Below are positions 1 through 64,000 of a stretch of DNA of 64,000 bases, in pieces; the stretch's first letter is position 1, and each line of letters starts with the position of its first letter. The stretch covers positions 672,001-736,000 of the forward strand of contig CBDATS010000004.1 in the NCBI GenBank assembly GCA_965200245.1. The letters are read 5' to 3'. The DNA comes from a bacterium (GTDB taxonomy: Bacteria; UBA8248). Position numbers and translations under genes: made by a program. The notes beneath the pieces were generated by a model. That model worked only from the letters and a program-made list of their open reading frames with translations. It was not told where the DNA came from and did no database searches.

Positions 1-36
1 ACTGCGCAATCCCGCTATCTCTGAAAAACAGAATCG

Positions 37-666
37 TCATACCCCTATTGCAATCTTCGGTTCTATGGGAATTATATTGTAATCCCTCGATTCAAAGGGG
101 TTCTCGTGATTCGGTTTCCTGGGCCTCCGCATCGGCTTGGGCCGTCCGTTCTTGTAGTACTCTTTCCGGAAGGCGTCGAAATGGCCCGGTTCGTGGGCAT
201 CCTCCACTTCCTTCATCCGCATGTTGAGTTCCATCGTCCAGGCCATGACATGGTTGGGCACCTGTTCGCCGGGTTCCAGGAAGTGGTTGTATGGGTCATC
301 CGGATTATAGGACTTGACTTCATATATCCCCCAGGCAGTTCCGCCCCAATCCGCTTTCCTGTATACGTCGAGTGCCTCGATCTGGCGTTGCATCCGCAGG
401 GTGCTGGCCATCTCCGGAACTATACGAACCATGCCCCTGTAGTTCATTCCGCCCTCGTGCCTGTGGTAAATCACCAAGAGGCCCTTCATGAGGAAGTCGC
501 GCGATTCCAGATCTTCCTCGCCTTCATAGATGTATGTGTCTTCTATGGATTCTTCCATGAGGAATCGAAGCTTGAATTCCCCTCTTTTCCACTTTTCAAA
601 TTTTTCGGCTTCCGGCCACGATTCGGGTACATAGAACGCTTGGTCATCGTATATGTGGATCTTCAC
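37..666 (-). CDS. hypothetical protein (209 aa), last gene of the small-ORF cluster
   Basis: Open frame with AGGAG RBS upstream of a GTG start; no family recognised. Confidence 0.7.
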   Translation of the reverse strand: MKIHIYDDQAFYVPESWPEAEKFEKWKRGEFKLRFLMEESIEDTYIYEGEEDLESRDFLMKGLLVIYHRHEGGMNYRGMVRIVPEMASTLRMQRQIEALDVYRKADWGGTAWGIYEVKSYNPDDPYNHFLEPGEQVPNHVMAWTMELNMRMKEVEDAHEPGHFDAFRKEYYKNGRPKPMRRPRKPNHENPFESRDYNIIPIEPKIAIGV

Positions 667-714
667 GGCAGTCTGCTCCTTTTCTCGAGTTCGCGGAGTC
701 TATCGTCCGCGATA

Positions 715-1194
715 TCACCTCGATGATTCCTGCCATGTGATGAAGTCGGCGTAAACTCCCACTGCTTCATTCTGGTTTTTCTTCCACGCCTTTCCTTTTT
801 TCTTCTTTGTCCGGTTTCTTCGCGTGGTCGTTTTTCCCTGTTGCGCCTTCGCAAAGAGGGTAGCATGGTCCGACAGACGATGAAGGAACAATGTATTTCC
901 TTCGATTTCATACATAAGAAGAAGATTATCGCCCGGAACCGGAACATGGGCGTCGTAGAGGCCCCTCTGGTTTCCGCGTGTTATTGTGTGGTTCTTGTAG
1001 ATGGAATCCGTGAGCGGCTTTCCGGTAAACACTATAATGTCAATCATTGTCGAAACTTCTTCTTCTACATCGTCATTAACCTTTTTCAGATCTTCCTCGA
1101 ATTCATCCGAATAGATGCGAGTCAGTTTTTCATTCGGAGGGACTTTTTCCTTCCCTTCCTGGCCCCTTCCCCTTTCAAACAGATATTCTAACAT
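715..1194 (-). CDS. YafQ/RelE-family mRNA interferase toxin with basic C-terminal extension
   Basis: YSDEFEEDLKK...KPL...YKNH...LYDAHV...LLLMYEIEGNTLFLHRLSDHATLF follows the YafQ pattern; start overlaps the stop of 1188..1370. Confidence 0.75.
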   Translation of the reverse strand: MLEYLFERGRGQEGKEKVPPNEKLTRIYSDEFEEDLKKVNDDVEEEVSTMIDIIVFTGKPLTDSIYKNHTITRGNQRGLYDAHVPVPGDNLLLMYEIEGNTLFLHRLSDHATLFAKAQQGKTTTRRNRTKKKKGKAWKKNQNEAVGVYADFITWQESSR

Positions 1195-1370
1195 CCCAAT
1201 CTATCCAGAGCTTTTCTCAGAATCTTGTCCTTGTCCAGATCCGGGAACACTTTATCCATAAAATCATCCCGCGACTTGGCCCTGTTCATCTTCAGCCCCT
1301 CCCACGGATACTTTCCAGTTTCACGCTTTATTCTTTCGTAAAGCAGGTCCCGTTCTTCCCTTTCGTTCAT
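1188..1370 (-). CDS. small protein family A, probable cognate antitoxin of the YafQ-like toxin
   Basis: Coupled to the toxin; paralog of 2012..2200 (ERE.RDL..ER.KRETGKYPWEG). Confidence 0.65.
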   Translation of the reverse strand: MNEREERDLLYERIKRETGKYPWEGLKMNRAKSRDDFMDKVFPDLDKDKILRKALDRLGC

Positions 1371-1448
1371 GGCTGTTTCCTTTTCTCTATTTAGGCCACC
1401 AGATCCCGGTAGGTAATCCTTCCTTCCCGCCTTATCTTGGATTTAAGG

Positions 1449-1625
1449 TCATTTTCTGAATTCACTGTAATCAGTGTGATGTGCCTTTTCCATTTCATCC
1501 CATGGCAGGGGGTTTGAATACTTCAGATTCTTCCATGGATGATCGTGGATTTTCGCTCTTCCGACTTTCTTATAGAGGAGTAGCGATGTCCTCGGATCCT
1601 TGCGTTCAAGGTTCTTTCTGTTCAT
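1449..1625 (-). CDS. small protein, possible diverged family A member
   Basis: HPWKNLK resembles YPWEGLK; overlaps the end of 1606..1788. Confidence 0.5.
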   Translation of the reverse strand: MNRKNLERKDPRTSLLLYKKVGRAKIHDHPWKNLKYSNPLPWDEMEKAHHTDYSEFRK

Positions 1626-1788
1626 GGTGTCCGCCATCTATTATTCGCGATCTTTCCACCGCGTCCCTTGCTTCGGCCATGAAATCATCGTCCCTGTATT
1701 CAGCGACTGCCTTCAAGTACAGTTCCCTGTCCTTTTCAGTTTTCAGGAAATCGGCAGTATCGTATCTATAGGTTTTTGTTCTGGCCAT
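1606..1788 (-). CDS. small protein family B, resembles N-terminal half of HI1420-type addiction antidote (no HTH)
   Basis: YDTADFLKTEKDRELYLKAVAEYRDDDFMAEARDAVERSR resembles the (F/Y)D.A.YL..EE....YL...A...AL..IARAR pattern. Confidence 0.65.
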   Translation of the reverse strand: MARTKTYRYDTADFLKTEKDRELYLKAVAEYRDDDFMAEARDAVERSRIIDGGHHEQKEP

Positions 1789-1791
1789 TGT

Positions 1792-1977
1792 TTATCTCTC
1801 CAGCTGCATCTTCGGTCCATTCCCATACATTAGCCGCGATCTTTCGATATCTTCCAGTGCTTCATCGACCAGTTTCCGATTACCGAACTTTTCAACTGCT
1901 TCCAGGTAAAGTCTCCTGTCCTCTTCATCCTCCAAAAATTCGGCAGAATCGTATGGTTTGACTTTTACTTCAGGCAT
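1792..1977 (-). CDS. small protein family B, paralog of 1606..1788
   Basis: KPYDSAEFLEDEEDRRLYLEAVEKFGNRKLVDEALEDIERSR. Confidence 0.65.
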   Translation of the reverse strand: MPEVKVKPYDSAEFLEDEEDRRLYLEAVEKFGNRKLVDEALEDIERSRLMYGNGPKMQLER

Positions 1978-2011
1978 TTCTGGCCCCTTCCCCTTTCAAT
2001 CAGATACCATG

Positions 2012-2200
2012 TCATCGGAGTCTATCCCATATTTCATCTATAATTTCGTCTACATCCAAACGGGGATGTCTTTTCTTTGCTTTATCCAGATATTCTTCAA
2101 ACGACATGGCCCTGCCGAACTTCTGGCCCTCCCACGGATACTTTCCGGTTTCGCGCTTCACCCTTTCATGGATCAGGTCTCTTTTTTCTCGTTCATGCAT
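2012..2200 (-). CDS. small protein family A, paralog of 1188..1370
   Basis: Protein similarity and DNA repeat (ccctcccacggatactttcc at ~1298 and ~2128). Confidence 0.65.
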   Translation of the reverse strand: MHEREKRDLIHERVKRETGKYPWEGQKFGRAMSFEEYLDKAKKRHPRLDVDEIIDEIWDRLR

Positions 2201-2744
2201 GATAGTAATCGCCTTGTATCTTGTGGATTTCGGTGGGACTTTCCTCGCGCATTGATTTCGCCCGGGTGTTTACCGGAAGGGCCATGCAGGCATCGCTGTC
2301 TTGAGAAGAAACCCGATCAATGTCCGCCCTCCGACCATAGTCCCTCAAGTACCTTCGCATCATTCCTTCCAGATCCCGCAGCCGCTGCGCTGTCCGGTCG
2401 TATAATGCGTTCCCTGCCGTCAGGCTCTTCTCCCGCAGGGTCTGCCGGAAACCGCGCCACTGGCGGGCGGACATCTCTTCGGGGTCTGCGTGCTCTACGG
2501 TCATGCGGGGTTGCCGGCCCTTGCTGCACAGGAGATTGCGGATATCCTTCGTCAGGTTTTTTTCTATCCCGAGTTCCGTGCGATTCTTTCTCTCGTCCAG
2601 CCACTCGACCAGTTCGGATGCTTCCCCGTCATCGTGATGAAAGTGATTCGCGGCGTTTGCGAGGGAGAACAGAATCAGGTGTCTTTCATAATCGGTCAGC
2701 ACGACTCCCTCCTGATGAAACCCCGAAAAGTCGGGGCGATACAC
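2193..2744 (-). CDS. hypothetical protein, possibly a truncated N-terminal domain
   Basis: Open frame overlapping the start of 2012..2200; RBS suggests a start near 2703. Confidence 0.5.
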   Translation of the reverse strand: MYRPDFSGFHQEGVVLTDYERHLILFSLANAANHFHHDDGEASELVEWLDERKNRTELGIEKNLTKDIRNLLCSKGRQPRMTVEHADPEEMSARQWRGFRQTLREKSLTAGNALYDRTAQRLRDLEGMMRRYLRDYGRRADIDRVSSQDSDACMALPVNTRAKSMREESPTEIHKIQGDYYHA

Positions 2745-3020
2745 GTTGCGTTGCAGGGAACCTACGGCACCCGTGCGTCAGATTCGGACGTATGGGCCAA
2801 GAAAATCACAAAAAAATCATCCTGATGTTTCTGACAGGATGGATTTGAAGGAGGTCACGGGATCGCCCGATTGGATTGTTCAGGAAAAATCCCGTGTCTT
2901 GAGGGATACGGTTGACCATGCAGACCGGGGTTCGCCTGCTCTTCACAAGACGCAAGAGACCATCGACAGGGGACGTTTCGGTTGGTCCGCAGTCCGAATC
3001 AGCGAATATATGGCAGTGCA

Positions 3021-3389
3021 TCACCAGCGGGCCATGCGAGGCCGAGTGCAGGGTGGCCGGGTTGCATGGTCGCCTGAGGCATTGAATCGCAGGGACTCCG
3101 GGTGCGCCGGGGGGCCATGGATGAATTGCTGGATGTTGACCAGGAATGGATGGGTGACCACCGCGGGCAGGAGCAGAACCCCTATTACTCGTATTCGTTG
3201 TTCTTCTCTCCCTGGGTGATCCGGTGCCTGATGTATACGTGCTCGTTGCCGTCGCAGTGATTGTTCATGGAACAGATACAACGCTTCATCGACGACCTGT
3301 TCGTCGGCTACATCGATGGGGATAACCGGTTTCCCGAGCCTTCTCAGGCAATGATCCCTGAATTCTTCCCTCGTGGCTGGTATAGCCAT
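3021..3389 (-). pseudogene. decayed T4-like phage neck protein gp13
   Basis: AGGAG RBS, then MAIPATREEFRDHCLRRLGKPVIPIDVADEQV.DEALYLFHE; shifted frame HCDGNEHVYIRHRITQ; then VIGV..P and LRFN, collinear with the gp13 N-terminus. Confidence 0.7.
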
Positions 3390-3438
3390 CCCGATCTCCT
3401 GAACAAGAGGAACGATGTTATTATTCAGGAAGAAAAAC

Positions 3439-3732
3439 ATGGACATCAGGGACAGGGCCGACAGCATCACGGAGATGTCGATAGATATCGGCGAGACCTG
3501 TCGACTTCCTCCCGGAACCGACGCCGGCCAGATCGTCGGGATTGCCTCGAACATCGCCACGAAGTGCGCAGGGGACATGATACAGTTCCTGGGCACCGAC
3601 GCGAGAGAGACGGCCAGGACGATTCGCGAGGAGAACGACAGGATGGCCAGACTCAACGCAGGCATCGATCCCGGGTTCGCGGTACGGATAGACGAACTGC
3701 ACGACGGGATCGAGTATTTCCTCGAGGAGTAG
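3439..3732 (+). CDS. hypothetical protein
   Basis: Open frame followed by hairpin cccctctagggg. Confidence 0.55.
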   Translation: MDIRDRADSITEMSIDIGETCRLPPGTDAGQIVGIASNIATKCAGDMIQFLGTDARETARTIREENDRMARLNAGIDPGFAVRIDELHDGIEYFLEE

Positions 3733-4062
3733 CCCCTCTAGGGGGTTTCGCGAAATGCATCTTATGTGCCGGGAATTAAAGCATGGCAAGTTACAAGGCA
3801 GACATGATCAGTCAACCTGACCACGGGCCGATGCATTTTCAGGGAATAGGTTTCCGGCCAGATATCATTCCCTTGAAATGGGCATTATCTTCTTGAATCT
3901 GCGATAAAATTTCATGTGCTTTCCTGAACTCTGAATTCATTTCCTTTCTGATGTTCCTGAGTTGTGAATTTATGTCTTAAATATTTTTGTCAACACGATG
4001 AATCTCTGCGTTACTGGCTGACGCAGCAAGATCGGTAACGAGGGCATGCACGAGACTGCAAA

Positions 4063-4692
4063 ATGAAACGACTATTCCCTGACCTTAATCAACTATCTGC
4101 TGAGTGGATAATGAAGTGGGCATTATCCCTCGTGAGCGTAGCAGTAATTGTCTGGGTTATGTTCCCGACCTGGTTGACTGCTGGAGAGTCAGCCAGCACT
4201 ACCCTTCGCAATATCAGCCTCCTCCTCGCGGCCGCCATCGGTCTCCCGCTCGCAATTTGGCGTAGCGCTATTGCTCAGAGGCAAGCCGAAGCGGCACACA
4301 AGCAGTTTGACGTGGCCGCGCAGAATCTATCGAACGAACAATTCAAGAATGGGGTAGAGTTTTTGGCGCATAAATCCATGCCGATCCGTTTAGGTGGTGT
4401 TTTGCTTTTGGGAGATACGGCGGAACGAGAACCTGAACTCTACCATATTCGCGTTATGCAAATATTTGTTGCGTTCTTGTCGTATCCGCCTCGATATACA
4501 ACAACCGAAGGAAAGGTCACGGATCAAATTGATTTTAAGAGTGCGGATACGCTCCAAATAATCAAGGCGATTAACGAAAGAACGGAACAGCAAAAGAAAA
4601 TTGAAACACAAGAGAATTTTGATCTCGAACAAAAACTGGAAGGAGTTCCCGATGTTGATGCGAGACTCAGTGTCCGCGATGGGCATCAATGA
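4063..4692 (+). CDS. membrane protein resembling the N-terminal part of pentapeptide-repeat proteins, probably truncated
   Basis: Two TM helices; LAIWRS..AQRQA...F..GVE.L......IRLGG motif; no pentapeptide repeats follow. Confidence 0.55.
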   Translation: MKRLFPDLNQLSAEWIMKWALSLVSVAVIVWVMFPTWLTAGESASTTLRNISLLLAAAIGLPLAIWRSAIAQRQAEAAHKQFDVAAQNLSNEQFKNGVEFLAHKSMPIRLGGVLLLGDTAEREPELYHIRVMQIFVAFLSYPPRYTTTEGKVTDQIDFKSADTLQIIKAINERTEQQKKIETQENFDLEQKLEGVPDVDARLSVRDGHQ

Positions 4693-4879
4693 GATAGAAA
4701 TGGAAGCCAATCTATTCGCCGCGGAATTGCTGATGCCCGCTGTACTTATCAATCAGGAACTTGAGAGCAACGTCTTTGATATCGATGAAGAGGCAGCCAT
4801 CGACGCGTTGGCAAGGCGCTTCAAGGTGAGCCAGTCAGCCATGCCTTTCCGGCTTGGAAACCTCTTGACCTGGAATTGA
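4640..4879 (+). pseudogene. C-terminal fragment of ImmA/IrrE metallopeptidase
   Basis: EMEANLFAAELLMP...LARRFKVSQSAM; the HExxH part is missing. Confidence 0.75.
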
Positions 4880-4893
4880 TCCGAGTACCAGTT

Positions 4894-6300
4894 ATGGGGT
4901 TTGTCTTTTACGATACAGAGACGACCGGAACGAATACGTCTTTCGATCAAATTCTTCAGTTCGCTGCCATCAAGACCGATTATGAACTTAATGAACTGGA
5001 ACGATTCGAGATTCGTTGCCGTCTATTGCCCGATGTTGTCCCCTCGCCTGGCGCAATTCTGATTACAGGAGTTGGTCCTTCCCGATTCACGGACTCTGGG
5101 TTGCCTGGTCATTACGAGATGGTCCGCGCCATCAAGGCCAAGCTTGACGAATGGACACCCGCAGTCTTTCTTGGCCACAATTCACTGTCATTTGATGAAC
5201 ACTTGCTGCGGCAGGCGTTCTACAAGACGCTTCATGCACCGTATCTGACCAATACCAACAGCAATTGTCGGACTGACAGCCTGCGCATTGTCCAGTGCAT
5301 GGCTTTATACGCGCCGGGGATAGTGAACGTACCTATTGACGATAATTGGCAGTCGACCTATAAGCTCGATCGGTTGGCTCGTGCCAATGGCTTCAATCAC
5401 AGCACTGCGCATGATGCGATGGGTGATGCCGAGAAAACGGTTCATCTTTGCCGGTTGCTGGCCGAGCGCGCTGACGGTTACTGGTCGGGCTTTGTCCGGT
5501 TCGCTCAAAAATCGGCAGTTCTGGACTTCGTGCAGGAGGAGGAGTTCTTTTGCCTCACAGACGCCTATTTCGGGAAAACCTATACCTGGATGGTTTGCCA
5601 AATCGGTGAAAATCCAGACTATGCAGCCGAGCAACTGGTTTTTAACCTCGCCATCGATCCAGAAGAGTTGACTTCTCTTGATGACGATGCCCTGGCTGTC
5701 CGTCTTATGGAGCGACCCAAACCGGTGCGAGCTCTTCGCGCCAATGCTTCCCCGGCGTTACTGGCCTACGAAGATATCCCGTCACATCTACGCGCAGCCA
5801 CTCCCGGGGAAAATGTGCTCAGAGGACGTGCGTCCCTGATCAGGGGCGACGGGCACTTTGCACGACGATTGGTGAATTCTTTCCTGTCGACTCGCCAGGA
5901 ACGTACGCCATCCGTTTACGTCGAAAAGCAGATCTACGATTCATTTGCCAGCTGTGCAGATCAGGAGCTTATGGAACGTTTTCACACGATGGACTGGAAG
6001 GATCGGCCCAGGCTGCTTGAATCTCTTTCGGATCCACGAGCAAGAATTCTCGGAGAGAGACTGCTTCACATTGAAGCTCCCGCGGTTCTTTCTGGCGATG
6101 TGCGCAAGAACCTTGACATCGCTGCTGCGAGGCGCCTTATGGGAACAGACGGTTCAGCGCCATGGCTTACCTTGCCGGGAGCCCTCCTGGACACACGCGA
6201 TTGGCTTGTGGGTGCTTCTGGCGCCGCCGCTGTATTGCTTCGTGAACTAGAGGCTTATCTTGTCGAACGGTCCAATGAGGCCAGAACATTGATTGCCTAA
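4894..6300 (+). CDS. sbcB: exodeoxyribonuclease I
   Basis: FYDTETTG, DQILQFAAIKTD, GHNSLSFDE, HDAMGD, VEKQIYDSF motifs; ~470 aa. Confidence 0.9.
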   Translation: MGFVFYDTETTGTNTSFDQILQFAAIKTDYELNELERFEIRCRLLPDVVPSPGAILITGVGPSRFTDSGLPGHYEMVRAIKAKLDEWTPAVFLGHNSLSFDEHLLRQAFYKTLHAPYLTNTNSNCRTDSLRIVQCMALYAPGIVNVPIDDNWQSTYKLDRLARANGFNHSTAHDAMGDAEKTVHLCRLLAERADGYWSGFVRFAQKSAVLDFVQEEEFFCLTDAYFGKTYTWMVCQIGENPDYAAEQLVFNLAIDPEELTSLDDDALAVRLMERPKPVRALRANASPALLAYEDIPSHLRAATPGENVLRGRASLIRGDGHFARRLVNSFLSTRQERTPSVYVEKQIYDSFASCADQELMERFHTMDWKDRPRLLESLSDPRARILGERLLHIEAPAVLSGDVRKNLDIAAARRLMGTDGSAPWLTLPGALLDTRDWLVGASGAAAVLLRELEAYLVERSNEARTLIA

Positions 6301-6506
6301 CAGGACGCACTTATTCAGAAGCACGATTCTTTCTCGTTCCTCGGTCAATTTCCAGTCAAGAACAAGCATTTGGCGAACCGAAATATCATGGTGACCGACT
6401 AGCCATTGATGGAACGCATGTGCAGGCTACTGCCAATACGCAAATTGCCCGGACAAAAAGACTTGAAAACCATACGGCCTTGCCTTATATTCGTTCCCTG
6501 AAAGGG

Positions 6507-7103
6507 ATGAATATGCCTGTCACAGCCGATTTGACGATTCGGGAAACCGCTGCCCTCGCGGGAGTATCCCGGACAACGATCGAAAAAGCCCTGGAAGCCC
6601 GTATCCTGAAGGTTCTCACCGGACCGGCCCGTCTTCGTGGTGGCGCGATGCGCTATCTCCCGGTCCGGGCCGTGGTCTATTTCCATGCCCTGAAGGCAGC
6701 CAACCTTACGGACCTTCCTTTACGTCACAAACGGGCAATCTGGACCGATATGGTCCGGCTTGAGCCCATGCAGCTTGATACAATCGAATTCACTCCCGGC
6801 ACCATGCTCGATCTCGAGCGTCTCGCGGCGGATTCCCTGCGGAATGCCGAGCGATACCGGATAGCCCGTGATCGATACATCACATCAGACGGGGACATCC
6901 TCGGCGGCACACCGGTCATCGCCGGAACCCGGTTGACCGTTTACGCGATTCTCGGGCGGCTGCAGGATGGAGACAGTATCGATGATCTTCTGGAAGACTA
7001 CCGCGAGATTCCGCGCGAAGCGTTCGGGGCCGCCGAGATCTACGCCAAATCCCATCCTCTCAGGGGACGCCCGTCCGGCAGACCCTGGCGAAACACAGCC
7101 TGA
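6507..7103 (+). CDS. DUF433-domain antitoxin with N-terminal HTH
   Basis: DILGGTPVIAGTRLTV..IL..L..G.SIDDLLEDY. Confidence 0.85.
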   Translation: MNMPVTADLTIRETAALAGVSRTTIEKALEARILKVLTGPARLRGGAMRYLPVRAVVYFHALKAANLTDLPLRHKRAIWTDMVRLEPMQLDTIEFTPGTMLDLERLAADSLRNAERYRIARDRYITSDGDILGGTPVIAGTRLTVYAILGRLQDGDSIDDLLEDYREIPREAFGAAEIYAKSHPLRGRPSGRPWRNTA

Positions 7104-7120
7104 TTGACGGTTGCGGCAAG

Positions 7121-7446
7121 ATGATGCGGTTGTTTCTTGATGAGTGTCTGTCCTCAAAACTGCCCGGTCTCTAAACGCCGAGGGGATTCATGTTGCCCTG
7201 CATCCACGCGATTTCGGTGGGCTGGGTGCACCGGATCACCACGTATTGGCCAGATGCGTCGAGCAGGATATTGTACTCGTGACGGTCAATGCGCTCGATT
7301 TCCGAGCCCTCGTCGCCGCATGGGACGTGCATCCCGGCCTCGTCATCCTCCCGAGCGTGAGCCGGGAACGTTCGGAGTCACTGCTACGTGATGCGATCAC
7401 TTTCCTTTCAGGACACGGCGCCCCGATGGCTCTTTCGAGCGGATAG
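7121..7446 (+). pseudogene. DUF5615 PIN-like toxin, frameshifted
   Basis: MMRLFLDECLS, then a shift near the A-run at ~7157 into ...GAPDHHVL...VLVTVNALDF...HPGLVIL. Confidence 0.75.
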
Positions 7447-7780
7447 CTAGAATTTATCAAAAATGATTTTGAGTGCTCCAATTGCCAAAGTGAAACTTCG
7501 AGAAGCAACGCGCCGCTCAAGTCTGGGAGCTCATTCTCGATCAGATCGTCACCTGTGAAGGCCCAAGGGACATTTCAGCGCTGGAAGAAATCAGGTATCG
7601 CGTTAACAGAGCTAGCCTGCCATAGAATGACCATTATATCAGCCATTAATAGTTTTGATGACTATTATTCTATCCTTTTTTCTTGACAGTCCTGAATTTA
7701 TTTGCCAGAAATGACTATATTATCAGGCTCTATATAGCCTAATGACCATTATTCCAGTCTCTTCGTGTCAGGTGTGAAAA

Positions 7781-8113
7781 ATGGCAAAGCAACGAACCTA
7801 CTCCAAATACGCCCGGGAAGCCACTGTGCTTATGGGGGAACAGATCAAACTCGGACGCAAACAACGCCAGTGGTCAGAAAAAAATCTGGCGGAGCGGGCC
7901 GGTATCTCCAGAGCCACGCTGCAAAAAATTGAGAAAGGAGAAATGGGCTGCTCCGTTGGCCTGGTCTTTGAGGTCGCAACGCTTGTTGGTATCAAGCTGT
8001 TTGAATCCGACAATATGCGGCTCTCCAAACATATCGAGCACACGAGAGACAAAATTGCGCTGCTGCCGCAACGTATGAAAGTAACCGAAAAGACGGTACG
8101 GGATGATTTCTAA
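7781..8113 (+). CDS. XRE-family HTH antitoxin (HipB-like)
   Basis: LAERAGISRATLQKIEKG HTH; overlaps hipA. Confidence 0.85.
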   Translation: MAKQRTYSKYAREATVLMGEQIKLGRKQRQWSEKNLAERAGISRATLQKIEKGEMGCSVGLVFEVATLVGIKLFESDNMRLSKHIEHTRDKIALLPQRMKVTEKTVRDDF

Positions 8114-9362
8114 CAGCGACAGGGAAGCCTTCGTCTGGATTTGGCTGCCGGACGAAACCACGCCAGTGGTCGCCGGACGGCTGGAAGCGGACAACGGTAA
8201 TGTTCTGTTCAACTACGGCAAGAGCTACCTGGAGCGCATTAACGATCATCCCCCTGCGATTCCGATTTACGAACCTGAGGTGCCGTTGCAGGCCGGAGTT
8301 TTACCGCTGCCGGAAGGATTAACCATGCCCGGCAGTATTCGGGACGCTGCCCCCGATGCGTGGGGTCGGCGTGTGATTATCAACAAGATGCTGGGACTCA
8401 AAGGTGCTGACACGGATACAGCCGAGCTGGGCGAACTGACCTGCTTGCTGGAGTCCGGTTCCGACCGGATTGGTGCACTCGATTTTCAGCGTTCACCGAC
8501 CGAGTATGTGCCGCGTGCCGCCAGCAACGTCAGCATGGAAGAACTGATTGAATCCGCTGAACGTGTCGAGAAAGGCGTCCTGCTCACGCCTGAACTGGAT
8601 CAGGCTTTGTTCCACGGCAGTTCCATCGGCGGTGCGCGTCCAAAAGCCTTGATCCAGGATCAGGGCAAAAAATACGTTGCCAAGTTTTCATCCAGCACCG
8701 ACCTCTACAACGTGATCAAAGCTGAATTCATCGCCATGCGGCTGGCACATCTTGCCGGACTGAATGCAGCGTCAGTAAAACTGGTCAAGGCCGCTAACAA
8801 AGATGTACTGCTGATCGAACGCTTTGACCGCCAGCCAAAAGACGGGAGTTGGTCACGCCGGGCCATGGTCTCGGCACTGACATTGCTCGGGCTGGATGAG
8901 ATGATGGCGCGTTACGCCAGCTATGAAACGCTTGCAGAAACCATTCGCCACCGTTTCACAGATCCGAAGGATACGTTGAAAGAACTGTTTTCACGGCTGG
9001 CCTTCAACATTCTGTGCGGCAATACCGATGACCATGCCCGTAACCATGCCGCCTTCTGGAACGGCAAGGAACCGACTTTGACACCAGCCTACGATATCTG
9101 CCCACAGGGGCGCACAGACAACGAGGCGTCTCAGGCGATGCTGATATCAGGCAACAACAATATGAGCCAACTCAAATCCTGCCTCGAAGCGGCGAACCAT
9201 TTCCTGCTTTCGGAAGACGATGCCCGCGCTATCTTCGGCCACTTGACCGAATCCATCGAAAAGCAATGGGACTCAGTATGCGAGGAAGCCGAATTGAGCG
9301 AAGTGGACAGGAAATTTTTCTGGGGAAGGCAGTTTCTAAACCCTTATTCGACCGAGCAATAG
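8103..9362 (+). CDS. hipA: HipA-family kinase toxin
   Basis: APDAWG, SIGGARPKAL, IERFDR, GNTDDHARNH, LTPAYD. Confidence 0.92.
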   Translation: MISNSDREAFVWIWLPDETTPVVAGRLEADNGNVLFNYGKSYLERINDHPPAIPIYEPEVPLQAGVLPLPEGLTMPGSIRDAAPDAWGRRVIINKMLGLKGADTDTAELGELTCLLESGSDRIGALDFQRSPTEYVPRAASNVSMEELIESAERVEKGVLLTPELDQALFHGSSIGGARPKALIQDQGKKYVAKFSSSTDLYNVIKAEFIAMRLAHLAGLNAASVKLVKAANKDVLLIERFDRQPKDGSWSRRAMVSALTLLGLDEMMARYASYETLAETIRHRFTDPKDTLKELFSRLAFNILCGNTDDHARNHAAFWNGKEPTLTPAYDICPQGRTDNEASQAMLISGNNNMSQLKSCLEAANHFLLSEDDARAIFGHLTESIEKQWDSVCEEAELSEVDRKFFWGRQFLNPYSTEQ

Positions 9363-9458
9363 GTACCTGCTTTGAAAGGGCCCATTGATCCAAACGACAT
9401 TAAGGAAATTTCCGGGAAAAACCGTGACTCGGCCCTGAAGGTCGTAAAAATCCCAAAA

Positions 9459-11360
9459 TCAAAGGGTTATGGTGGTTCCCGCCGCCAGGGGGTCGTCGAG
9501 CGCGACGAGTAGAGCCTCCATCACGCGGGCCGGGTCGACGCGCCCCTCGAGAATCAGCATGAAACCGTCCATCAATTCGCGCCTCATCCAACCCGCGAAC
9601 ACCGCCGCCTCCTCGAATGCTGCCCTGTCCGTCTGCAGACCCCCGGAGCTTCCATCCAGAAATATCTCCCCGATTTTTTCCTCCAGGGTGCGAACGGGCG
9701 GACCCTTCTTCTCGAAGGACATTTCATAGGCGAGGAGTCCATCCTGAATGAAACAACAGTACCTCTCATCTCGCGTCTGGCCGGGTTCGACAATGATGAG
9801 CCTCCTCTTCTCGACGGAAGGCCCCGAGAGGGCGTATATCCTCGCCAGATGATGGACACGGGCGATATAGCGTCTGAGTTTCCCGGGCGAGGGTCCCTCC
9901 TCTCCCCAGGCTTTCTGCAGAAGAGAGAATACGCCCTTGTCCTCCTTTGGGAGACGCCCATCGAGGATACCTTCAAGCGTCTCAAAGAGTTTCGCGCATT
10001 CTGAGTCCGGCAGCCGGGGCGGGTTCTTCCCACGCGAGAGAGCACCGGGCTTTCCGGAATCGCACGGTGTTTCCGGCACCTTGCGGGGCAGCGGAAAGGC
10101 GGCGGAGATGGCACTCAGCAAATCGGTGAGTTGTGTTTTTTTCCGAAACGGACCGTAGTAGCAGGCACCGTCCTGCGCCAGACAGGAGACGCCGGAGACT
10201 CCGGGCCGGGCGCCGTTTGCCGAGAGCCTCAGGAAACCCCCGCCCGATACGGAGAGGTTCCCGTTTACCAGACTCGCTTTTTGCATCGCCCGGAACGCCT
10301 CTACGTTCATGACCAGTTCGCTTCGCAGGCTCTTCGCCTCTACCTGGCGGACACCCTTCAGTCTCTGGGCGAACCGGCTGGCGGACCGGTTCCTGGGATA
10401 GAACAGGTCCCGCACCGCCCGCTGTATGTCATTGGCCTTTCCTGCGAAGACGAGTTTTTCCTCCCTGTCATAGAGGCGGTACACGCCGCGACCGCGTGGC
10501 AGGGACTCGATCTGCGCCGGGTCGAACTGAATCCCTTCCGCCATCGGCGGGGAAACTTTCTCCTCAGATTGCTGAAACGCGAGCAGGGATTCGAGGCTAT
10601 CCAGTCCCAACAGCCGACACATTTGCATGAAGCGGATGAATAACTGTGCCGTCGTCTCGGCGTCGCCCAAAGCGCGGTGTCTCCCTTCCCCGGATTCGGG
10701 AAGACCGAGTGTAGCGCTCAGTTCGCCGAGATTGAAGCGTTTTTGGTTTGGCAGAAGCAGGTTTGCCAATTCGAACGTGCAGAGAACCGTAGGAGAAAAG
10801 TCGCGATTCAGGAATTCCCGGGCGTAATACTGAAGAAAATGGAGGTCGAAATTCGCGCAATGGGCGACGAACACGCAGCCTTCGATGAAGTCCAGAAATC
10901 CGGGCAGCACCTCCGTCAACCCTGGTTTGTCCGCCACCATGGCTTCGGTAATACCCGTCAGGCGAACGACGTTCCAGGGGATATCCCGGCCCGGGTTGAC
11001 CAGGGCGTCCCATGAATCCACCACCTCGCCCGCACGAATCCTGACGGCAGCCAACTCCGTGATCCGGTGCTGGGGAGGACGCCCGCCCGTGGTCTCGATG
11101 TCGACCACAGCGAATGTGGTTTGCGGAAAGTGGGGGCGGGAAAGCAAACGAGCGGCCTCGTCCACGCTCATGAGGCCACTCCTGCCGTTTCCGGAACTTC
11201 TCTCCAGAAGAGGCCCCAGGATAGCGAACGCCGCCAGATCGCCTATCTCTTCGAGGTTCAATGAGTTGAGAATGTATTGAAACGTGTCTGATTCCTGAAT
11301 CGCCAACTGTTCGTTTCGTGTCGTTTCCTGATCCATGAACCTGCGCTTTTGTGAAGACAT
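9459..11360 (-). CDS. DEDD (DnaQ-like) exonuclease fused to a degenerate GIY-YIG/UvrC-like domain
   Basis: VVDIETTG, VAHCANFD, HRALGDA; then GVYRLYD...FAGKA and YYGPF; start uncertain. Confidence 0.85.
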   Translation of the reverse strand: MSSQKRRFMDQETTRNEQLAIQESDTFQYILNSLNLEEIGDLAAFAILGPLLERSSGNGRSGLMSVDEAARLLSRPHFPQTTFAVVDIETTGGRPPQHRITELAAVRIRAGEVVDSWDALVNPGRDIPWNVVRLTGITEAMVADKPGLTEVLPGFLDFIEGCVFVAHCANFDLHFLQYYAREFLNRDFSPTVLCTFELANLLLPNQKRFNLGELSATLGLPESGEGRHRALGDAETTAQLFIRFMQMCRLLGLDSLESLLAFQQSEEKVSPPMAEGIQFDPAQIESLPRGRGVYRLYDREEKLVFAGKANDIQRAVRDLFYPRNRSASRFAQRLKGVRQVEAKSLRSELVMNVEAFRAMQKASLVNGNLSVSGGGFLRLSANGARPGVSGVSCLAQDGACYYGPFRKKTQLTDLLSAISAAFPLPRKVPETPCDSGKPGALSRGKNPPRLPDSECAKLFETLEGILDGRLPKEDKGVFSLLQKAWGEEGPSPGKLRRYIARVHHLARIYALSGPSVEKRRLIIVEPGQTRDERYCCFIQDGLLAYEMSFEKKGPPVRTLEEKIGEIFLDGSSGGLQTDRAAFEEAAVFAGWMRRELMDGFMLILEGRVDPARVMEALLVALDDPLAAGTTITL

Positions 11361-11499
11361 GGGGCGTAGTTCGCTGCACAAGCTCTTAATGTAGCAGAAA
11401 GCGACTCATGCTCATAGCCCTGTACCCTTAGGCTCGTTCACCAGTCGCTCTTGTTTTGGTATAAACCAGAGATATGATCTTTTCGTGAGGAGAGCAGCC

Positions 11500-11910
11500 T
11501 TGTTCGGAAGCATTGGAATGACGGAGTTGATCGTGATCATGGTGGTCGCCCTGATCGTCATCGGCCCCAAGCGTCTGCCGGAGTTGGCCCGCACGCTCGG
11601 GAAGGCACTGGGCGACTTCAAGCGCGCGACGTCGGACTTTCAGAACAGCTTCAGCATGGAAGACGACTACGACCTCGACGTGCTTGATGAAGAGGCGAAG
11701 AAGAGCGAGAAGAAGACGACAGACGACGATTCGGAAGACAACGAAGAAGACGACACGGTGAATGCGGACGCCGAGCCGAACCAATCCGAAACGCAGGCAT
11801 CCACGCCCGATACGGGCGACGACGCGCCTGAGACCGAAGCCACCGCTGCGGAGAACGAGGCGGCTGCGGGGAAGACCGGGCCCGCGCAAGAGGACGAAAA
11901 ACAGACGTGA
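11500..11910 (+). CDS. tatB: Tat translocase TatB/TatA-family subunit with acidic tail
   Basis: MFGSIGMTELIVIMVVALIVIGPKRLPELARTLG; directly upstream of tatC. Confidence 0.8.
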   Translation: MFGSIGMTELIVIMVVALIVIGPKRLPELARTLGKALGDFKRATSDFQNSFSMEDDYDLDVLDEEAKKSEKKTTDDDSEDNEEDDTVNADAEPNQSETQASTPDTGDDAPETEATAAENEAAAGKTGPAQEDEKQT

Positions 11911-12665
11911 GCGGCGATACCTCCATGTCCCTCACCGGGCACCTGACGGAACTGCGTAACAGAATCCTCTACATCCTGGGCACGATCCTCGTCGTGTTCC
12001 TGAGTGCCTATTATTTTTCAGCCGAACTTCTGACCCTCATGCAGCGCCCCATCGCAGAACAGAAACTCGTTTTTCTCTCGCCGACGGAGGCGTTTTTCGC
12101 GCACATCAAGGTCTCGTTCTTCGCCGCCGTGTTCATCAGCCTGCCCATCATCCTGTTCCAGATATGGCGCTTCTGCGCCCCCGGCCTGCTGGATCGCGAG
12201 AAGCGTTATATCGTGCCCTTCGTTTTTTTCTCGACGCTGAGCTTCATTGTTGGAGCTCTGTTCTGTTATTTCCTGATACTGCCTTACGGCCTCGCCTTCC
12301 TGTTGAGTTTCGCCACCGAAGCGCTGACGCCGCAGATTTCGATAGGGTTCTACATCTCTTTCGCCTTCAAGCTCATCTTTACGTTCGGCCTCGTTTTCGA
12401 AGTGCCAATCGTCACCATTTTGCTCGTGCAGATCGGCGTCATCACGCCGGATTTCCTTTCGAAAAACAGAGGCTATGTCATCGTCGGTGCTTTCGTTCTC
12501 TCCGCCCTGCTCACGCCGCCCGACGTGGTGACGCAGGTGTTTCTCGCAGGTCCCGTCATCGTGCTGTTCGAGATAAGCATTATCGTTTCGAAAATCATCA
12601 TGAAGCGGAAGAAAAAGCGCCAGGAGGAATGGGAAAAGCAATGGGAAGACGACGATCCGGACTAG
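11907..12665 (+). CDS. tatC: Tat translocase TatC
   Basis: HLTELRNR, SPTEAF, APGL...E, FEVP, LTPPDV. Confidence 0.95.
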   Translation: MSGDTSMSLTGHLTELRNRILYILGTILVVFLSAYYFSAELLTLMQRPIAEQKLVFLSPTEAFFAHIKVSFFAAVFISLPIILFQIWRFCAPGLLDREKRYIVPFVFFSTLSFIVGALFCYFLILPYGLAFLLSFATEALTPQISIGFYISFAFKLIFTFGLVFEVPIVTILLVQIGVITPDFLSKNRGYVIVGAFVLSALLTPPDVVTQVFLAGPVIVLFEISIIVSKIIMKRKKKRQEEWEKQWEDDDPD

Positions 12666-12730
12666 ACTTCATGGTCGACCCTTTGCCCCTTATGTGAACC
12701 CGGTCCCCGGAAGCGAAAGAGGAGGCACTC

Positions 12731-13468
12731 TTGAATCCCCCGGACCCACGTGCCGAACTGGCCCCGGTCGATAGAATCATCTGCGCCCTGGATGTCCCCA
12801 CGCTTTCCGAGGCGATTCGCCTGATGGACACGCTGGAAGACGAAGCTCGCTGGTTCAAGATCGGGATGGAACTTTTCACAGGCGAAGGTCCTCCGGCCGT
12901 AGAAGCCGCACTCAAGCGCGGGGCAGGAGTTTTTCTCGACCTGAAATACCACGACATTCCCGCCACGGCCCAAAGGGCCGTGAAATCGGCGGGCGAGTGG
13001 GGGGTATCGTTACTGACCGTACATGCGGCAGGCGGCCCCGCCATGCTGGAAGCCTGTGCGCGAGGCCGGGATACGTGCCGCAATCCACCGGCCATCCTTG
13101 CTGTCACGGTGCTCACGAGCCTGGATGCGCGGGCGCTTCGCGCCATTGGCATCTCAGAAGAGGTCGAAGCCCAGGTGCTCGCCATGGGTCGCCTAAGCCA
13201 GGAGGCCGGTCTTGACGGCGTGGTCGCCGCTCCCGGGGAGGTGGCTGCACTCAGACGTTCACTGGGCGATGAACCCCTGATCGTGACGCCAGGGGTTCGG
13301 CTCGAAAGTGATGCGCATGACGATCACTCCCGTGCGCAAACACCCTCGCGCGCGATTCGGGACGGTGCGAACCTGCTGGTAGTCGGCAGGCCCATCCGTG
13401 ATGCGCAAGAACCCAAAGCCGCCCTGCGCGCTTTCGTGGACGCTATCGCACGCGCGCAATCCCGGTGA
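12731..13468 (+). CDS. pyrF: orotidine-5'-phosphate decarboxylase
   Basis: ICALD, FLDLKYHDIPAT, AVTVLTS, VTPGVR, VVGRPI. Confidence 0.95.
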   Translation: MNPPDPRAELAPVDRIICALDVPTLSEAIRLMDTLEDEARWFKIGMELFTGEGPPAVEAALKRGAGVFLDLKYHDIPATAQRAVKSAGEWGVSLLTVHAAGGPAMLEACARGRDTCRNPPAILAVTVLTSLDARALRAIGISEEVEAQVLAMGRLSQEAGLDGVVAAPGEVAALRRSLGDEPLIVTPGVRLESDAHDDHSRAQTPSRAIRDGANLLVVGRPIRDAQEPKAALRAFVDAIARAQSR

Positions 13469-13481
13469 GTGTCCACACGCC

Positions 13482-13739
13482 ATGAAAGGGGAAACACAGC
13501 GGATTCGCCTCACCGTTCAGGGCCGGGTGCGGGACGCCTGATATCGGGACAGCCTCCAGGAAATCGCCTGGGAACCCGGCCTCACGGGAAGGATGAGAAA
13601 TTCAGCCGACCGAGGCGGTGATTTGGACGCCGAAGGCGAGGTCTCCCTGCTCAAATCCTTCAGGACATGGTGCCGGCAGGGACCGCCTCCAGCAACAATC
13701 GATAACATTCCTGCAGGACAAAACGACACTCTGTGGTGA
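13482..13739 (+). pseudogene. acyP: acylphosphatase, decayed (not in ORF track)
   Basis: VQGRVRDA*YR...GLTGRMRN...AEG...WCRQGPP; in-frame TGA at 13539-13541. Confidence 0.75.
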
Positions 13740-13768
13740 ACCGGCGTTGTTCGGGGTGCGCTGAACCG

Positions 13769-14668
13769 CTAGACACCCGAAAATCCGGTCCAGAAGATGA
13801 GGTAGGAGGAAATGGCGTTCAGGTAGTTCGAGATCAGCAGGAGGCCCACGAGCAGGAGCATGGCGCTGCTCGCTATTTCCACCCCGTGGAAATAGCGCCG
13901 GAAAGACTGATAGAACCGGAAGAAATACCCCACGCACAGGCCGCTCAGGAGAAAAGGAACGCCCAGACCCGCGGAATAGCTTGCCAGCAAAACGACGCCC
14001 TGGCCCGCCGTTTGCTGCGTACCCGCAAACAGGAGGATGCTCCCGAGAATCGGGCCGACGCAGGGCGTCCAGCCGGCGGCGAAAGTAACGCCCACCAGCA
14101 TGCTGCCGAGCCAGCCTGCGGGCTTGCTCTTCAACATGATACGGCTCTCCGAGGAAAGCACGGGCGCGAAAACGGCCACGAAGACATAGAGAGCGCCGGC
14201 CGAGAACACCCCGCCCAGTGTGGGATAGCCTTTTTGCAGACCCGCCAGCCCCGCCAGGAAAACCACGGCGGCGAACGCACCGCTCACAGCGGTCGGTTTT
14301 TCGGAGAAAAATCCCTGAACCCTGAAATCGAAGGCCCTGTCGCCGACGTAGAGGCCAAACATGGTGATCAAGATGCCGCCCAGTAGCCTTATGTGGTCCT
14401 GAAATTCAAAGAGGAGGTTCCCCAGAAAAGACACGCTGGCACCCAGCAGGACGAAGACGATGGAAAATCCCGCGACGAAGAACAGGGAATTCACCAGGGT
14501 GACGCTTCGAACGCGGGCGGCCTCGCCGCTCTCGCGTATTTCCTCATAGGACAAACCGGTCAGGTAGGAAAAATAGCTGGGAACCAGCGGGAGAATGCAG
14601 GGGGAGGCGAAACTCAACACCCCCGCCGCAAAAGCGAGGCTCAAGGACACGTTTTCCGGGGCCATCAT
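13769..14668 (-). CDS. ccdA: cytochrome c biogenesis protein CcdA
   Basis: SFASPCILPLVP and FAAGWTPCVGPILGSIL. Confidence 0.92.
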   Translation of the reverse strand: MMAPENVSLSLAFAAGVLSFASPCILPLVPSYFSYLTGLSYEEIRESGEAARVRSVTLVNSLFFVAGFSIVFVLLGASVSFLGNLLFEFQDHIRLLGGILITMFGLYVGDRAFDFRVQGFFSEKPTAVSGAFAAVVFLAGLAGLQKGYPTLGGVFSAGALYVFVAVFAPVLSSESRIMLKSKPAGWLGSMLVGVTFAAGWTPCVGPILGSILLFAGTQQTAGQGVVLLASYSAGLGVPFLLSGLCVGYFFRFYQSFRRYFHGVEIASSAMLLLVGLLLISNYLNAISSYLIFWTGFSGV

Positions 14669-14763
14669 TCTCCCTCATCCTGTTCCCGGCCGCCATGCGC
14701 ACGATACGAGCCTTTACCTGCCACAGGAAAACGGACTCCGGGCCGAAAGCAGGAAAAACCGAA

Positions 14764-17368
<2,605 letters not shown>

Positions 17369-17372
<4 letters not shown>

Positions 17373-18973
17373 GAAAATCCTAGTCTGACGAGGAATGCGT
17401 CGTGGACAAGGGGAATGGCGCGAATTTCGTTCATGACGGGCTCAGGCACCGGGTCGTCGAGTATCAGGATGGCGACAGCCATGTCCTGCTGCCACACCCT
17501 GCCCAACTGCATGCCCGCGATGTTGATGTTGTGGTTCCCCAGTAAGGTGCCGATTTTGCCGATCATTCCGGGCCTGTCTTCGTTTCGGAAAACAAGGAGA
17601 TAGCCTCGAAGCGCCACGTCGACCGAGTAGTCGTCTATCTGGACGATTCTGGGATCGCCTTTTCTCGGGAAAGTTCCCGCCACGGAGCGTTCTCCATGAT
17701 CGGTTCTCACGCGAAGTTCAATGAGGTCCGTATAGAGCAGATTGTCCGAACGGGTGGTGGTCCTCACTTCGATACCGCGCTCTTTCGCGAGCAGGAGGCC
17801 GTTCACCATGTTCACGCGCACACTCGACAGGAACCGACCCAGCATGCCCTTGATGGCCGAGGCGGCCAAGGCCATCATGGGCATCTCGATGGGGCCACCA
17901 TAGACCACCTCGAGCGTCTGCAGTCCCCCGCCCGCGAGCTGGGCCAGGAAATCGCCGAGGCGATCGGCCAGATCGAGATGGGGGCCGATCTGCTCAAGCA
18001 TTTCGGGGCCAAGGGAGGGCAGGTTCACGGCATGCCCGACCACGCCTTCGGTCAGATAGGCCACGACCTGCCTTGCCACGCTGGTCGCTACGTTCTCCTG
18101 CGCTTCAGAGGTCGAAGCGCCCAGGTGCGGCGTACAAACCACATCGTCACGCCCGATGAGCGGATCGTCCGAATCGGGAGGTTCTTTCTCATACACGTCC
18201 ACCGCGACGCCCGCCACCTTGCCACTTTCAAGCGCCTCGGCCAGTGCATGATTATCAATAAGCCCGCCTCGGGCACAGTTGATAATCCGAACGCCGTCAC
18301 GCATGGAGGCGAGCTCCGCAGCGCCAATCAGGTTCCCCGTTTCGGACGTTTTGGGAATGTGCAGGGTGATATAGTCCGACTGGGCCAGAAGTTCATCGAA
18401 GTCCACCGGGCTCACGCCGCGCTGTGAGATCACCTCGGCGGAAATATAGGGGTCATAGGCGAGAACATTCATCCCCAGGTTGCGGGCGAAGGTCGCCGTC
18501 TGCGAACCCACGCGCCCCATGCCAACGACGCCCAGGGTTTTGGAAGACAGTTCGCTGCCCACGAAGCGGTTGCGTTCCCATTTCCCTCCCTTGAGAGAGG
18601 AGACGGCCGAAGGAATCTTGCGGGCGAGTGAGAACATCATCGCGACGGTATGCTCTGCCGTGGTGATGACGTTGCCGTCGGGCGCATTCACCACTAGAAT
18701 ACCGCGCATGCTGGCGGCATCGAGGTCCACATTGTCCACCCCGATGCCCGCGCGGGCAACCACCTTGAGCGTCTCGCCTGCACCCAGAAGTTCCTCGTCC
18801 ACGCGCGTGCCGCTCCTGATGATCAGAGCGTCCGCCATCTTCGCGGCTTCGAGTATTTTCTCGCGCGGCGATGAGGCGAGGTCAAGGATATCGAAACCCT
18901 CCTGGGTCTCAAGGATTTCCTTCGCCCTCGGGGATAACGGTTCGCAGATCACAACGCGATACGTCTGGCTCAT
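17369..18973 (-). CDS. serA: D-3-phosphoglycerate dehydrogenase
   Basis: RAGIGVDNVD, GMGRVG, NCARGG, TPHLGAST, C-terminal ACT domain. Confidence 0.97.
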
Positions 18974-20109
18974 TCGCTGAACACCTCTTGCGCCGCCGCA
19001 AGGCCGCGCCCCTTTTCAAGTACAAGGCCCAGTTCGGCCAAAGTCGATTCCAGCGCGCCGACCGTGACAAGCACATCGGATGAGTCCACATAGCCCAAGT
19101 GACCTATCCGGAATATCCTGCCGCTCAGGCCGTCCTGTCCGCCAGCGATGGTCACACCATGCACACCCTGCATCCGCCTCGGAATGGCCTTGCCATCGAC
19201 TCCATCGGGCACGCAAACGGTGGTCAGGGCCTCGCTTCTCGAATCGCGGGGAAAGATAGTCAGTCCCATCGCCTCGACCGCAGCCTGCGTGGCTCGTGCA
19301 AGCCTCGCATGGCGCGCGAAAATATTCTCCAGACCCTCCTCGCGCATCATGTCGAGCACGACCGCCAGTCCCGCCAACAGCGAGATTGCGGGCGTCCAGG
19401 CGGTGGTGTTCTTCATCTGGCTCTTTCGCTCGATGGAGAGGTCGAAATAATACCTGGGCGAGGTCGATTCCGACGTCGCGCGCCAGGCCCTCTCGCTCAT
19501 CCAGACGAAGGCCAGTCCGGGCGGAAGCATCAATGCTTTCTGGCTCCCGGTAATCACGACGTCAATATCCCATTCATCGGTCTTGAGGTCGTAGACGCCC
19601 AGCGCGGTGATGGCGTCCACCACCACGAGCGTATCAGGCGAGCGCTCGCGCACGATGCGCGCGACGGACTGCACATCGTGCTTGGCTCCTGTCGAGGTCT
19701 CGCTCGCCTGCATCAGCAGGGCCTTGTGTCCCCCCCGCGCGAGGCGTTCTTCCAGTTCGTCCAGGCCCACTGAACGGCCCCATTCGACTTTCAGAACGTC
19801 CGCCTCGATGCGGTAGGCCGCGCAAAGCTCCGTCCAGCGCTCGCCGAACTTGCCGCCTTCGATAACGAGCGCGGAATCGCCCGGGGAGAGCAGGTTCGCC
19901 ACCGCCGCCTCCATGCCGCCCGAACCTGAAGCGGCGAGGGTGATGACGTCACCGCTCGCCTGAAAAAGCCACTCGAGGCCGCGCCGTGCCCCTTCGAAGT
20001 GCGCCTCGAACTCCGGGGTGCGGTGATGAATCAGGGGCCGCGACATGGCTTCGAACACCCGGTGGGGAACCGGCGTGGGACCTGGGGCCATGAGATGTTT
20101 CTTGTTCAT
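18970..20109 (-). CDS. class V PLP aminotransferase (alanine-glyoxylate/serine-pyruvate type, likely phosphoserine aminotransferase role)
   Basis: APGPTP, ETSTG, VDAITA, GSQKALMLPPG, RIGHLG; upstream of serA. Confidence 0.9.
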   Translation of the reverse strand: MNKKHLMAPGPTPVPHRVFEAMSRPLIHHRTPEFEAHFEGARRGLEWLFQASGDVITLAASGSGGMEAAVANLLSPGDSALVIEGGKFGERWTELCAAYRIEADVLKVEWGRSVGLDELEERLARGGHKALLMQASETSTGAKHDVQSVARIVRERSPDTLVVVDAITALGVYDLKTDEWDIDVVITGSQKALMLPPGLAFVWMSERAWRATSESTSPRYYFDLSIERKSQMKNTTAWTPAISLLAGLAVVLDMMREEGLENIFARHARLARATQAAVEAMGLTIFPRDSRSEALTTVCVPDGVDGKAIPRRMQGVHGVTIAGGQDGLSGRIFRIGHLGYVDSSDVLVTVGALESTLAELGLVLEKGRGLAAAQEVFSE

Positions 20110-20336
20110 TTTCTCGCCTCTTTCCTTGCCTTTGCCATTGCGAACAACCACGGAATTCCAAGCAACAAAGATATACCATTCCACAAAAACCCCTCAAGCG
20201 GATAGCTCCTGAAAATCGACCCCCAAGCGTCGTTCCCTGTCGTTTTCGCCGGATGAGAACAGGGAAACTTCTGGAACAAAGCGTGGAACGGCGCACCTGG
20301 AACACGCCTTCGCTCGAGAAGCGATATCCTACCGGA

Positions 20337-20760
20337 TCAGTCATTCATGCGCACCCCTATGGAGCCTTTGAGCAGATGAAAGTTTCCCATATCGAAGAAC
20401 ACCCGGAGATTCTCCCCCACCCGGGCGCGAAAATGACCTTCCTCCTTCACGCGGGGGTCAATCTCCCCCAGGGGAATCCGGCGCACGCGGAAGACGAAAG
20501 CCGTGTTTTCGTATACCGTCATATGAGGACAGGAGACATCGTTCTGGAACACCATGGCCATGTTGCGATCCCTGGCGGGACTCCCGTTCATGCGCCCACC
20601 CGACACACGTATCTCGCCCCCGCGGGAAACTCCAGACCCGCCACCATCCGCAGCGTCGTCGTCTTCCCGCAGCCCGACGGTTCAACCAGGATCAGGAACT
20701 CTCCCTCTCGTTTGGTTGCGCGGCCGGGCATCAGGTGCTCATAATGGAAACTATCCATGA
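20337..20760 (-). pseudogene. MalK-like sugar ABC ATPase remnant
   Basis: [25 protein letters not shown], then shifted RDRNMAMVFQN...PHMTVYEN. Confidence 0.75.
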
Positions 20761-20941
20761 CACAAAACAGGAGACGCGCGGTGAAGACGCAACTGGCGAT
20801 CATGGCCGTCGCGGCGATTGCCATCAGGGGGGCGGCGCAGGCTCCGGGTCGGAGACCGGACGTCAGGGTACGTATCGCTACCGAGGACACTTGTCCCTCA
20901 AATGGTTCGACATCGACTTGTTACCCAGGGGATGACCCGAG

Positions 20942-21824
20942 ATGAGCGAAGAGACCGCACAACAAAAAGACAGCGCAGAAACCAGGTCCGCAGGGAAAAG
21001 TTCTTCCGTATTCACCAGGGGGGGGAGACGCCAGGAAAACCCCGCGCCAGAAGCTGACCAAAAGGGTATATGAGGCTGAACTCGCACGGCTCCAGATAGA
21101 GCTCGTGAAGCTCCAGGAATGGATAAAGGACAGGGGTCTTAAAGTCGTCATCCTTTTCGAGGGAAGGGACGCGGCCGGCAAGGGCGGCGTCATCAAACGC
21201 ATTACACTGAGACTCAACCCGCGGGTCTGCCGCGTCGTGGCCCTCGGAACACCCACCGAGCGCGAGCGCACACAGTGGTATTTTCAGCGCTACGCGGCCC
21301 ACCTGCCCGCGGCGGGCGAAATGGTGCTCTTCGATCGCTCCTGGTACAATCGCGCGGGCGTGGAGCGGGTGATGGGCTTTTGTACGGATGAAGAATACCG
21401 CGAGTTTCTGCACTCATGCCCGACATTCGAGCGGATGCTGGTGCGATCCGGTATCATCCTGATCAAATACTGGTTCTCGGTGAATGATGAAGAGCAGGAA
21501 CGCCGCTTTCAGGCGCGCCTCGACGACCCCACGCGGCACTGGAAACTCTCGCCGATGGACATGGAATCACGCAACCGCTGGGTAGAATACTCGAAAGCCA
21601 AGGATGAGATGTTCGCCCACACCGACATCAAGCAAGCCCCCTGGTACGTGGTGGACGCGGATTCAAAGCGCCGCGCGCGGCTGAACTGCATCCACCACCT
21701 GCTCTCCCTCATCCCGTATGAAGACCTGACACCCGACCCGGTCACCCTGCCCCCACGTCGATCCGAGCAAGCCTACGTGCGTCCCCCCATAAGCGAGCAA
21801 ACTTTCGTACCGGATCGATATTGA
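20942..21824 (+). CDS. ppk2: polyphosphate kinase 2; 5' part out of frame at a G8 run
   Basis: FEGRDAAGKGG, FDRSWYNRAGVE, WKLSPMD; conserved YEAELARLQIEL lies upstream of the track start 21105. Confidence 0.9.
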
Positions 21825-21924
21825 GGGGCACCCACTCGGCTATCAATATTCAGGGAAGGGAATTTATGCACTTTACCCACCCCACCCGTAGCGTTGGGGG
21901 ACGCGGCGATATGGGTACGGAGCT

Positions 21925-22530
21925 TTAATCAGGCAAGTCAAAACCCTTGGCTTCTAATACCTTGTCTCGAAGCAACACACCAATCACTTTGAGAACTTGA
22001 CTCACTTCTAGTCCATGTTTATAGGCTGATGTTTTAACCCGCACATCCAAGGGAAATTGATACTCTTCTCTTATATTAGGATCGTTTATAAGTTCATCTT
22101 CTGCATACTTAAAACACATTTCTTGGATTTCATATGGAGGCATATCGCTGGCTCTGGAAATAAAAGTTTCCGCACGATCCTCAACCACCTCTTTCGCTTT
22201 TATCTCTTCAGCAATTTGTTTTCCTAGATCAGTCAGTGTTATGGGACTTGACATTTTTGTAGTGTCTTGGGGAAGAGCATGAAATATCTTTTTGACATCC
22301 TCGCGCATCTCTTCCATAAATTTTGTTAAATTCTCTTCCAATGTTTTCAAGCTATTTGATAAGAAGGTTTGGTTTGAATCAACAAGAGTTTTCCATCCTG
22401 CAATTTTCCAAGTGATAAAAATTGCGACAAGCATAATCAAAAATACAAGAACAACGATGGCAATGATACTTCCTCGCAAAGCAGATTCAATCAATTCCAA
22501 CAAAGATATTATTTCAGAAGTCGGGGGCAT
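21925..22530 (-). CDS. hypothetical membrane-anchored protein, AT-rich insert
   Basis: One N-terminal TM helix and coiled segment; clear GC drop. Confidence 0.7.
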   Translation of the reverse strand: MPPTSEIISLLELIESALRGSIIAIVVLVFLIMLVAIFITWKIAGWKTLVDSNQTFLSNSLKTLEENLTKFMEEMREDVKKIFHALPQDTTKMSSPITLTDLGKQIAEEIKAKEVVEDRAETFISRASDMPPYEIQEMCFKYAEDELINDPNIREEYQFPLDVRVKTSAYKHGLEVSQVLKVIGVLLRDKVLEAKGFDLPD

Positions 22531-22610
22531 AATCAGGGGCTCGTATACATAGGTGACAAGGCAAACACCTTAGCTTGTTTATGAATATTTTATGATTGCT
22601 TATCAAGGAT

Positions 22611-22835
22611 AAGGCGGCGCATTTCTGCTAAAATGGGGCTGTCAGAAGCCCGGTCATTCAGCAAAGAGGAGATGCGCCACCATGCAGAAAGATACGATGA
22701 TTCCCCTCATGAATCCGGCCTGCGGGACGAGCTGAGTGAACTGTTGCGTGCGAGTGCGCAACGCATCATACGCCAGGCCGTGGAAGTGGAGTTAGGAGCC
22801 TTCCTGCAAAAGCATTCGGCCGCGCGTGACGCGCA
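22611..22835 (+). mobile_element. IS256-family 5' remnant
   Basis: DNA similar to the reverse complement of ~34170-34382; DELSELLRASAQRIIRQAVEVEL. Confidence 0.8.
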
Positions 22836-22867
22836 GATTAGTCATAACTAATTTCGGGGAGACCTTG

Positions 22868-23290
22868 TTACCCCTCCACTTTTCCCCTCATCCTCTTCTT
22901 CTCGCTGCGGGCGCGTTTGTCCTGGAGGCGTTTTTCGATTGATGCGCGGGTGGGGCGTGTGGGGCGGCGCAGTTTAGGTGGCGAGGAGGCTTCGGCCAGG
23001 GCAGAGCGGAGTTTCTCCAGGCAGTCGGCGACGTTTCGCCCCTGATCGCGAAAGCGGCTGCTCGCGATGACGACTTCACCCTCGAGTGTCATGCGTCGCG
23101 GGTGGCGTGCACGCAGGCGGTGTTTCACGTCCTCCGTCACGCTCGGCGAGGCGGCCATGTCCCAGCGCAGCACCGCCTTGCTCGCGACCTTGTTGACATT
23201 CTGCCCGCCGGGGCCGGAACTTCGCGCGAACTGAAAGTGGAATTCGCGCAAGGGGATTTGCAACTTCTCGTTCACGATGAACATTTTCAT
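22868..23290 (-). CDS. arfB: alternative ribosome rescue peptidyl-tRNA hydrolase ArfB
   Basis: RSSGPGGQNVNKV, R.Q.RN, basic tail RRPTRPT...KRL..K. Confidence 0.93.
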   Translation of the reverse strand: MKMFIVNEKLQIPLREFHFQFARSSGPGGQNVNKVASKAVLRWDMAASPSVTEDVKHRLRARHPRRMTLEGEVVIASSRFRDQGRNVADCLEKLRSALAEASSPPKLRRPTRPTRASIEKRLQDKRARSEKKRMRGKVEG

Positions 23291-23578
23291 ACTCCTGTGG
23301 CATTGTGGGTGCAACATCGTTCATGCCTGCCGAATCGTAATGCATTTCTCAGCCAAAGTCAGGTTCACGACCACTCAGACAAGACGACGCGCAGGTGGTT
23401 CTTTGTTTATGCCGTGCGCAACGGCGATGCCCTTCCTGACGTCAGGCCATTCCGGACGTGCTCTGAGATTCGCTTTCCAATGGTTTTGGTGAGATAATTC
23501 CGCTGATGATCGGCGTGTAGCTGATCGCTTCGCCAGTCTTATCCCTACAGACCCGGACCGCCGCAACGGAGACAAACC

Positions 23579-24190
23579 ATGAAATGGATCATCCTGACGC
23601 TCCTCGTCGTGTTTACTCTCGGCGTTCAAACGTCAAGCGCACGGCAACTCGAGAAGGCCGTCTTCGCAGGAGGCTGCTTCTGGTGCGTCGAGTCTGATTT
23701 CGACAAGGTGCCGGGCGTCGTCTCGACGATTTCGGGCTATACCGGCGGCAAGACCAAGAACCCGACCTATGAACAGGTCACCTATGAAAACACAGGACAC
23801 TACGAAGCGGTCGAGATCACCTACGACCCGGCGAAGGTCAGTTACGAGGCACTGCTCACCGCATTCTGGCGCTCGGTCGACCCCACCGACGACGGCGGCC
23901 AGTTCTGCGACCGGGGCCATTCCTACAAAACAGCCGTCTTTGTAGTGAACGACAGGCAGCGCGCAGCGGCAGAGGCCTCCAGGAAAACGGCGCAAAAGGA
24001 CCTCGGCCAACCGATCGTCACTCCGATACTCACCGCAGCGCGTTTCTACCCGGCAGAGGACTATCACCAGGACTATTACAAAAAGAATCCCTACCGCTAC
24101 CGTTACTACCGCTGGGGTTGCGGGCGCGACAAGCGGGTGAAGAGAATCTGGGGCAAGCACGCCTTAAAGGGAATCCCCGGCCACAAGTGA
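23579..24190 (+). CDS. msrA: peptide methionine sulfoxide reductase A with signal peptide
   Basis: AGGCFWCVE, GYTGG, FYPAEDYHQDYY. Confidence 0.95.
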   Translation: MKWIILTLLVVFTLGVQTSSARQLEKAVFAGGCFWCVESDFDKVPGVVSTISGYTGGKTKNPTYEQVTYENTGHYEAVEITYDPAKVSYEALLTAFWRSVDPTDDGGQFCDRGHSYKTAVFVVNDRQRAAAEASRKTAQKDLGQPIVTPILTAARFYPAEDYHQDYYKKNPYRYRYYRWGCGRDKRVKRIWGKHALKGIPGHK

Positions 24191-24238
24191 AGACACGCCA
24201 GTTGAGTCGGCGTCAGGGAACCTCCATGCGAGAGGTGT

Positions 24239-24925
24239 TCAGGAAACCTGGTTGCGCTCCAGCATGTCCAGCACGTCATCCGTTTTTGTCACCCAGCCGA
24301 ATTTCGATTCGAAGTTGTACAGGGTGGCCTGGCGCGTGAAGTCCGGGCCTGTGTGATCCATCGCATCCTCGATTAGAATGGGCCAGAACTCACGAAAATA
24401 AGCCTCGCGTGCCGTGCTCTCCACGCAGACGTTCGTGGCCACGCCGGTGAAGAGAATGTGCCGGATGTCGAGGCCGTTGAGCTGGTTTTCCAGCGTCGTT
24501 CCCGCGAAGCCGCTGTAGCGGGCTTTTTTCACCACCAGGTCTTCCGGCATGGGTTTGAGTTCGTCAATAATCTCCCATCCCCACGTTCCCTCGATGATGA
24601 GCCTGTCGCGATCCACCGGGCGTTCCTCGATCATCCTGAACGCCATATGCTTGCGGACGTTGGGCGAGTGTGGCCCACCCGCGTCACTGAGGTCTGGCTT
24701 GTAGCCGAACTGGAGATACAGCACCTTCACGCTGGCCGCGCGTGCCGCAAGGAGCAGACGCCGGTTTGCCTCAATGACGGGGTTCGTGCGGGATTCGTCG
24801 ATGCCCGTGCCCAAGTCGAGCATTCCCCCTTTTTTCGCGTATGCATTCTGCATGTCGACCACGATAAGAGCGGTTCGAGCCAAATCGATTTCCACATCCT
24901 GGGGCCGAGCCTTCAGGTTCGCCAT
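24239..24925 (-). CDS. isochorismatase-family cysteine hydrolase (RutB-like)
   Basis: ALIVVDMQNAYA, K.RYSGF, TGVATNVCVEST. Confidence 0.88.
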   Translation of the reverse strand: MANLKARPQDVEIDLARTALIVVDMQNAYAKKGGMLDLGTGIDESRTNPVIEANRRLLLAARAASVKVLYLQFGYKPDLSDAGGPHSPNVRKHMAFRMIEERPVDRDRLIIEGTWGWEIIDELKPMPEDLVVKKARYSGFAGTTLENQLNGLDIRHILFTGVATNVCVESTAREAYFREFWPILIEDAMDHTGPDFTRQATLYNFESKFGWVTKTDDVLDMLERNQVS

Positions 24926-25159
24926 GTCTCTTCTCCATGGGTATGTAGTAGCCATGCAAGTGCACCCCTGAGTCATGCCCGAACGCCGGTGACACGAATT
25001 CCGGGCCGCACACTCAAGCGAATTCATCTTATATCAGCAAACACGCTCTTTCCAGCCGTAAAAACTGGCGGTGATTTGCCGTACGCTTGAAGGTACCGAT
25101 ATGGTAGCGTAGCAAAATGCGCTCATTACAATGTTACACGTTCGGAGACAAGAGAAACC

Positions 25160-26002
25160 ATGCTGACCATAGACGCCCAGGTTCACGCCTATGAAAGGGA
25201 TCATCCGGGGCGACTCTGGGCGGGCTCCCTGCCGGGACCGCCGGAAGTAACCGGCGACGACATGGTCGCGGCCATGGATTCCGTCGGTGTGGACGCCGCC
25301 GTGCTGATCTCGCCCTTCGCCCTGTACCGCTACGACGCCGCCTATGCACTCGAGGTACGCACCACGCATCCGGGCCGATTCGCCCTGATCAAACCGGTCG
25401 ACCCAACCGACCACGCTGTGGCGGAGACGATCGCCGAATGGGTTGCGCTTGAAGGCACGGTGGGGGTGCGAATCATGCTGAACCCGGGCCCTTCCCTCGA
25501 TCCGGAGCATCCGGGAATCGATCGGGTTCTTGCCGCCGCCGCACGCGCCTCACTGCCGGTCAATCTCATGTGCTGGGGCCTGCTGGAGCACATCGCGCGG
25601 TATGCGCGCGCACACCCGAGCACGATGCTGGTAATCGATCACCTGGGTCTGGAACAGCCGTTTTACCCGCCGGCACCTCCCGACCCCTTTGCCGACCTCC
25701 CCAGCCTTCTGGCTCTGGCGGCATTCGACAACATCGCCGTGAAGATCACCGGTGCCTGCACGCTTTCCCATGCTCCCTATCCCTACGACGATATCTGGGA
25801 TCCGCTCTGCAGGGTATTCGACGAATTCGGCTTCGAGCGATGCCTGTGGGGCACCGACTGGACCCGCGCGGTCCATCTGCTGACATACGAGCAGGGCGTG
25901 ACGCCGTTTCGCCTTACGGATCGACTAACGGACGAGGAGCGCGCAACCCTCATGGGAGGCACCTTGCAGCGGATATACGACTGGAAGCCCGGTATCGGAT
26001 AG
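25160..26002 (+). CDS. amidohydrolase_2 family protein
   Basis: IDAQVH, VIDHLG, WGTDW. Confidence 0.88.
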   Translation: MLTIDAQVHAYERDHPGRLWAGSLPGPPEVTGDDMVAAMDSVGVDAAVLISPFALYRYDAAYALEVRTTHPGRFALIKPVDPTDHAVAETIAEWVALEGTVGVRIMLNPGPSLDPEHPGIDRVLAAAARASLPVNLMCWGLLEHIARYARAHPSTMLVIDHLGLEQPFYPPAPPDPFADLPSLLALAAFDNIAVKITGACTLSHAPYPYDDIWDPLCRVFDEFGFERCLWGTDWTRAVHLLTYEQGVTPFRLTDRLTDEERATLMGGTLQRIYDWKPGIG

Positions 26003-26317
26003 CCTGCGGTGTTGACGCTTCAAGGAAACTGCAGAAAACGCAAGGGAAAGCACAGGACTCTCTCCGATGAACCGAAATGCTATACACCTGCAGTGACAGG
26101 CCTCCCGTGACTACTTGCATTTTGTTTGCTCGTCAAGGCAAGTGCACAGATCACATATAATGTGGCCACTACACGCGGGCGATAGCCCTTCAAAGATCGC
26201 CAAACGTCGGAATGACGGCAAAATACACAAAACAAACCTGCCTGTTCGACTATGGTTCGACCGGCTACAGGACTCACTCCCTGTTCATGAATCAGGATAA
26301 TCAGAGGTGGTTGTTCT

Positions 26318-27195
26318 GTAGTGGGTCAGTTTGAAATTTTCTTCCTGTAAGGCCCGCGCGGACCGGGTTTGGGGCGGGCTTCCTGTACGAGTCGGACGAT
26401 ATCTTCGATGTCCCAGAGACGATCCGTGACACCGGCGGCCATCGCCGGTGCAATCCCGTCCAGGCTTTTGTGTTGGCGACAGAAATTGTAATGCATGAAA
26501 TGCAGCGAGACGCTGTGGGCATGGTTCTCGATTTTCTTTGAAAAAGCATTTGTCAGCCGCGTAAAGCGGCGCATCGACATCCGCATGGTGAGATTGTTGC
26601 GCTCTGCATAGCTCGTGGAGATATGAACCGGGTCCGGGTCGCCCTCGATCTGCATCATTCTGGCTCCCGTGCATTCGGCAGGGCTGTATCGCTTCTCGGC
26701 GGATGCACCCCCCTCCGAACCATACAGCTTTACCAGCATGGCATAGTCTATGTCCGCGCCAAAGTCATCCTCCACGGCTTCCAGGTAAGGCCGGTGCCCA
26801 TCGCTCGTGAGTTGTATGCGACCGGCCAGCCTGTCGCGCAAATCGTTCATGAAAACAGCTGCGGTCTCGCTCGAACGATCTCCGACAACCCACGAAGGAA
26901 CCAGTTTCGTGTCGGCGCAGATGGCCGTCCACGTCCATACATCGCCTGCCCATTCGGGAGCGGCTTCCGTAACGTTCTTCTGCCTGGCATGGACGAAGGA
27001 CCAGATATCATCGACCTGAACGCGCCTGCATGGCAGGTCGCGCAGCACGCGGTTCTGATACGCGCTGCAGGCCTTTCCTGCGTCCACGAGAAGTTTTGCC
27101 ACGGTGTTCTTGCTTGTATCGGTAATGCGGGTCGTTGCGCGGATGCTCATGCCCTCTACGAGGCAACGAATGATGAGGGCTTCTCGCGAACGCAT
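26318..27195 (-). mobile_element. IS1-family DDE transposase, 5' end apparently truncated
   Basis: CLVEGMSIRAT, QVDDIWSFV, LTSDG...Y, STSYAERNNLTMR, RLTNAFSKK. Confidence 0.85.
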
Positions 27196-27198
27196 AAA

Positions 27199-27239
27199 TA
27201 GATACTGTCGTATCTGGCGTATGGGGCTGAATTGAAGAA
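27199..27239 (+). mobile_element. isolated IS256 terminal remnant
   Basis: 37/41 identity to the reverse complement of 34381-34421. Confidence 0.75.
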
Positions 27240-27297
27240 AAAAGTAATTGCAATCATTTCCAGCTATGATAAAAATACCCCAGAAGGAGAGAATCCA

Positions 27298-27879
27298 ATG
27301 ATGTACGATGCAGAAAAAGCAGCGCAAGTCGCCTTGTATTTCACCAGGCTCGAAGGCGGCAAAATCAACAGACTCAAACTTATGAAGCTCACCTACTTGG
27401 CCGAGAGGGAGCATCTCCGGCTCTACGGAGAACCCATGTTCGGAGCGGAACTCGCCTTGATGCATCATGGCCCTGTCCCATGCGAACTACTGGACATCTC
27501 CTACTCCGAAGAAGTTGCACCTGTTTCATCTGACCACAAAGAAAAAAAACCTTGGCATTCATACATCCAGAGGGATGGAAGATATTACCTTACATCCAAG
27601 AAAGAAGCGGAATTCAAGGAACTCGACGAAATAAACAGAGCAGACACCGAAATCATCGAAAAACTATACGGACAACACAAAGAAAAAAACCAATACGAAC
27701 TCCGTGATTACACCCATACACTCCAAGAATGGATACGTACTCCCAAAGGAAAACGAGAGCCAATCCATCACAAAAATCTCTTCATGCAATTAGGTTACAA
27801 TAAAGACGAAGCAGACGAGTTATGTCAACGAATTAAAGAAAGAAAAGCACTAGACGAAACATATGCCGTACCTTTCTAG
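27298..27879 (+). CDS. Panacea (DUF4065/SocA) antitoxin
   Basis: KLMKLTYLAEREHLRLYGEPM...HGPV...LRDYTH..EW. Confidence 0.85.
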   Translation: MMYDAEKAAQVALYFTRLEGGKINRLKLMKLTYLAEREHLRLYGEPMFGAELALMHHGPVPCELLDISYSEEVAPVSSDHKEKKPWHSYIQRDGRYYLTSKKEAEFKELDEINRADTEIIEKLYGQHKEKNQYELRDYTHTLQEWIRTPKGKREPIHHKNLFMQLGYNKDEADELCQRIKERKALDETYAVPF

Positions 27880-28294
27880 ATTTTTACCCCTCAAGAAATG
27901 CGTATGCCTCCTCAGAGAATCAGGAACTCAGGAAGACCCAGGCAAAAGACACCTACACATCATACTGACCAATCCAAATTCCAACGAAGAAGTATTACTC
28001 GTAAGCGTCTCAAGCTTCCCCACTGAATCAGGACTCCGCCGCAAGACCGACGATTCTTGTATTCTATTCCCGAATGATTATCCATCATTCATTAGACACA
28101 AAAGCTACATTGCGTACAAACACACCAAAATCAAAAAAACAGAAGCCCTTCAGATCGAAATAGACAATAATAAATCTGCAATACACGGGATGGTAAGTGA
28201 AGAAGTTTTATCAAGAATCTGCCAAGGACCCAAAAAATCCAAATTCACAAGCCCAAAAATTCTCAAATTCTACGAAGAAGCATCCAAGGCGTAA
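27863..28294 (+). CDS. putative toxin partner of Panacea (PemK/MazF-like fold suspected)
   Basis: Overlaps the Panacea gene; HLHIILT...LLVSVSS...DDSCIL...FIRHKSYIAY. Confidence 0.6.
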   Translation: MPYLSRFLPLKKCVCLLRESGTQEDPGKRHLHIILTNPNSNEEVLLVSVSSFPTESGLRRKTDDSCILFPNDYPSFIRHKSYIAYKHTKIKKTEALQIEIDNNKSAIHGMVSEEVLSRICQGPKKSKFTSPKILKFYEEASKA

Positions 28295-28562
28295 TCAACA
28301 CGTCAAGACAGCATAGGATGATCGCTTCCCCTCGAAACCATTCCCGTCGGCTTCAATCCAGACGGAATGGGGTTTTCTCATTGTCGACACTCGGCTCAAT
28401 AGCAATGGATTGCCGCCAACACGCAATGTTTTTGCCAGGCAGTCAAGGAACTGTCTTGAGAACTGCTTCGTCGAGAGCATAGCGAACCGGATCGGTGTGG
28501 ATTTTCAAAATAATTGATAGGTCGTGGACATTGCACCGAGGAACAAGGAAAACGCAGATTAC

Positions 28563-29138
28563 TCATTTCGTGCCAACAGCTGAAAGATATTCCCGTTCCT
28601 GCAGACTCCCGGTTTCCTCACGGACGACATTAAATTCGAGGTGAGGCTTGACTCCGACGACTTTTCGGGAGAGTTCATCGATTGAATTAGAAAAACCACG
28701 CTTCCTGGTACTCCTGTCAATATAGATAATTGTACCAATCATCTCCAATTCGCCTGCGTTCATGGAGCCGAATTCTCGCACAATCGAGGATATCTTTTCG
28801 TCGTATTGCCCCAGAAAATTCTGAGCGCGTGCTATTAATTCGTTGCCTTTGAGGCCTAATGAATACTCAAAAGCATATCCCCCGGGAAAAGAAGCCAGAG
28901 TGCCCTTTACCCCTTCCAGCGCTTCGGCATAGCTCAAGTCATCCAGCAGTCGGGAATCGAATGGGCCGTAAGTGTAAAGTGTGAAACGGTAATCAAGCGG
29001 AACGGTTTGGATCTCTTTCAAGAGGTAAGCAAATTTCATCAGCGCAGTCCTTCCAGCTTTTCTATCGGTTTGTTCGCTCTTTTCGACCATACGACAAATC
29101 AGGCCCAGTCTGCTCCATCCCCAATCATCCATTGGCAT
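28563..29138 (-). CDS. YwgA/SocA-like protein
   Basis: GRTALMKFAYLL...Y.FTLYTYGPF...LDDL...LEMIGTIIY. Confidence 0.65.
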   Translation of the reverse strand: MPMDDWGWSRLGLICRMVEKSEQTDRKAGRTALMKFAYLLKEIQTVPLDYRFTLYTYGPFDSRLLDDLSYAEALEGVKGTLASFPGGYAFEYSLGLKGNELIARAQNFLGQYDEKISSIVREFGSMNAGELEMIGTIIYIDRSTRKRGFSNSIDELSRKVVGVKPHLEFNVVREETGSLQEREYLSAVGTK

Positions 29139-29150
29139 CTCCGGTTTTGT

Positions 29151-29520
29151 TTAGCCTTTGCACGGCTTCATCACGATCTTGTTTCTTGACATACAATCTG
29201 GTCTGGCGAATCGGCTTAATGCTGCTGACAAGCGACGAAAAAGAAGAAAGCGGTTTTTGCTTGCGATCATGAGCTTCCGTGAAAACAGGAATGTCGGAGC
29301 TTTTGGTATCATGCCAAGATTTTTCCGCCGGAATCTCTGCGCAACCAGTTCTTCGAGTTCAGCTTTTTGCTTGGCAAGCTCCTGTATGTCTTTGGGACCT
29401 GGGCTCTCCGGGGTATGCCATATCTTTCGGTAGTGATCTCGCTCCAAGATTCGCTCCCCATGTTCGCCGCCTTTTCTGTCTTTCAGCGCACCCAGCACCC
29501 GCCAATCACGCCAATCCAAG
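29151..29520 (-). pseudogene. C-terminal remnant of an HD-domain phosphohydrolase-like gene
   Basis: DWRVLGAL...GEHGERILERDHYRKIW; position upstream of the YwgA-like gene; catalytic HD part absent. Confidence 0.45.
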
Positions 29521-29747
29521 AATCCGCTCGATGAGCCTGAAAGCCTTGGACAGGGATGTCCCTCCCTGAAACACAGTTTCGGGTGTCCGTCGGGCAACCC
29601 GTTGTAGAGCACATCGAGAACAAAACAGACCTGAAAGTCCTTATCCACGTAACCGGGCATCGTATCGAGACGGTTTGCTGCCGCTTCGAACACGTCGCGT
29701 CTATCCTGCTCAGCCAGTGTGAAAAAGGATTCAAAAGATCCGTTCAT
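29520..29747 (-). pseudogene. AbiEii nucleotidyltransferase toxin, N-terminal fragment
   Basis: RRDVFEAAANRL....YVDKDF.VC..L, then frameshift before GGTSLSKAF. Confidence 0.75.
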
Positions 29748-30421
29748 CAGGCGAGAACCTCTTCGGTCATGAGGTCGTATGCGAGCGGTAACGCCCAGCC
29801 AGGGAGGTCCTGTCGGTTACGGAACAAATCGCGTTTCACCTTGTCGGGAAGGCGACGTTTCAAAATCGAGACAACCCGGGGGTCTGTGACGGCGTCAGGA
29901 CCGAGCCACCGGAGCGCCTGAACGACCGGGGCTGCCGCTTTTCCCGCCCAGCGCATGACGCCCGGACTTGCCCGCTGGAAGCGGACCATTCGTCCGTCAA
30001 TCTCGACAGAACGCGATGCGCCATCTGTCACGTAGCGGGGTTTGGCAGGGACTGCGTTGGTGAGACCAAGCTGGTTGGCGCTCTCCATACCATCGGGCAT
30101 GATGCGGATACCGTCCCTGCGTGCGATTGCGGCGATTGCGGCAGACAGGGCAACCGGCGCAGGTCGCCCCAGCACGCCGCTGACCCTCGGCACATCGTAC
30201 AGACCACGGCCAACCCGGCGCAGTCGGCCAGCCTTGACGAGACGCGACAAAGCCTGGTCGACGGCTTCACGGATCCCTATATGCAGAAAATCTCTCGGTG
30301 TAAACACCCATTTCGAATCACCGTTCTCGGACACCCTGCTCATGATCGTATCGGCCACACTACTCACTCGGACATATCTCCTCTTCTGATTTGTCAGAAA
30401 TATATTATATTTATATGACAA
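29747..30421 (-). CDS. DUF6088/AbiEi-type antitoxin
   Basis: VFTPRDFL...AVDQALSRL...LRRVGRGLYD, ANQLGLTNAVPAK; true start probably ~30367. Confidence 0.85.
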   Translation of the reverse strand: MSYKYNIFLTNQKRRYVRVSSVADTIMSRVSENGDSKWVFTPRDFLHIGIREAVDQALSRLVKAGRLRRVGRGLYDVPRVSGVLGRPAPVALSAAIAAIARRDGIRIMPDGMESANQLGLTNAVPAKPRYVTDGASRSVEIDGRMVRFQRASPGVMRWAGKAAAPVVQALRWLGPDAVTDPRVVSILKRRLPDKVKRDLFRNRQDLPGWALPLAYDLMTEEVLA

Positions 30422-31255
30422 TCAACTGCACTTCTGTAATACGACAGGTGGAGACCAGACATGATTTCCATGAGGAATCATCTTTCTCATCGGAATACCT
30501 GTCCCATCCCGTTCGTGTCCAAACACCGGCCCCATCGCAGGCAGAACCGTGAAAGAGATGGATGGAACCTTTCATTGATCGCCGAGTTTCTGATTGAGTT
30601 CCTAGATACGGCCGGGGATGAACCGCGAGGCTGCCATCGGTTGTCTATATCACCAGCCCGTACAATTTCGTCACTGGTGTCGAAGTTGTTCCGGTTCCGC
30701 CTTTTTGGCCCTGCCCGCTCCGAGTACTTCCAAAGCCGCGACCCACTCCCCCGTCGCAATCTCCACCCGATCGCACAGGGCCTTCGCGTCGTTCACGAGT
30801 TCGGGCCCGATCGCGCGCACGACCGATCTCGACGAAGAAGCTGGTTTGCGGCGTATCGCCTGCTCTTTGTTACCAACGCCAAATGGCTGTCGCAGACCAG
30901 ATCGATCAGGTGCATTTATCCATCATGATCCGGGTTCTGTACATGCGCTGCGAAGAGCCGTGAGCTTCTCGACACTCATATCAAGCAAACCGGCAACGCG
31001 TCTCACAGAGACGCAGCCCCCCGACAGCACTTTGATCGATTAAGCGGACGCCCGACACTCGAATCGCGTGACCCGAAAACTACCCGTGTTTTCTGCGAAA
31101 TCATCGGGACAAAAGAATTCCATAGATGTGTTGGTATAATTACCAGATAGTGGTTACAACCCGGGACCATGATCGTGACTGGCTGAACAGTGGTTCGAGC
31201 ATCCGGGAAACGAATTGAAATGATGGACAACTTCAAGGATTCCGCACCAGTGCTG

Positions 31256-31546
31256 ATGAATAAAAAGACGCGGTGCTGACTCTGCTTCGCACGTATAAAG
31301 GAATACTCTCGGAACGCTTCGGGATCGCTGGACTTGCCCTTTTCGGGTCCTTCGCACGTGATGAGGCCACCGAAAGCAGCGACGTCGACATTTTGGTGCA
31401 GTTCGAGACGTCACCTGACTGGAAGCGCTACTTCGGAACGCAATCCTATATCGAGAACCTGCTGGGACGATCGGTGGACTTGACAACGGCCCAAGAGTTG
31501 TGAGCCGAAGTGCGCCCCGAGTGGAGCAAGAAATCATTGAGGTCTG
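31256..31546 (+). pseudogene. minimal nucleotidyltransferase (MNT) antitoxin, decayed
   Basis: LFGSFARDEATESSDVDILV; 5' frameshift and premature TGA at 31501. Confidence 0.75.
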
Positions 31547-31615
31547 ATCCGGAGGGAAAAACCCGTGAATGGCGATTCCATGTTCAGGACATGATCGGGT
31601 TTCTCGAAAATGTCA
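31537..31615 (+). pseudogene. HepT/DUF86 toxin N-terminal stub
   Basis: REWRFHVQDMIGFLENV directly after the MNT gene, then an abrupt switch. Confidence 0.55.
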
Positions 31616-32080
31616 GGCCAGAATTTCCCCGAAGATATACGTCGTATTGTTCATGGATTTGAACCACCAGCGGAAAGAGATGCCCGAAATCGAGAACTCG
31701 GGGAAGCGGGCGAAGAATTCGTGTTCGAGGCCGAGAAACGCCGGCTACATGACATGGGCAGGAAAGACCTGTCCTCTCGTGTCTGTTGGATCTCCCGCGA
31801 CAGGGGAGACGGTTACGGCTACGACATCCTGTCCTTCCCTGGAACCGGCGAACAGGCAGAACGGGAAAGATGGCTGGAAATCAAAACCACAACCGGTCCT
31901 CAATCGACTCCTTTTTTCATCACGAGAAACGAACTGGAGGTTTCAGGGCGACACTCTGATATTTTCAGGATAATCAGGCTCTACGATTTCGGGCGCCAGG
32001 CACGGGCATACCGTCTGAACCACCACTGGAAAAACACGTCAGACTTTCTCCGGCGATTTATAGTGCCACCCCTTGAGTGA
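31610..32080 (+). pseudogene. DUF3883 (NOV C-terminal) nuclease-domain fragment
   Basis: LGEAGEEFVFEAE...GDGYGYDILSF...LEIKTT...PFFITRNE. Confidence 0.8.
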
Positions 32081-32370
32081 TTGGGCGCCAAAAAGCCCGT
32101 TACGGACGGGTACGGTGGCTATTCCCGGATGGGGATGTACCGCACCGATCAGTGAACCATGCGGAATGCTGCGTTGCGGGCGATACGCACATCCACACGA
32201 TCGAGGGGTTCCGGGCGCTGCTCAAGCGCGGGATGTTGGGCTCGTTCCATGGCGAGAGCCGGAAATATCTCCAGCACAATGTGGACGGGTTCTGCTGTCG
32301 CTACGATCTGTGCGGAACGGACCTGGCTTATGTGTTCGGGTTTACGTGGCAGAAAAGTGTGGGCCTGTGA
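32077..32370 (+). mobile_element. IS1595-family transposase C-terminal remnant
   Basis: H.SVNH...HTIEGF.ALLKRG..G.FH..S.KYLQ. Confidence 0.75.
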
Positions 32371-32436
32371 GGGGGCGTGGATGGAGCGCCATGATGCTGT
32401 CCTGGGAAAGCAAGGTCCAGAATACCGGAATCTGGT

Positions 32437-32844
32437 TTACTTGCTGCATGTCCTGAACTGATAAGGGCTGGTAACCGAAAACCTTGCCAGTGAACCAAGG
32501 ATATCGATAATCTGATCTTTCTCAATGTGTCGTTCGGACATCTCTCTTTGCACATCTTCACGTTCAAGGGGTGGAATACGAACAGCAAAGAACGGCCACA
32601 AATCTTCAGAACGATATTCGTCTTCAAGTGAAGGAAAAGCGGGTATCGGAGCAGAATTATAGTCGGCGTTGTAACGAAAGACAAATTCACTGTTCTCATG
32701 AAACAGATGACCGACCAGGCATTCTCCACGCTCCTTTTCCAAGTATATTTCCAGGGCTTTTTGTTGTGGTGCCGACGCATCCGGTTTAATTTGACTCACG
32801 CCCCATGATTGTGGATTCAGCATGTCCAGAAGTTTTTTCTTCAT
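32437..32844 (-). CDS. HipA N-terminal-domain protein
   Basis: VGHL....EFVFRY...Y.SEDLWPFFAVRIP. Confidence 0.75.
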   Translation of the reverse strand: MKKKLLDMLNPQSWGVSQIKPDASAPQQKALEIYLEKERGECLVGHLFHENSEFVFRYNADYNSAPIPAFPSLEDEYRSEDLWPFFAVRIPPLEREDVQREMSERHIEKDQIIDILGSLARFSVTSPYQFRTCSK

Positions 32845-33182
32845 GCCTGAACCTCCTGTTTAAGACGTTTAATCCGGATATTCAAAAGGTCCCGAATGAA
32901 TCGAATTCGGGTCTGTGTAATGATACGACGGAAGCGGCACTGTAGCATTTGTTCAATTGCTGGAATATCCACCGCATTGAAAACCTGTCGCATTGTACTA
33001 TTAAATGGAGCAGGGTAGTGGTTGGAAACCCATTTCACCAGTGAGAAATGATTGTCCGATTTGGTACCGTCAGTACTGATAGCAGGTTTCGAACGATTGG
33101 CGTAATTTGTGAGGAACTGAACACGTCCTTGCAGTTTCGATTTGGCGATCAAATCTGAATCGGAAATCTCGCGAAACATCCC
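32841..33182 (-). pseudogene. C-terminal remnant of a HipA-like kinase, cut by IS256
   Basis: Overlaps the HipA_N gene; frame begins at the IS boundary. Confidence 0.55.
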
Positions 33183-34421
33183 GAGTTACTGTCAAATCCG
33201 GTGTACGGCCGTCCCGAGTCCGGCGGCCTCCCTGCCCGTTTCGTTTTCCTTCACCCCATCGGTGAACCTCACGTCGGCGATCACGTCTGCCAGGCAGTGG
33301 AAGCCGTTCAGCCTGCGCCACCGCTTCTGCGCACTCATGGCGAGCCGGTGCACGGGACCGGGCGCCGTCCTCCCGCTCAGGCAGTTCCCCGTCTTCGCCG
33401 TACACAGCCGGATGGTGGCGAAGGTCGACTCGCGGGGATTCGTCGTCCGCAGATGCCTCCGGTGGGCTGCGGGGAAGTCGTGGAAGGCGGGCAGTTCCCC
33501 GCGGTCCCCCGCCAGGCATTCCGCAACCCTGGGATACTTCGCCTCCCGGGTGGCGGGGAAGCGTTCGAACGCCCCGTGCGCGTTCCGCCGGGTGTCGGAG
33601 CGCCATATCCCGTGCAGCATCGACTTCGCCTCCTCCTGCACGCGTCCGGGCATCCTGTCGGGCACGTTCGCCGTCCTGTGCACCCGGCAGCGCTGTCCCC
33701 GGGTCTCGGGATACACCTCGGCCAGGGCCGACCGGAACCCCGGCCCCCCGTCGCCCACCGCCGGCCCTGCCGCCTTCACACCCCGGTCCCTTGAACTCAG
33801 AAGAACAGCCTTCCAGCTCTCCCTCGACTCGCGGAACCCCGCCTCCAGGGCCAGGAAGTGCCTGCGACCACGCGTGTCGCAGCCCACTGCCACCAGGAGA
33901 CACCTTCTCTCCCCGCTGCGCACGTTCACGCAGATCCCGTCCCCTCCCCGGTCGCGCTCGCGCCACTGGGCGTACCCGCGTTCCCGGCCCTCCTTCAGCC
34001 GCGCAACCGTCGCCGGGGACAGGCCACGCGCCGACCCGAAGTCGTTCGTTGACACCCCCTTGCACCGGAACCAGGGAATCACCGCCTCCACACGCCCCGT
34101 CTTCTTCAGGCAGGGGGGCAGCAGCTCCGGGCGGAAGCACCGGCCCGCGGCGACCCCGGGCGTCGCGCGCGGCCTCGTGCTCCTCCGGGAAGTCCCGCAG
34201 TTCCGCCTCCACCGCCTGGCGGATGATGCGCTGCGCGCCCGCGCGCAACAGTTCACTCAGTTCGTCCCGAAAGGCTGGATTCACGAAGGGAACCGTCGTA
34301 TCTTCCTGCATGGTGGCGCATCTCCTCCTTGCTGAATGACCGGGCTTCCAACAAACCCGGTTCAGCAGGAATGCGCCGCCTTCTTCAATTCAGCCCCATA
34401 CACCAGATCCGACAGTAACTC
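33183..34421 (-). mobile_element. IS256-family element with decayed transposase
   Basis: Terminal IRs gagttactgtcaaatccggtgta / tacaccagatccgacagtaactc (3 mismatches); RES.ESW, VGDG..GF, QRC.VH, RTTNP.ESTFA; frameshifts; no target duplication. Confidence 0.9.
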
Positions 34422-34858
34422 GGTGAAGAATTCTGGGTTAATTAGTGCGGATTTAAAATCTTAGTGCGTCTCAATTTGATTGGTGAATAAACCCAGACGT
34501 GAAAGACAGATAGACTAGCGGCGACAGCAATCATGGACGATATCTGAGGAAATACCGTGGGAAACGGAAGTCTGGTGTTCAGATGCACCCACTCATCTCA
34601 TTCACTTCGATGGCGAACGGTTTCTGGAGCCATATGAAAGATAGTAACGATATGAAAGATGAACCCGAAGAATCGGACTCCATGCCGGCAAGAGTTTCAG
34701 ACGTATCTGAGGTTGGTTTATGATTATAGCTTCTCAAGCACCTTTGCAGGCGCAGCGTTCGACTTATCCAACCCTTCCATGGTCTTGTCCATGCCTTCGA
34801 CTGCTTTCACAAGCACAGCCCCATATTCCAGATATGACAGCAACTCATCCATATCTCC

Positions 34859-35326
34859 TTAAACCCATTCCATCTGTTGTATGTCAGGGGTTTCCGCGCC
34901 AGTCAGGAAACGGACAAAAAGTGCATTTCGATAACCATGCTCTTCTTTGAAGGCACGAAGTTTTGCCAAATCCCTGTCATTTGTTTCAGGATTTGTACTC
35001 TTTTTCACTTCAATAACCAGAAGATTCCTCCGTGTGTTCCTTTTGTGAATTATTATATCCGGTATAACATCCCTTTCTTCAACCGAATGTTCCGACGAAA
35101 TAGCGTACATGAGCCGTTTAACTTCATGTTGACTCCGATTGTATTCGCAATCAACATCCCACTCGGCAAATGATTTTTCTAACATAACCGCAAGACGGTG
35201 AGTTATGGCACGTTCAGCATTATCTTGAATTAATAGTATTGCTTCCTTGGCCAAGAATGAACTGACTATTTTCTCGACTTTTCCTTGAATATCTTCCAAA
35301 CCTCTATTTGGCATCAATGCTCCCAA
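34859..35326 (-). CDS. hypothetical PD-(D/E)xK-like nuclease
   Basis: VDCEYNR...PDIIIHKR...LLVIEVKK. Confidence 0.65.
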   Translation of the reverse strand: MGALMPNRGLEDIQGKVEKIVSSFLAKEAILLIQDNAERAITHRLAVMLEKSFAEWDVDCEYNRSQHEVKRLMYAISSEHSVEERDVIPDIIIHKRNTRRNLLVIEVKKSTNPETNDRDLAKLRAFKEEHGYRNALFVRFLTGAETPDIQQMEWV

Positions 35327-35364
35327 GAGTGTTTAAGGTTGAGGACTTGTCTGCAGTTTCTATT

Positions 35365-35808
35365 TCATCCGAAGAAGAGTTTAGACAATGCACGCTGGCT
35401 TATTTGCCAAAGTTCTACAGGAGGCCCTTCCCCCAAAAGTTCTTCTTCTATTAACAACTTGCATGTTGTTTCGCTTTCGTCCCACCCCATTTTCACCTTG
35501 AAATTTATTGCATCATTTCCGCGTTTCATACTTTTTACTTTAATGTACTCCTCTTCACCTGTTATAAGAGAAAAACGTATCCAATCAACATGTGAGATCC
35601 CCGTTTTGAGGATGGCCGCGGGGGAAATTTCTTTTTTAATGACCTCAAAGCTATCATCTCCGAGTGTGTTTACCTCAAAACTGGAAGATTTGCTATGATT
35701 CATGCTCTCTAAATCCCGTTTCACTTGCTCACAAAGTCTCTTCCAAACCTCATTTATGGAGCAATTCAGCCTTCTTTTAACCCAATCAACATTTTTATCA
35801 AAACTCAT
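35365..35808 (-). CDS. hypothetical protein
   Basis: AT-rich 147-aa open frame. Confidence 0.6.
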   Translation of the reverse strand: MSFDKNVDWVKRRLNCSINEVWKRLCEQVKRDLESMNHSKSSSFEVNTLGDDSFEVIKKEISPAAILKTGISHVDWIRFSLITGEEEYIKVKSMKRGNDAINFKVKMGWDESETTCKLLIEEELLGEGPPVELWQISQRALSKLFFG

Positions 35809-36282
35809 TTCCAGACCTCAATATGGAGTCTCATGGGTAATCGCACCCTTACAAGATATGGTAGTATATGCTCAGGAAAGAATCCTGTCCATATCATATA
35901 TTGTGGCTTGCTTAATCAAGTGGCAGCGACCCGTGTCCATCCCGATGCATGTATAGGGCCCAGTGTAGCGCGGGGTTTCGAGGGAGTCTCAATGAGCACA
36001 GAGGTGGTGTTGCAGTACTCGGCCCAGCCCTAAGGCAGGGCGCCTGCGGGCGATGACGAGGATATGGGATCAGAGGTTGGTGATATTGATCCATGGCAGT
36101 ATGAGGAACCTCGGGTTATCGACCACCAGGGGATGTTATTCTCGCGCAACTGCGGTGCCCATCCGATGAAGCGACCGCAAAGCGAAAGTGCGACAGCCTC
36201 GACACCGGATTTGGTGAAGTGCAGCACAGTATTCCCCGTAAACGGTAGAGAAAGGAAATTGCGGGCCTAAACGTCCGGTAAA

Positions 36283-38025
36283 TTACTTATCGTCTGCAGA
36301 CTTGGCTTTCCCTGCAACCTCGGCGATGGCATTCAGCTTTTCGCCGATTTCGGGATCTATCTCGTCCTTGGGAATGTACTGGGCGAGTTCGTAATAGTCC
36401 TTCTTTTCCATAAGGTTGGGCAGCTTGAGTCTCTTGAAATACTCAGCGAACAATGGTTTCAGGAAATCATCGCTCGCCTTTATATCTCCGCTCCACGGTG
36501 ACCCTTTGTCCAAAGTCTCCAGCGCGCCGCTTACCATTGTGATAGCCTCGCGCATCGCGCTGCATCGTGCCTCTGCTTCAGATTCGGCAAAAAGCGGACC
36601 CGTCTCAGGCGCAGCGGCTTCCCCGGAAGCGCGCGCATAGTGTTCCAGGGTTGCCTGGGTGCACAGATAGTTTTCGATCTCCCGTTTTTTCCAGGTAAGG
36701 CATCTGAGGAACGGGTTATTCGGCGGGCTTTGCTCCAAGCGATCGAACAACACAATACCAGCGAGGTCAGGAAGAGCTTCACGGAGACCGAAGTAGTGAT
36801 CCTCAGCCTTTTTCGGCTGGTTGTCGACATACTGAACAAACGGTCTCTCAAGCGCCTTTACCGCCGTGCTTCCCAAACGTTCAGCCAAGGCTTGCAGAAT
36901 CGCCAAATCGGTCGATCCTTCAAGGTACAAAACCCATCCTGTCAGTTCCGCCTGATAGTAGTGGTCGTAACCAATAATCTTCAACGCCTTGAGCATTCGG
37001 CTGCCTTGACTGTCGATCCGGTTTGGTTTGCCGACAAAAGCGACAACCATGTCCTTGCCCGCGGCCTCATTCAAAAGGACCTCGGAATGGCTTGCTGCGA
37101 TAATCTGGTTGCCGTTCTCGCGTGCTGTCTTGATGAGCAAAGCATATATCTGCTGCTGGCGGAGAATCTCCAGATGTGCGTCCGGCTCGTCCAACAGGAT
37201 CACCGACTGCGGATTGGCGTACATGTAGACCAGGATCAAGAGAGTCTGTTGCAACCCGCGTCCGCTTGAAGAGATGTCAAGAACCAATCCTTGCTCCCTG
37301 TAGCCCATGGTGATTTCACCACGTTCTGGAACATAGCGGGGCATTTCGAGTTCGACGCCGAACAGTTGCTCAATCCGTTTCACCAACTCCTGCCACTTGT
37401 CTTCGCTTTCTTCCATGACGCGGAAACACAGATTACGCAGTACTTCGGCCGTTCGACCCTCACCCACCCGGACATTCACGGCACCCTTGTCAAGACGAGT
37501 CTCCGTTGCCGCGAGGCCGGACATGGGAGGAAGGAAGACAATGTCCACCGATCCCGCCTGTTCCGGAATTGGCATCCGTTCCGGGGACTTGCCTTCCCTG
37601 CACCGCAAGGGACGACAATAGAAAGATTCTTCGTTGGCGTAGTCGAATTCGAGGCCGCAGGTCCACACACTGTCCTCGGTAACCCCTTGCACGATGAGGT
37701 CGATGCGCACATTGTTCGTCTTTGTACGGCCTTCAACTTGTTGCACATCCCGCACATGAAGGTTGCGCCACAAATCTTTGGCACTCGGATGTGGGATGGC
37801 GAACATATCCTTGCGGTTAACTGTCACGCCGGAACGCCTTGCCGATGCGCCTTTCCCCTTGCGCTTCTCATTCCACCGTTTCACGCCGATATCCCACAGG
37901 GCCAGAGCCTGTATGGCGGATGTCTTGCCCGAGTTGTTCGGACCAATGAAGACGACCGGATTTCCCAGGTCGACCTCGACTTCTCCGAAGCGCTTGAAGT
38001 TGCGGATGGTGAGTTTGGTAAGCAT
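36283..38025 (-). CDS. ABC-type ATPase with C-terminal TOPRIM-like region (OLD-like)
   Basis: GPNNSGKT, SSGRG, LLDEPDAHL, SHS, YLEGSTD, REIENYL. Confidence 0.85.
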   Translation of the reverse strand: MLTKLTIRNFKRFGEVEVDLGNPVVFIGPNNSGKTSAIQALALWDIGVKRWNEKRKGKGASARRSGVTVNRKDMFAIPHPSAKDLWRNLHVRDVQQVEGRTKTNNVRIDLIVQGVTEDSVWTCGLEFDYANEESFYCRPLRCREGKSPERMPIPEQAGSVDIVFLPPMSGLAATETRLDKGAVNVRVGEGRTAEVLRNLCFRVMEESEDKWQELVKRIEQLFGVELEMPRYVPERGEITMGYREQGLVLDISSSGRGLQQTLLILVYMYANPQSVILLDEPDAHLEILRQQQIYALLIKTARENGNQIIAASHSEVLLNEAAGKDMVVAFVGKPNRIDSQGSRMLKALKIIGYDHYYQAELTGWVLYLEGSTDLAILQALAERLGSTAVKALERPFVQYVDNQPKKAEDHYFGLREALPDLAGIVLFDRLEQSPPNNPFLRCLTWKKREIENYLCTQATLEHYARASGEAAAPETGPLFAESEAEARCSAMREAITMVSGALETLDKGSPWSGDIKASDDFLKPLFAEYFKRLKLPNLMEKKDYYELAQYIPKDEIDPEIGEKLNAIAEVAGKAKSADDK

Positions 38026-38049
38026 TTGACGTCTCTCCGACGATTGGCG

Positions 38050-38649
38050 TCGAGATTGTTACCCGAAACCAGCCGACCGCGCGCTTTCCCTGCATGACTT
38101 ATCCACAGTCGACATAATCTGGCTATGACTTGCCGGGAGCAATCACCGGAACCATGAGCTCTTCCCGCTTTGCACATCGACAGGTTGTTTTTCTCGAAAA
38201 ACCAGTAATCAAATCGGAGTCACGATAGCCAGCTTTTGGGAGAATGCTCACCTGTTCCCGTGGATAAGCCTTGCACACGGCCCTCCAGTCACCGAAATAC
38301 CACGCCTCCAGTTCCTCGATCGCGAGGCAGTCGGACTATTTGCCAAGAATCATCGCGGGTCATTGCTCCGGTATGCAACCCCGAATCGGTCGCTATAGTT
38401 CTAGGTTGGGCCTTCAACTCCCGACATCGTTGCTATCCCGGTCAATCCCTGCGATTAGTCGATAGTCAGGGGCATCCAATTGGCGTAGCCGCATGGACAA
38501 TTCGATAACTTTCCTGTCAGGTCTTTCCTGTCGCGAAAAGAACGGATGCAAAACGTCGCTCTTTCGGGCAGCATACGTTTCAACATCGTTTGCAAGAACA
38601 CCTCCATCAAGCGTTCTTCGGTCGTTACTTCCAGATGTCTGGGCTTCAC
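38050..38649 (-). pseudogene. DUF4276-family protein, frameshifted
   Basis: HLEVTTEE..ME.FL..ML...KDL..KL...GYANWMP, then shifted IDRDSND; follows the AAA ATPase. Confidence 0.6.
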
Positions 38650-39890
38650 CCTTCGTCTCCGTCCGAGTCGGCTGCCGGGGCACCTCTGTCTGTCAATGGG
38701 TCACCCATACCAAATTGGCCCTCCATCCATAGTTCGCCGAGTTGTGCACCCGCCTCTACGAATTCGGGCACGCCGGTTATTTCGTCAGTACACCGCGTTT
38801 GCGTATAACCTTCCTCGTCACGCCATAAAATACGTACCTCTTTGGGTCGCAACGCATCGAGAAAAAACGGTGAATAGGTTGTGACGAGCAATTGCGCGCG
38901 CTCGCTTGCTTCGCGACACTCCTCGGCAAGTTCATACAGCAACCGAGGGTGAAAGAAGTTTTCCGGCCCATCAATTCCGATAAAGGGTGACGGATCCGGG
39001 TCGTGCAGAAGTACCAGATAAGCCAGCATTTTCAGCGTGCCGTCAGAGGCGAAACGGGCCATCACCGGATGACTGAAAGGGGCGTCCCTGATCTGCAGCA
39101 GCAGTCGGCCGTCCTGCATGGTGTTGGCCAGCACACGATCAATATGCGGGACATGTCTGCGTAAGGTAGAGAAAATGCGTTCGAGCCGTTCCGGATGCTG
39201 TTCGGCCAAGTACTGGATAACGTTGGCAAGGTTGTCGCCCGTTCTTGTGAGCCGTTCATGTGGCCCCGTTTCGGGTTGGCCACGGGCACTCTCTGCGGAA
39301 AGACAGGACAGATGCCATCCCATAATAAAATCCCGCAGAACTGCTACGCGTGGATGTTGCTGGAACTGTCCCAGGGCATTGACCGCTATCAGATCGGGTG
39401 ATTTGAGCGGGTTTTCGACTCTACCGTCTTTTGTATCCGGTACCTCGCCGGTGACAGCATTGCCCTGGCCACGTTGGTACTCAAGAAAATGAAACGGCTT
39501 TCCGCGGCTCCCTCGCCGCCAGTGCAGGGATTCATACATAACCACTGGTGCGCCTTCGAATTCATCAACTTCCAGTCGATAGGTAACCAGCGGGTTCCCT
39601 GGCTGTTCACGATACTTGATCTCGATGGTCACCGAGCCTTCCGCCCCTCTGGTCTTGAGTTCACGGCTCCGTCCACGCCTGCCCCAGGCCCGGCGCAGAC
39701 CGCCATCGAAACACTCTGCAAGAAACGCGAACACGTCGAACACCGTCGACTTGCCGCTGCCGGCAGGGCCGAGCAGCACTGTCATCGGTGTCAGGTTTTT
39801 GAATTCGACGTTTTTCAGCGCACGAAAATTCCCTATCTTCAAGTACTCGATTCGTGGCGGTGTGATACTCTGCGAAGTCACCCGGTTCAT
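38646..39890 (-). CDS. AAA_21-type ATPase with degenerate motifs
   Basis: GPAGSGKS, SDGTLK; Walker B reads IDGPEN and H-loop reads TTYSP. Confidence 0.8.
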   Translation of the reverse strand: MNRVTSQSITPPRIEYLKIGNFRALKNVEFKNLTPMTVLLGPAGSGKSTVFDVFAFLAECFDGGLRRAWGRRGRSRELKTRGAEGSVTIEIKYREQPGNPLVTYRLEVDEFEGAPVVMYESLHWRRGSRGKPFHFLEYQRGQGNAVTGEVPDTKDGRVENPLKSPDLIAVNALGQFQQHPRVAVLRDFIMGWHLSCLSAESARGQPETGPHERLTRTGDNLANVIQYLAEQHPERLERIFSTLRRHVPHIDRVLANTMQDGRLLLQIRDAPFSHPVMARFASDGTLKMLAYLVLLHDPDPSPFIGIDGPENFFHPRLLYELAEECREASERAQLLVTTYSPFFLDALRPKEVRILWRDEEGYTQTRCTDEITGVPEFVEAGAQLGELWMEGQFGMGDPLTDRGAPAADSDGDEG

Positions 39891-40270
39891 TTCACTAATT
39901 CCACATTCTTCTCCGTATCCCTCACCCGCAGCTCCCCGGAACGGGTTCAGGGAGAAGCTGGCCGCGGGCCCGAGACAAAACCCGTGTTTCGCTTAAACTT
40001 ACAATCCTGCGTCTCAAAAGCGGGCTGACAAATTCTACAAAATATGGAGCGGCCTCTATTTCCTGACAACGATCAATCCTTTTTCCAGTAGTATCTCACT
40101 TTGAAATCCAGTCAAGGCCAAGGAATTGTTTTTGACAGAAATGCAACAAACGCATATGGTTTTTATGGATAGGCTTCAAACTCTAACCCTCATCCCACCG
40201 TATGCGATAGCTGTTGGTGTGTGGTATGGAATTTACATAATGAACGTAACACAAAGCAGCTAGAGAAGAT

Positions 40271-40336
40271 TCCAGCAGGAAACATAGGGAGTCCATGGAT
40301 GCCTCTAACAAAAAGCATGTGGAATCCATGCTTGCT
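40271..40336 (+). repeat. imperfect 33-bp tandem repeat in a small frameshifted membrane-protein gene (~40141-40369)
   Basis: Encodes SSRKHRESMDA / SNKKHVESMLA. Confidence 0.5.
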
Positions 40337-40551
40337 TTCAAAACGCTGATTGAGCGAATTGGAGAGTGATTATATGGCCAAAAGTTCATATGGAAAACGA
40401 GACCCGGCGAGGTAATGAAATATACAGGTATTAAAGGAAGTAATCGCATCGAAGATGCCAGTGGTGCGGTAATCAAACTCCAGAATTCTTATTCAGGCCA
40501 TACGATCAAAACGCTTTGGGAATGGTTGAGTGAACACGAGGATGATTTCTA

Positions 40552-41031
40552 ATGGCCGACAACGATTTGACAGGCTTGGAAGAGGAATCGTCATTCGAGC
40601 CAAAACAACATGAAGTGCCTAATCCAAAAGCCCAAGGGGCTTGGTCTCGGATTAAATTTGATTGGCCCACCATCGGTATCATAGCATTGATTATATTTAG
40701 TACTGCTGGATTTCTATGGAACTCTATCGAAAATGTAGACGATAATCTCGATCACCTTTCTCAAAGAGTAAACCAGATTGATGATAAATTTGATGCAAGG
40801 ATGGAAAGGTTGACAGAGGATATTAGCTTCATCAAGGGCCGTATCGCAGCTCGATTATCATCTCAATATGAAGAACCATCCGTGCCTGAAAAAAAGAAGC
40901 CCCGGGGCCGAACTGCTGAAAAGAAGATGCCTCTCTTGATACTGGATACCCCTGAGAATGTGGCTCGCGCCATCATGCAAGGACCGCAGAAAAAGGGTTG
41001 GGACCCCCTCAAGAAGGCTGCCAAGCAGTGA
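40552..41031 (+). CDS. hypothetical TM/coiled-coil protein
   Basis: One TM helix, heptad segment, DTPENVARAIMQGP tail. Confidence 0.6.
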   Translation: MADNDLTGLEEESSFEPKQHEVPNPKAQGAWSRIKFDWPTIGIIALIIFSTAGFLWNSIENVDDNLDHLSQRVNQIDDKFDARMERLTEDISFIKGRIAARLSSQYEEPSVPEKKKPRGRTAEKKMPLLILDTPENVARAIMQGPQKKGWDPLKKAAKQ

Positions 41032-41894
41032 ATTGGGTAAGATTGTTCGGGAATTTGTCAAACTCCGCAAAACACTGAGCAGTTTCTATTTTCCAGGCAC
41101 AGTCGATCCTTTTTCCCTGCCAACTTCCATTTCCCGTTCAATTCTTCCTTGCTGGGCATGAGTTATCCCATTTCGATTTCCTATCGTCCTTTGACAATAT
41201 TTTTCCTCTGCCTGTAATTTACTGGTATCAACATCTCATCGACACGAAAACGAATTGATTGCGAATGCCGCATATCGCCTCGCGTCCGTGTCGGGAAACA
41301 TTCTTCTGGCCGTGATGATAGCGGCAGCAACGGTCCGTTATCCTGCTCGAACATGGCCAACCGACACAGTTCTTTCGCAATTCGACCCTGGTGATGCTTT
41401 GATTCAATCTGTCACGACCGGACAAGCGATTACCCTGCCGGCAAAGCGATGGAATGCGCTCCCCCGACAAAATCACACCAAGACCAGAAGAGCAAGTATA
41501 CCGCCCTGCACGAGGGACTGCCCAAGCAACAGGTTCACATCATCGGCATCGAACCGGCGCAACTTTGGTTTCCACTTCACAGTGTGTGTACGGAAGGATT
41601 GGTTGCGTTTCGGAAAAAGTCGACCCGGGGACTGATGAGCGCAACTACAATTGTCTCCAGTCCTGAATCGCCCGTAACCGATGGGAGAGAATGTGCGAAC
41701 GCTGCGAATAACCGAGTCGGAGGAAAAAAGACCAACGGCTTGTCCTTTCCCGCAAGCGAATACGGGAGAGCGTGTATGGATGGAAGGGGGTGGAGTCGCT
41801 TCTACGTGGTAACACCAATCTGCTCAATCTCCCGACGACGGTGGAATGCGTCTATTGGCAATTTCATCGTGTTCTGGAACTGATTGCGGCTGCG

Positions 41895-42375
41895 TCACTG
41901 GCCTTCAGGTGGCAGGACCCGGCCGTGGCCGATCGAGGCGCGTTTCGTCACCGGCGGTTCGACGGCATAGCCGTGGAGTGCGTACCAGAAGCGCGCGCCG
42001 GCCACGTTGCCCCAGAGCGAACGCAGCCGGGCGGGGTCAGCGTTCCACACGTCCGCGACCGTCGCCATTCCACCCCGTTTCAAACGCGCGTGCATGCCCT
42101 TCCCCACTCCGGGAAGCGCTTTCAGTTCAAGACCGAGCAGGGGGCCCGGCAGGTCGCCGGGATACAGCACCGTGAGGCCGTCCGGTTTGTCCATGCCTGC
42201 CGCTATCCTGGCGAGCCACCTGTTGGGCGCACAGCCGACCGAGCAGGTGATGCGCTCCCCCACGGCTGCACGCACGCGGCTCTTGATTCGTCCCGCGACC
42301 TCCCCGGGGCAGTCCCGCTTCCCCAGAATGGCGGCGAACTCGTCGACCGAGCAAACGAGGTCAGCCGGCAAAAGT
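41895..42375 (-). pseudogene. Y-family DNA polymerase (DinB/UmuC) internal fragment
   Basis: CSVDEFA, CSVG.APNR.LA.IA....KPDG, LPGVG. Confidence 0.8.
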
Positions 42376-43650
42376 AATCGGGCGTGTTCGCAATACGGGT
42401 CTGGCGGTGCTCCAGTTCATTGCCACGGCCAGCCTGGACGAGAGTGATGGCCTCATCCAGACGGTCGATCCGGCACTCGAACGAGCGCATCAGTGCATAT
42501 GTCGAACTGGTGAGGCAGCGCTGGAACACGCTCATGGCAAGACGCGCGGCCGAGCGGTTCAGTATCCCCGCCCTGTTGCAGGTCTCGGCGATGTACTGCG
42601 TCGTCGCTTCGTAAAGTTCCCGTTCCTGCCGGTTCAGGGCGTAGTTCAGGGTATCGCAGCGGCGCTGGGGGGTAGAGAGGACGGCCGTCGAAGTGGACCA
42701 TCTCCTCCTTCGTCCGGCGGATGATATGGCGGCGGTGCTGCGCCTCCGGAAATGCCTCGAACGCATCGAAAGTGGTAAGGGCATCCGGCGCAAGCAGGCG
42801 CCACAGGCAGTAGTAGGGAAAGTCCCTGCCCATGTGGGGCGTCGCGGTCAGCAGCAGAATGTTCGGTGCGCCGACCAGCCAAGCCGCCACCGTTCCTCCT
42901 TCACGGGCAAACCGGCCAGCGCCTCGGCAAGGCGGTAGCGGTCGGTCTTGCGAATACAGAAATCTCGCTCGCGGTCGGCAACCAGCTTGTGGGCTTTGTC
43001 GAACACCACGAGGTCGTAGGGGCGCGCGTCGCCCGAGGCCACCGCCTCGCGCATCCGTGCGACCATGCGCTTGCCGGAAAGGGTATCGAGGCTGACGATG
43101 AGGCGATCGGTCTCCGGCCCGATGAACGGGTTCCCCACACGGGCGTCGGCGCCGTGGACGATTCGGAATGAAAGACGGAACAGCGTGCGCATCTCACGCT
43201 CCCAGTTGCCGACCAGACCGGCCGGGGGGACGATGAGAACACGCGTCACGAGACGTCGCGAGAGCATTTCCCGGAGGTAGAGGCCCGTCATGACCGTCTT
43301 GCCCGCACCGGCATCGTCGGCGAGGAGAAACCGCAGCGGCGACTGGCGGAGCATGTGTTCATATACCGCGATGCGCTGGTGCGGCAGGGAGGTCGAGCGG
43401 GGGTGCAGACGGAATACCGGCTGGCTCGACCGGCAGAGTCGCCGCCTGGACGCCAGCCTCCAGGTCGACAATCCTTCGCCATGCCAGGCGCCCTGGTCTG
43501 GACTGGCCGTTCTCCCATCGGTTTACCGTCGCGAAAGAGAGACACCGATGCGTTCCGCCAGCTGCGTCTGAGTCAACCCGAGCCGTTCTCGCAGGCCTTT
43601 CACTCGAACTGGCTAGGCAGGCTTCGGGATTGTCGTTGAGCACCGAACGC
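42375..43650 (-). pseudogene. XRE-HTH plus SNF2 helicase, multiply frameshifted and truncated
   Basis: SFATVNRWENG, LLADDAGAGKT, VFDKAHKL, LLTATPHMG. Confidence 0.85.
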
Positions 43651-43784
43651 ATCGCTTCCCCTCGCAACGAATGATCGAAGGGAATATGTCGAAGCGCATG
43701 ATACGGGAAACGCTCTATCGCATTTGCAGTATCATCGTCATGGCTCACGGTTGCTCGACGATCAATGCCAAGGTGTTGAGGAAG

Positions 43785-44298
43785 CTTTTGGTTGGCCGCA
43801 CCAAAAGGGGGGAACAAGGTATCCAAATGATGAGATGAGTTTCAGGCAAACGATAGCGCCAGGAAAAAGAACGAATCGCGGATTCACGGCGATTATCAAT
43901 CACCATTCAAACAGGGTCGAAAGTCATTCGACCATTCTTCCGTTAATAAAAGGGAGCATTTGGAGTGGCTGGATAATGTTGAAAGTTGCATCGGATCAGG
44001 AGAATTGGACCCACAGCCTTATTGGGGATTTGATGATTTGTTTCACAAAGCGGGGGTCAAGCTCCCGAAGACAGTCTATGCGATTGCGAGAAGAAAGAGA
44101 ATCACAAAAATAGAGGAGTTTCATTATGTCAGGTTCCTGATGCTGGAGAATCTCACCTTGGATTTGTTTCTGGGTGCTATGGATAACGGTGACATTTTTA
44201 TTGATTTCGACGCAAGGACAGGCCACAACCACGGGACGAAATTTCGCCTCAAGCGAAAAACGTACCCCCGCCGATACCAGACCATCGAGGAATTGTAA
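43785..44298 (+). pseudogene. MvaI/BcnI-family restriction endonuclease C-terminal fragment
   Basis: GWPH...MSFRQTI...RGF, DFDARTGHNHGTKFR. Confidence 0.75.
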
Positions 44299-44433
44299 GA
44301 GGGAATTCAGGTTATCTCCTTTCACCAACTTAGGTCTCACCTGGCCCATCAGATGTAACTTCGCCGTTTTCTCATCCCTTTCGGATTCTGTAGGCCAAAT
44401 TCCAAGCCGCCCTTTCATTTTCCTGTTTTGTTA

Positions 44434-45261
44434 ATGACCAAGGAAAAAGTAAGCCCATATAAAACAGGTTTTGACAAGGGCAATGCCTATTGGATGACGA
44501 GGCTCGCATCAGAAGTTTATACAAAAGTCAGTGAAGATAATGAAAAACCGGATGAAGATAGAATACTCGCGTCTCTGAAAACAGATGATGATGGGTTTCA
44601 GTCAATTGCAGGAGTAGACAAGAACAGCGCGCAAGCCGCATTGATAGAACATGACGAATATCTATGCATGGCATTCAGAGGCACGGATGAACTCGCTGAC
44701 TGGCTTGATAATATTAATGTGTTTCGTAAAGAAGTCCTGTTTGGTGAGTTTCATAGAGGATTTTGGGCATCTGTCGAAGACGTTTGGGATGATCTTTGTT
44801 TAAGATATGAAGAGCTCAGGCAGGTAGCAAGAAGGCCATTGTTTTTTACCGGGCACAGCCTTGGGGGAGCGATGGCAACGATAGCCGCGGCGCGATTTTC
44901 ACATGATGACCGCCTATTCACTGCCGTTTATACCTTCGGGCAACCCCGCGCCATGAATCGCGCCACTGCAAGAACATACAATGAGGAAATACGCAATAGG
45001 CATCATCGCTTTCAAAATAACGAAGATATTGTTACCAGGGTTCCTACCCGTATATCCGGGTATAGTCATGTTGGGACCTGTCGTTACATTGATAATGACG
45101 GGCATATACATAACGACCCGGGTTGGTGGAACAGGTTCCTCGATTTCTTTGAAGGCGCGGCAGAAACACTTCTGGAGAAGGGAAGTGTTGGTTTAATATC
45201 AGACCATGATGTGAACAAATATTTGAAGGCTATTGAGACCTGGGAATTAGGGGAGGATTAA
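44434..45261 (+). CDS. class 3 lipase
   Basis: AFRGT, FHRGF, TGHSLGGAMA, YTFGQPR, DIVTRVP. Confidence 0.92.
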   Translation: MTKEKVSPYKTGFDKGNAYWMTRLASEVYTKVSEDNEKPDEDRILASLKTDDDGFQSIAGVDKNSAQAALIEHDEYLCMAFRGTDELADWLDNINVFRKEVLFGEFHRGFWASVEDVWDDLCLRYEELRQVARRPLFFTGHSLGGAMATIAAARFSHDDRLFTAVYTFGQPRAMNRATARTYNEEIRNRHHRFQNNEDIVTRVPTRISGYSHVGTCRYIDNDGHIHNDPGWWNRFLDFFEGAAETLLEKGSVGLISDHDVNKYLKAIETWELGED

Positions 45262-46588
45262 TAACTGGAGTTGGTTCTATTAACAGGTCGATTGTTTTTA
45301 TATGCCTACTCGAACCTCCACTACAGAGCAAATGTTTGCGGTCAACCAGAAATTCCCTGAGTTCGATTAGCCTGTTATAGATGTCTTCCGGGATATTTAT
45401 TGTCGGCATTGACTGGCTCTCCTTATTCTTGGTGTTCCATCCATTTTTCAACTACATCTAACTGTTTATCCACAGCCGCGTCTTCTGCAAAGGTCGCTGA
45501 TATTTTGTCAACTTTGCTTAATTAGTCCCAAGCTTTTCCTTATCGCCTGTATCCACGAAAACTGGATTCGACTCGGACGAATCGTCGCCCGGCCAGCTTG
45601 TTTTCATCCAGGTATCGGGCGATTTCTCATATGTCTCTATCCGGTTGCCCGTGTCGGTGTTCCGTCATGGCGAGTTCATTCGGCTCAAACGGATCGGTCT
45701 GCATGATCCAGGTTCCGGCTTCGTTGACTGATTCGGTTCCGTACCATACGCAGCGTCATCGACATTGTTCTTATGGCAGTTATCCTGTTGACGAACCAAC
45801 CCGCAATATGTGACGTGTGAGGCTTGATGAAAGATTCGATCAGTTGAAAAACTGGTTCAGGAAAGTATCGGGAAATGAAAGGAAACACGGAATATATGAT
45901 CGAATTGTTGCGGTAGTTTGAGAAAAAAGAAGCGCTTTCCTCTCCATCGTCGGCAACCTGGCCGGCATGGTGGTGTTGGAACCTGCTGCAGGTTGCTTTC
46001 CGTTCATATTACCCGCGATTGTCTTATTGATCCATTTTCAGGGTTATCAGGAGACCGGCGCTACGCCTGCCGAACAATTCACTGTCAACCCATTTTCCAG
46101 GGCTGTGATTCACGCCCTTGTGGTTTTTCGGATCCTCTACGGACCTGTTTTCATCAGTGCATTTTGGGGACATTCCCGCAAACGTTCTTTCCGGTAAACC
46201 TGCGAATGGCTGCCTCGTGGACGATCCGGCGTATGAGCGCGGTCCGTCGAATGCCGATTCTCATCGCGCTGATGTTTTTTTCTCCCTTCGCTCCATCAGA
46301 GACGCAACGAAGGAGAATGTTCACTTGCCCCGTGTTCTCCCGCCCTGTGCCGAGTAGCGGCATCGGTTTCATCCGAGGCGCAGGCAGGGGGGTACGGGCG
46401 CAGATGTCGATAAGATGCAGGATGCCGTTTGAGTCGGCGAAAGGATGCCGAGGGCTATCGCCAATGCAGGGGATAGATAGAGCAGGGGAGCTGCCGCTTT
46501 TGGCCGCCTGCAAGTAGACCTCTTCTTGTTCGAATGGTCATGAATGGAGTGCCTCCCCTCTCCTGAAAGAAAAAAGGGACGGGAACGC

Positions 46589-46623
46589 AAAAAAGCGGGG
46601 AGCACACCGAAGCATGCTCCCCG
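46589..46623 (-). terminator. Rho-independent terminator of the lipoprotein gene
   Basis: 9-bp stem cggggagca/tgctccccg followed on the minus strand by T6. Confidence 0.7.
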
Positions 46624-46677
46624 TCCATGGGATGTCGCGCTGCCGCGGTTTTCCTCCTGCTACGGAGTATCCATCAT

Positions 46678-48783
46678 CTACTGTTTCCGCGCACCGAATG
46701 CGCCGGCGATACCGAGTTGCTTACCACCAGACAAATCATCGACTTTCTGGAATTCGCCCACCACGACGGGGGGAGGCATATACTTGCCTGTGGGCCGCAT
46801 CTCCCCATTTACATCCATCATTTTCGCCATACCCATCCCGAAGAACCGAGCTGCCTTCAAAGCACCCCCAGCCTTCGGGTCGATTGATCTACTCCCGATA
46901 GCGCCCTCCAACATCACTTCCATATCGGCATCCGGCTTCATGCTTTCTCCTGCAGGCACGCTGGGCATGAAGTCAAATCCCATCACTTTCCCGGAGACCG
47001 TCATGCCCGGCACCCCATCACTTGTCTCCATACTACCGAAATTAGCAGTCAACTCCACATCCGCCGTGAACGTTCCGGAGGTCGCCTGTTCAACCTCAGT
47101 CATAGCACCATCGGCCAACATATGCATCTTGTACGCATACACGCCCGCAGCGTTACCCTCATAGGTCGCGTCGCCCTCGATTTTATCGAAGAAAAATCGA
47201 TTGCTACTCGATCCTCCCGTCGGGTCAAGCCGGGAACCGGCGAACGTTTCGACAGAGGTATAATTTTCCACATAGCCATCTGGTTGATTCGTTCTCACCC
47301 AGAAACCGTAATAGTAGTAGTCCGTGTCCAGAACACCTACCATGTAATCGGGATCAGGGATGAAATGCCAACCTAGAAAATTGGCGCCCAGTTTTCCTGC
47401 AGCGTCGAAAGTAGCTTGACAACCAGCATCTCTCACGCACTCGAAGGTTCCCAGCACTTTGGTACCGGTGTAAGCTGTACTGTAGGTGTCATCAAATGTT
47501 CCGGGGACCGTATCGCCTTTAGCGAAATCGGCTCGTCTCGCATCTCCCCCAGTGGATAGGTCGGGGCTGAATCCTCCGATACGGGCGGGGTTGATAGTAC
47601 TGTGGATCGCACGGGCAGTTCCGCCTTGTGCAGTGCTAAAGTCTCGGCCGGTGACCTTTTTGTACGCCGTGCTGTGCGCCGTCATCTCAGGCTCGTCAAT
47701 GTCACTATGCAACACCAGGATTTCAACAGCGCTCGAAGCTGGTATAATCACTTCATTTTTGAAAGTGAACATGTTGGGGTTCCCGGGCACCGGTTTGAAG
47801 GCTCTTGCTGCTTTCGTGGTACTCCCAGGGTTGAGAAGTCTGGTGGCGCCGAGCATCGCAGGATCGTCATCCCTGCGCGAAATGGACAACTCGTAATCGC
47901 CACTATTATTCTCCAAGAACCGGCGTTCTCTACCTTCGGGGCCATTGGTATTGGCATTCATGATGGCCGTATACTTCAAACTGGCCGCAGCCGTCACCGC
48001 ATTCATCGCCGCCGTCCTGACTTTCATGGCAGCTTCATCTGCCTTGTCCGCCTCCGCCTCCGCCATATCCGCGTTAGCTTCGGCGTCCTCCAAATCCCTG
48101 TCAGTCATAACCATGGCAGGATCCACCATGTCCGCATATTCCGCCGCCTTGGTGTTGGCCATGGTCATCGCGTCACGGTCTGCCTTCATGGCGGCATTTA
48201 CATAGCCCATATACATACGGTCCGTCTCGTCCACGGCCATCTGCGCACGATCCTTGGCTGCCATCGCATCCGTCCCGGCTTGAGTTGCACCGGCCGTCAG
48301 CATTTCGTGCGCGCCTTCCACCTCGGCGACTTTCCCGTCCTCCGGATCAGTCAAACGAGCCAGCAACGCCACCGCATCGGCCGATCTTGCTTCTGCCTGG
48401 CTCTGATACATCTGGGCCATGGCCACATCTTCGGTGTCGTCCGCCAAGTCAGCCGCTGCCCTCGCCGCCCCCGCCGCTTCCTGCGCAAGATCATTCAATT
48501 CTTCCGCTGCGCCATAGGCTTCCGGTGCGGCACCCATCTTGCCCGCCAAGGCAGCGAATGCCACAGCAGCACTAGACGCTGCCGTCTCCGCCGCCGTAGC
48601 CGCCACCCCCGCCTGCTCCTGGGCCATCGTGAGCGCAGGGTCTACCCCAGCAGGAGGAGGAGGACCGCCGCTACCGCCACCACAACCGGCCAACGTCAGC
48701 GTTCCAAGTAGCACGAAAGCTGCCACGGCACCGGTCAACCCGGAAGTTCCCTTTCTGAATACAGCGAATAAACTAAACAGCAT
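46678..48783 (-). CDS. surface lipoprotein: Ala-rich helical stalk plus TbpB-like C-terminal beta-barrel
   Basis: Lipobox LAGC, then GGGSGG; ATYEGNAAGVY, GTFTADVELTANFG, terminal AGAFGARKQ. Confidence 0.8.
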   Translation of the reverse strand: MLFSLFAVFRKGTSGLTGAVAAFVLLGTLTLAGCGGGSGGPPPPAGVDPALTMAQEQAGVAATAAETAASSAAVAFAALAGKMGAAPEAYGAAEELNDLAQEAAGAARAAADLADDTEDVAMAQMYQSQAEARSADAVALLARLTDPEDGKVAEVEGAHEMLTAGATQAGTDAMAAKDRAQMAVDETDRMYMGYVNAAMKADRDAMTMANTKAAEYADMVDPAMVMTDRDLEDAEANADMAEAEADKADEAAMKVRTAAMNAVTAAASLKYTAIMNANTNGPEGRERRFLENNSGDYELSISRRDDDPAMLGATRLLNPGSTTKAARAFKPVPGNPNMFTFKNEVIIPASSAVEILVLHSDIDEPEMTAHSTAYKKVTGRDFSTAQGGTARAIHSTINPARIGGFSPDLSTGGDARRADFAKGDTVPGTFDDTYSTAYTGTKVLGTFECVRDAGCQATFDAAGKLGANFLGWHFIPDPDYMVGVLDTDYYYYGFWVRTNQPDGYVENYTSVETFAGSRLDPTGGSSSNRFFFDKIEGDATYEGNAAGVYAYKMHMLADGAMTEVEQATSGTFTADVELTANFGSMETSDGVPGMTVSGKVMGFDFMPSVPAGESMKPDADMEVMLEGAIGSRSIDPKAGGALKAARFFGMGMAKMMDVNGEMRPTGKYMPPPVVVGEFQKVDDLSGGKQLGIAGAFGARKQ

Positions 48784-51104
48784 CGGATGATTCCTCCTCG
48801 ATAATCCGTGGGGGAGAAACCCTGTTCTGAGAGGGTCTCCAGTCAAACTCAAAATGTCTTCCCGTATTCCCTAAAATCATTCAGTCCAGATTTCAATTTC
48901 TCATTATTTCGGTCGGTTTGTCAAACCCCCTTCCCCGCCAACCTCCTTTCTCCTGAATTCCAGCCTGTTTCCTTCTCCGTGACAGGTCGGTTTCCGTATA
49001 TCTCCCGATCAATCACAATCCGCCCTGTTTGTGCGAAGAACGGAAAATACCGACCGAGAACGGGCAGCCTTCCAAGGTGATACTCTGTCTGCAGGTCAAT
49101 CTCTCTCACGCCCTACACCAGCCATCATGAGAAGCGGGCGTCGGGATTCCGCCACAATTCATCAACAAAAAGGGAAACTGCCGGGGCGGAAAAATTCTCA
49201 GGAAATATTCACACATGCAAATTAGACCCATGTCCACGGAAAAGTCAAGTGCTTTTGTGGGACGGGGGAACGATTCTGTTTTTCGCCCTTGCCGTGTCCT
49301 CCCGTCCAGGCCCCGTCCACTGATTCGCGGTTTCGCTGCAGGGCAACTTCCCCCTCCCGGTTCTTCGGAAAAGCGATCGATCCGGGCACCCCGCCGAGCC
49401 TGAAACAAGGCACGACACTGCCGATACCCGGACGTGCGATGTCCTCGCACATCATCCTGCCGGCCATGTTCCCCCTTTCCGTCGGACACGGGCGTGTTGA
49501 CAGCCACAACCCTGTCCTCGCGGGAATCTCTCCCCGGTCTGTTCCTCCTTCCCGTTTCCGGCTGGCCAGGAGGCCGTCCTTCAACTTATAAGAAACCACA
49601 CGGGACGCAGTTCGGCGGGGGCAAACCAGACCTGCCCATATTTGACTGACACGGATGCAGGAAAGATTCGTTCAGGTTCGCCGATGGCTGAATGGAACAG
49701 CTTCAATACGCCGAATCAACTGTCAATCGAGGCTGACCCTCCTATATGAGAATCAGAAGCCTGAAACCCGGATTGGGCGGCAGGTTGTGTGACCGGATCT
49801 GATTGGGCCATCACCATTGTGCCCGCATAGGGCGTGCCCCGGACATGGGGAGAAATCGACACCGCGAAAGGAAACAGGATCAGCCGGATGTACAATCATG
49901 AAACAGCCGAACTGCCGACTCCCTCTGAAACATTAACCCGAATGACCAAATCGCCGGAGTTCTTCCATCCATGGAGCATCATGCTCACTACCTGTCCATA
50001 AACGAATTTGACTATCGCCCGGACGACTCTTTTTTGCACGAAAACCCCCTGCCAGGACTAATCAACCCATTGTTCGGTGCGGCATTCAAAATGGTCGGTT
50101 CATCCGTTCCGGGATATCGTATCGTATCCCCGCATTCTGTAACCGTCATGAGAAGTTACGCAGCCCGGAAATGACATCAATAAGGCAGCGTGTCTGGACT
50201 CTTTCAATTTCACTGCGAACGGATTCATGCTCATGGTCACTCCAGTGTGCGCGTGAACAATGTGTTCCCCTGGTCTTATCTTCACTGCGATCAAGGTCTT
50301 TTCGTGGCGGATTCTGCAGGGAGATTCGGTGAGACCACCTGCCGGCCCGCTTGAACCGCGTCGTGGACCGGAGCCGACTTCGTGAGGAGGTGGTGGATTG
50401 GGATGGGCGGCATGAGCGTCGGCCGGGTCATCAGCACTGGGGAGAGCAGTGATTCGGGGAGAGATTCCCTCGCAAGGTGCGTCGGGATACGCAGGTGGAA
50501 GAGATTCACATGGATACCTTCTGGATTCGTACAGGGAGGGTCACAGGGGAGCGTCACGTGGATGAAGGGAAGGCGGAGGGCGTCGTGTGGCGCATAAACG
50601 ACGAAGGAGGATCGCACAGATACGGACGCGCGCGTGGCGATGCCGTGTACGCGGGCAAAACTCCTGTGCCCTGGCTGCGTCCGTGGACGTTTCATTCCCC
50701 GCACGCGTGTTTGCCGAAGACACACAGGAACAGAAAGAGGATTCTCTCGCGTGCTTATCCAGCAGCGGCGAGCCACCTCAAGTGGCTCGCCGCTGCCCTG
50801 GTTGCCGGATGATATACCTTGCTGAAAACTTCGGTCCGAGCAGATTTCAAAAATCCCGGACGACCTGAAAACCCTGATGTGTCGTCGTGCTGTCGGGCAA
50901 ACTGCCTGTTCGAGCGGCAATCCGGTATCTATTGCAACAGGGAATTACGGTCTTCTTGGCTGATTTCATATTCCGCAACGATACCTTCGCCAGGTTCTGT
51001 TGGAGTGAAATTAAAGCTGCAGGTAGACAGTGCCGAGTCAAGTGTACAAGCCTGAAATTACTCCTGCTTTCAGCTACGTCCGATTACAGAAACACTGGAA
51101 ATTA

Positions 51105-51323
51105 TCATCTCTTCTGCCGCAATTTGTTTCGAAAATTCTCAAGATGAACACTCTCCGAACCAGGTTTTTCTTCTTTTTCGCGAGAACTTTTCAGACTATT
51201 AAGTACAGACAAATGAGGCATCCGTTTCAACATTTGATCCATGAAACGCCGCTCATCTTGGGAAATACCGGCACTCGTTCTCTTGCCTGAATTTCGGGCT
51301 TCTGGTTTATGGATCCTCCTCAT
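51105..51323 (-). CDS. small basic hypothetical protein overlapping the Ntn hydrolase stop
   Basis: GGAG-rich RBS and overlap with 51307..52635. Confidence 0.45.
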   Translation of the reverse strand: MRRIHKPEARNSGKRTSAGISQDERRFMDQMLKRMPHLSVLNSLKSSREKEEKPGSESVHLENFRNKLRQKR

Positions 51324-52635
51324 TCTCTCTCCCCCAGTCGGTTGTATTTTGACGATACTTTTCAAAGTAGCGATGGTTTAGCTCCGCTTTGAAATAGTGC
51401 TTTCTGTTGATCCATATAAAACCATCGCCTTTGGAAATCACGGCGACATCAATTGGTTCTCCTACGGTCTCGGTTCCCAATGACAATTGTTTCTCGAAAG
51501 AACTTAAATTCACGAGTGTGGAGGCTACTTTCGCTAGCTCCTTAAGTGGCAGTGCCTTCACGACCTTTAATATACCGTCAAATCTTTTGAGACGCGACAA
51601 CTTGATCCTGTCATGAAATTCATCAGTTGCTTGTGTGCTCGCAGAGTTAACGAGATCGATTAGCTCTGCTTTTATCTCATCAGGGAGGCCTTCAATAGAT
51701 TTCAGGGCTTCCAGAGGAACTCCCCGGATAAGAGGTCCAGCTCTTTCAATTTCATCCAGGATTGGTTGATTAACTCCATATAGAAATCCATCTATAGTTT
51801 GCGTATCAGCAAAGGACTCAACGTAAGAAGGACACTCATCAGACACATTTTGCGAAACGGGTCCACTGAATTTAAGGATATTGCCATATATTCCGTGAAT
51901 AGTTATGTGTTGAACGACAGGGAAGTGCTCGCTTTGGCCAAATCCACCGATCACCAATCCAGTATATGTCTCAGGGATCGGAGAGTCTTTAAGAATAAAA
52001 AGCCGAGCAAGACGATATAGGAGTTGAATATCGTTAGAATCGATAGGCCAATCCGAGATCGTCTTCATAATTACACGATGGATTTCTCCAGACAATTTTG
52101 ATGTAAAGTCATTCACCAGTTCATCGCTGAATTCATTCGCGTCGTCGAGTGCCTCCCAGATAGCTACGCGGTTCTCAATAGCTTCGCGGATGATGGCGGC
52201 TCGCTTTTGCTCCCATGCTCCTTCTCCCGAGAGTTCTGATAACGGCACCAAATTAAGCAATTCACCCGCATCAAATATTACATTACGGCACTCAATTTCA
52301 AAATCATGACAGAAGTAATTTTCTTGAACGTTTTCTGGAAAGAGATTTTGGCTATTGCGAAGAAAACATATTAGTTCTCGGCCAAACCCTTCGAGTTCGT
52401 CGAAATTTCTGTTGCCAAGGTTTTTGCGAAACAACTTGATGATGGTCTCCCAGGGGACACCGAGGAGTGAGGCATCGTTGTAGACCATTATTCCCACTGG
52501 ATGGTATTCAGACAGCATGAAGAGTTTTGCGACGGAATCATGGTGCTTGTAGACGCCACCAGTATTGACAGTAACTACGCTGTCGGCTGCGAGTGCAATG
52601 CCCATGCGATTCATTACCACGACTTCGGATGTCAC
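51307..52635 (-). CDS. proteasome-beta/HslV-like Ntn hydrolase with large helical insertions
   Basis: After Met removal: Thr1, AAD17S, K36LF; LVIGGFG; TVGEPIDVAVISKGDG; AGGAG RBS before GTG. Confidence 0.7.
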   Translation of the reverse strand: MTSEVVVMNRMGIALAADSVVTVNTGGVYKHHDSVAKLFMLSEYHPVGIMVYNDASLLGVPWETIIKLFRKNLGNRNFDELEGFGRELICFLRNSQNLFPENVQENYFCHDFEIECRNVIFDAGELLNLVPLSELSGEGAWEQKRAAIIREAIENRVAIWEALDDANEFSDELVNDFTSKLSGEIHRVIMKTISDWPIDSNDIQLLYRLARLFILKDSPIPETYTGLVIGGFGQSEHFPVVQHITIHGIYGNILKFSGPVSQNVSDECPSYVESFADTQTIDGFLYGVNQPILDEIERAGPLIRGVPLEALKSIEGLPDEIKAELIDLVNSASTQATDEFHDRIKLSRLKRFDGILKVVKALPLKELAKVASTLVNLSSFEKQLSLGTETVGEPIDVAVISKGDGFIWINRKHYFKAELNHRYFEKYRQNTTDWGRENEEDP

Positions 52636-52777
52636 AGGATTCTCCTGAAAAATGAAGATCTATGCCCAGGCGATGACAGGCCTAAGAATCCATCCATCGG
52701 TTGGGGGGCCTTGCCAATGATGTATAAGTGGCGGTCGATGGTTGATATAGAATTAGGTTTCATAATTATACCAAACA

Positions 52778-53218
52778 TTAATCGTCTGTGTCTCTATTCT
52801 TGAGAATGCCAATACGAATAAGTCTGGCAATCAATGCATCAACTTCAGATTTGGTGGGTTCTTGCTTGGCAGAAAATGCCATTCGAACCTGCTGTGGCAG
52901 GCTGACCCGGCTAGCAACAAGAACTTCAAGTAGTTTCTTCCGTTCCTTTGGGTCGTCAGGAACAACTCGCGATGCAGACTCCGACTGTCCTTTCTCGAAG
53001 TCTAAAGACACATCCCCAGCAGGGGATGTTGAAGAAGAATCATCCATGCTTAGAAACGTGTGGATATTCGAATTAACTAGCGCGCGAATGTCTTCAATGT
53101 GCGAAAACAAGTTCGCATCCTCAGAGAGGATTTCGAAATCATCAAGTTTTAGGATTTCATTCTCAAGACCTGAAAGGAGTGCATCCAGGTGGTGTTGTTC
53201 TTTCAGTCTAGCGTTCAT
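52778..53218 (-). CDS. hypothetical protein coupled to the sigma factor (possible anti-sigma/partner)
   Basis: ATGA overlap with the sigma gene. Confidence 0.65.
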   Translation of the reverse strand: MNARLKEQHHLDALLSGLENEILKLDDFEILSEDANLFSHIEDIRALVNSNIHTFLSMDDSSSTSPAGDVSLDFEKGQSESASRVVPDDPKERKKLLEVLVASRVSLPQQVRMAFSAKQEPTKSEVDALIARLIRIGILKNRDTDD

Positions 53219-53793
53219 TGGCTCATTCTCCTGTCCGCAAATTCCCGGGCAAGTTTCCGACGAATTCGCCTTTGAGTCGTAGCATATCGCTTGGAACTCA
53301 TTTGGGCTTTTTCTTGAATTTCGTTCGGTGATTCACCGACAGCCATACCAATAATGACGTGCATCGCTTCGGGATCCCCCTGAAAAACTTCCTCGATCTT
53401 CGCAAGAGCCTCGGTAGCGAGCATCTGCCGCTCAGGATTAGTGATTGGGTCGGGAGCACTCTCAAGGATGTGATGTTCAATGTCGTCGAAACGGGGCAAC
53501 TGGGCTTCCGAGAGAACCGGGGCATTGTTTTTACGACGCCAATGCTCGCTTGCGATACTCCGCATCGTTTCTCTTAAAAATACCACCATAGAGATATCTT
53601 TAGGCCAACGCCTTGTGCCGTCGAGTAGCCTGACAACCGCGTCGTGAAAAAGGTCTTGCCAGTCTAGATCGTTGAGTCCAATAATCCGAATATGAGCAAT
53701 ACGTTCTAGCCGTCTAATATCCGCATCAGTTAGATTGCGCAATGCGTGTGCAATTTCTTTCTGTGATGCTATTTTACGGTTAGAAACTACCAT
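53215..53793 (-). CDS. sigma-70/ECF-like factor
   Basis: DLFHDAVVRLLDGTRRWP...FL..TMRSIAS..R (region 2-like); C-terminal HTH. Confidence 0.75.
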   Translation of the reverse strand: MVVSNRKIASQKEIAHALRNLTDADIRRLERIAHIRIIGLNDLDWQDLFHDAVVRLLDGTRRWPKDISMVVFLRETMRSIASEHWRRKNNAPVLSEAQLPRFDDIEHHILESAPDPITNPERQMLATEALAKIEEVFQGDPEAMHVIIGMAVGESPNEIQEKAQMSSKRYATTQRRIRRKLAREFADRRMSQ

Positions 53794-54147
53794 TCTCAGC
53801 CTCTTCGGAATTATCTCATCTTATATATGCGGAGAAGTCGCACCCTTGCGGACATCTGCACGAAAATATCCTGAATATCCTGGATGACCGTCTTTTTTCG
53901 GCACTCACTGAAACATTATAGTTCTTTTATACTGCAAGGGGTTACGGTGAGGAAAAGTTAAAGGTAATGGACTCAATGGGGCCTCTTCTCGAGCCTGTGA
54001 GATTTATAATGAGAGCGTCGACTTTTCTTACAGCACATAATCCCCTGAAACAATAGGAAAATTAAACCTCACAAGCTATGTCCGAATTCTCGATTTTCGT
54101 CAGCATAATAGATTGAACCTCAAGTGGTCGCCCAATATAAGGAGGAC

Positions 54148-54798
54148 ATGAAAGTGAATAAAACTCATGAATACAAAATCCAGATCGATAAAGATATTTT
54201 TTCTGTCGACCACCCAATCCTGACCGGACGTGAACTCCTTGAAATCGCGAAAAAGGAACCGGTCGAACAGTTTGCAATTTATCTCAAGGTCAAAGAAGGA
54301 TCACCTCAACGCATTGAGGCTAATGCAAAAGTGGATTTGCGAAATCCTGGTGTTGAACGGTTTGTGACTCTGCCACTCGACCAGACAGAAGGATTCGGTG
54401 GTCGTCAGGAGTTTACACTGCCGCAAGATGATATCGACTGGCTGTGTAATACAGGCTTAAACTACGAACTCGTTTCCGAGGAGAGCGTACTCCGGGTGGT
54501 GTTGTATGATTTTCTTGTGCCTCCCGGTTATAATCATAACGAAGTCGATGTGAACGTCCGTATCGACCCCGGCTATCCTGATACTCAGATCGACATGGTA
54601 TATGTATATCCGCCATTAGCCCGAGCAGATGGGCGACCGATGCATGCGCTCTCGCAAGATCCGTTCGACGGTAAAATCTGGCAGCGCTGGAGTCGTCATC
54701 GGACTCCAGCGAATCCCTGGCGACCTGGAATCGATAACCTCTCGACCCATTTTGGTCTTATTGAGGAATGGTTCTCTCGAGAACTAAGGAAGGCCTGA
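54148..54798 (+). CDS. multiubiquitin-type Ubl fused to prokaryotic E2 (family E)
   Basis: LTGRELL..A...VDL..PGVERF.T...QTEG, then PPGYN, PGYPDTQIDM, WQRWSRHR, WRPGIDNL.TH; AGGAGG RBS. Confidence 0.88.
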   Translation: MKVNKTHEYKIQIDKDIFSVDHPILTGRELLEIAKKEPVEQFAIYLKVKEGSPQRIEANAKVDLRNPGVERFVTLPLDQTEGFGGRQEFTLPQDDIDWLCNTGLNYELVSEESVLRVVLYDFLVPPGYNHNEVDVNVRIDPGYPDTQIDMVYVYPPLARADGRPMHALSQDPFDGKIWQRWSRHRTPANPWRPGIDNLSTHFGLIEEWFSRELRKA

Positions 54799-54802
54799 CA
54801 TT

Positions 54803-56200
54803 GTGGCAGGAGTAACGCTTACCCTAACAGCAGACCAACATGCAGAATTGAAACAACACCTCTTTCCCGATGACAGATGTGAAGCAGTAGCAATCGCACT
54901 TTGTGGACGACGGGCTGATCAACAACGGCACCGACTACTCGTTCGCAAAATTATCCCTATACCTTATGATGCCTGTTCACTAAGGCGACCTGATCGTGTG
55001 ACCTGGCCAACCAACTTACTCCCGCCACTTCTTGAAGAAGCTACCCAACTCGGACTAGCGGTCGTAAAGATTCACGGTCATCACAGTTTTTCATATTTTT
55101 CCGAGACAGACGATGAGTCCGACAGCACTCTATTTCCATCGATTTACGCGTGGACCGAAAACGGTCCCCACGCTAGTGTTATTCTTTTTGGCGATGGACG
55201 TATGATCGGACGGGAAGTGGACGAGAACGGCAAATTTCGCCCGCTTTTGTCAATCAACATTGTCGGAGACGATCTTGTTTTTTGGCATTCAAATAATCAG
55301 AGTAGTTTGGTTCCAGAATTTGGACGGCGGGTTGCCCAGACGTTTGGAGCAGATACCTATGATCGGCTACGCAAATTGCGAGTTGCAGTAATCGGCTGCT
55401 CGGGAACTGGAAGCCCTGTCATCGAGCAACTTGCACGAAACTGTGTTGGTACGCTCGTACTAGTCGATCCCAAGCGTATAAAAGAGAAAAACTTAAACCG
55501 CATTCTTAATGCCACAATGATTGATTCACAGGAACAACGTTTCAAGGTAGAGGTTGCAGCACGCGCGGTTTTAGAAATGGGGCTTGGGACGATAGTGGAA
55601 ACACATCCGAAAAGCCTTTTCGACCAAAATGCTGTATTGGCTGTAGCAAACTGTGATGTCGTTTTTGGTTGTATGGACTCTGTCGACGGTCGCCATCTTC
55701 TCAATAAACTTGCTACATTTTACCTTCTTCCGTATTTTGATCTCGGGGTAAAGATCGAGGCCGATGGTTCAGGTGGGGTAGACCAAGTGTGTGGAACAGT
55801 TCACTACTTGCAACCTGGAGGTTCAAGTCTCTTAAGTCGACATGTCTACACTTTAGAACAAGTTCGGTCCGCAGGTCTCCAAAGAACCGATATTGCAGCA
55901 TATAGCTCGCAAGTGGATGAAGGGTATATCCGAGGCGTTCAGGAGGAAAGACCAGCTGTAATTCAACTGAATGCCTTGATTGCCAGTCTAGCTGTCAACG
56001 AATTTCTTGCCCGGCTTCACCCATATCGGCTCGATTCAAATAAAGAATATGCTATACACCGCCTGAGCTTGAGCCATGGCATCTACGAGTACGAGAGTGC
56101 TGTCGAGGCATGTTCTTTGCTTAATCGGCATGTTGGACGCGGGGATGTAAAACCGCTCCTGGAATGGCCTGAACTTAGCTTTGATGGAGCAAAAGTGTGA
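54803..56200 (+). CDS. JAB/MPN peptidase fused to E1/ThiF adenylation domain
   Basis: EAVAIALCG...HGH...FSETD; VIGCSGTGS, NLNR, GCMDSVDGR. Confidence 0.9.
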   Translation: MAGVTLTLTADQHAELKQHLFPDDRCEAVAIALCGRRADQQRHRLLVRKIIPIPYDACSLRRPDRVTWPTNLLPPLLEEATQLGLAVVKIHGHHSFSYFSETDDESDSTLFPSIYAWTENGPHASVILFGDGRMIGREVDENGKFRPLLSINIVGDDLVFWHSNNQSSLVPEFGRRVAQTFGADTYDRLRKLRVAVIGCSGTGSPVIEQLARNCVGTLVLVDPKRIKEKNLNRILNATMIDSQEQRFKVEVAARAVLEMGLGTIVETHPKSLFDQNAVLAVANCDVVFGCMDSVDGRHLLNKLATFYLLPYFDLGVKIEADGSGGVDQVCGTVHYLQPGGSSLLSRHVYTLEQVRSAGLQRTDIAAYSSQVDEGYIRGVQEERPAVIQLNALIASLAVNEFLARLHPYRLDSNKEYAIHRLSLSHGIYEYESAVEACSLLNRHVGRGDVKPLLEWPELSFDGAKV

Positions 56201-56571
56201 ATTTGGCGGCGCGTGCTTGGTATTGGTTTATTGACTTAATGCGTCCTCATGACGCCTTCGCAACTGAAGTCGTAGGCAATTTTCCTGAAGTCCTTGAGCC
56301 CAATAAGATATATTTGATTGGCCGCAACTCAGTTCTATGGTTCGCTGCTCTAGTCTGCCCATGCGGTTGTGGAGCATCTATTCAACTGAGTCTCATAAAA
56401 GATGATAACCCGCGATGGCGCGCAAAGCGTCATTTCAACGGCACGGTTACTCTTGAACCATCTATTTGGAGAAAAAAAGGGTGCCGAAGCCACTTCTTCC
56501 TTAGGCACGGTCGGATTATTTGGGGATCAAGAAAACTCAACGCCAAATTACCAAGAAATGTGAGACGCTAG
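56197..56571 (+). CDS. DUF6527-like Cys/His metal-binding protein
   Basis: CPCGCG...L.PSIW...GCRSHFFL..G.I.W; GTGA overlap with the E1 gene. Confidence 0.85.
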   Translation: MNLAARAWYWFIDLMRPHDAFATEVVGNFPEVLEPNKIYLIGRNSVLWFAALVCPCGCGASIQLSLIKDDNPRWRAKRHFNGTVTLEPSIWRKKGCRSHFFLRHGRIIWGSRKLNAKLPRNVRR

Positions 56572-56780
56572 TTTAGTTCTGTACAGTGATGTATTCATTT
56601 TACTTTCATCCCCTCTCGGTTTTACCACCGCGCCGTAGATATCTGCCCTGAACCCTTGGCGACTTGCTTACGAGGAGGCCAGTGTAAGCAGTAGTTCGTG
56701 ACCTCACTCCTGCTCCGGCGAGAGGCTGGGTCGCTGATTGTTGTTAGCCATGCTGGGGACAGTTCGCAGAACAGGGAGCC

Positions 56781-57035
56781 GTGTCGAGCAGGAGATCATG
56801 GCTGAAAGAAAGGGGCGCAACTTCGTCTGTGACTGAAATAATTGACTGCCCTTCATATAAAGCTATTATCGCATTGGGAGAGAAGGCAGTTCCTCTCATT
56901 TTGAAGCAACTGGAAATGGAAGGCGATGACCCGGACCATTGGTTTCATGCCCTGACTGCCATTACAGGTGAAGACCCGCTCACGGACGATATTCGAGGGG
57001 ACATGAAAAGAATGGCTGAAGCGTGGCTCGCTTAG
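56781..57035 (+). pseudogene. helical hypothetical protein, partial
   Basis: PSY.AII..GE.AVPLIL..L....HWF.AL..ITG.DP; no clean start. Confidence 0.5.
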
Positions 57036-57045
57036 GGAAAGGATA

Positions 57046-57420
57046 GTGCCTTCTCTGCATGAATCAAATGAATTTCCGTACCTGAGACCAGAAACAGATA
57101 AAATCACAAGTCCTCAGACACCAGGTTATAATTGCATCGCTTGGGCCGTCGGTTTGCAAGTCGTTGGTGGTGGCCTGTTCCTTATAGTTATTGGCCGCCT
57201 GGTGTACCTAGAGAAGAAAGTATCGGTGCTTCTGTAGCCGCTTTTGAAAAACAAGGATACGAATTGTGTGATGATGCCGGAATGAACCGGTCTTCGAGAA
57301 GATAGCACTGTTCGCAATAGAATCAGAAGATGGACGTTACAACCTACCCACGCTGCCAGACACCTTGAAAATGGATGTTGGACGAGTAAATCAGGGCCCT
57401 GAAGAAGATATTGAACATTA
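57046..57420 (+). pseudogene. papain-like Cys/His protein (DUF7689-like), frameshifted
   Basis: YNCIAWA / WWWP / THAARHLENG.WTSK / EDIEH spread over different frames. Confidence 0.55.
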
Positions 57421-57597
57421 CATGCTGGAATCGAGGCTTTCCTTGCTCATGTCACATTTCTTTTCTGCGGCCCATGGATTGTCAATCCAGTCCTGATCCG
57501 TTAGTCTTGCCATTATCTTCCCCCCCGTTTCGTCGTCCTCGTCGTTTCCTTGCCTTTGATTTCTCACGTCTTAACCGCTCTGCCCTGAGTTTGGGAA

Positions 57598-58281
57598 TTA
57601 TGTACTTGACTTACCAAAGCCAGGATAAATTTTCTCGACTCTATCCCAATAACCAGAGTCTGGAGGATCATGATGTGCACTCCTGGGACCAAGTATGTAT
57701 TCCATGTCTTCATCGTAATCATAACTTTGTGGGTTTTCCTTGGCATAACACATGGCATAGCCCAATAGATCGAGTACCCGTTCCTTTTTCCTGTGAGGCT
57801 CCTTGTTCAATTCCGTCCAAGGCATCCCGGCATATTTGCCGCCTTCATAGTTGGGAAAGACCTTTTTACGAAGAAAATGACAGGAATTTTCCCATTCATC
57901 CAAAGAAACGGAAGCATATTCGAGGGCGAGTTCAATAACGCAGGTATTCTCTGAATAACTGTCTGCTATCGCCTGTAAATTTGCGAAACGTTCGGGATCC
58001 TGAACCAGTTCTATGGCATCTTCAAAAATCATATGAAAAGGGCGTTGCCAATTAGCACAATATTCCTCTACTGCGTCCCTGCACAATTCTGCAATTTTTT
58101 CTTCTCGCTCTTTCGTGGGCAGATGCCTGTATTCCTCTTCCATTCGTTTTATTTGTTGTTCCATGAATGGTGAGAGTATTATAGGACGCAACTGTGCTAT
58201 TCTTTCCCTTCGTTCTTCAGCATCCATGTGCCCATATTTTTCTTTCAGTTCTTTTGTTCGTTGTCTATATGCCTCGTTCAT
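57598..58281 (-). CDS. hypothetical protein with N-terminal internal repeat
   Basis: EKYGHMDAEERRERIAQL / EEYRHLPTKEREEKIAEL; GAGG RBS. Confidence 0.7.
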   Translation of the reverse strand: MNEAYRQRTKELKEKYGHMDAEERRERIAQLRPIILSPFMEQQIKRMEEEYRHLPTKEREEKIAELCRDAVEEYCANWQRPFHMIFEDAIELVQDPERFANLQAIADSYSENTCVIELALEYASVSLDEWENSCHFLRKKVFPNYEGGKYAGMPWTELNKEPHRKKERVLDLLGYAMCYAKENPQSYDYDEDMEYILGPRSAHHDPPDSGYWDRVEKIYPGFGKSST

Positions 58282-58596
58282 ATCTCTCTCATGCCCCTCA
58301 TGCCTCGTTTTTTCTCAGGTCGCAACCGCATACGAATGCCGGACAGTTCAAACACTCCGTATTATGCCCAAGATGCTTCGATCTATAAGCTTTCCTAGCT
58401 CTGAGCAGATACGAATCTCATCGAAGGGAAAGCGCTTTTCGCGGACAAGGCACTCGGAGAGTAGCGGGTGGTTGAAGTGTAGTAGTCGTTAACTGCCAGG
58501 TTCCTGCAGACAGTTTCGTCCTGACCGTTATCATGCCAGGCCATCCTCGCAGTTACGTGCCACATCGCTCTTCCTCCCGCTTGCCCTTGCCTGTCT

Positions 58597-59413
58597 TTAC
58601 TGCGAGTTTCCTCCGCTCCTGGTGTCGCCCTTCCATGGGTCGCCCGGTAATCGCGCGATCAGCCGGGAGCGGACGCTCTCGGCGGCCTTTTCACCATCCC
58701 AGGAAAATCCAATGGCGAGAAGCGGGCCGATGTCGGCATTAAATTGCGTATCGCGCAACTTCGCTTCGATGTTCTGATCGAGCCGGGCACGCGTCACGTC
58801 GTGGCCGCCTCGCTCCATATACTTCGAAAACGCGGCAACAACCCGATCCGGGTCGAGCGCCGTTTCCTCGAGTGCGACCGCAAGATCGAAAAGATCGCGG
58901 CCTTTACGGCGCTGGTAGAGAGCCCGCAGCCTGGTGGCCGGCAACTCCTCGAGCACATACGTGGTGATCTCGCTGCGGCCCTCGAACCAGCGCGGGGAGA
59001 CAGTGAACGGCAGCCGCGTGTACCCGCGAATTAATTTCCACCTTCAGCCGGAGCGGAAGGGGCGGCACATCCTCGGACTCGAAGCGGTAATTGAACGTCA
59101 CGCGCCCTTCGGTCTATTTGTATTGTGGTTTCCCAAGCCAGGGATCCAGCACTTCCCGAACCGCGTCCATCATCGGCCCGGCTGGCCCGGCCCTGACCTG
59201 TACAAGATCGATGTCCTCCGAATAGCGTGCCGGAGGATGAATGTGTAGTCTGTAGAGTGCCGTACCGCCACGGAAGGCCAGCGCTTCTTTAAGGAGCGGG
59301 TGATGGAAAATCGCAATCAACGCCCGGCTGATGACTGGGTCTTGCTCGACCTGGGAATCCTGCACCCATGGCGCCTGCGCCCGCCACTCGGTGATAAAGT
59401 CGCGCGGGATCAC
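58597..59413 (-). pseudogene. AbiEii nucleotidyltransferase toxin, split
   Basis: QVEQD..ISRAL, AFRGGTAL, RYSEDIDL; TAG at 59114; LKVEIN; frameshift; RALYQRRKGRDLFD. Confidence 0.85.
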
Positions 59414-60213
59414 AAGTCCGGCTCCACGACGGCGTTGACGGAAAGCTTCCAGTCCGCATCGCGAGGCGCTTCTTCGCTGGATGCACCAGGGACAAGCGGA
59501 ACCGTTCGTCGGGCTTCACTCTCGACATAGGCTTTCAGAGGAGCGATTCGTTCACGTGCATCGACAAGCACGAGCAGGTATCCAAGCCTCTGCGCCCACG
59601 TAATCGGCGCGGTCTTCGCTGCCGCCACCAGTTTTTGGGGATCGATCTGCCCCGCGAGTTCGGAGAGGATGGTCGCCACCTGGTCGAGCCCGCCCACGTG
59701 GTGGTGATAGCCGACGAGATCGACGGCCGTTGCTTCAGGTGTCGAAACCCGGATCGTGCCACGAGGCGTGTTGAAGGTTTGTACGGATATATTCCGAAGG
59801 CGCTTGCGGACGATGAATACCACGCGCACCCGGCCGCAATGGATCGGCCGGCGGACCTCCTCGATCAGCACCTGGAATTCCTGGGGCCGGTGATGGGCCG
59901 CGCCGTGGTATTGCGCGGCTGAAAGCAACCCGGAATAGTAGGGTCGCCCGAGCCGCTGCATCAGCGCCGGGATGAACTGGTCCGCTGGCAGACATTCCAG
60001 AGAGAGGTATTCCGGCGGAACGATTACATGGAAGCCACGGGCGGGCTGGGCGATCATGTTCTGCCGGGACAGCCGGTTCAGGGCGAGTTTGGCGGCGTCC
60101 GCGGACACGCCGAGCACCTCACGAGCTTCACTCGAAGTAAAGTCATAGCGCCCGGCAGCGAGGAGGTCTCTGATATAATCTTTGGCATATAGTCGGCGTG
60201 AACTTATTATCAT
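59410..60213 (-). CDS. AbiEi antitoxin
   Basis: PARGF.VIVPPEY, YY.GLLSAAQYHGAAH, STPEATAVDL. Confidence 0.88.
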   Translation of the reverse strand: MIISSRRLYAKDYIRDLLAAGRYDFTSSEAREVLGVSADAAKLALNRLSRQNMIAQPARGFHVIVPPEYLSLECLPADQFIPALMQRLGRPYYSGLLSAAQYHGAAHHRPQEFQVLIEEVRRPIHCGRVRVVFIVRKRLRNISVQTFNTPRGTIRVSTPEATAVDLVGYHHHVGGLDQVATILSELAGQIDPQKLVAAAKTAPITWAQRLGYLLVLVDARERIAPLKAYVESEARRTVPLVPGASSEEAPRDADWKLSVNAVVEPDL

Positions 60214-60561
60214 GTGCGCAAAGTGTCATTTTTTGATTCTTTATGCAATTAGATTGAACCTTCCTCACGCTGTAACGGTTTTGGATAGGACCAGGATTGG
60301 TGTGCATGTCCTGACAATACGAATATCAACATGACTTCAGGGCTGGGAGAATCGACTCGATGTATCTAAACTCTGGGCACAACCAGTCGGTGCGAGCATA
60401 TTGCAGGATGAGAGTATCGAGTTGAATAGACTAGCCGACAGTTCCCAATGATATGGATAGAGAAGAGGATTACACTTCCGACAATAACACCTCGCCACGT
60501 CTATATGAGCGGACCCTGGTGTCCATCCTGGGGTTTGGAGGGCACTCAGCGGTGAATCTGT

Positions 60562-62844
60562 TTATTCATTCCCGCTTTCTTCTTGAAACGTGTTCACAAG
60601 CTCCACCATCGCCTTATAATGTCCATCGTCTTGTGATTTCATCAGTTCCAAGAGATATTGAAGCACAAAGGGAGCTTCAGAAAGTAGATACGGATCATGC
60701 TCCGGCTCAGCGATGGAATCGTTATGGGAATTTGTGTGCAAGAACCCTAAAATCCGTGTTTTCTTAGCTTCATCGAAGTCCACTTCTTTTAGCTTCTTCC
60801 ATAAATCACCACCCACTTGAGGTCGACGGAATGCGAGAAACCCTTCCAAAAGGCGTGCCAGGTTTGGAAACACATAATTCTCCTCAAGTGCTCTCTCTTG
60901 AGATTCTCGTGCCTCGTGGTAGATACGAACGAAAAGATAGTGATAATCAGATTCGTACCTCTCAAGAAGCGGGTCCAGCCAACATAAAGTCGAAGAACGC
61001 TGACCCTCATCAAATTTCCACTCAAGCATGTAGAACCGAGCAGGGCGTTGGTTAGGATCTCTTTTCCTTTGCCCTGGTAAATGGTGGAACCAATTCCTTA
61101 CCTGTCTAAAGAAGGTGAAATTATGCGTCAGAATGAACAATTGTGCTGCATTTTGTGTGCGTTCTTTGATAAAGCCGAAAGCAAGGTAGAGGGCATTGGC
61201 ATCAAGACTGGAAACAGGATCATCCAGCACCACTACGCCGTTGGTCAAGTCGAAATCCTGATCTTGAAGAGATTTTAGAAAATAGAGTAAGGCGATAGCT
61301 GTGGTTTCCCCTTCGCTCAGGGCCTTTGCCGGAGTGCCGTTTCGTGTGATCTCATAACCCGTATCCTTAACGTCTAATCGCAACTCTCTATGACCGAGGT
61401 ATTTTTGAATATCATCCTTGAGTTCCTCGGCTGGCTTGCGGTGCTGCACAATATCGCGCTCAAGCTGTGCGATTTTCTCTTGAAGATGAACTACCTCGCC
61501 GGATGCTTCGGCGACAGCCGAATCGGACTCCTTGATACCATTTTGCAATTTGCAAAACTCCTCCGATGCAGACGAGACCAAGTGGTTCGCCAAACGGCAC
61601 CTCGCCGTAGCTACTTGGGCATTAAAATTGTCACACCTGGCGTTATGCTTTTCCAAAATGTTGTTCACACTATCAATGATGCCAAGTTCCACTTGTGGCA
61701 TGGACATATCAAGGGTGTAACTTTCAAAGACCCGCTCTTTTTTCCTTTCCAGCGTTTTGACTAGTTCGCCGAGAAAGCTCCTTATTTTACCTAATACTTC
61801 ATTAAACCTACGACGAACAATTTCGTAATACTCAGCAAGATCGTCGTAGAATTGGGCGGGAACCGGAAGTGACAAGTTTGTAGCAGCCTCTGACGCATTT
61901 TGAAGATGTTCGATTTCCGCATCAACACTTTCCAAAAATTGGCCATACTCGGCACTGAAGTGGGCATTGAGACTTAATAGTCGATTTTCCGGAAGCTTTT
62001 GCTCGCAGAAGAGGCACTCGCTGGCGTGACGCGACTGATGTAGGCCAAGGCCTTGACGGACCCAAGATGATAGCTCTTGATCTTCTTTTAGCGATTGGAT
62101 GGCCTCTGAAACGACCGTTTTCTTCAACAAGTTCGACACTATTTCCATCCGGACTGGAAACGAAGGAAACTGATACGAAATCTCATCTAACCTTTCTTTC
62201 TTTGTGGCCTGATGTTGCGCTCTTGCTTTTTCTCTTTCATCTTCACTTAATTGGTGCGAAATTGCCTCTCCCGAATCCCGCATGGTCTGTGCCAATTGGC
62301 GATAATCGGCTTTATCGAAATTGTTGTAAACATTATCCCCTGATGATCTAAGTGTTTGCTTGATACGTCTCGCTTGCTCTATGCAATGCCGATCAAAGAG
62401 ATTTTTGGCGCTTGATTCCTGTTCTCTATTTTGCTGTAGCTTTAAATTTGCTTGCTGAAGTTTAGCATTGAGTCGATCGATTTCTTTTTGTTTTTCAACG
62501 CTTTCTTCGCCGAGTACAAAAATCGGGGGTATTTCGCCACCACCCGTCTGAAAAACACTATCCGCTATGAAGTCACGGTTAAACACGCGGATAGGGAGTG
62601 TCGATTGCTCGAAATTAGAACCATTAACATGATTCCCATTAATCGACAGAACTACATCGCATTCTGATTCGAGAGATTCTTGTTTCTCAACAGCATGGAA
62701 GATTCTGCTGAGAGTTGTTTTTCCTGACCCGTTCCAGCCATAAATCAAGTTATAATGCCCGAAGTTATACATTTCTCCCGGCCAAGTGAAATCGCGCAGG
62801 ACTCCAGGATGTTTTAATTTTATAATTCGCTCTATATTGCTCAC
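60562..62844 (-). CDS. AAA_13/RloC-like ABC ATPase with zinc hook and C-terminal HEPN-like domain
   Basis: GWNGSGKT, VFNRDF, CLFC, LSEGE, VLDDPVSSLD, LTHN, RLLEGFLAF...FLHTNSH. Confidence 0.85.
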   Translation of the reverse strand: MSNIERIIKLKHPGVLRDFTWPGEMYNFGHYNLIYGWNGSGKTTLSRIFHAVEKQESLESECDVVLSINGNHVNGSNFEQSTLPIRVFNRDFIADSVFQTGGGEIPPIFVLGEESVEKQKEIDRLNAKLQQANLKLQQNREQESSAKNLFDRHCIEQARRIKQTLRSSGDNVYNNFDKADYRQLAQTMRDSGEAISHQLSEDEREKARAQHQATKKERLDEISYQFPSFPVRMEIVSNLLKKTVVSEAIQSLKEDQELSSWVRQGLGLHQSRHASECLFCEQKLPENRLLSLNAHFSAEYGQFLESVDAEIEHLQNASEAATNLSLPVPAQFYDDLAEYYEIVRRRFNEVLGKIRSFLGELVKTLERKKERVFESYTLDMSMPQVELGIIDSVNNILEKHNARCDNFNAQVATARCRLANHLVSSASEEFCKLQNGIKESDSAVAEASGEVVHLQEKIAQLERDIVQHRKPAEELKDDIQKYLGHRELRLDVKDTGYEITRNGTPAKALSEGETTAIALLYFLKSLQDQDFDLTNGVVVLDDPVSSLDANALYLAFGFIKERTQNAAQLFILTHNFTFFRQVRNWFHHLPGQRKRDPNQRPARFYMLEWKFDEGQRSSTLCWLDPLLERYESDYHYLFVRIYHEARESQERALEENYVFPNLARLLEGFLAFRRPQVGGDLWKKLKEVDFDEAKKTRILGFLHTNSHNDSIAEPEHDPYLLSEAPFVLQYLLELMKSQDDGHYKAMVELVNTFQEESGNE

Positions 62845-63194
62845 GCGTTTCCTCCCGATAGCTTCTCGGCACTTTGAGTTACGGTTAATCGATTATCCTC
62901 TAGAGCACCATTACATACATCGACAGCAACCCTTATCTTCTACCAAATCTTGTCAATGAAAAAAGTCAAAAGAGGAAGCGATCAGATTTGTTTTCTATAT
63001 TTGTCGTGAATTTGATATTCAAGCCGGTCACCCTGCATTAGCTGATGGAGTGATACACAATGAACTCTTGATACTTACAGGTTTCATCCAGAAAAAAGTC
63101 TTAATTTGAAAAAATGGCGAGCATTCACAATCGGATTGATCGATTTCTGCAAGAAGCGAGATTTGAAAGGGGCCAGAGAATTTGGAAAAGACTT

Positions 63195-63508
63195 TTACGC
63201 CACCAACTCGTTAAAACGCTTTTCAAATAGCTTTGAGTTGTTGAACAGATACGCGACTTTCAACGATCCTTGAGTTACAGATCGCATCAGTATACCGGCG
63301 TCCCAGATACGACCATTATCGATCAGGATAAGTACACGCTGCCAGATGTCCTGAGACAGGCGGTATACAAAGCACCTATGGCGAAGGACTCGGCATCGTT
63401 CCACCTTTCACTGTCAGGTAACTGTCTTGTCAAAGAAACGATACCTGCCAAAGCGCGATCACAATCTCTGACAAAGCCCGACAGCTGGGTGCAATACTCT
63501 CGATTCAT
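63195..63508 (-). pseudogene. frameshifted hypothetical protein
   Basis: Two consecutive short frames (63323..63508, 63195..63404) read as one helical protein. Confidence 0.4.
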
Positions 63509-63835
63509 TCACGACGATACCTTCCTGCTTCGCTTTTTCCAGAAGACCAACCAGAACCATGCTTTGCTTCTCAGAAGGAATCTTTCCTGAAATCTGCGCA
63601 GCAATCTGCAGGATTCCTGTTTCCTTTTCCGTCAACAGCCCTTTTTCCTGCGCTCTCTGCAATAAGCTCTGCCATTTTGGTCCGGATATCTCCACCACCT
63701 TTTTCTGAGCCTCGATATTGTTATCAATTTTCTGTGTCTTACGGGCTGATTTCTTTTCTTCAACGATTTCGCTTTTTGCAATCAGCTCTGACTCAAATTC
63801 TGCTGGCAGAATACGCTCTGCTTCGGTCCAGTCAG
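63459..63835 (-). pseudogene. AIPR-family protein C-terminal fragment
   Basis: KIDNNIEAQKKVV...W...LLTEKE.GIL......KIPSEKQ. Confidence 0.55.
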
Positions 63836-64000
63836 GCGTTGCCACTCTACGACGTGCTGGCTCAAGAGACTCACGTCATCCGGCCAGAACTGATGGTGCC
63901 TGGTCTCGGTCACCTGGTGAAGACGGTCAGCAATCTCAAACAATGGCAACGCATTAGGGTAGCCTGGTTGTGACATGATTCCGAGACAACCGTTCTGCGT
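63835..64000 (-). pseudogene. VapC/PIN toxin internal fragment running off the window edge
   Basis: SQPGYPNA...L......HQFWPDDVSLL. Confidence 0.55.

Follow-up and report, generated by a model that had tools for sequence, protein, structure and literature searches.

A recurring bacterial gene cassette that joins a Type I Bub operon to a sigma factor and a predicted proteasome-family peptidase

Results

Organization of the locus

All open reading frames (ORFs) that an earlier note had placed at 51105..56571 of the window, the whole 64,000-nucleotide stretch of bacterial DNA analysed here, are present at the coordinates it gave. The locus contains the following features:

51105..51365, minus strand: small ORF of 86 aa, overlapping the 3' end of the peptidase gene by 59 nt
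51307..52635, minus strand: Ntn hydrolase of 442 aa, PMI-like, with a predicted fold that puts Thr2 at the place of Thr1
52765..52794, minus strand: sigma-70-like promoter match GAGACA-18-TATAAT with TG extension (consensus scan, 10/12 matches)
52778..53218, minus strand: predicted anti-sigma factor of 146 aa (complex prediction), overlapping the sigma stop by 4 nt
53215..53793, minus strand: divergent ECF-like sigma factor of 192 aa, with a TIGR02937 match and an N-terminal extension of about 45 residues
53826..53854, minus strand: motif TGTCCG-N18-GCATA facing the sigma operon (motif scan)
54079..54107, plus strand: motif TGTCCG-N18-GCATA facing the Bub operon (motif scan)
54124..54798, plus strand: BubAB (Ubl-E2), Pfam matches Multi_ubiq (E 2.6e-13) and Prok-E2_E (E 9.3e-35)
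54803..56200, plus strand: BubCD, a fusion of JAB peptidase and E1 adenylation domain (ThiF E 7.8e-27; Citrobacter BubCD match)
56197..56571, plus strand: BubE (DUF6527; PF20137 E 7.2e-23)

Six of the seven ORFs are present beyond chance, since about 20 other genomes carry relatives of each, arranged in the same order; where the earlier note had counted six to seven intact ORFs, the seventh is in question. Because the only counterpart of the 86-aa ORF (60% identical) is in a single metagenome relative (77% identical; one sequence in four records, L117-L120) and matches were found in 0/80 genome loci, its standing as a real gene is doubtful; it also matched no family in Pfam and other family-profile searches. 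The other six genes constitute a mobile cassette of two divergent operons with one promoter type common to both. The earlier note described the surroundings as an eroded island; the cassette lies in a dip of G+C content to 0.46-0.50, against 0.57 on either side, and nearby defence genes encode AbiEi, an AAA_13 protein and, adjoining the cassette, AbiEii, which is split into two ORFs. Neither family searches nor the genome-locus survey detected an AAA+ unfoldase encoded in the cassette.

The Bub operon

The earlier reading of the plus strand as tightly coupled Ubl-E2, JAB-E1 and DUF6527-like genes is borne out by the family matches and by the spacing, a 4-nt gap between BubAB and BubCD followed by a 4-nt overlap between BubCD and BubE. 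BubAB consists of a single beta-grasp Ubl with an F-G-G terminus (G93) fused to an E2-like BubB, and it matches Citrobacter BubB (9eav_D, E 7.8e-19) and BubA (9ea8_B, E 6.3e-4). Its true start is more likely ATG 54148 than 54124, to judge from the promoter-like motif ending at 54107, the alignment of relatives from about residue 10 on and the Shine-Dalgarno site AAGGAGG in front of ATG 54148. BubCD aligns with Citrobacter BubCD (9ea4_A, E 7.8e-82) over residues 3-459, and the published JAB site and E1 tyrosine are matched by its E27, H91, H93, D103 and Y375; the Prok-JAB match itself is weak (E 0.0027, under the cut-off). In BubE, C54, C56, C58, C96, S89 and H99 are spaced like the published C57, C59, C61, C99, S92 and H102, and by its sequence BubE is a Ser-His protease with a C4 zinc site. 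The operon thus belongs to a known class, as the earlier note had recognized; the class is better characterized than that note held, since the biochemistry of Type I Bub has been published, with DUF6527 described as a Ser-His protease, a relay that runs through oxyesters without an E3, and conjugation that functions in E. coli without an added peptidase (bioRxiv 10.1101/2024.11.21.623953).

A proteasome-like peptidase

The 442-aa protein, which begins M-T-S-E downstream of an AGGAG Shine-Dalgarno site, has no match in Pfam, NCBIfam, PADLOC or PDB sequence searches. Its AlphaFold2 (AF2) model (pLDDT 90.2, 91-row alignment) aligns with 20S beta subunits over 184 residues (VIA-align Z 16.6), followed by Anbu (16.5), BPH (13.6), HslV (12.2) and connectase (11.8); among the matches listed by Foldseek, there are only 20S proteasome subunit or Anbu chains. 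Residue 2 of the model superposes on residue 1 of the 20S beta chain, and Thr2, D18 and K37 are in register with Thr1, Asp17 and Lys33 of HslV. Across 91 sequences N9, D18, S19, K37 and S401/G403/D404/G405 are invariant and T2 is retained in at least 90%. The model thus upholds the earlier proposal of a Thr-initiated Ntn hydrolase, and Thr2 is predicted to be the nucleophile once Met is removed. Two helical inserts are present, one at about residues 101-222 and one at about 290-362. Upstream of the gene, the 142-bp gap contains no terminator-like site; where the gap begins lies the sigma-70-like match, for which the evidence is weak given 12 such sites in the region versus 8.7 in shuffles.

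A sigma factor, its predicted anti-sigma factor and a shared motif

The sigma factor matches TIGR02937 with E 2.5e-9 and 37 bits, under the cut-off of 42.9; of its family members, 11/23 match this profile (E<=0.001) and 4/23 match Sigma70_r2 (E<=0.01), and the family profile had no PDB sequence match. The family occurs only alongside the peptidase (2/23 genomes, plus one partial match). Although the 146-aa protein matches no family, anti-sigma families included, its predicted complex with the sigma factor has an ipSAE of 0.87, which may partly reflect likeness to solved sigma/anti-sigma pairs, compared with 0.09 for the best control; the mark used for complexes was reached by 116/157 solved complexes and 2/215 mismatched pairs. 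Contact agreement between runs was at least 73% and partner pLDDT at least 54. In the predicted complex, partner residues 7-56 contact sigma residues 11-39, 46-85 and 126-182, and the C-terminal half, which bears a conserved R-M-A-F-S motif, is free. The 146-aa protein is thus predicted to clamp the sigma factor like an anti-sigma factor.

TGTCCG-N18-GCATA has exactly two matches in the 64 kb, with 0.13 expected and 0/100 shuffles reaching two. With at most one mismatch the motif is on the sigma side of 20/22 cassettes; the Bub side has it in 18/22, and both sides have it in 18/22; the spacer is 18 nt in 37/38 sites. We infer that the sigma factor, held by the anti-sigma factor until a stress or infection signal arrives, likely drives both operons from this motif, in which case tagging machinery and peptidase would be co-produced. 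The motif before both operons and the predicted sigma/anti-sigma pair lend support to the earlier suggestion of a module under its own sigma factor.

Conservation of the cassette

The peptidase family gave 4243 matches (E<=0.001), and 80 genome loci were kept. A sigma gene is present in 20/80, and BubAB, BubCD and BubE are present in all 19 of these with enough upstream flank. In 19/20 loci the sigma-to-peptidase interval holds a counterpart of the 146-aa ORF, usually overlapping the sigma stop. The full cassette also occurs in two distinct metagenome contigs (L121-123 and L124) and on the Mesorhizobium plasmid NZ_AP023255.1, and its spread takes in Alpha-, Beta- and Gammaproteobacteria and other phyla. 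In a tree of 72 rows the linked peptidases group together in a single clade (SH-aLRT 100) of 19 linked members and one unlinked (L002, without sigma and Bub), with only three clade-specific residues. The closest relative, L117-L120, keeps the sigma/anti-sigma/peptidase triplet and has no Bub genes in the 1.1 kb before its contig ends. Divergence is correlated among peptidase, BubCD, sigma and BubE, with r 0.66-0.80 between their pairwise distances (190 pairs).

The peptidase-Bub link is subtype-specific. The nearest relatives of 51307..52635 do sit with a Ubl operon, as the earlier note had proposed to survey, and this association of Ntn family and DUF6527 operons holds for one subtype; it does not extend to other DUF6527-bearing genomes, where full-length peptidase copies were found in 0/21 (0/5 of the same genus and 0/16 sampled Pseudomonadota). 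Stand-alone relatives in varied contexts predominate (60/80 loci without Bub), relatives also appear in 13 records of phages or satellites and in 10 of plasmids, and the family extends to Euryarchaeota, phages and a wide range of bacterial phyla.

Altogether, sequence comparison and structure prediction make it highly probable that the locus comprises an intact Type I Bub operon on the plus strand and, on the minus strand, a divergent ECF-like sigma factor, its predicted anti-sigma binding partner and a proteasome-beta-family Ntn hydrolase with Thr after the start Met, and that these six genes travel together across phyla.

Discussion

We tentatively regard a cassette with sigma-driven co-expression and tag-linked cleavage as the best explanation overall. 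The mechanism that we favour, itself a possibility to be held more loosely still, is that the Thr1 peptidase cleaves BubA-marked proteins. BubCD would release BubA at its G-G end and, together with BubB, conjugate it to target proteins by the published oxyester relay; proteins bearing BubA would then be cut by the peptidase. With no unfoldase in the cassette and with helical inserts that speak against a closed barrel, cleavage at specific sites would be more probable than processive degradation. The prime candidate substrate may be the cassette's own anti-sigma factor, given its free C-terminal half with the conserved RMAFS motif, and its cleavage would create positive feedback. Several observations weigh against this mechanism: the cassette encodes no AAA+ unfoldase, and JAB and BubE already supply it with two peptidases for deconjugation or processing; the majority of Bub operons function without the proteasome-like peptidase, most peptidase relatives stand alone and clade-specific residues are so few; the sigma factor is below curated cut-offs, a sigma-70-like promoter match lies in the 142-bp gap, and L002 lacks sigma and Bub; and L117-L120 has no visible Bub in 1.1 kb, while the inserts are expected to block ring assembly. 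The tag-and-destroy module that the earlier note had put forward would face the lack of an unfoldase, the presence of JAB and BubE and the inserts as well.

Some of the same evidence suits a regulatory protease that, on a signal, cuts the anti-sigma factor without a BubA tag, leaving the Bub operon as regulon output only. The peptidase gene belongs to the sigma/anti-sigma operon rather than the Bub operon, the sigma family is seen only with the peptidase, the triplet persists in L117-L120, and the anti-sigma C-terminal half is free and carries its conserved motif. We consider this unlikely: most peptidase relatives have no sigma gene nearby, so anti-sigma cleavage is not the family's general job, and the L117-L120 contig simply ends, so that Bub may lie further on. 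It is likewise improbable that the peptidase, placed under Bub's sigma factor, works by itself in defence or an accessory role and makes no biochemical contact with Bub; the large, mostly stand-alone family, its presence in phage, satellite and plasmid records and the scarcity of clade-specific residues fit this idea, but two unrelated effectors seldom diverge in step, share a promoter and keep to a single cassette across phyla.

The peptidase could instead be a client of Bub, switched on or off by BubA conjugation that JAB and BubE reverse. The conserved linkage fits such control, and there is a loose precedent for conjugation-controlled effectors in CBASS, where the cyclase is controlled by the Cap2/Cap3 conjugation machinery; the peptidase has no conserved clade-specific surface, however, and we find this very unlikely. 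Less probable yet is a ligase or transpeptidase that would use a Thr1 acyl intermediate to complete the all-oxyester relay in the manner of an E3. Connectase, a proteasome-family ligase (Fuchs et al. 2021, PMC8665760), is among the fold matches and the published Bub relay has no E3 (bioRxiv 10.1101/2024.11.21.623953), but Bub conjugation in E. coli needs no such protein, most Bub operons lack the peptidase, and helices H1 and H2 of the 442-aa protein are absent from connectase as described. The earlier note had allowed that the 142-bp gap might make the protease an unrelated neighbour, and the promoter match in that gap and the surrounding AbiEi, split AbiEii and AAA_13 genes would suit accidental adjacency in a defence island. 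This is hardly credible: the gap is 3-123 bp in other genomes, order and orientation are constant in the 19/19 loci, the two metagenome contigs and the plasmid, and the reading is contradicted by the locus survey, the single peptidase clade and the motif common to both operons.

The tag-linked cleavage that we favour can be set against several known systems. Like ECF sigma/cytoplasmic anti-sigma pairs, the cassette has translational coupling of sigma and partner, a motif upstream of the sigma factor's own operon and, in the predicted complex, a partner placed between sigma regions 2 and 4; it differs in a sigma factor under curated cut-offs and a partner that matches no anti-sigma family, and our literature search found no proteasome-family peptidase as third gene of such an operon. 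The Pup-proteasome of Actinobacteria, the archaeal SAMP/Ubl-proteasome and the eukaryotic ubiquitin-proteasome are tag-based proteasome systems, and the cassette resembles them in encoding together a small tag, conjugation machinery and a proteasome-family Thr1 peptidase; in contrast to them, it lacks an alpha subunit and an AAA+ unfoldase, its peptidase probably forms no barrel, and its tag chemistry is the published oxyester relay.

Genes, fusions and gene order are identical to those described for Type I Bub (6E.1 / DUF6527; Ye et al., bioRxiv 10.1101/2024.11.21.623953). The regulators given there for Bub operons are CapW/BrxR (8%) and CapH+CapP (31%), and the columns and a word search of its Table S1 yielded no sigma, ECF or proteasome entry, whereas the cassette has a sigma/anti-sigma pair as regulator and an added proteasome-family peptidase. 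Our literature search found no paper reporting a Bub-sigma-peptidase link, and the recurrence of the six-gene set in many unrelated bacteria makes a possible bacterial tag-and-cleave link testable. Finally, compared by description, the peptidase shares with PMI-3/PMI-4 (Fuchs, Alva, Lupas 2021, PMC8665760) the proteasome-beta core, long inserts after H1/H2 and between H3/H4 and the lack of a propeptide, and with PMI-4 a distribution that takes in phages, Euryarchaeota and numerous bacterial phyla; the authors of that paper expect insertions in these two positions to prevent rings and double rings from assembling. While that paper's account of PMI homologs gives no function-suggesting genomic context, one clade of the peptidase family here has a fixed one.

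Results

Composition of the cassette

The cassette brings together, on the + strand, three genes that match the definition of a Type I Bub operon and, divergent from them on the − strand, a sigma-like gene, a 146-aa partner and a 442-aa peptidase. All ORF positions given in an earlier note, made from the sequence alone, agree with our ORF check of the window.

Genes and promoter-like motifs of the cassette (window positions, strand, description)
51307–52635, −, 442-aa peptidase
52778–53218, −, 146-aa partner, predicted anti-sigma
53215–53793, −, sigma-like gene; TIGR02937, E 2.5e-9, 37 bits against a cut-off of 42.9
53854–53826, −, TGTCCG-N18-GCATA on the sigma side, exact match
54079–54107, +, TGTCCG-N18-GCATA on the Bub side, exact match
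54124–54798, +, BubAB; Multi_ubiq (E 2.6e-13) and Prok-E2_E (E 9.3e-35) in one ORF (Pfam)
54803–56200, +, BubCD; ThiF (E 7.8e-27) and a weak Prok-JAB match below the cut-off (E 0.0027)
56197–56571, +, BubE; DUF6527 (PF20137), E 7.2e-23

The '6E/DUF6527' operons were given the name Bub by Ye et al. (bioRxiv 10.1101/2024.11.21.623953), who defined Type I as BubAB (Ubl-E2), BubCD (JAB-E1) and BubE (DUF6527), demonstrated an oxyester relay through an E1 tyrosine and then an E2 serine, and identified DUF6527 as a Ser-His protease. The window proteins match this definition, and from their sequences we assign the + strand genes to a Type I Bub operon; the Ubl-E2, JAB-E1 and DUF6527-like trio of the earlier note is borne out by family matches in three tightly packed genes. 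BubAB, which probably starts at the ATG at 54148 preceded by AAGGAGG, carries a single Ubl with an F-G-G terminus at residue 93 and a BubB-like part immediately after it, and its E2 half matches Citrobacter BubB (9eav_D, E 7.8e-19) with the E2 domain well aligned. BubCD can be aligned along its whole length to Citrobacter BubCD (9ea4_A, residues 3–459, E 7.8e-82); allowing for a 2-residue offset in chain numbering, its E27, H91, H93, D103 and Y375 correspond to the published E28, H91, H93, D104 and Y370, Y375 being the tyrosine that replaces the E1 cysteine and the other four the JAB metal-site positions. The spacing of C54/C56/C58/C96, S89 and H99 in BubE is identical to that of the published C4 zinc site and Ser-His dyad. 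The 2023 PADLOC library contains no Bub model, and its only matches to BubCD were CBASS-type E1-E2 models. In six other cassettes (L026, L027, L029, L032, L046, L077) there is no BubAB fusion: Ubl and E2 are encoded by two ORFs that overlap, and the split lies at about residue 90–94, exactly at the Ubl G-G end.

The G+C content of the cassette is 0.46–0.50, compared with 0.57 on either side, and Rfam, tRNA and repeat scans of the region found nothing. The small seventh ORF of the earlier note is indeed present (86 aa, 51105–51365), but its only counterpart lies in one 77%-identical metagenome relative and none was found in the 80 genome loci described below; we reject it as a conserved part and regard it as doubtful as a gene. 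The window also has a defence-type neighbourhood, with an AbiEi antitoxin (59410–60213), an AbiEii toxin in two ORFs (59114–59413 and 58597–58956) and a 760-aa AAA_13 protein (60562–62844). Upstream of an ORF-poor stretch at 48.9–51.1 kb is a 724-aa Ala-rich ORF (46678–48852) that matches no Pfam family and whose N terminus is lipoprotein-like.

The 442-aa protein is a predicted proteasome-family Ntn hydrolase

The peptidase ORF opens with GTG-ACA (Met-Thr) behind an AGGAG Shine-Dalgarno site and follows the 146-aa ORF after a 142-bp gap. In single-sequence searches it matched no Pfam family at E<=0.1 and nothing in PADLOC, NCBIfam or the PDB; as a profile, it matched neither a PDB sequence nor PF00227 (Proteasome). 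Because no sequence model matches, membership of the family rests on the fold and the active-site register. The peptidase family itself is large: of 7999 proteins scored, 4243 reached E<=0.001. The few relatives with a source name are named hypothetical. In an alignment of 91 rows, N9, A16, D18, S19, K37, K67 and S401/G403/D404/G405 are invariant and M1-T2 is retained in at least 90% of the sequences, and a start of the form M-T/S-x-E/G-I/V is found at or near the beginning of the ORF in 71 of the 80 loci.

An AF2 model built on the 91-row alignment reached a pLDDT of 90.2, which remedied the values below 50 obtained for the conserved N and C termini when 38 close relatives were used. All Foldseek matches listed for this model are 20S proteasome subunit or Anbu chains (best E 1.7e-4). 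When VIA-align was run over 48,161 representative chains, 20S beta gave Z 16.6 (rmsd 3.6, 184 of 201 target residues aligned), Anbu 16.5, BPH 13.6, HslV 12.2 and connectase 11.8, and residue 2 of the model was superposed on mature residue 1 of 20S beta, Anbu, BPH and HslV. An hhalign comparison with 26 HslV sequences placed T2/D18/K37 on T1/D17/K33, a weak match (P 0.0046) that is meaningful for the N-terminal 45 residues alone, and the ESM Atlas returned a PF00227 cluster at 0.89, which we take as a lead only. The fold and the active-site register thus agree with the Thr-initiated, proteasome-beta-like protein of the earlier note, and on the strength of these models the peptidase is a predicted proteasome-family Ntn hydrolase with an N-terminal Thr nucleophile. 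The model contains two helical inserts, at about residues 101–222 and 290–362, which lie after H1/H2 and between H3/H4.

The peptidase is linked to a sigma-bearing Bub subtype

A search of genome contigs with the peptidase yielded at least 454 relatives, of which 80 loci were kept. In a neighbourhood survey, as proposed in the earlier note, tblastn with the window proteins as queries found the sigma gene in 20 of the 80 loci, and BubAB, BubCD and BubE were all present in each of the 19 sigma-bearing loci with enough upstream sequence, the twentieth (L017) having only 1.5 kb. We consider it extremely improbable that the peptidase adjoins the Bub operon as a chance neighbour. Gene order and orientation are invariable across the linked loci. 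Between sigma and peptidase, 19 of the 20 carry an ORF of 101–149 aa, mostly overlapping the sigma stop, and its distance to the peptidase is 3–123 bp in the other loci compared with 142 bp in the window, so the window's gap is the widest.

By record titles, the cassette hosts are Alpha-, Beta- and Gammaproteobacteria, one of them, Ca. Multivorans, being labelled Acidobacteriota in the tree; the window's own phylum is represented by 51 species genomes in the searched set. Two distinct metagenome contigs (L121–L123 and L124) also carry the full cassette. The closest relative, a single sequence in four metagenome records (L117–L120, 77% identity), has sigma, partner and peptidase, and the 1.1 kb between sigma and the contig end contains a large 5'-open ORF and no Bub gene. 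This ORF (for example L118:1-694, 230 aa) might be reverse-transcriptase-like. A Mesorhizobium plasmid (NZ_AP023255.1, 462331–473605, L197) carries the cassette with all three − strand genes annotated as 'hypothetical protein' in RefSeq; there it is flanked by a toxin-antitoxin pair consisting of an Xre-family regulator and a RES-family NAD+ phosphorylase.

A tree of 72 full-length peptidases, built without nine partial rows, groups the linked peptidases in a single clade (SH-aLRT 100), which comprises 19 linked rows and L002, a locus with neither sigma nor Bub. Pairwise distances of peptidase, BubCD, sigma and BubE correlate with r 0.66–0.80 (190 non-independent pairs from 20 cassettes), which is what inheritance of the whole cassette as one unit would produce. 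Only three clade-specific residues distinguish the linked clade from its stand-alone relatives. Two loci have the peptidase gene in two pieces, with ORFs of 131+341 aa in L007 and 194+194 aa in L020, which could reflect decay or assembly error.

The linkage is conserved yet, as judged from the genomes compared, subtype-specific, and Bub operons mostly lack the peptidase. Among five DUF6527 genomes of the same genus none has a full-length peptidase relative; in two of them a C-terminal fragment is present, at distances of 80 kb and 1.1 Mb from the DUF6527 genes. DUF6527 occurs in 17 of 401 sampled Pseudomonadota genomes; the peptidase was found in none of the 16 other than the centre genome. 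The sigma family was found in 2 of 23 DUF6527 genomes examined, both of them cassette carriers, and one further partial match lies 15 kb from a DUF6527 gene.

The other 60 of the 80 peptidase loci have mixed neighbours, including housekeeping genes, integrases and methylases (91 of the 95 nearest neighbours scanned). A conserved ORF of about 63 aa (cluster c5), unrelated to the 86-aa ORF of the window, lies directly 3' of the peptidase gene in ten of the non-cassette loci (L037, L043, L052, L056, L057, L062, L066, L069, L074, L076). Peptidase relatives are also found in 13 phage or satellite records, some near the record end, and in 10 plasmid records. Those listed come from Streptococcus phage satellites and from Streptococcus, Providencia, Porphyromonas and Stenotrophomonas phages (H11–H20, 27–33% identity) and from rhizobial, Pantoea, Ruegeria and Enterococcus plasmids (H1–H10), and all are annotated as hypothetical except one without an annotated feature. 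In an Actinobacteria MAG (L061:4977-7154), about 3 kb separate a distant relative from outside the clade and a second Ubl system. This system comprises ORFs of 81 aa (Multi_ubiq-like) and 130 aa and a 517-aa ThiF E1, and is preceded by a divergent HTH_3 and Peptidase_M78 pair resembling CapH/CapP; the two families may have come together here independently, or their proximity may be a defence-island coincidence.

A divergent sigma-like factor, its partner and a shared motif

The sigma-like factor and its coupled partner, both noticed in the earlier note, were recovered, the former with a TIGR02937 match that lies below the cut-off and the latter as an ORF whose start overlaps the sigma stop by 4 nt. 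TIGR02937 is matched by 11 of 23 members of the sigma family and Pfam Sigma70_r2 by 4 of 23, the window copy not among the latter, and a search of PDB sequences with the sigma profile gave no match; in sequence, the family looks like a divergent ECF sigma. A complex model of sigma and the 146-aa partner gave an ipSAE of 0.87 compared with 0.09 for the best control, with at least 73% contact agreement between runs and a partner pLDDT of at least 54. Of 157 solved complexes, 116 reached this mark, as did 2 of 215 mismatched pairs. In the model, partner residues 7–56 contact the N-terminal extension, region 2 and region 4 of sigma, while the C-terminal half, with a conserved R-M-A-F-S motif, is free. 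The model supports, short of showing, that the partner binds sigma as an anti-sigma would, and similarity to sigma/anti-sigma complexes already solved may have helped its score. The partner has no match in Pfam, NCBIfam or PADLOC, contains no Cys and lacks a known anti-sigma domain such as the zinc-binding ASD; we therefore class it as working like an anti-sigma instead of as a member of a known family. The best PDB match of the partner profile, COP9 subunit 7b (E 0.006), was judged to be helical noise.

The promoter-like motif TGTCCG-N18-GCATA, which precedes both operons, occurs exactly twice in the 64-kb window (0.13 expected; none of 100 shuffles reached two). When a single mismatch is tolerated, 20 of 22 cassettes carry it on the sigma side and 18 on the Bub side; 18 have it on both, and the spacer measures 18 nt in 37 of 38 sites. 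The two motifs lie 224 bp apart in the window (53855–54078), compared with about 30–70 bp in most other cassettes. Across the genome the exact motif is not enriched (five matches compared with seven for the reversed control), so regulon members beyond the two cassette sites cannot be named. The motifs would act as promoters read by the sigma factor, and the partner is presumably its cognate anti-sigma.

The 142-bp gap lacks a terminator-like site but includes a match to a sigma-70-like promoter whose −10 element is extended, and the peptidase may accordingly be transcribed both by read-through and alone. Two metatranscriptome runs (X6 and X7) gave short window-identical contigs that partly cover the peptidase gene, BubCD and the 3' end of BubE; none of them spans 52635–52778, and DNA carry-over is possible.

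Discussion

The identities of the six parts, their co-inheritance and their common motif are established from sequence, models and comparison, and we infer that the peptidase functions within the Bub pathway. Tentatively, we favour a reading in which the Thr1 peptidase would cleave BubA-marked proteins site-specifically instead of processively, with the anti-sigma as its prime candidate substrate. Several findings speak against this reading: the cassette contains no unfoldase and already has two other peptidases, the helical inserts would be expected to prevent ring assembly, Bub operons mostly do without the peptidase, and so few positions separate the linked clade from stand-alone relatives. 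Extended to a minimal bacterial ubiquitin-proteasome-like circuit without unfoldase, in which the BubA tag would lead to cleavage by the Thr1 peptidase and the cassette's own anti-sigma would be the prime candidate substrate, so that tagging together with cleavage would free the sigma factor and amplify the response, the proposal becomes unlikely.

The same arrangement of genes can be read in other ways. The peptidase might cleave the anti-sigma independently of any tag, for which we see a rather small chance, or it might be an effector that is co-regulated with the Bub operon yet acts independently of it, which also seems to us rather improbable. That BubA conjugation instead controls the peptidase itself is a decidedly improbable account, and a connectase-like ligase is a very improbable one. 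For Bub, Ye et al. (bioRxiv 10.1101/2024.11.21.623953) found no phage-defence phenotype and left open what becomes of BubA-tagged proteins; a companion paper of the same authors states that Ubl conjugation in bacteria is unlikely to mark proteins for degradation.

Bub and the PMI-like homologs have each already been described. A coupling of Bub to the peptidase under a sigma/anti-sigma pair was not reported in the literature searched, outside of which lay subscription journals and bioRxiv supplements, and the conserved coupling was not found in Table S1 of Ye et al. (bioRxiv 10.1101/2024.11.21.623953). The cassette joins one clade of proteasome homologs to one Bub subtype with a dedicated sigma/anti-sigma pair, and work on Bub and work on these homologs alike thereby gain a concrete hypothesis. 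Should the peptidase act on tagged proteins, the cassette would inform how tagging came to be coupled to proteolysis by the proteasome family; should it not, this is still the first Bub subtype with an identifiable ECF-type regulator and a predicted anti-sigma of a new family. The idea that bacterial Ubl tagging feeds a proteasome relative becomes directly testable in cultured carriers, which by record titles include Rubrivivax gelatinosus, Bradyrhizobium archetypum, Sphingomonas agri, Novosphingobium hassiacum and Mesorhizobium (plasmid).

In its inserts after H1/H2 and between H3/H4, the window peptidase matches the description of the PMI-3 and PMI-4 proteasome homologs, and the broad spread of PMI-4, phages included, fits that of the peptidase family. 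Fuchs, Alva and Lupas (PMC8665760) expect inserts of this type to hinder ring assembly, and for their 22 new proteasome homologs they found no genomic context suggestive of function. Ubiquitin-proteasome-type systems combine an AAA+ unfoldase with a compartmentalised, tag-recognising protease, whereas there is no AAA+ protein among the six cassette genes. If a circuit without unfoldase proves true, it would connect a proteasome relative with the conjugation of a Ubl in a setting other than archaea, eukaryotes or the Pup system.
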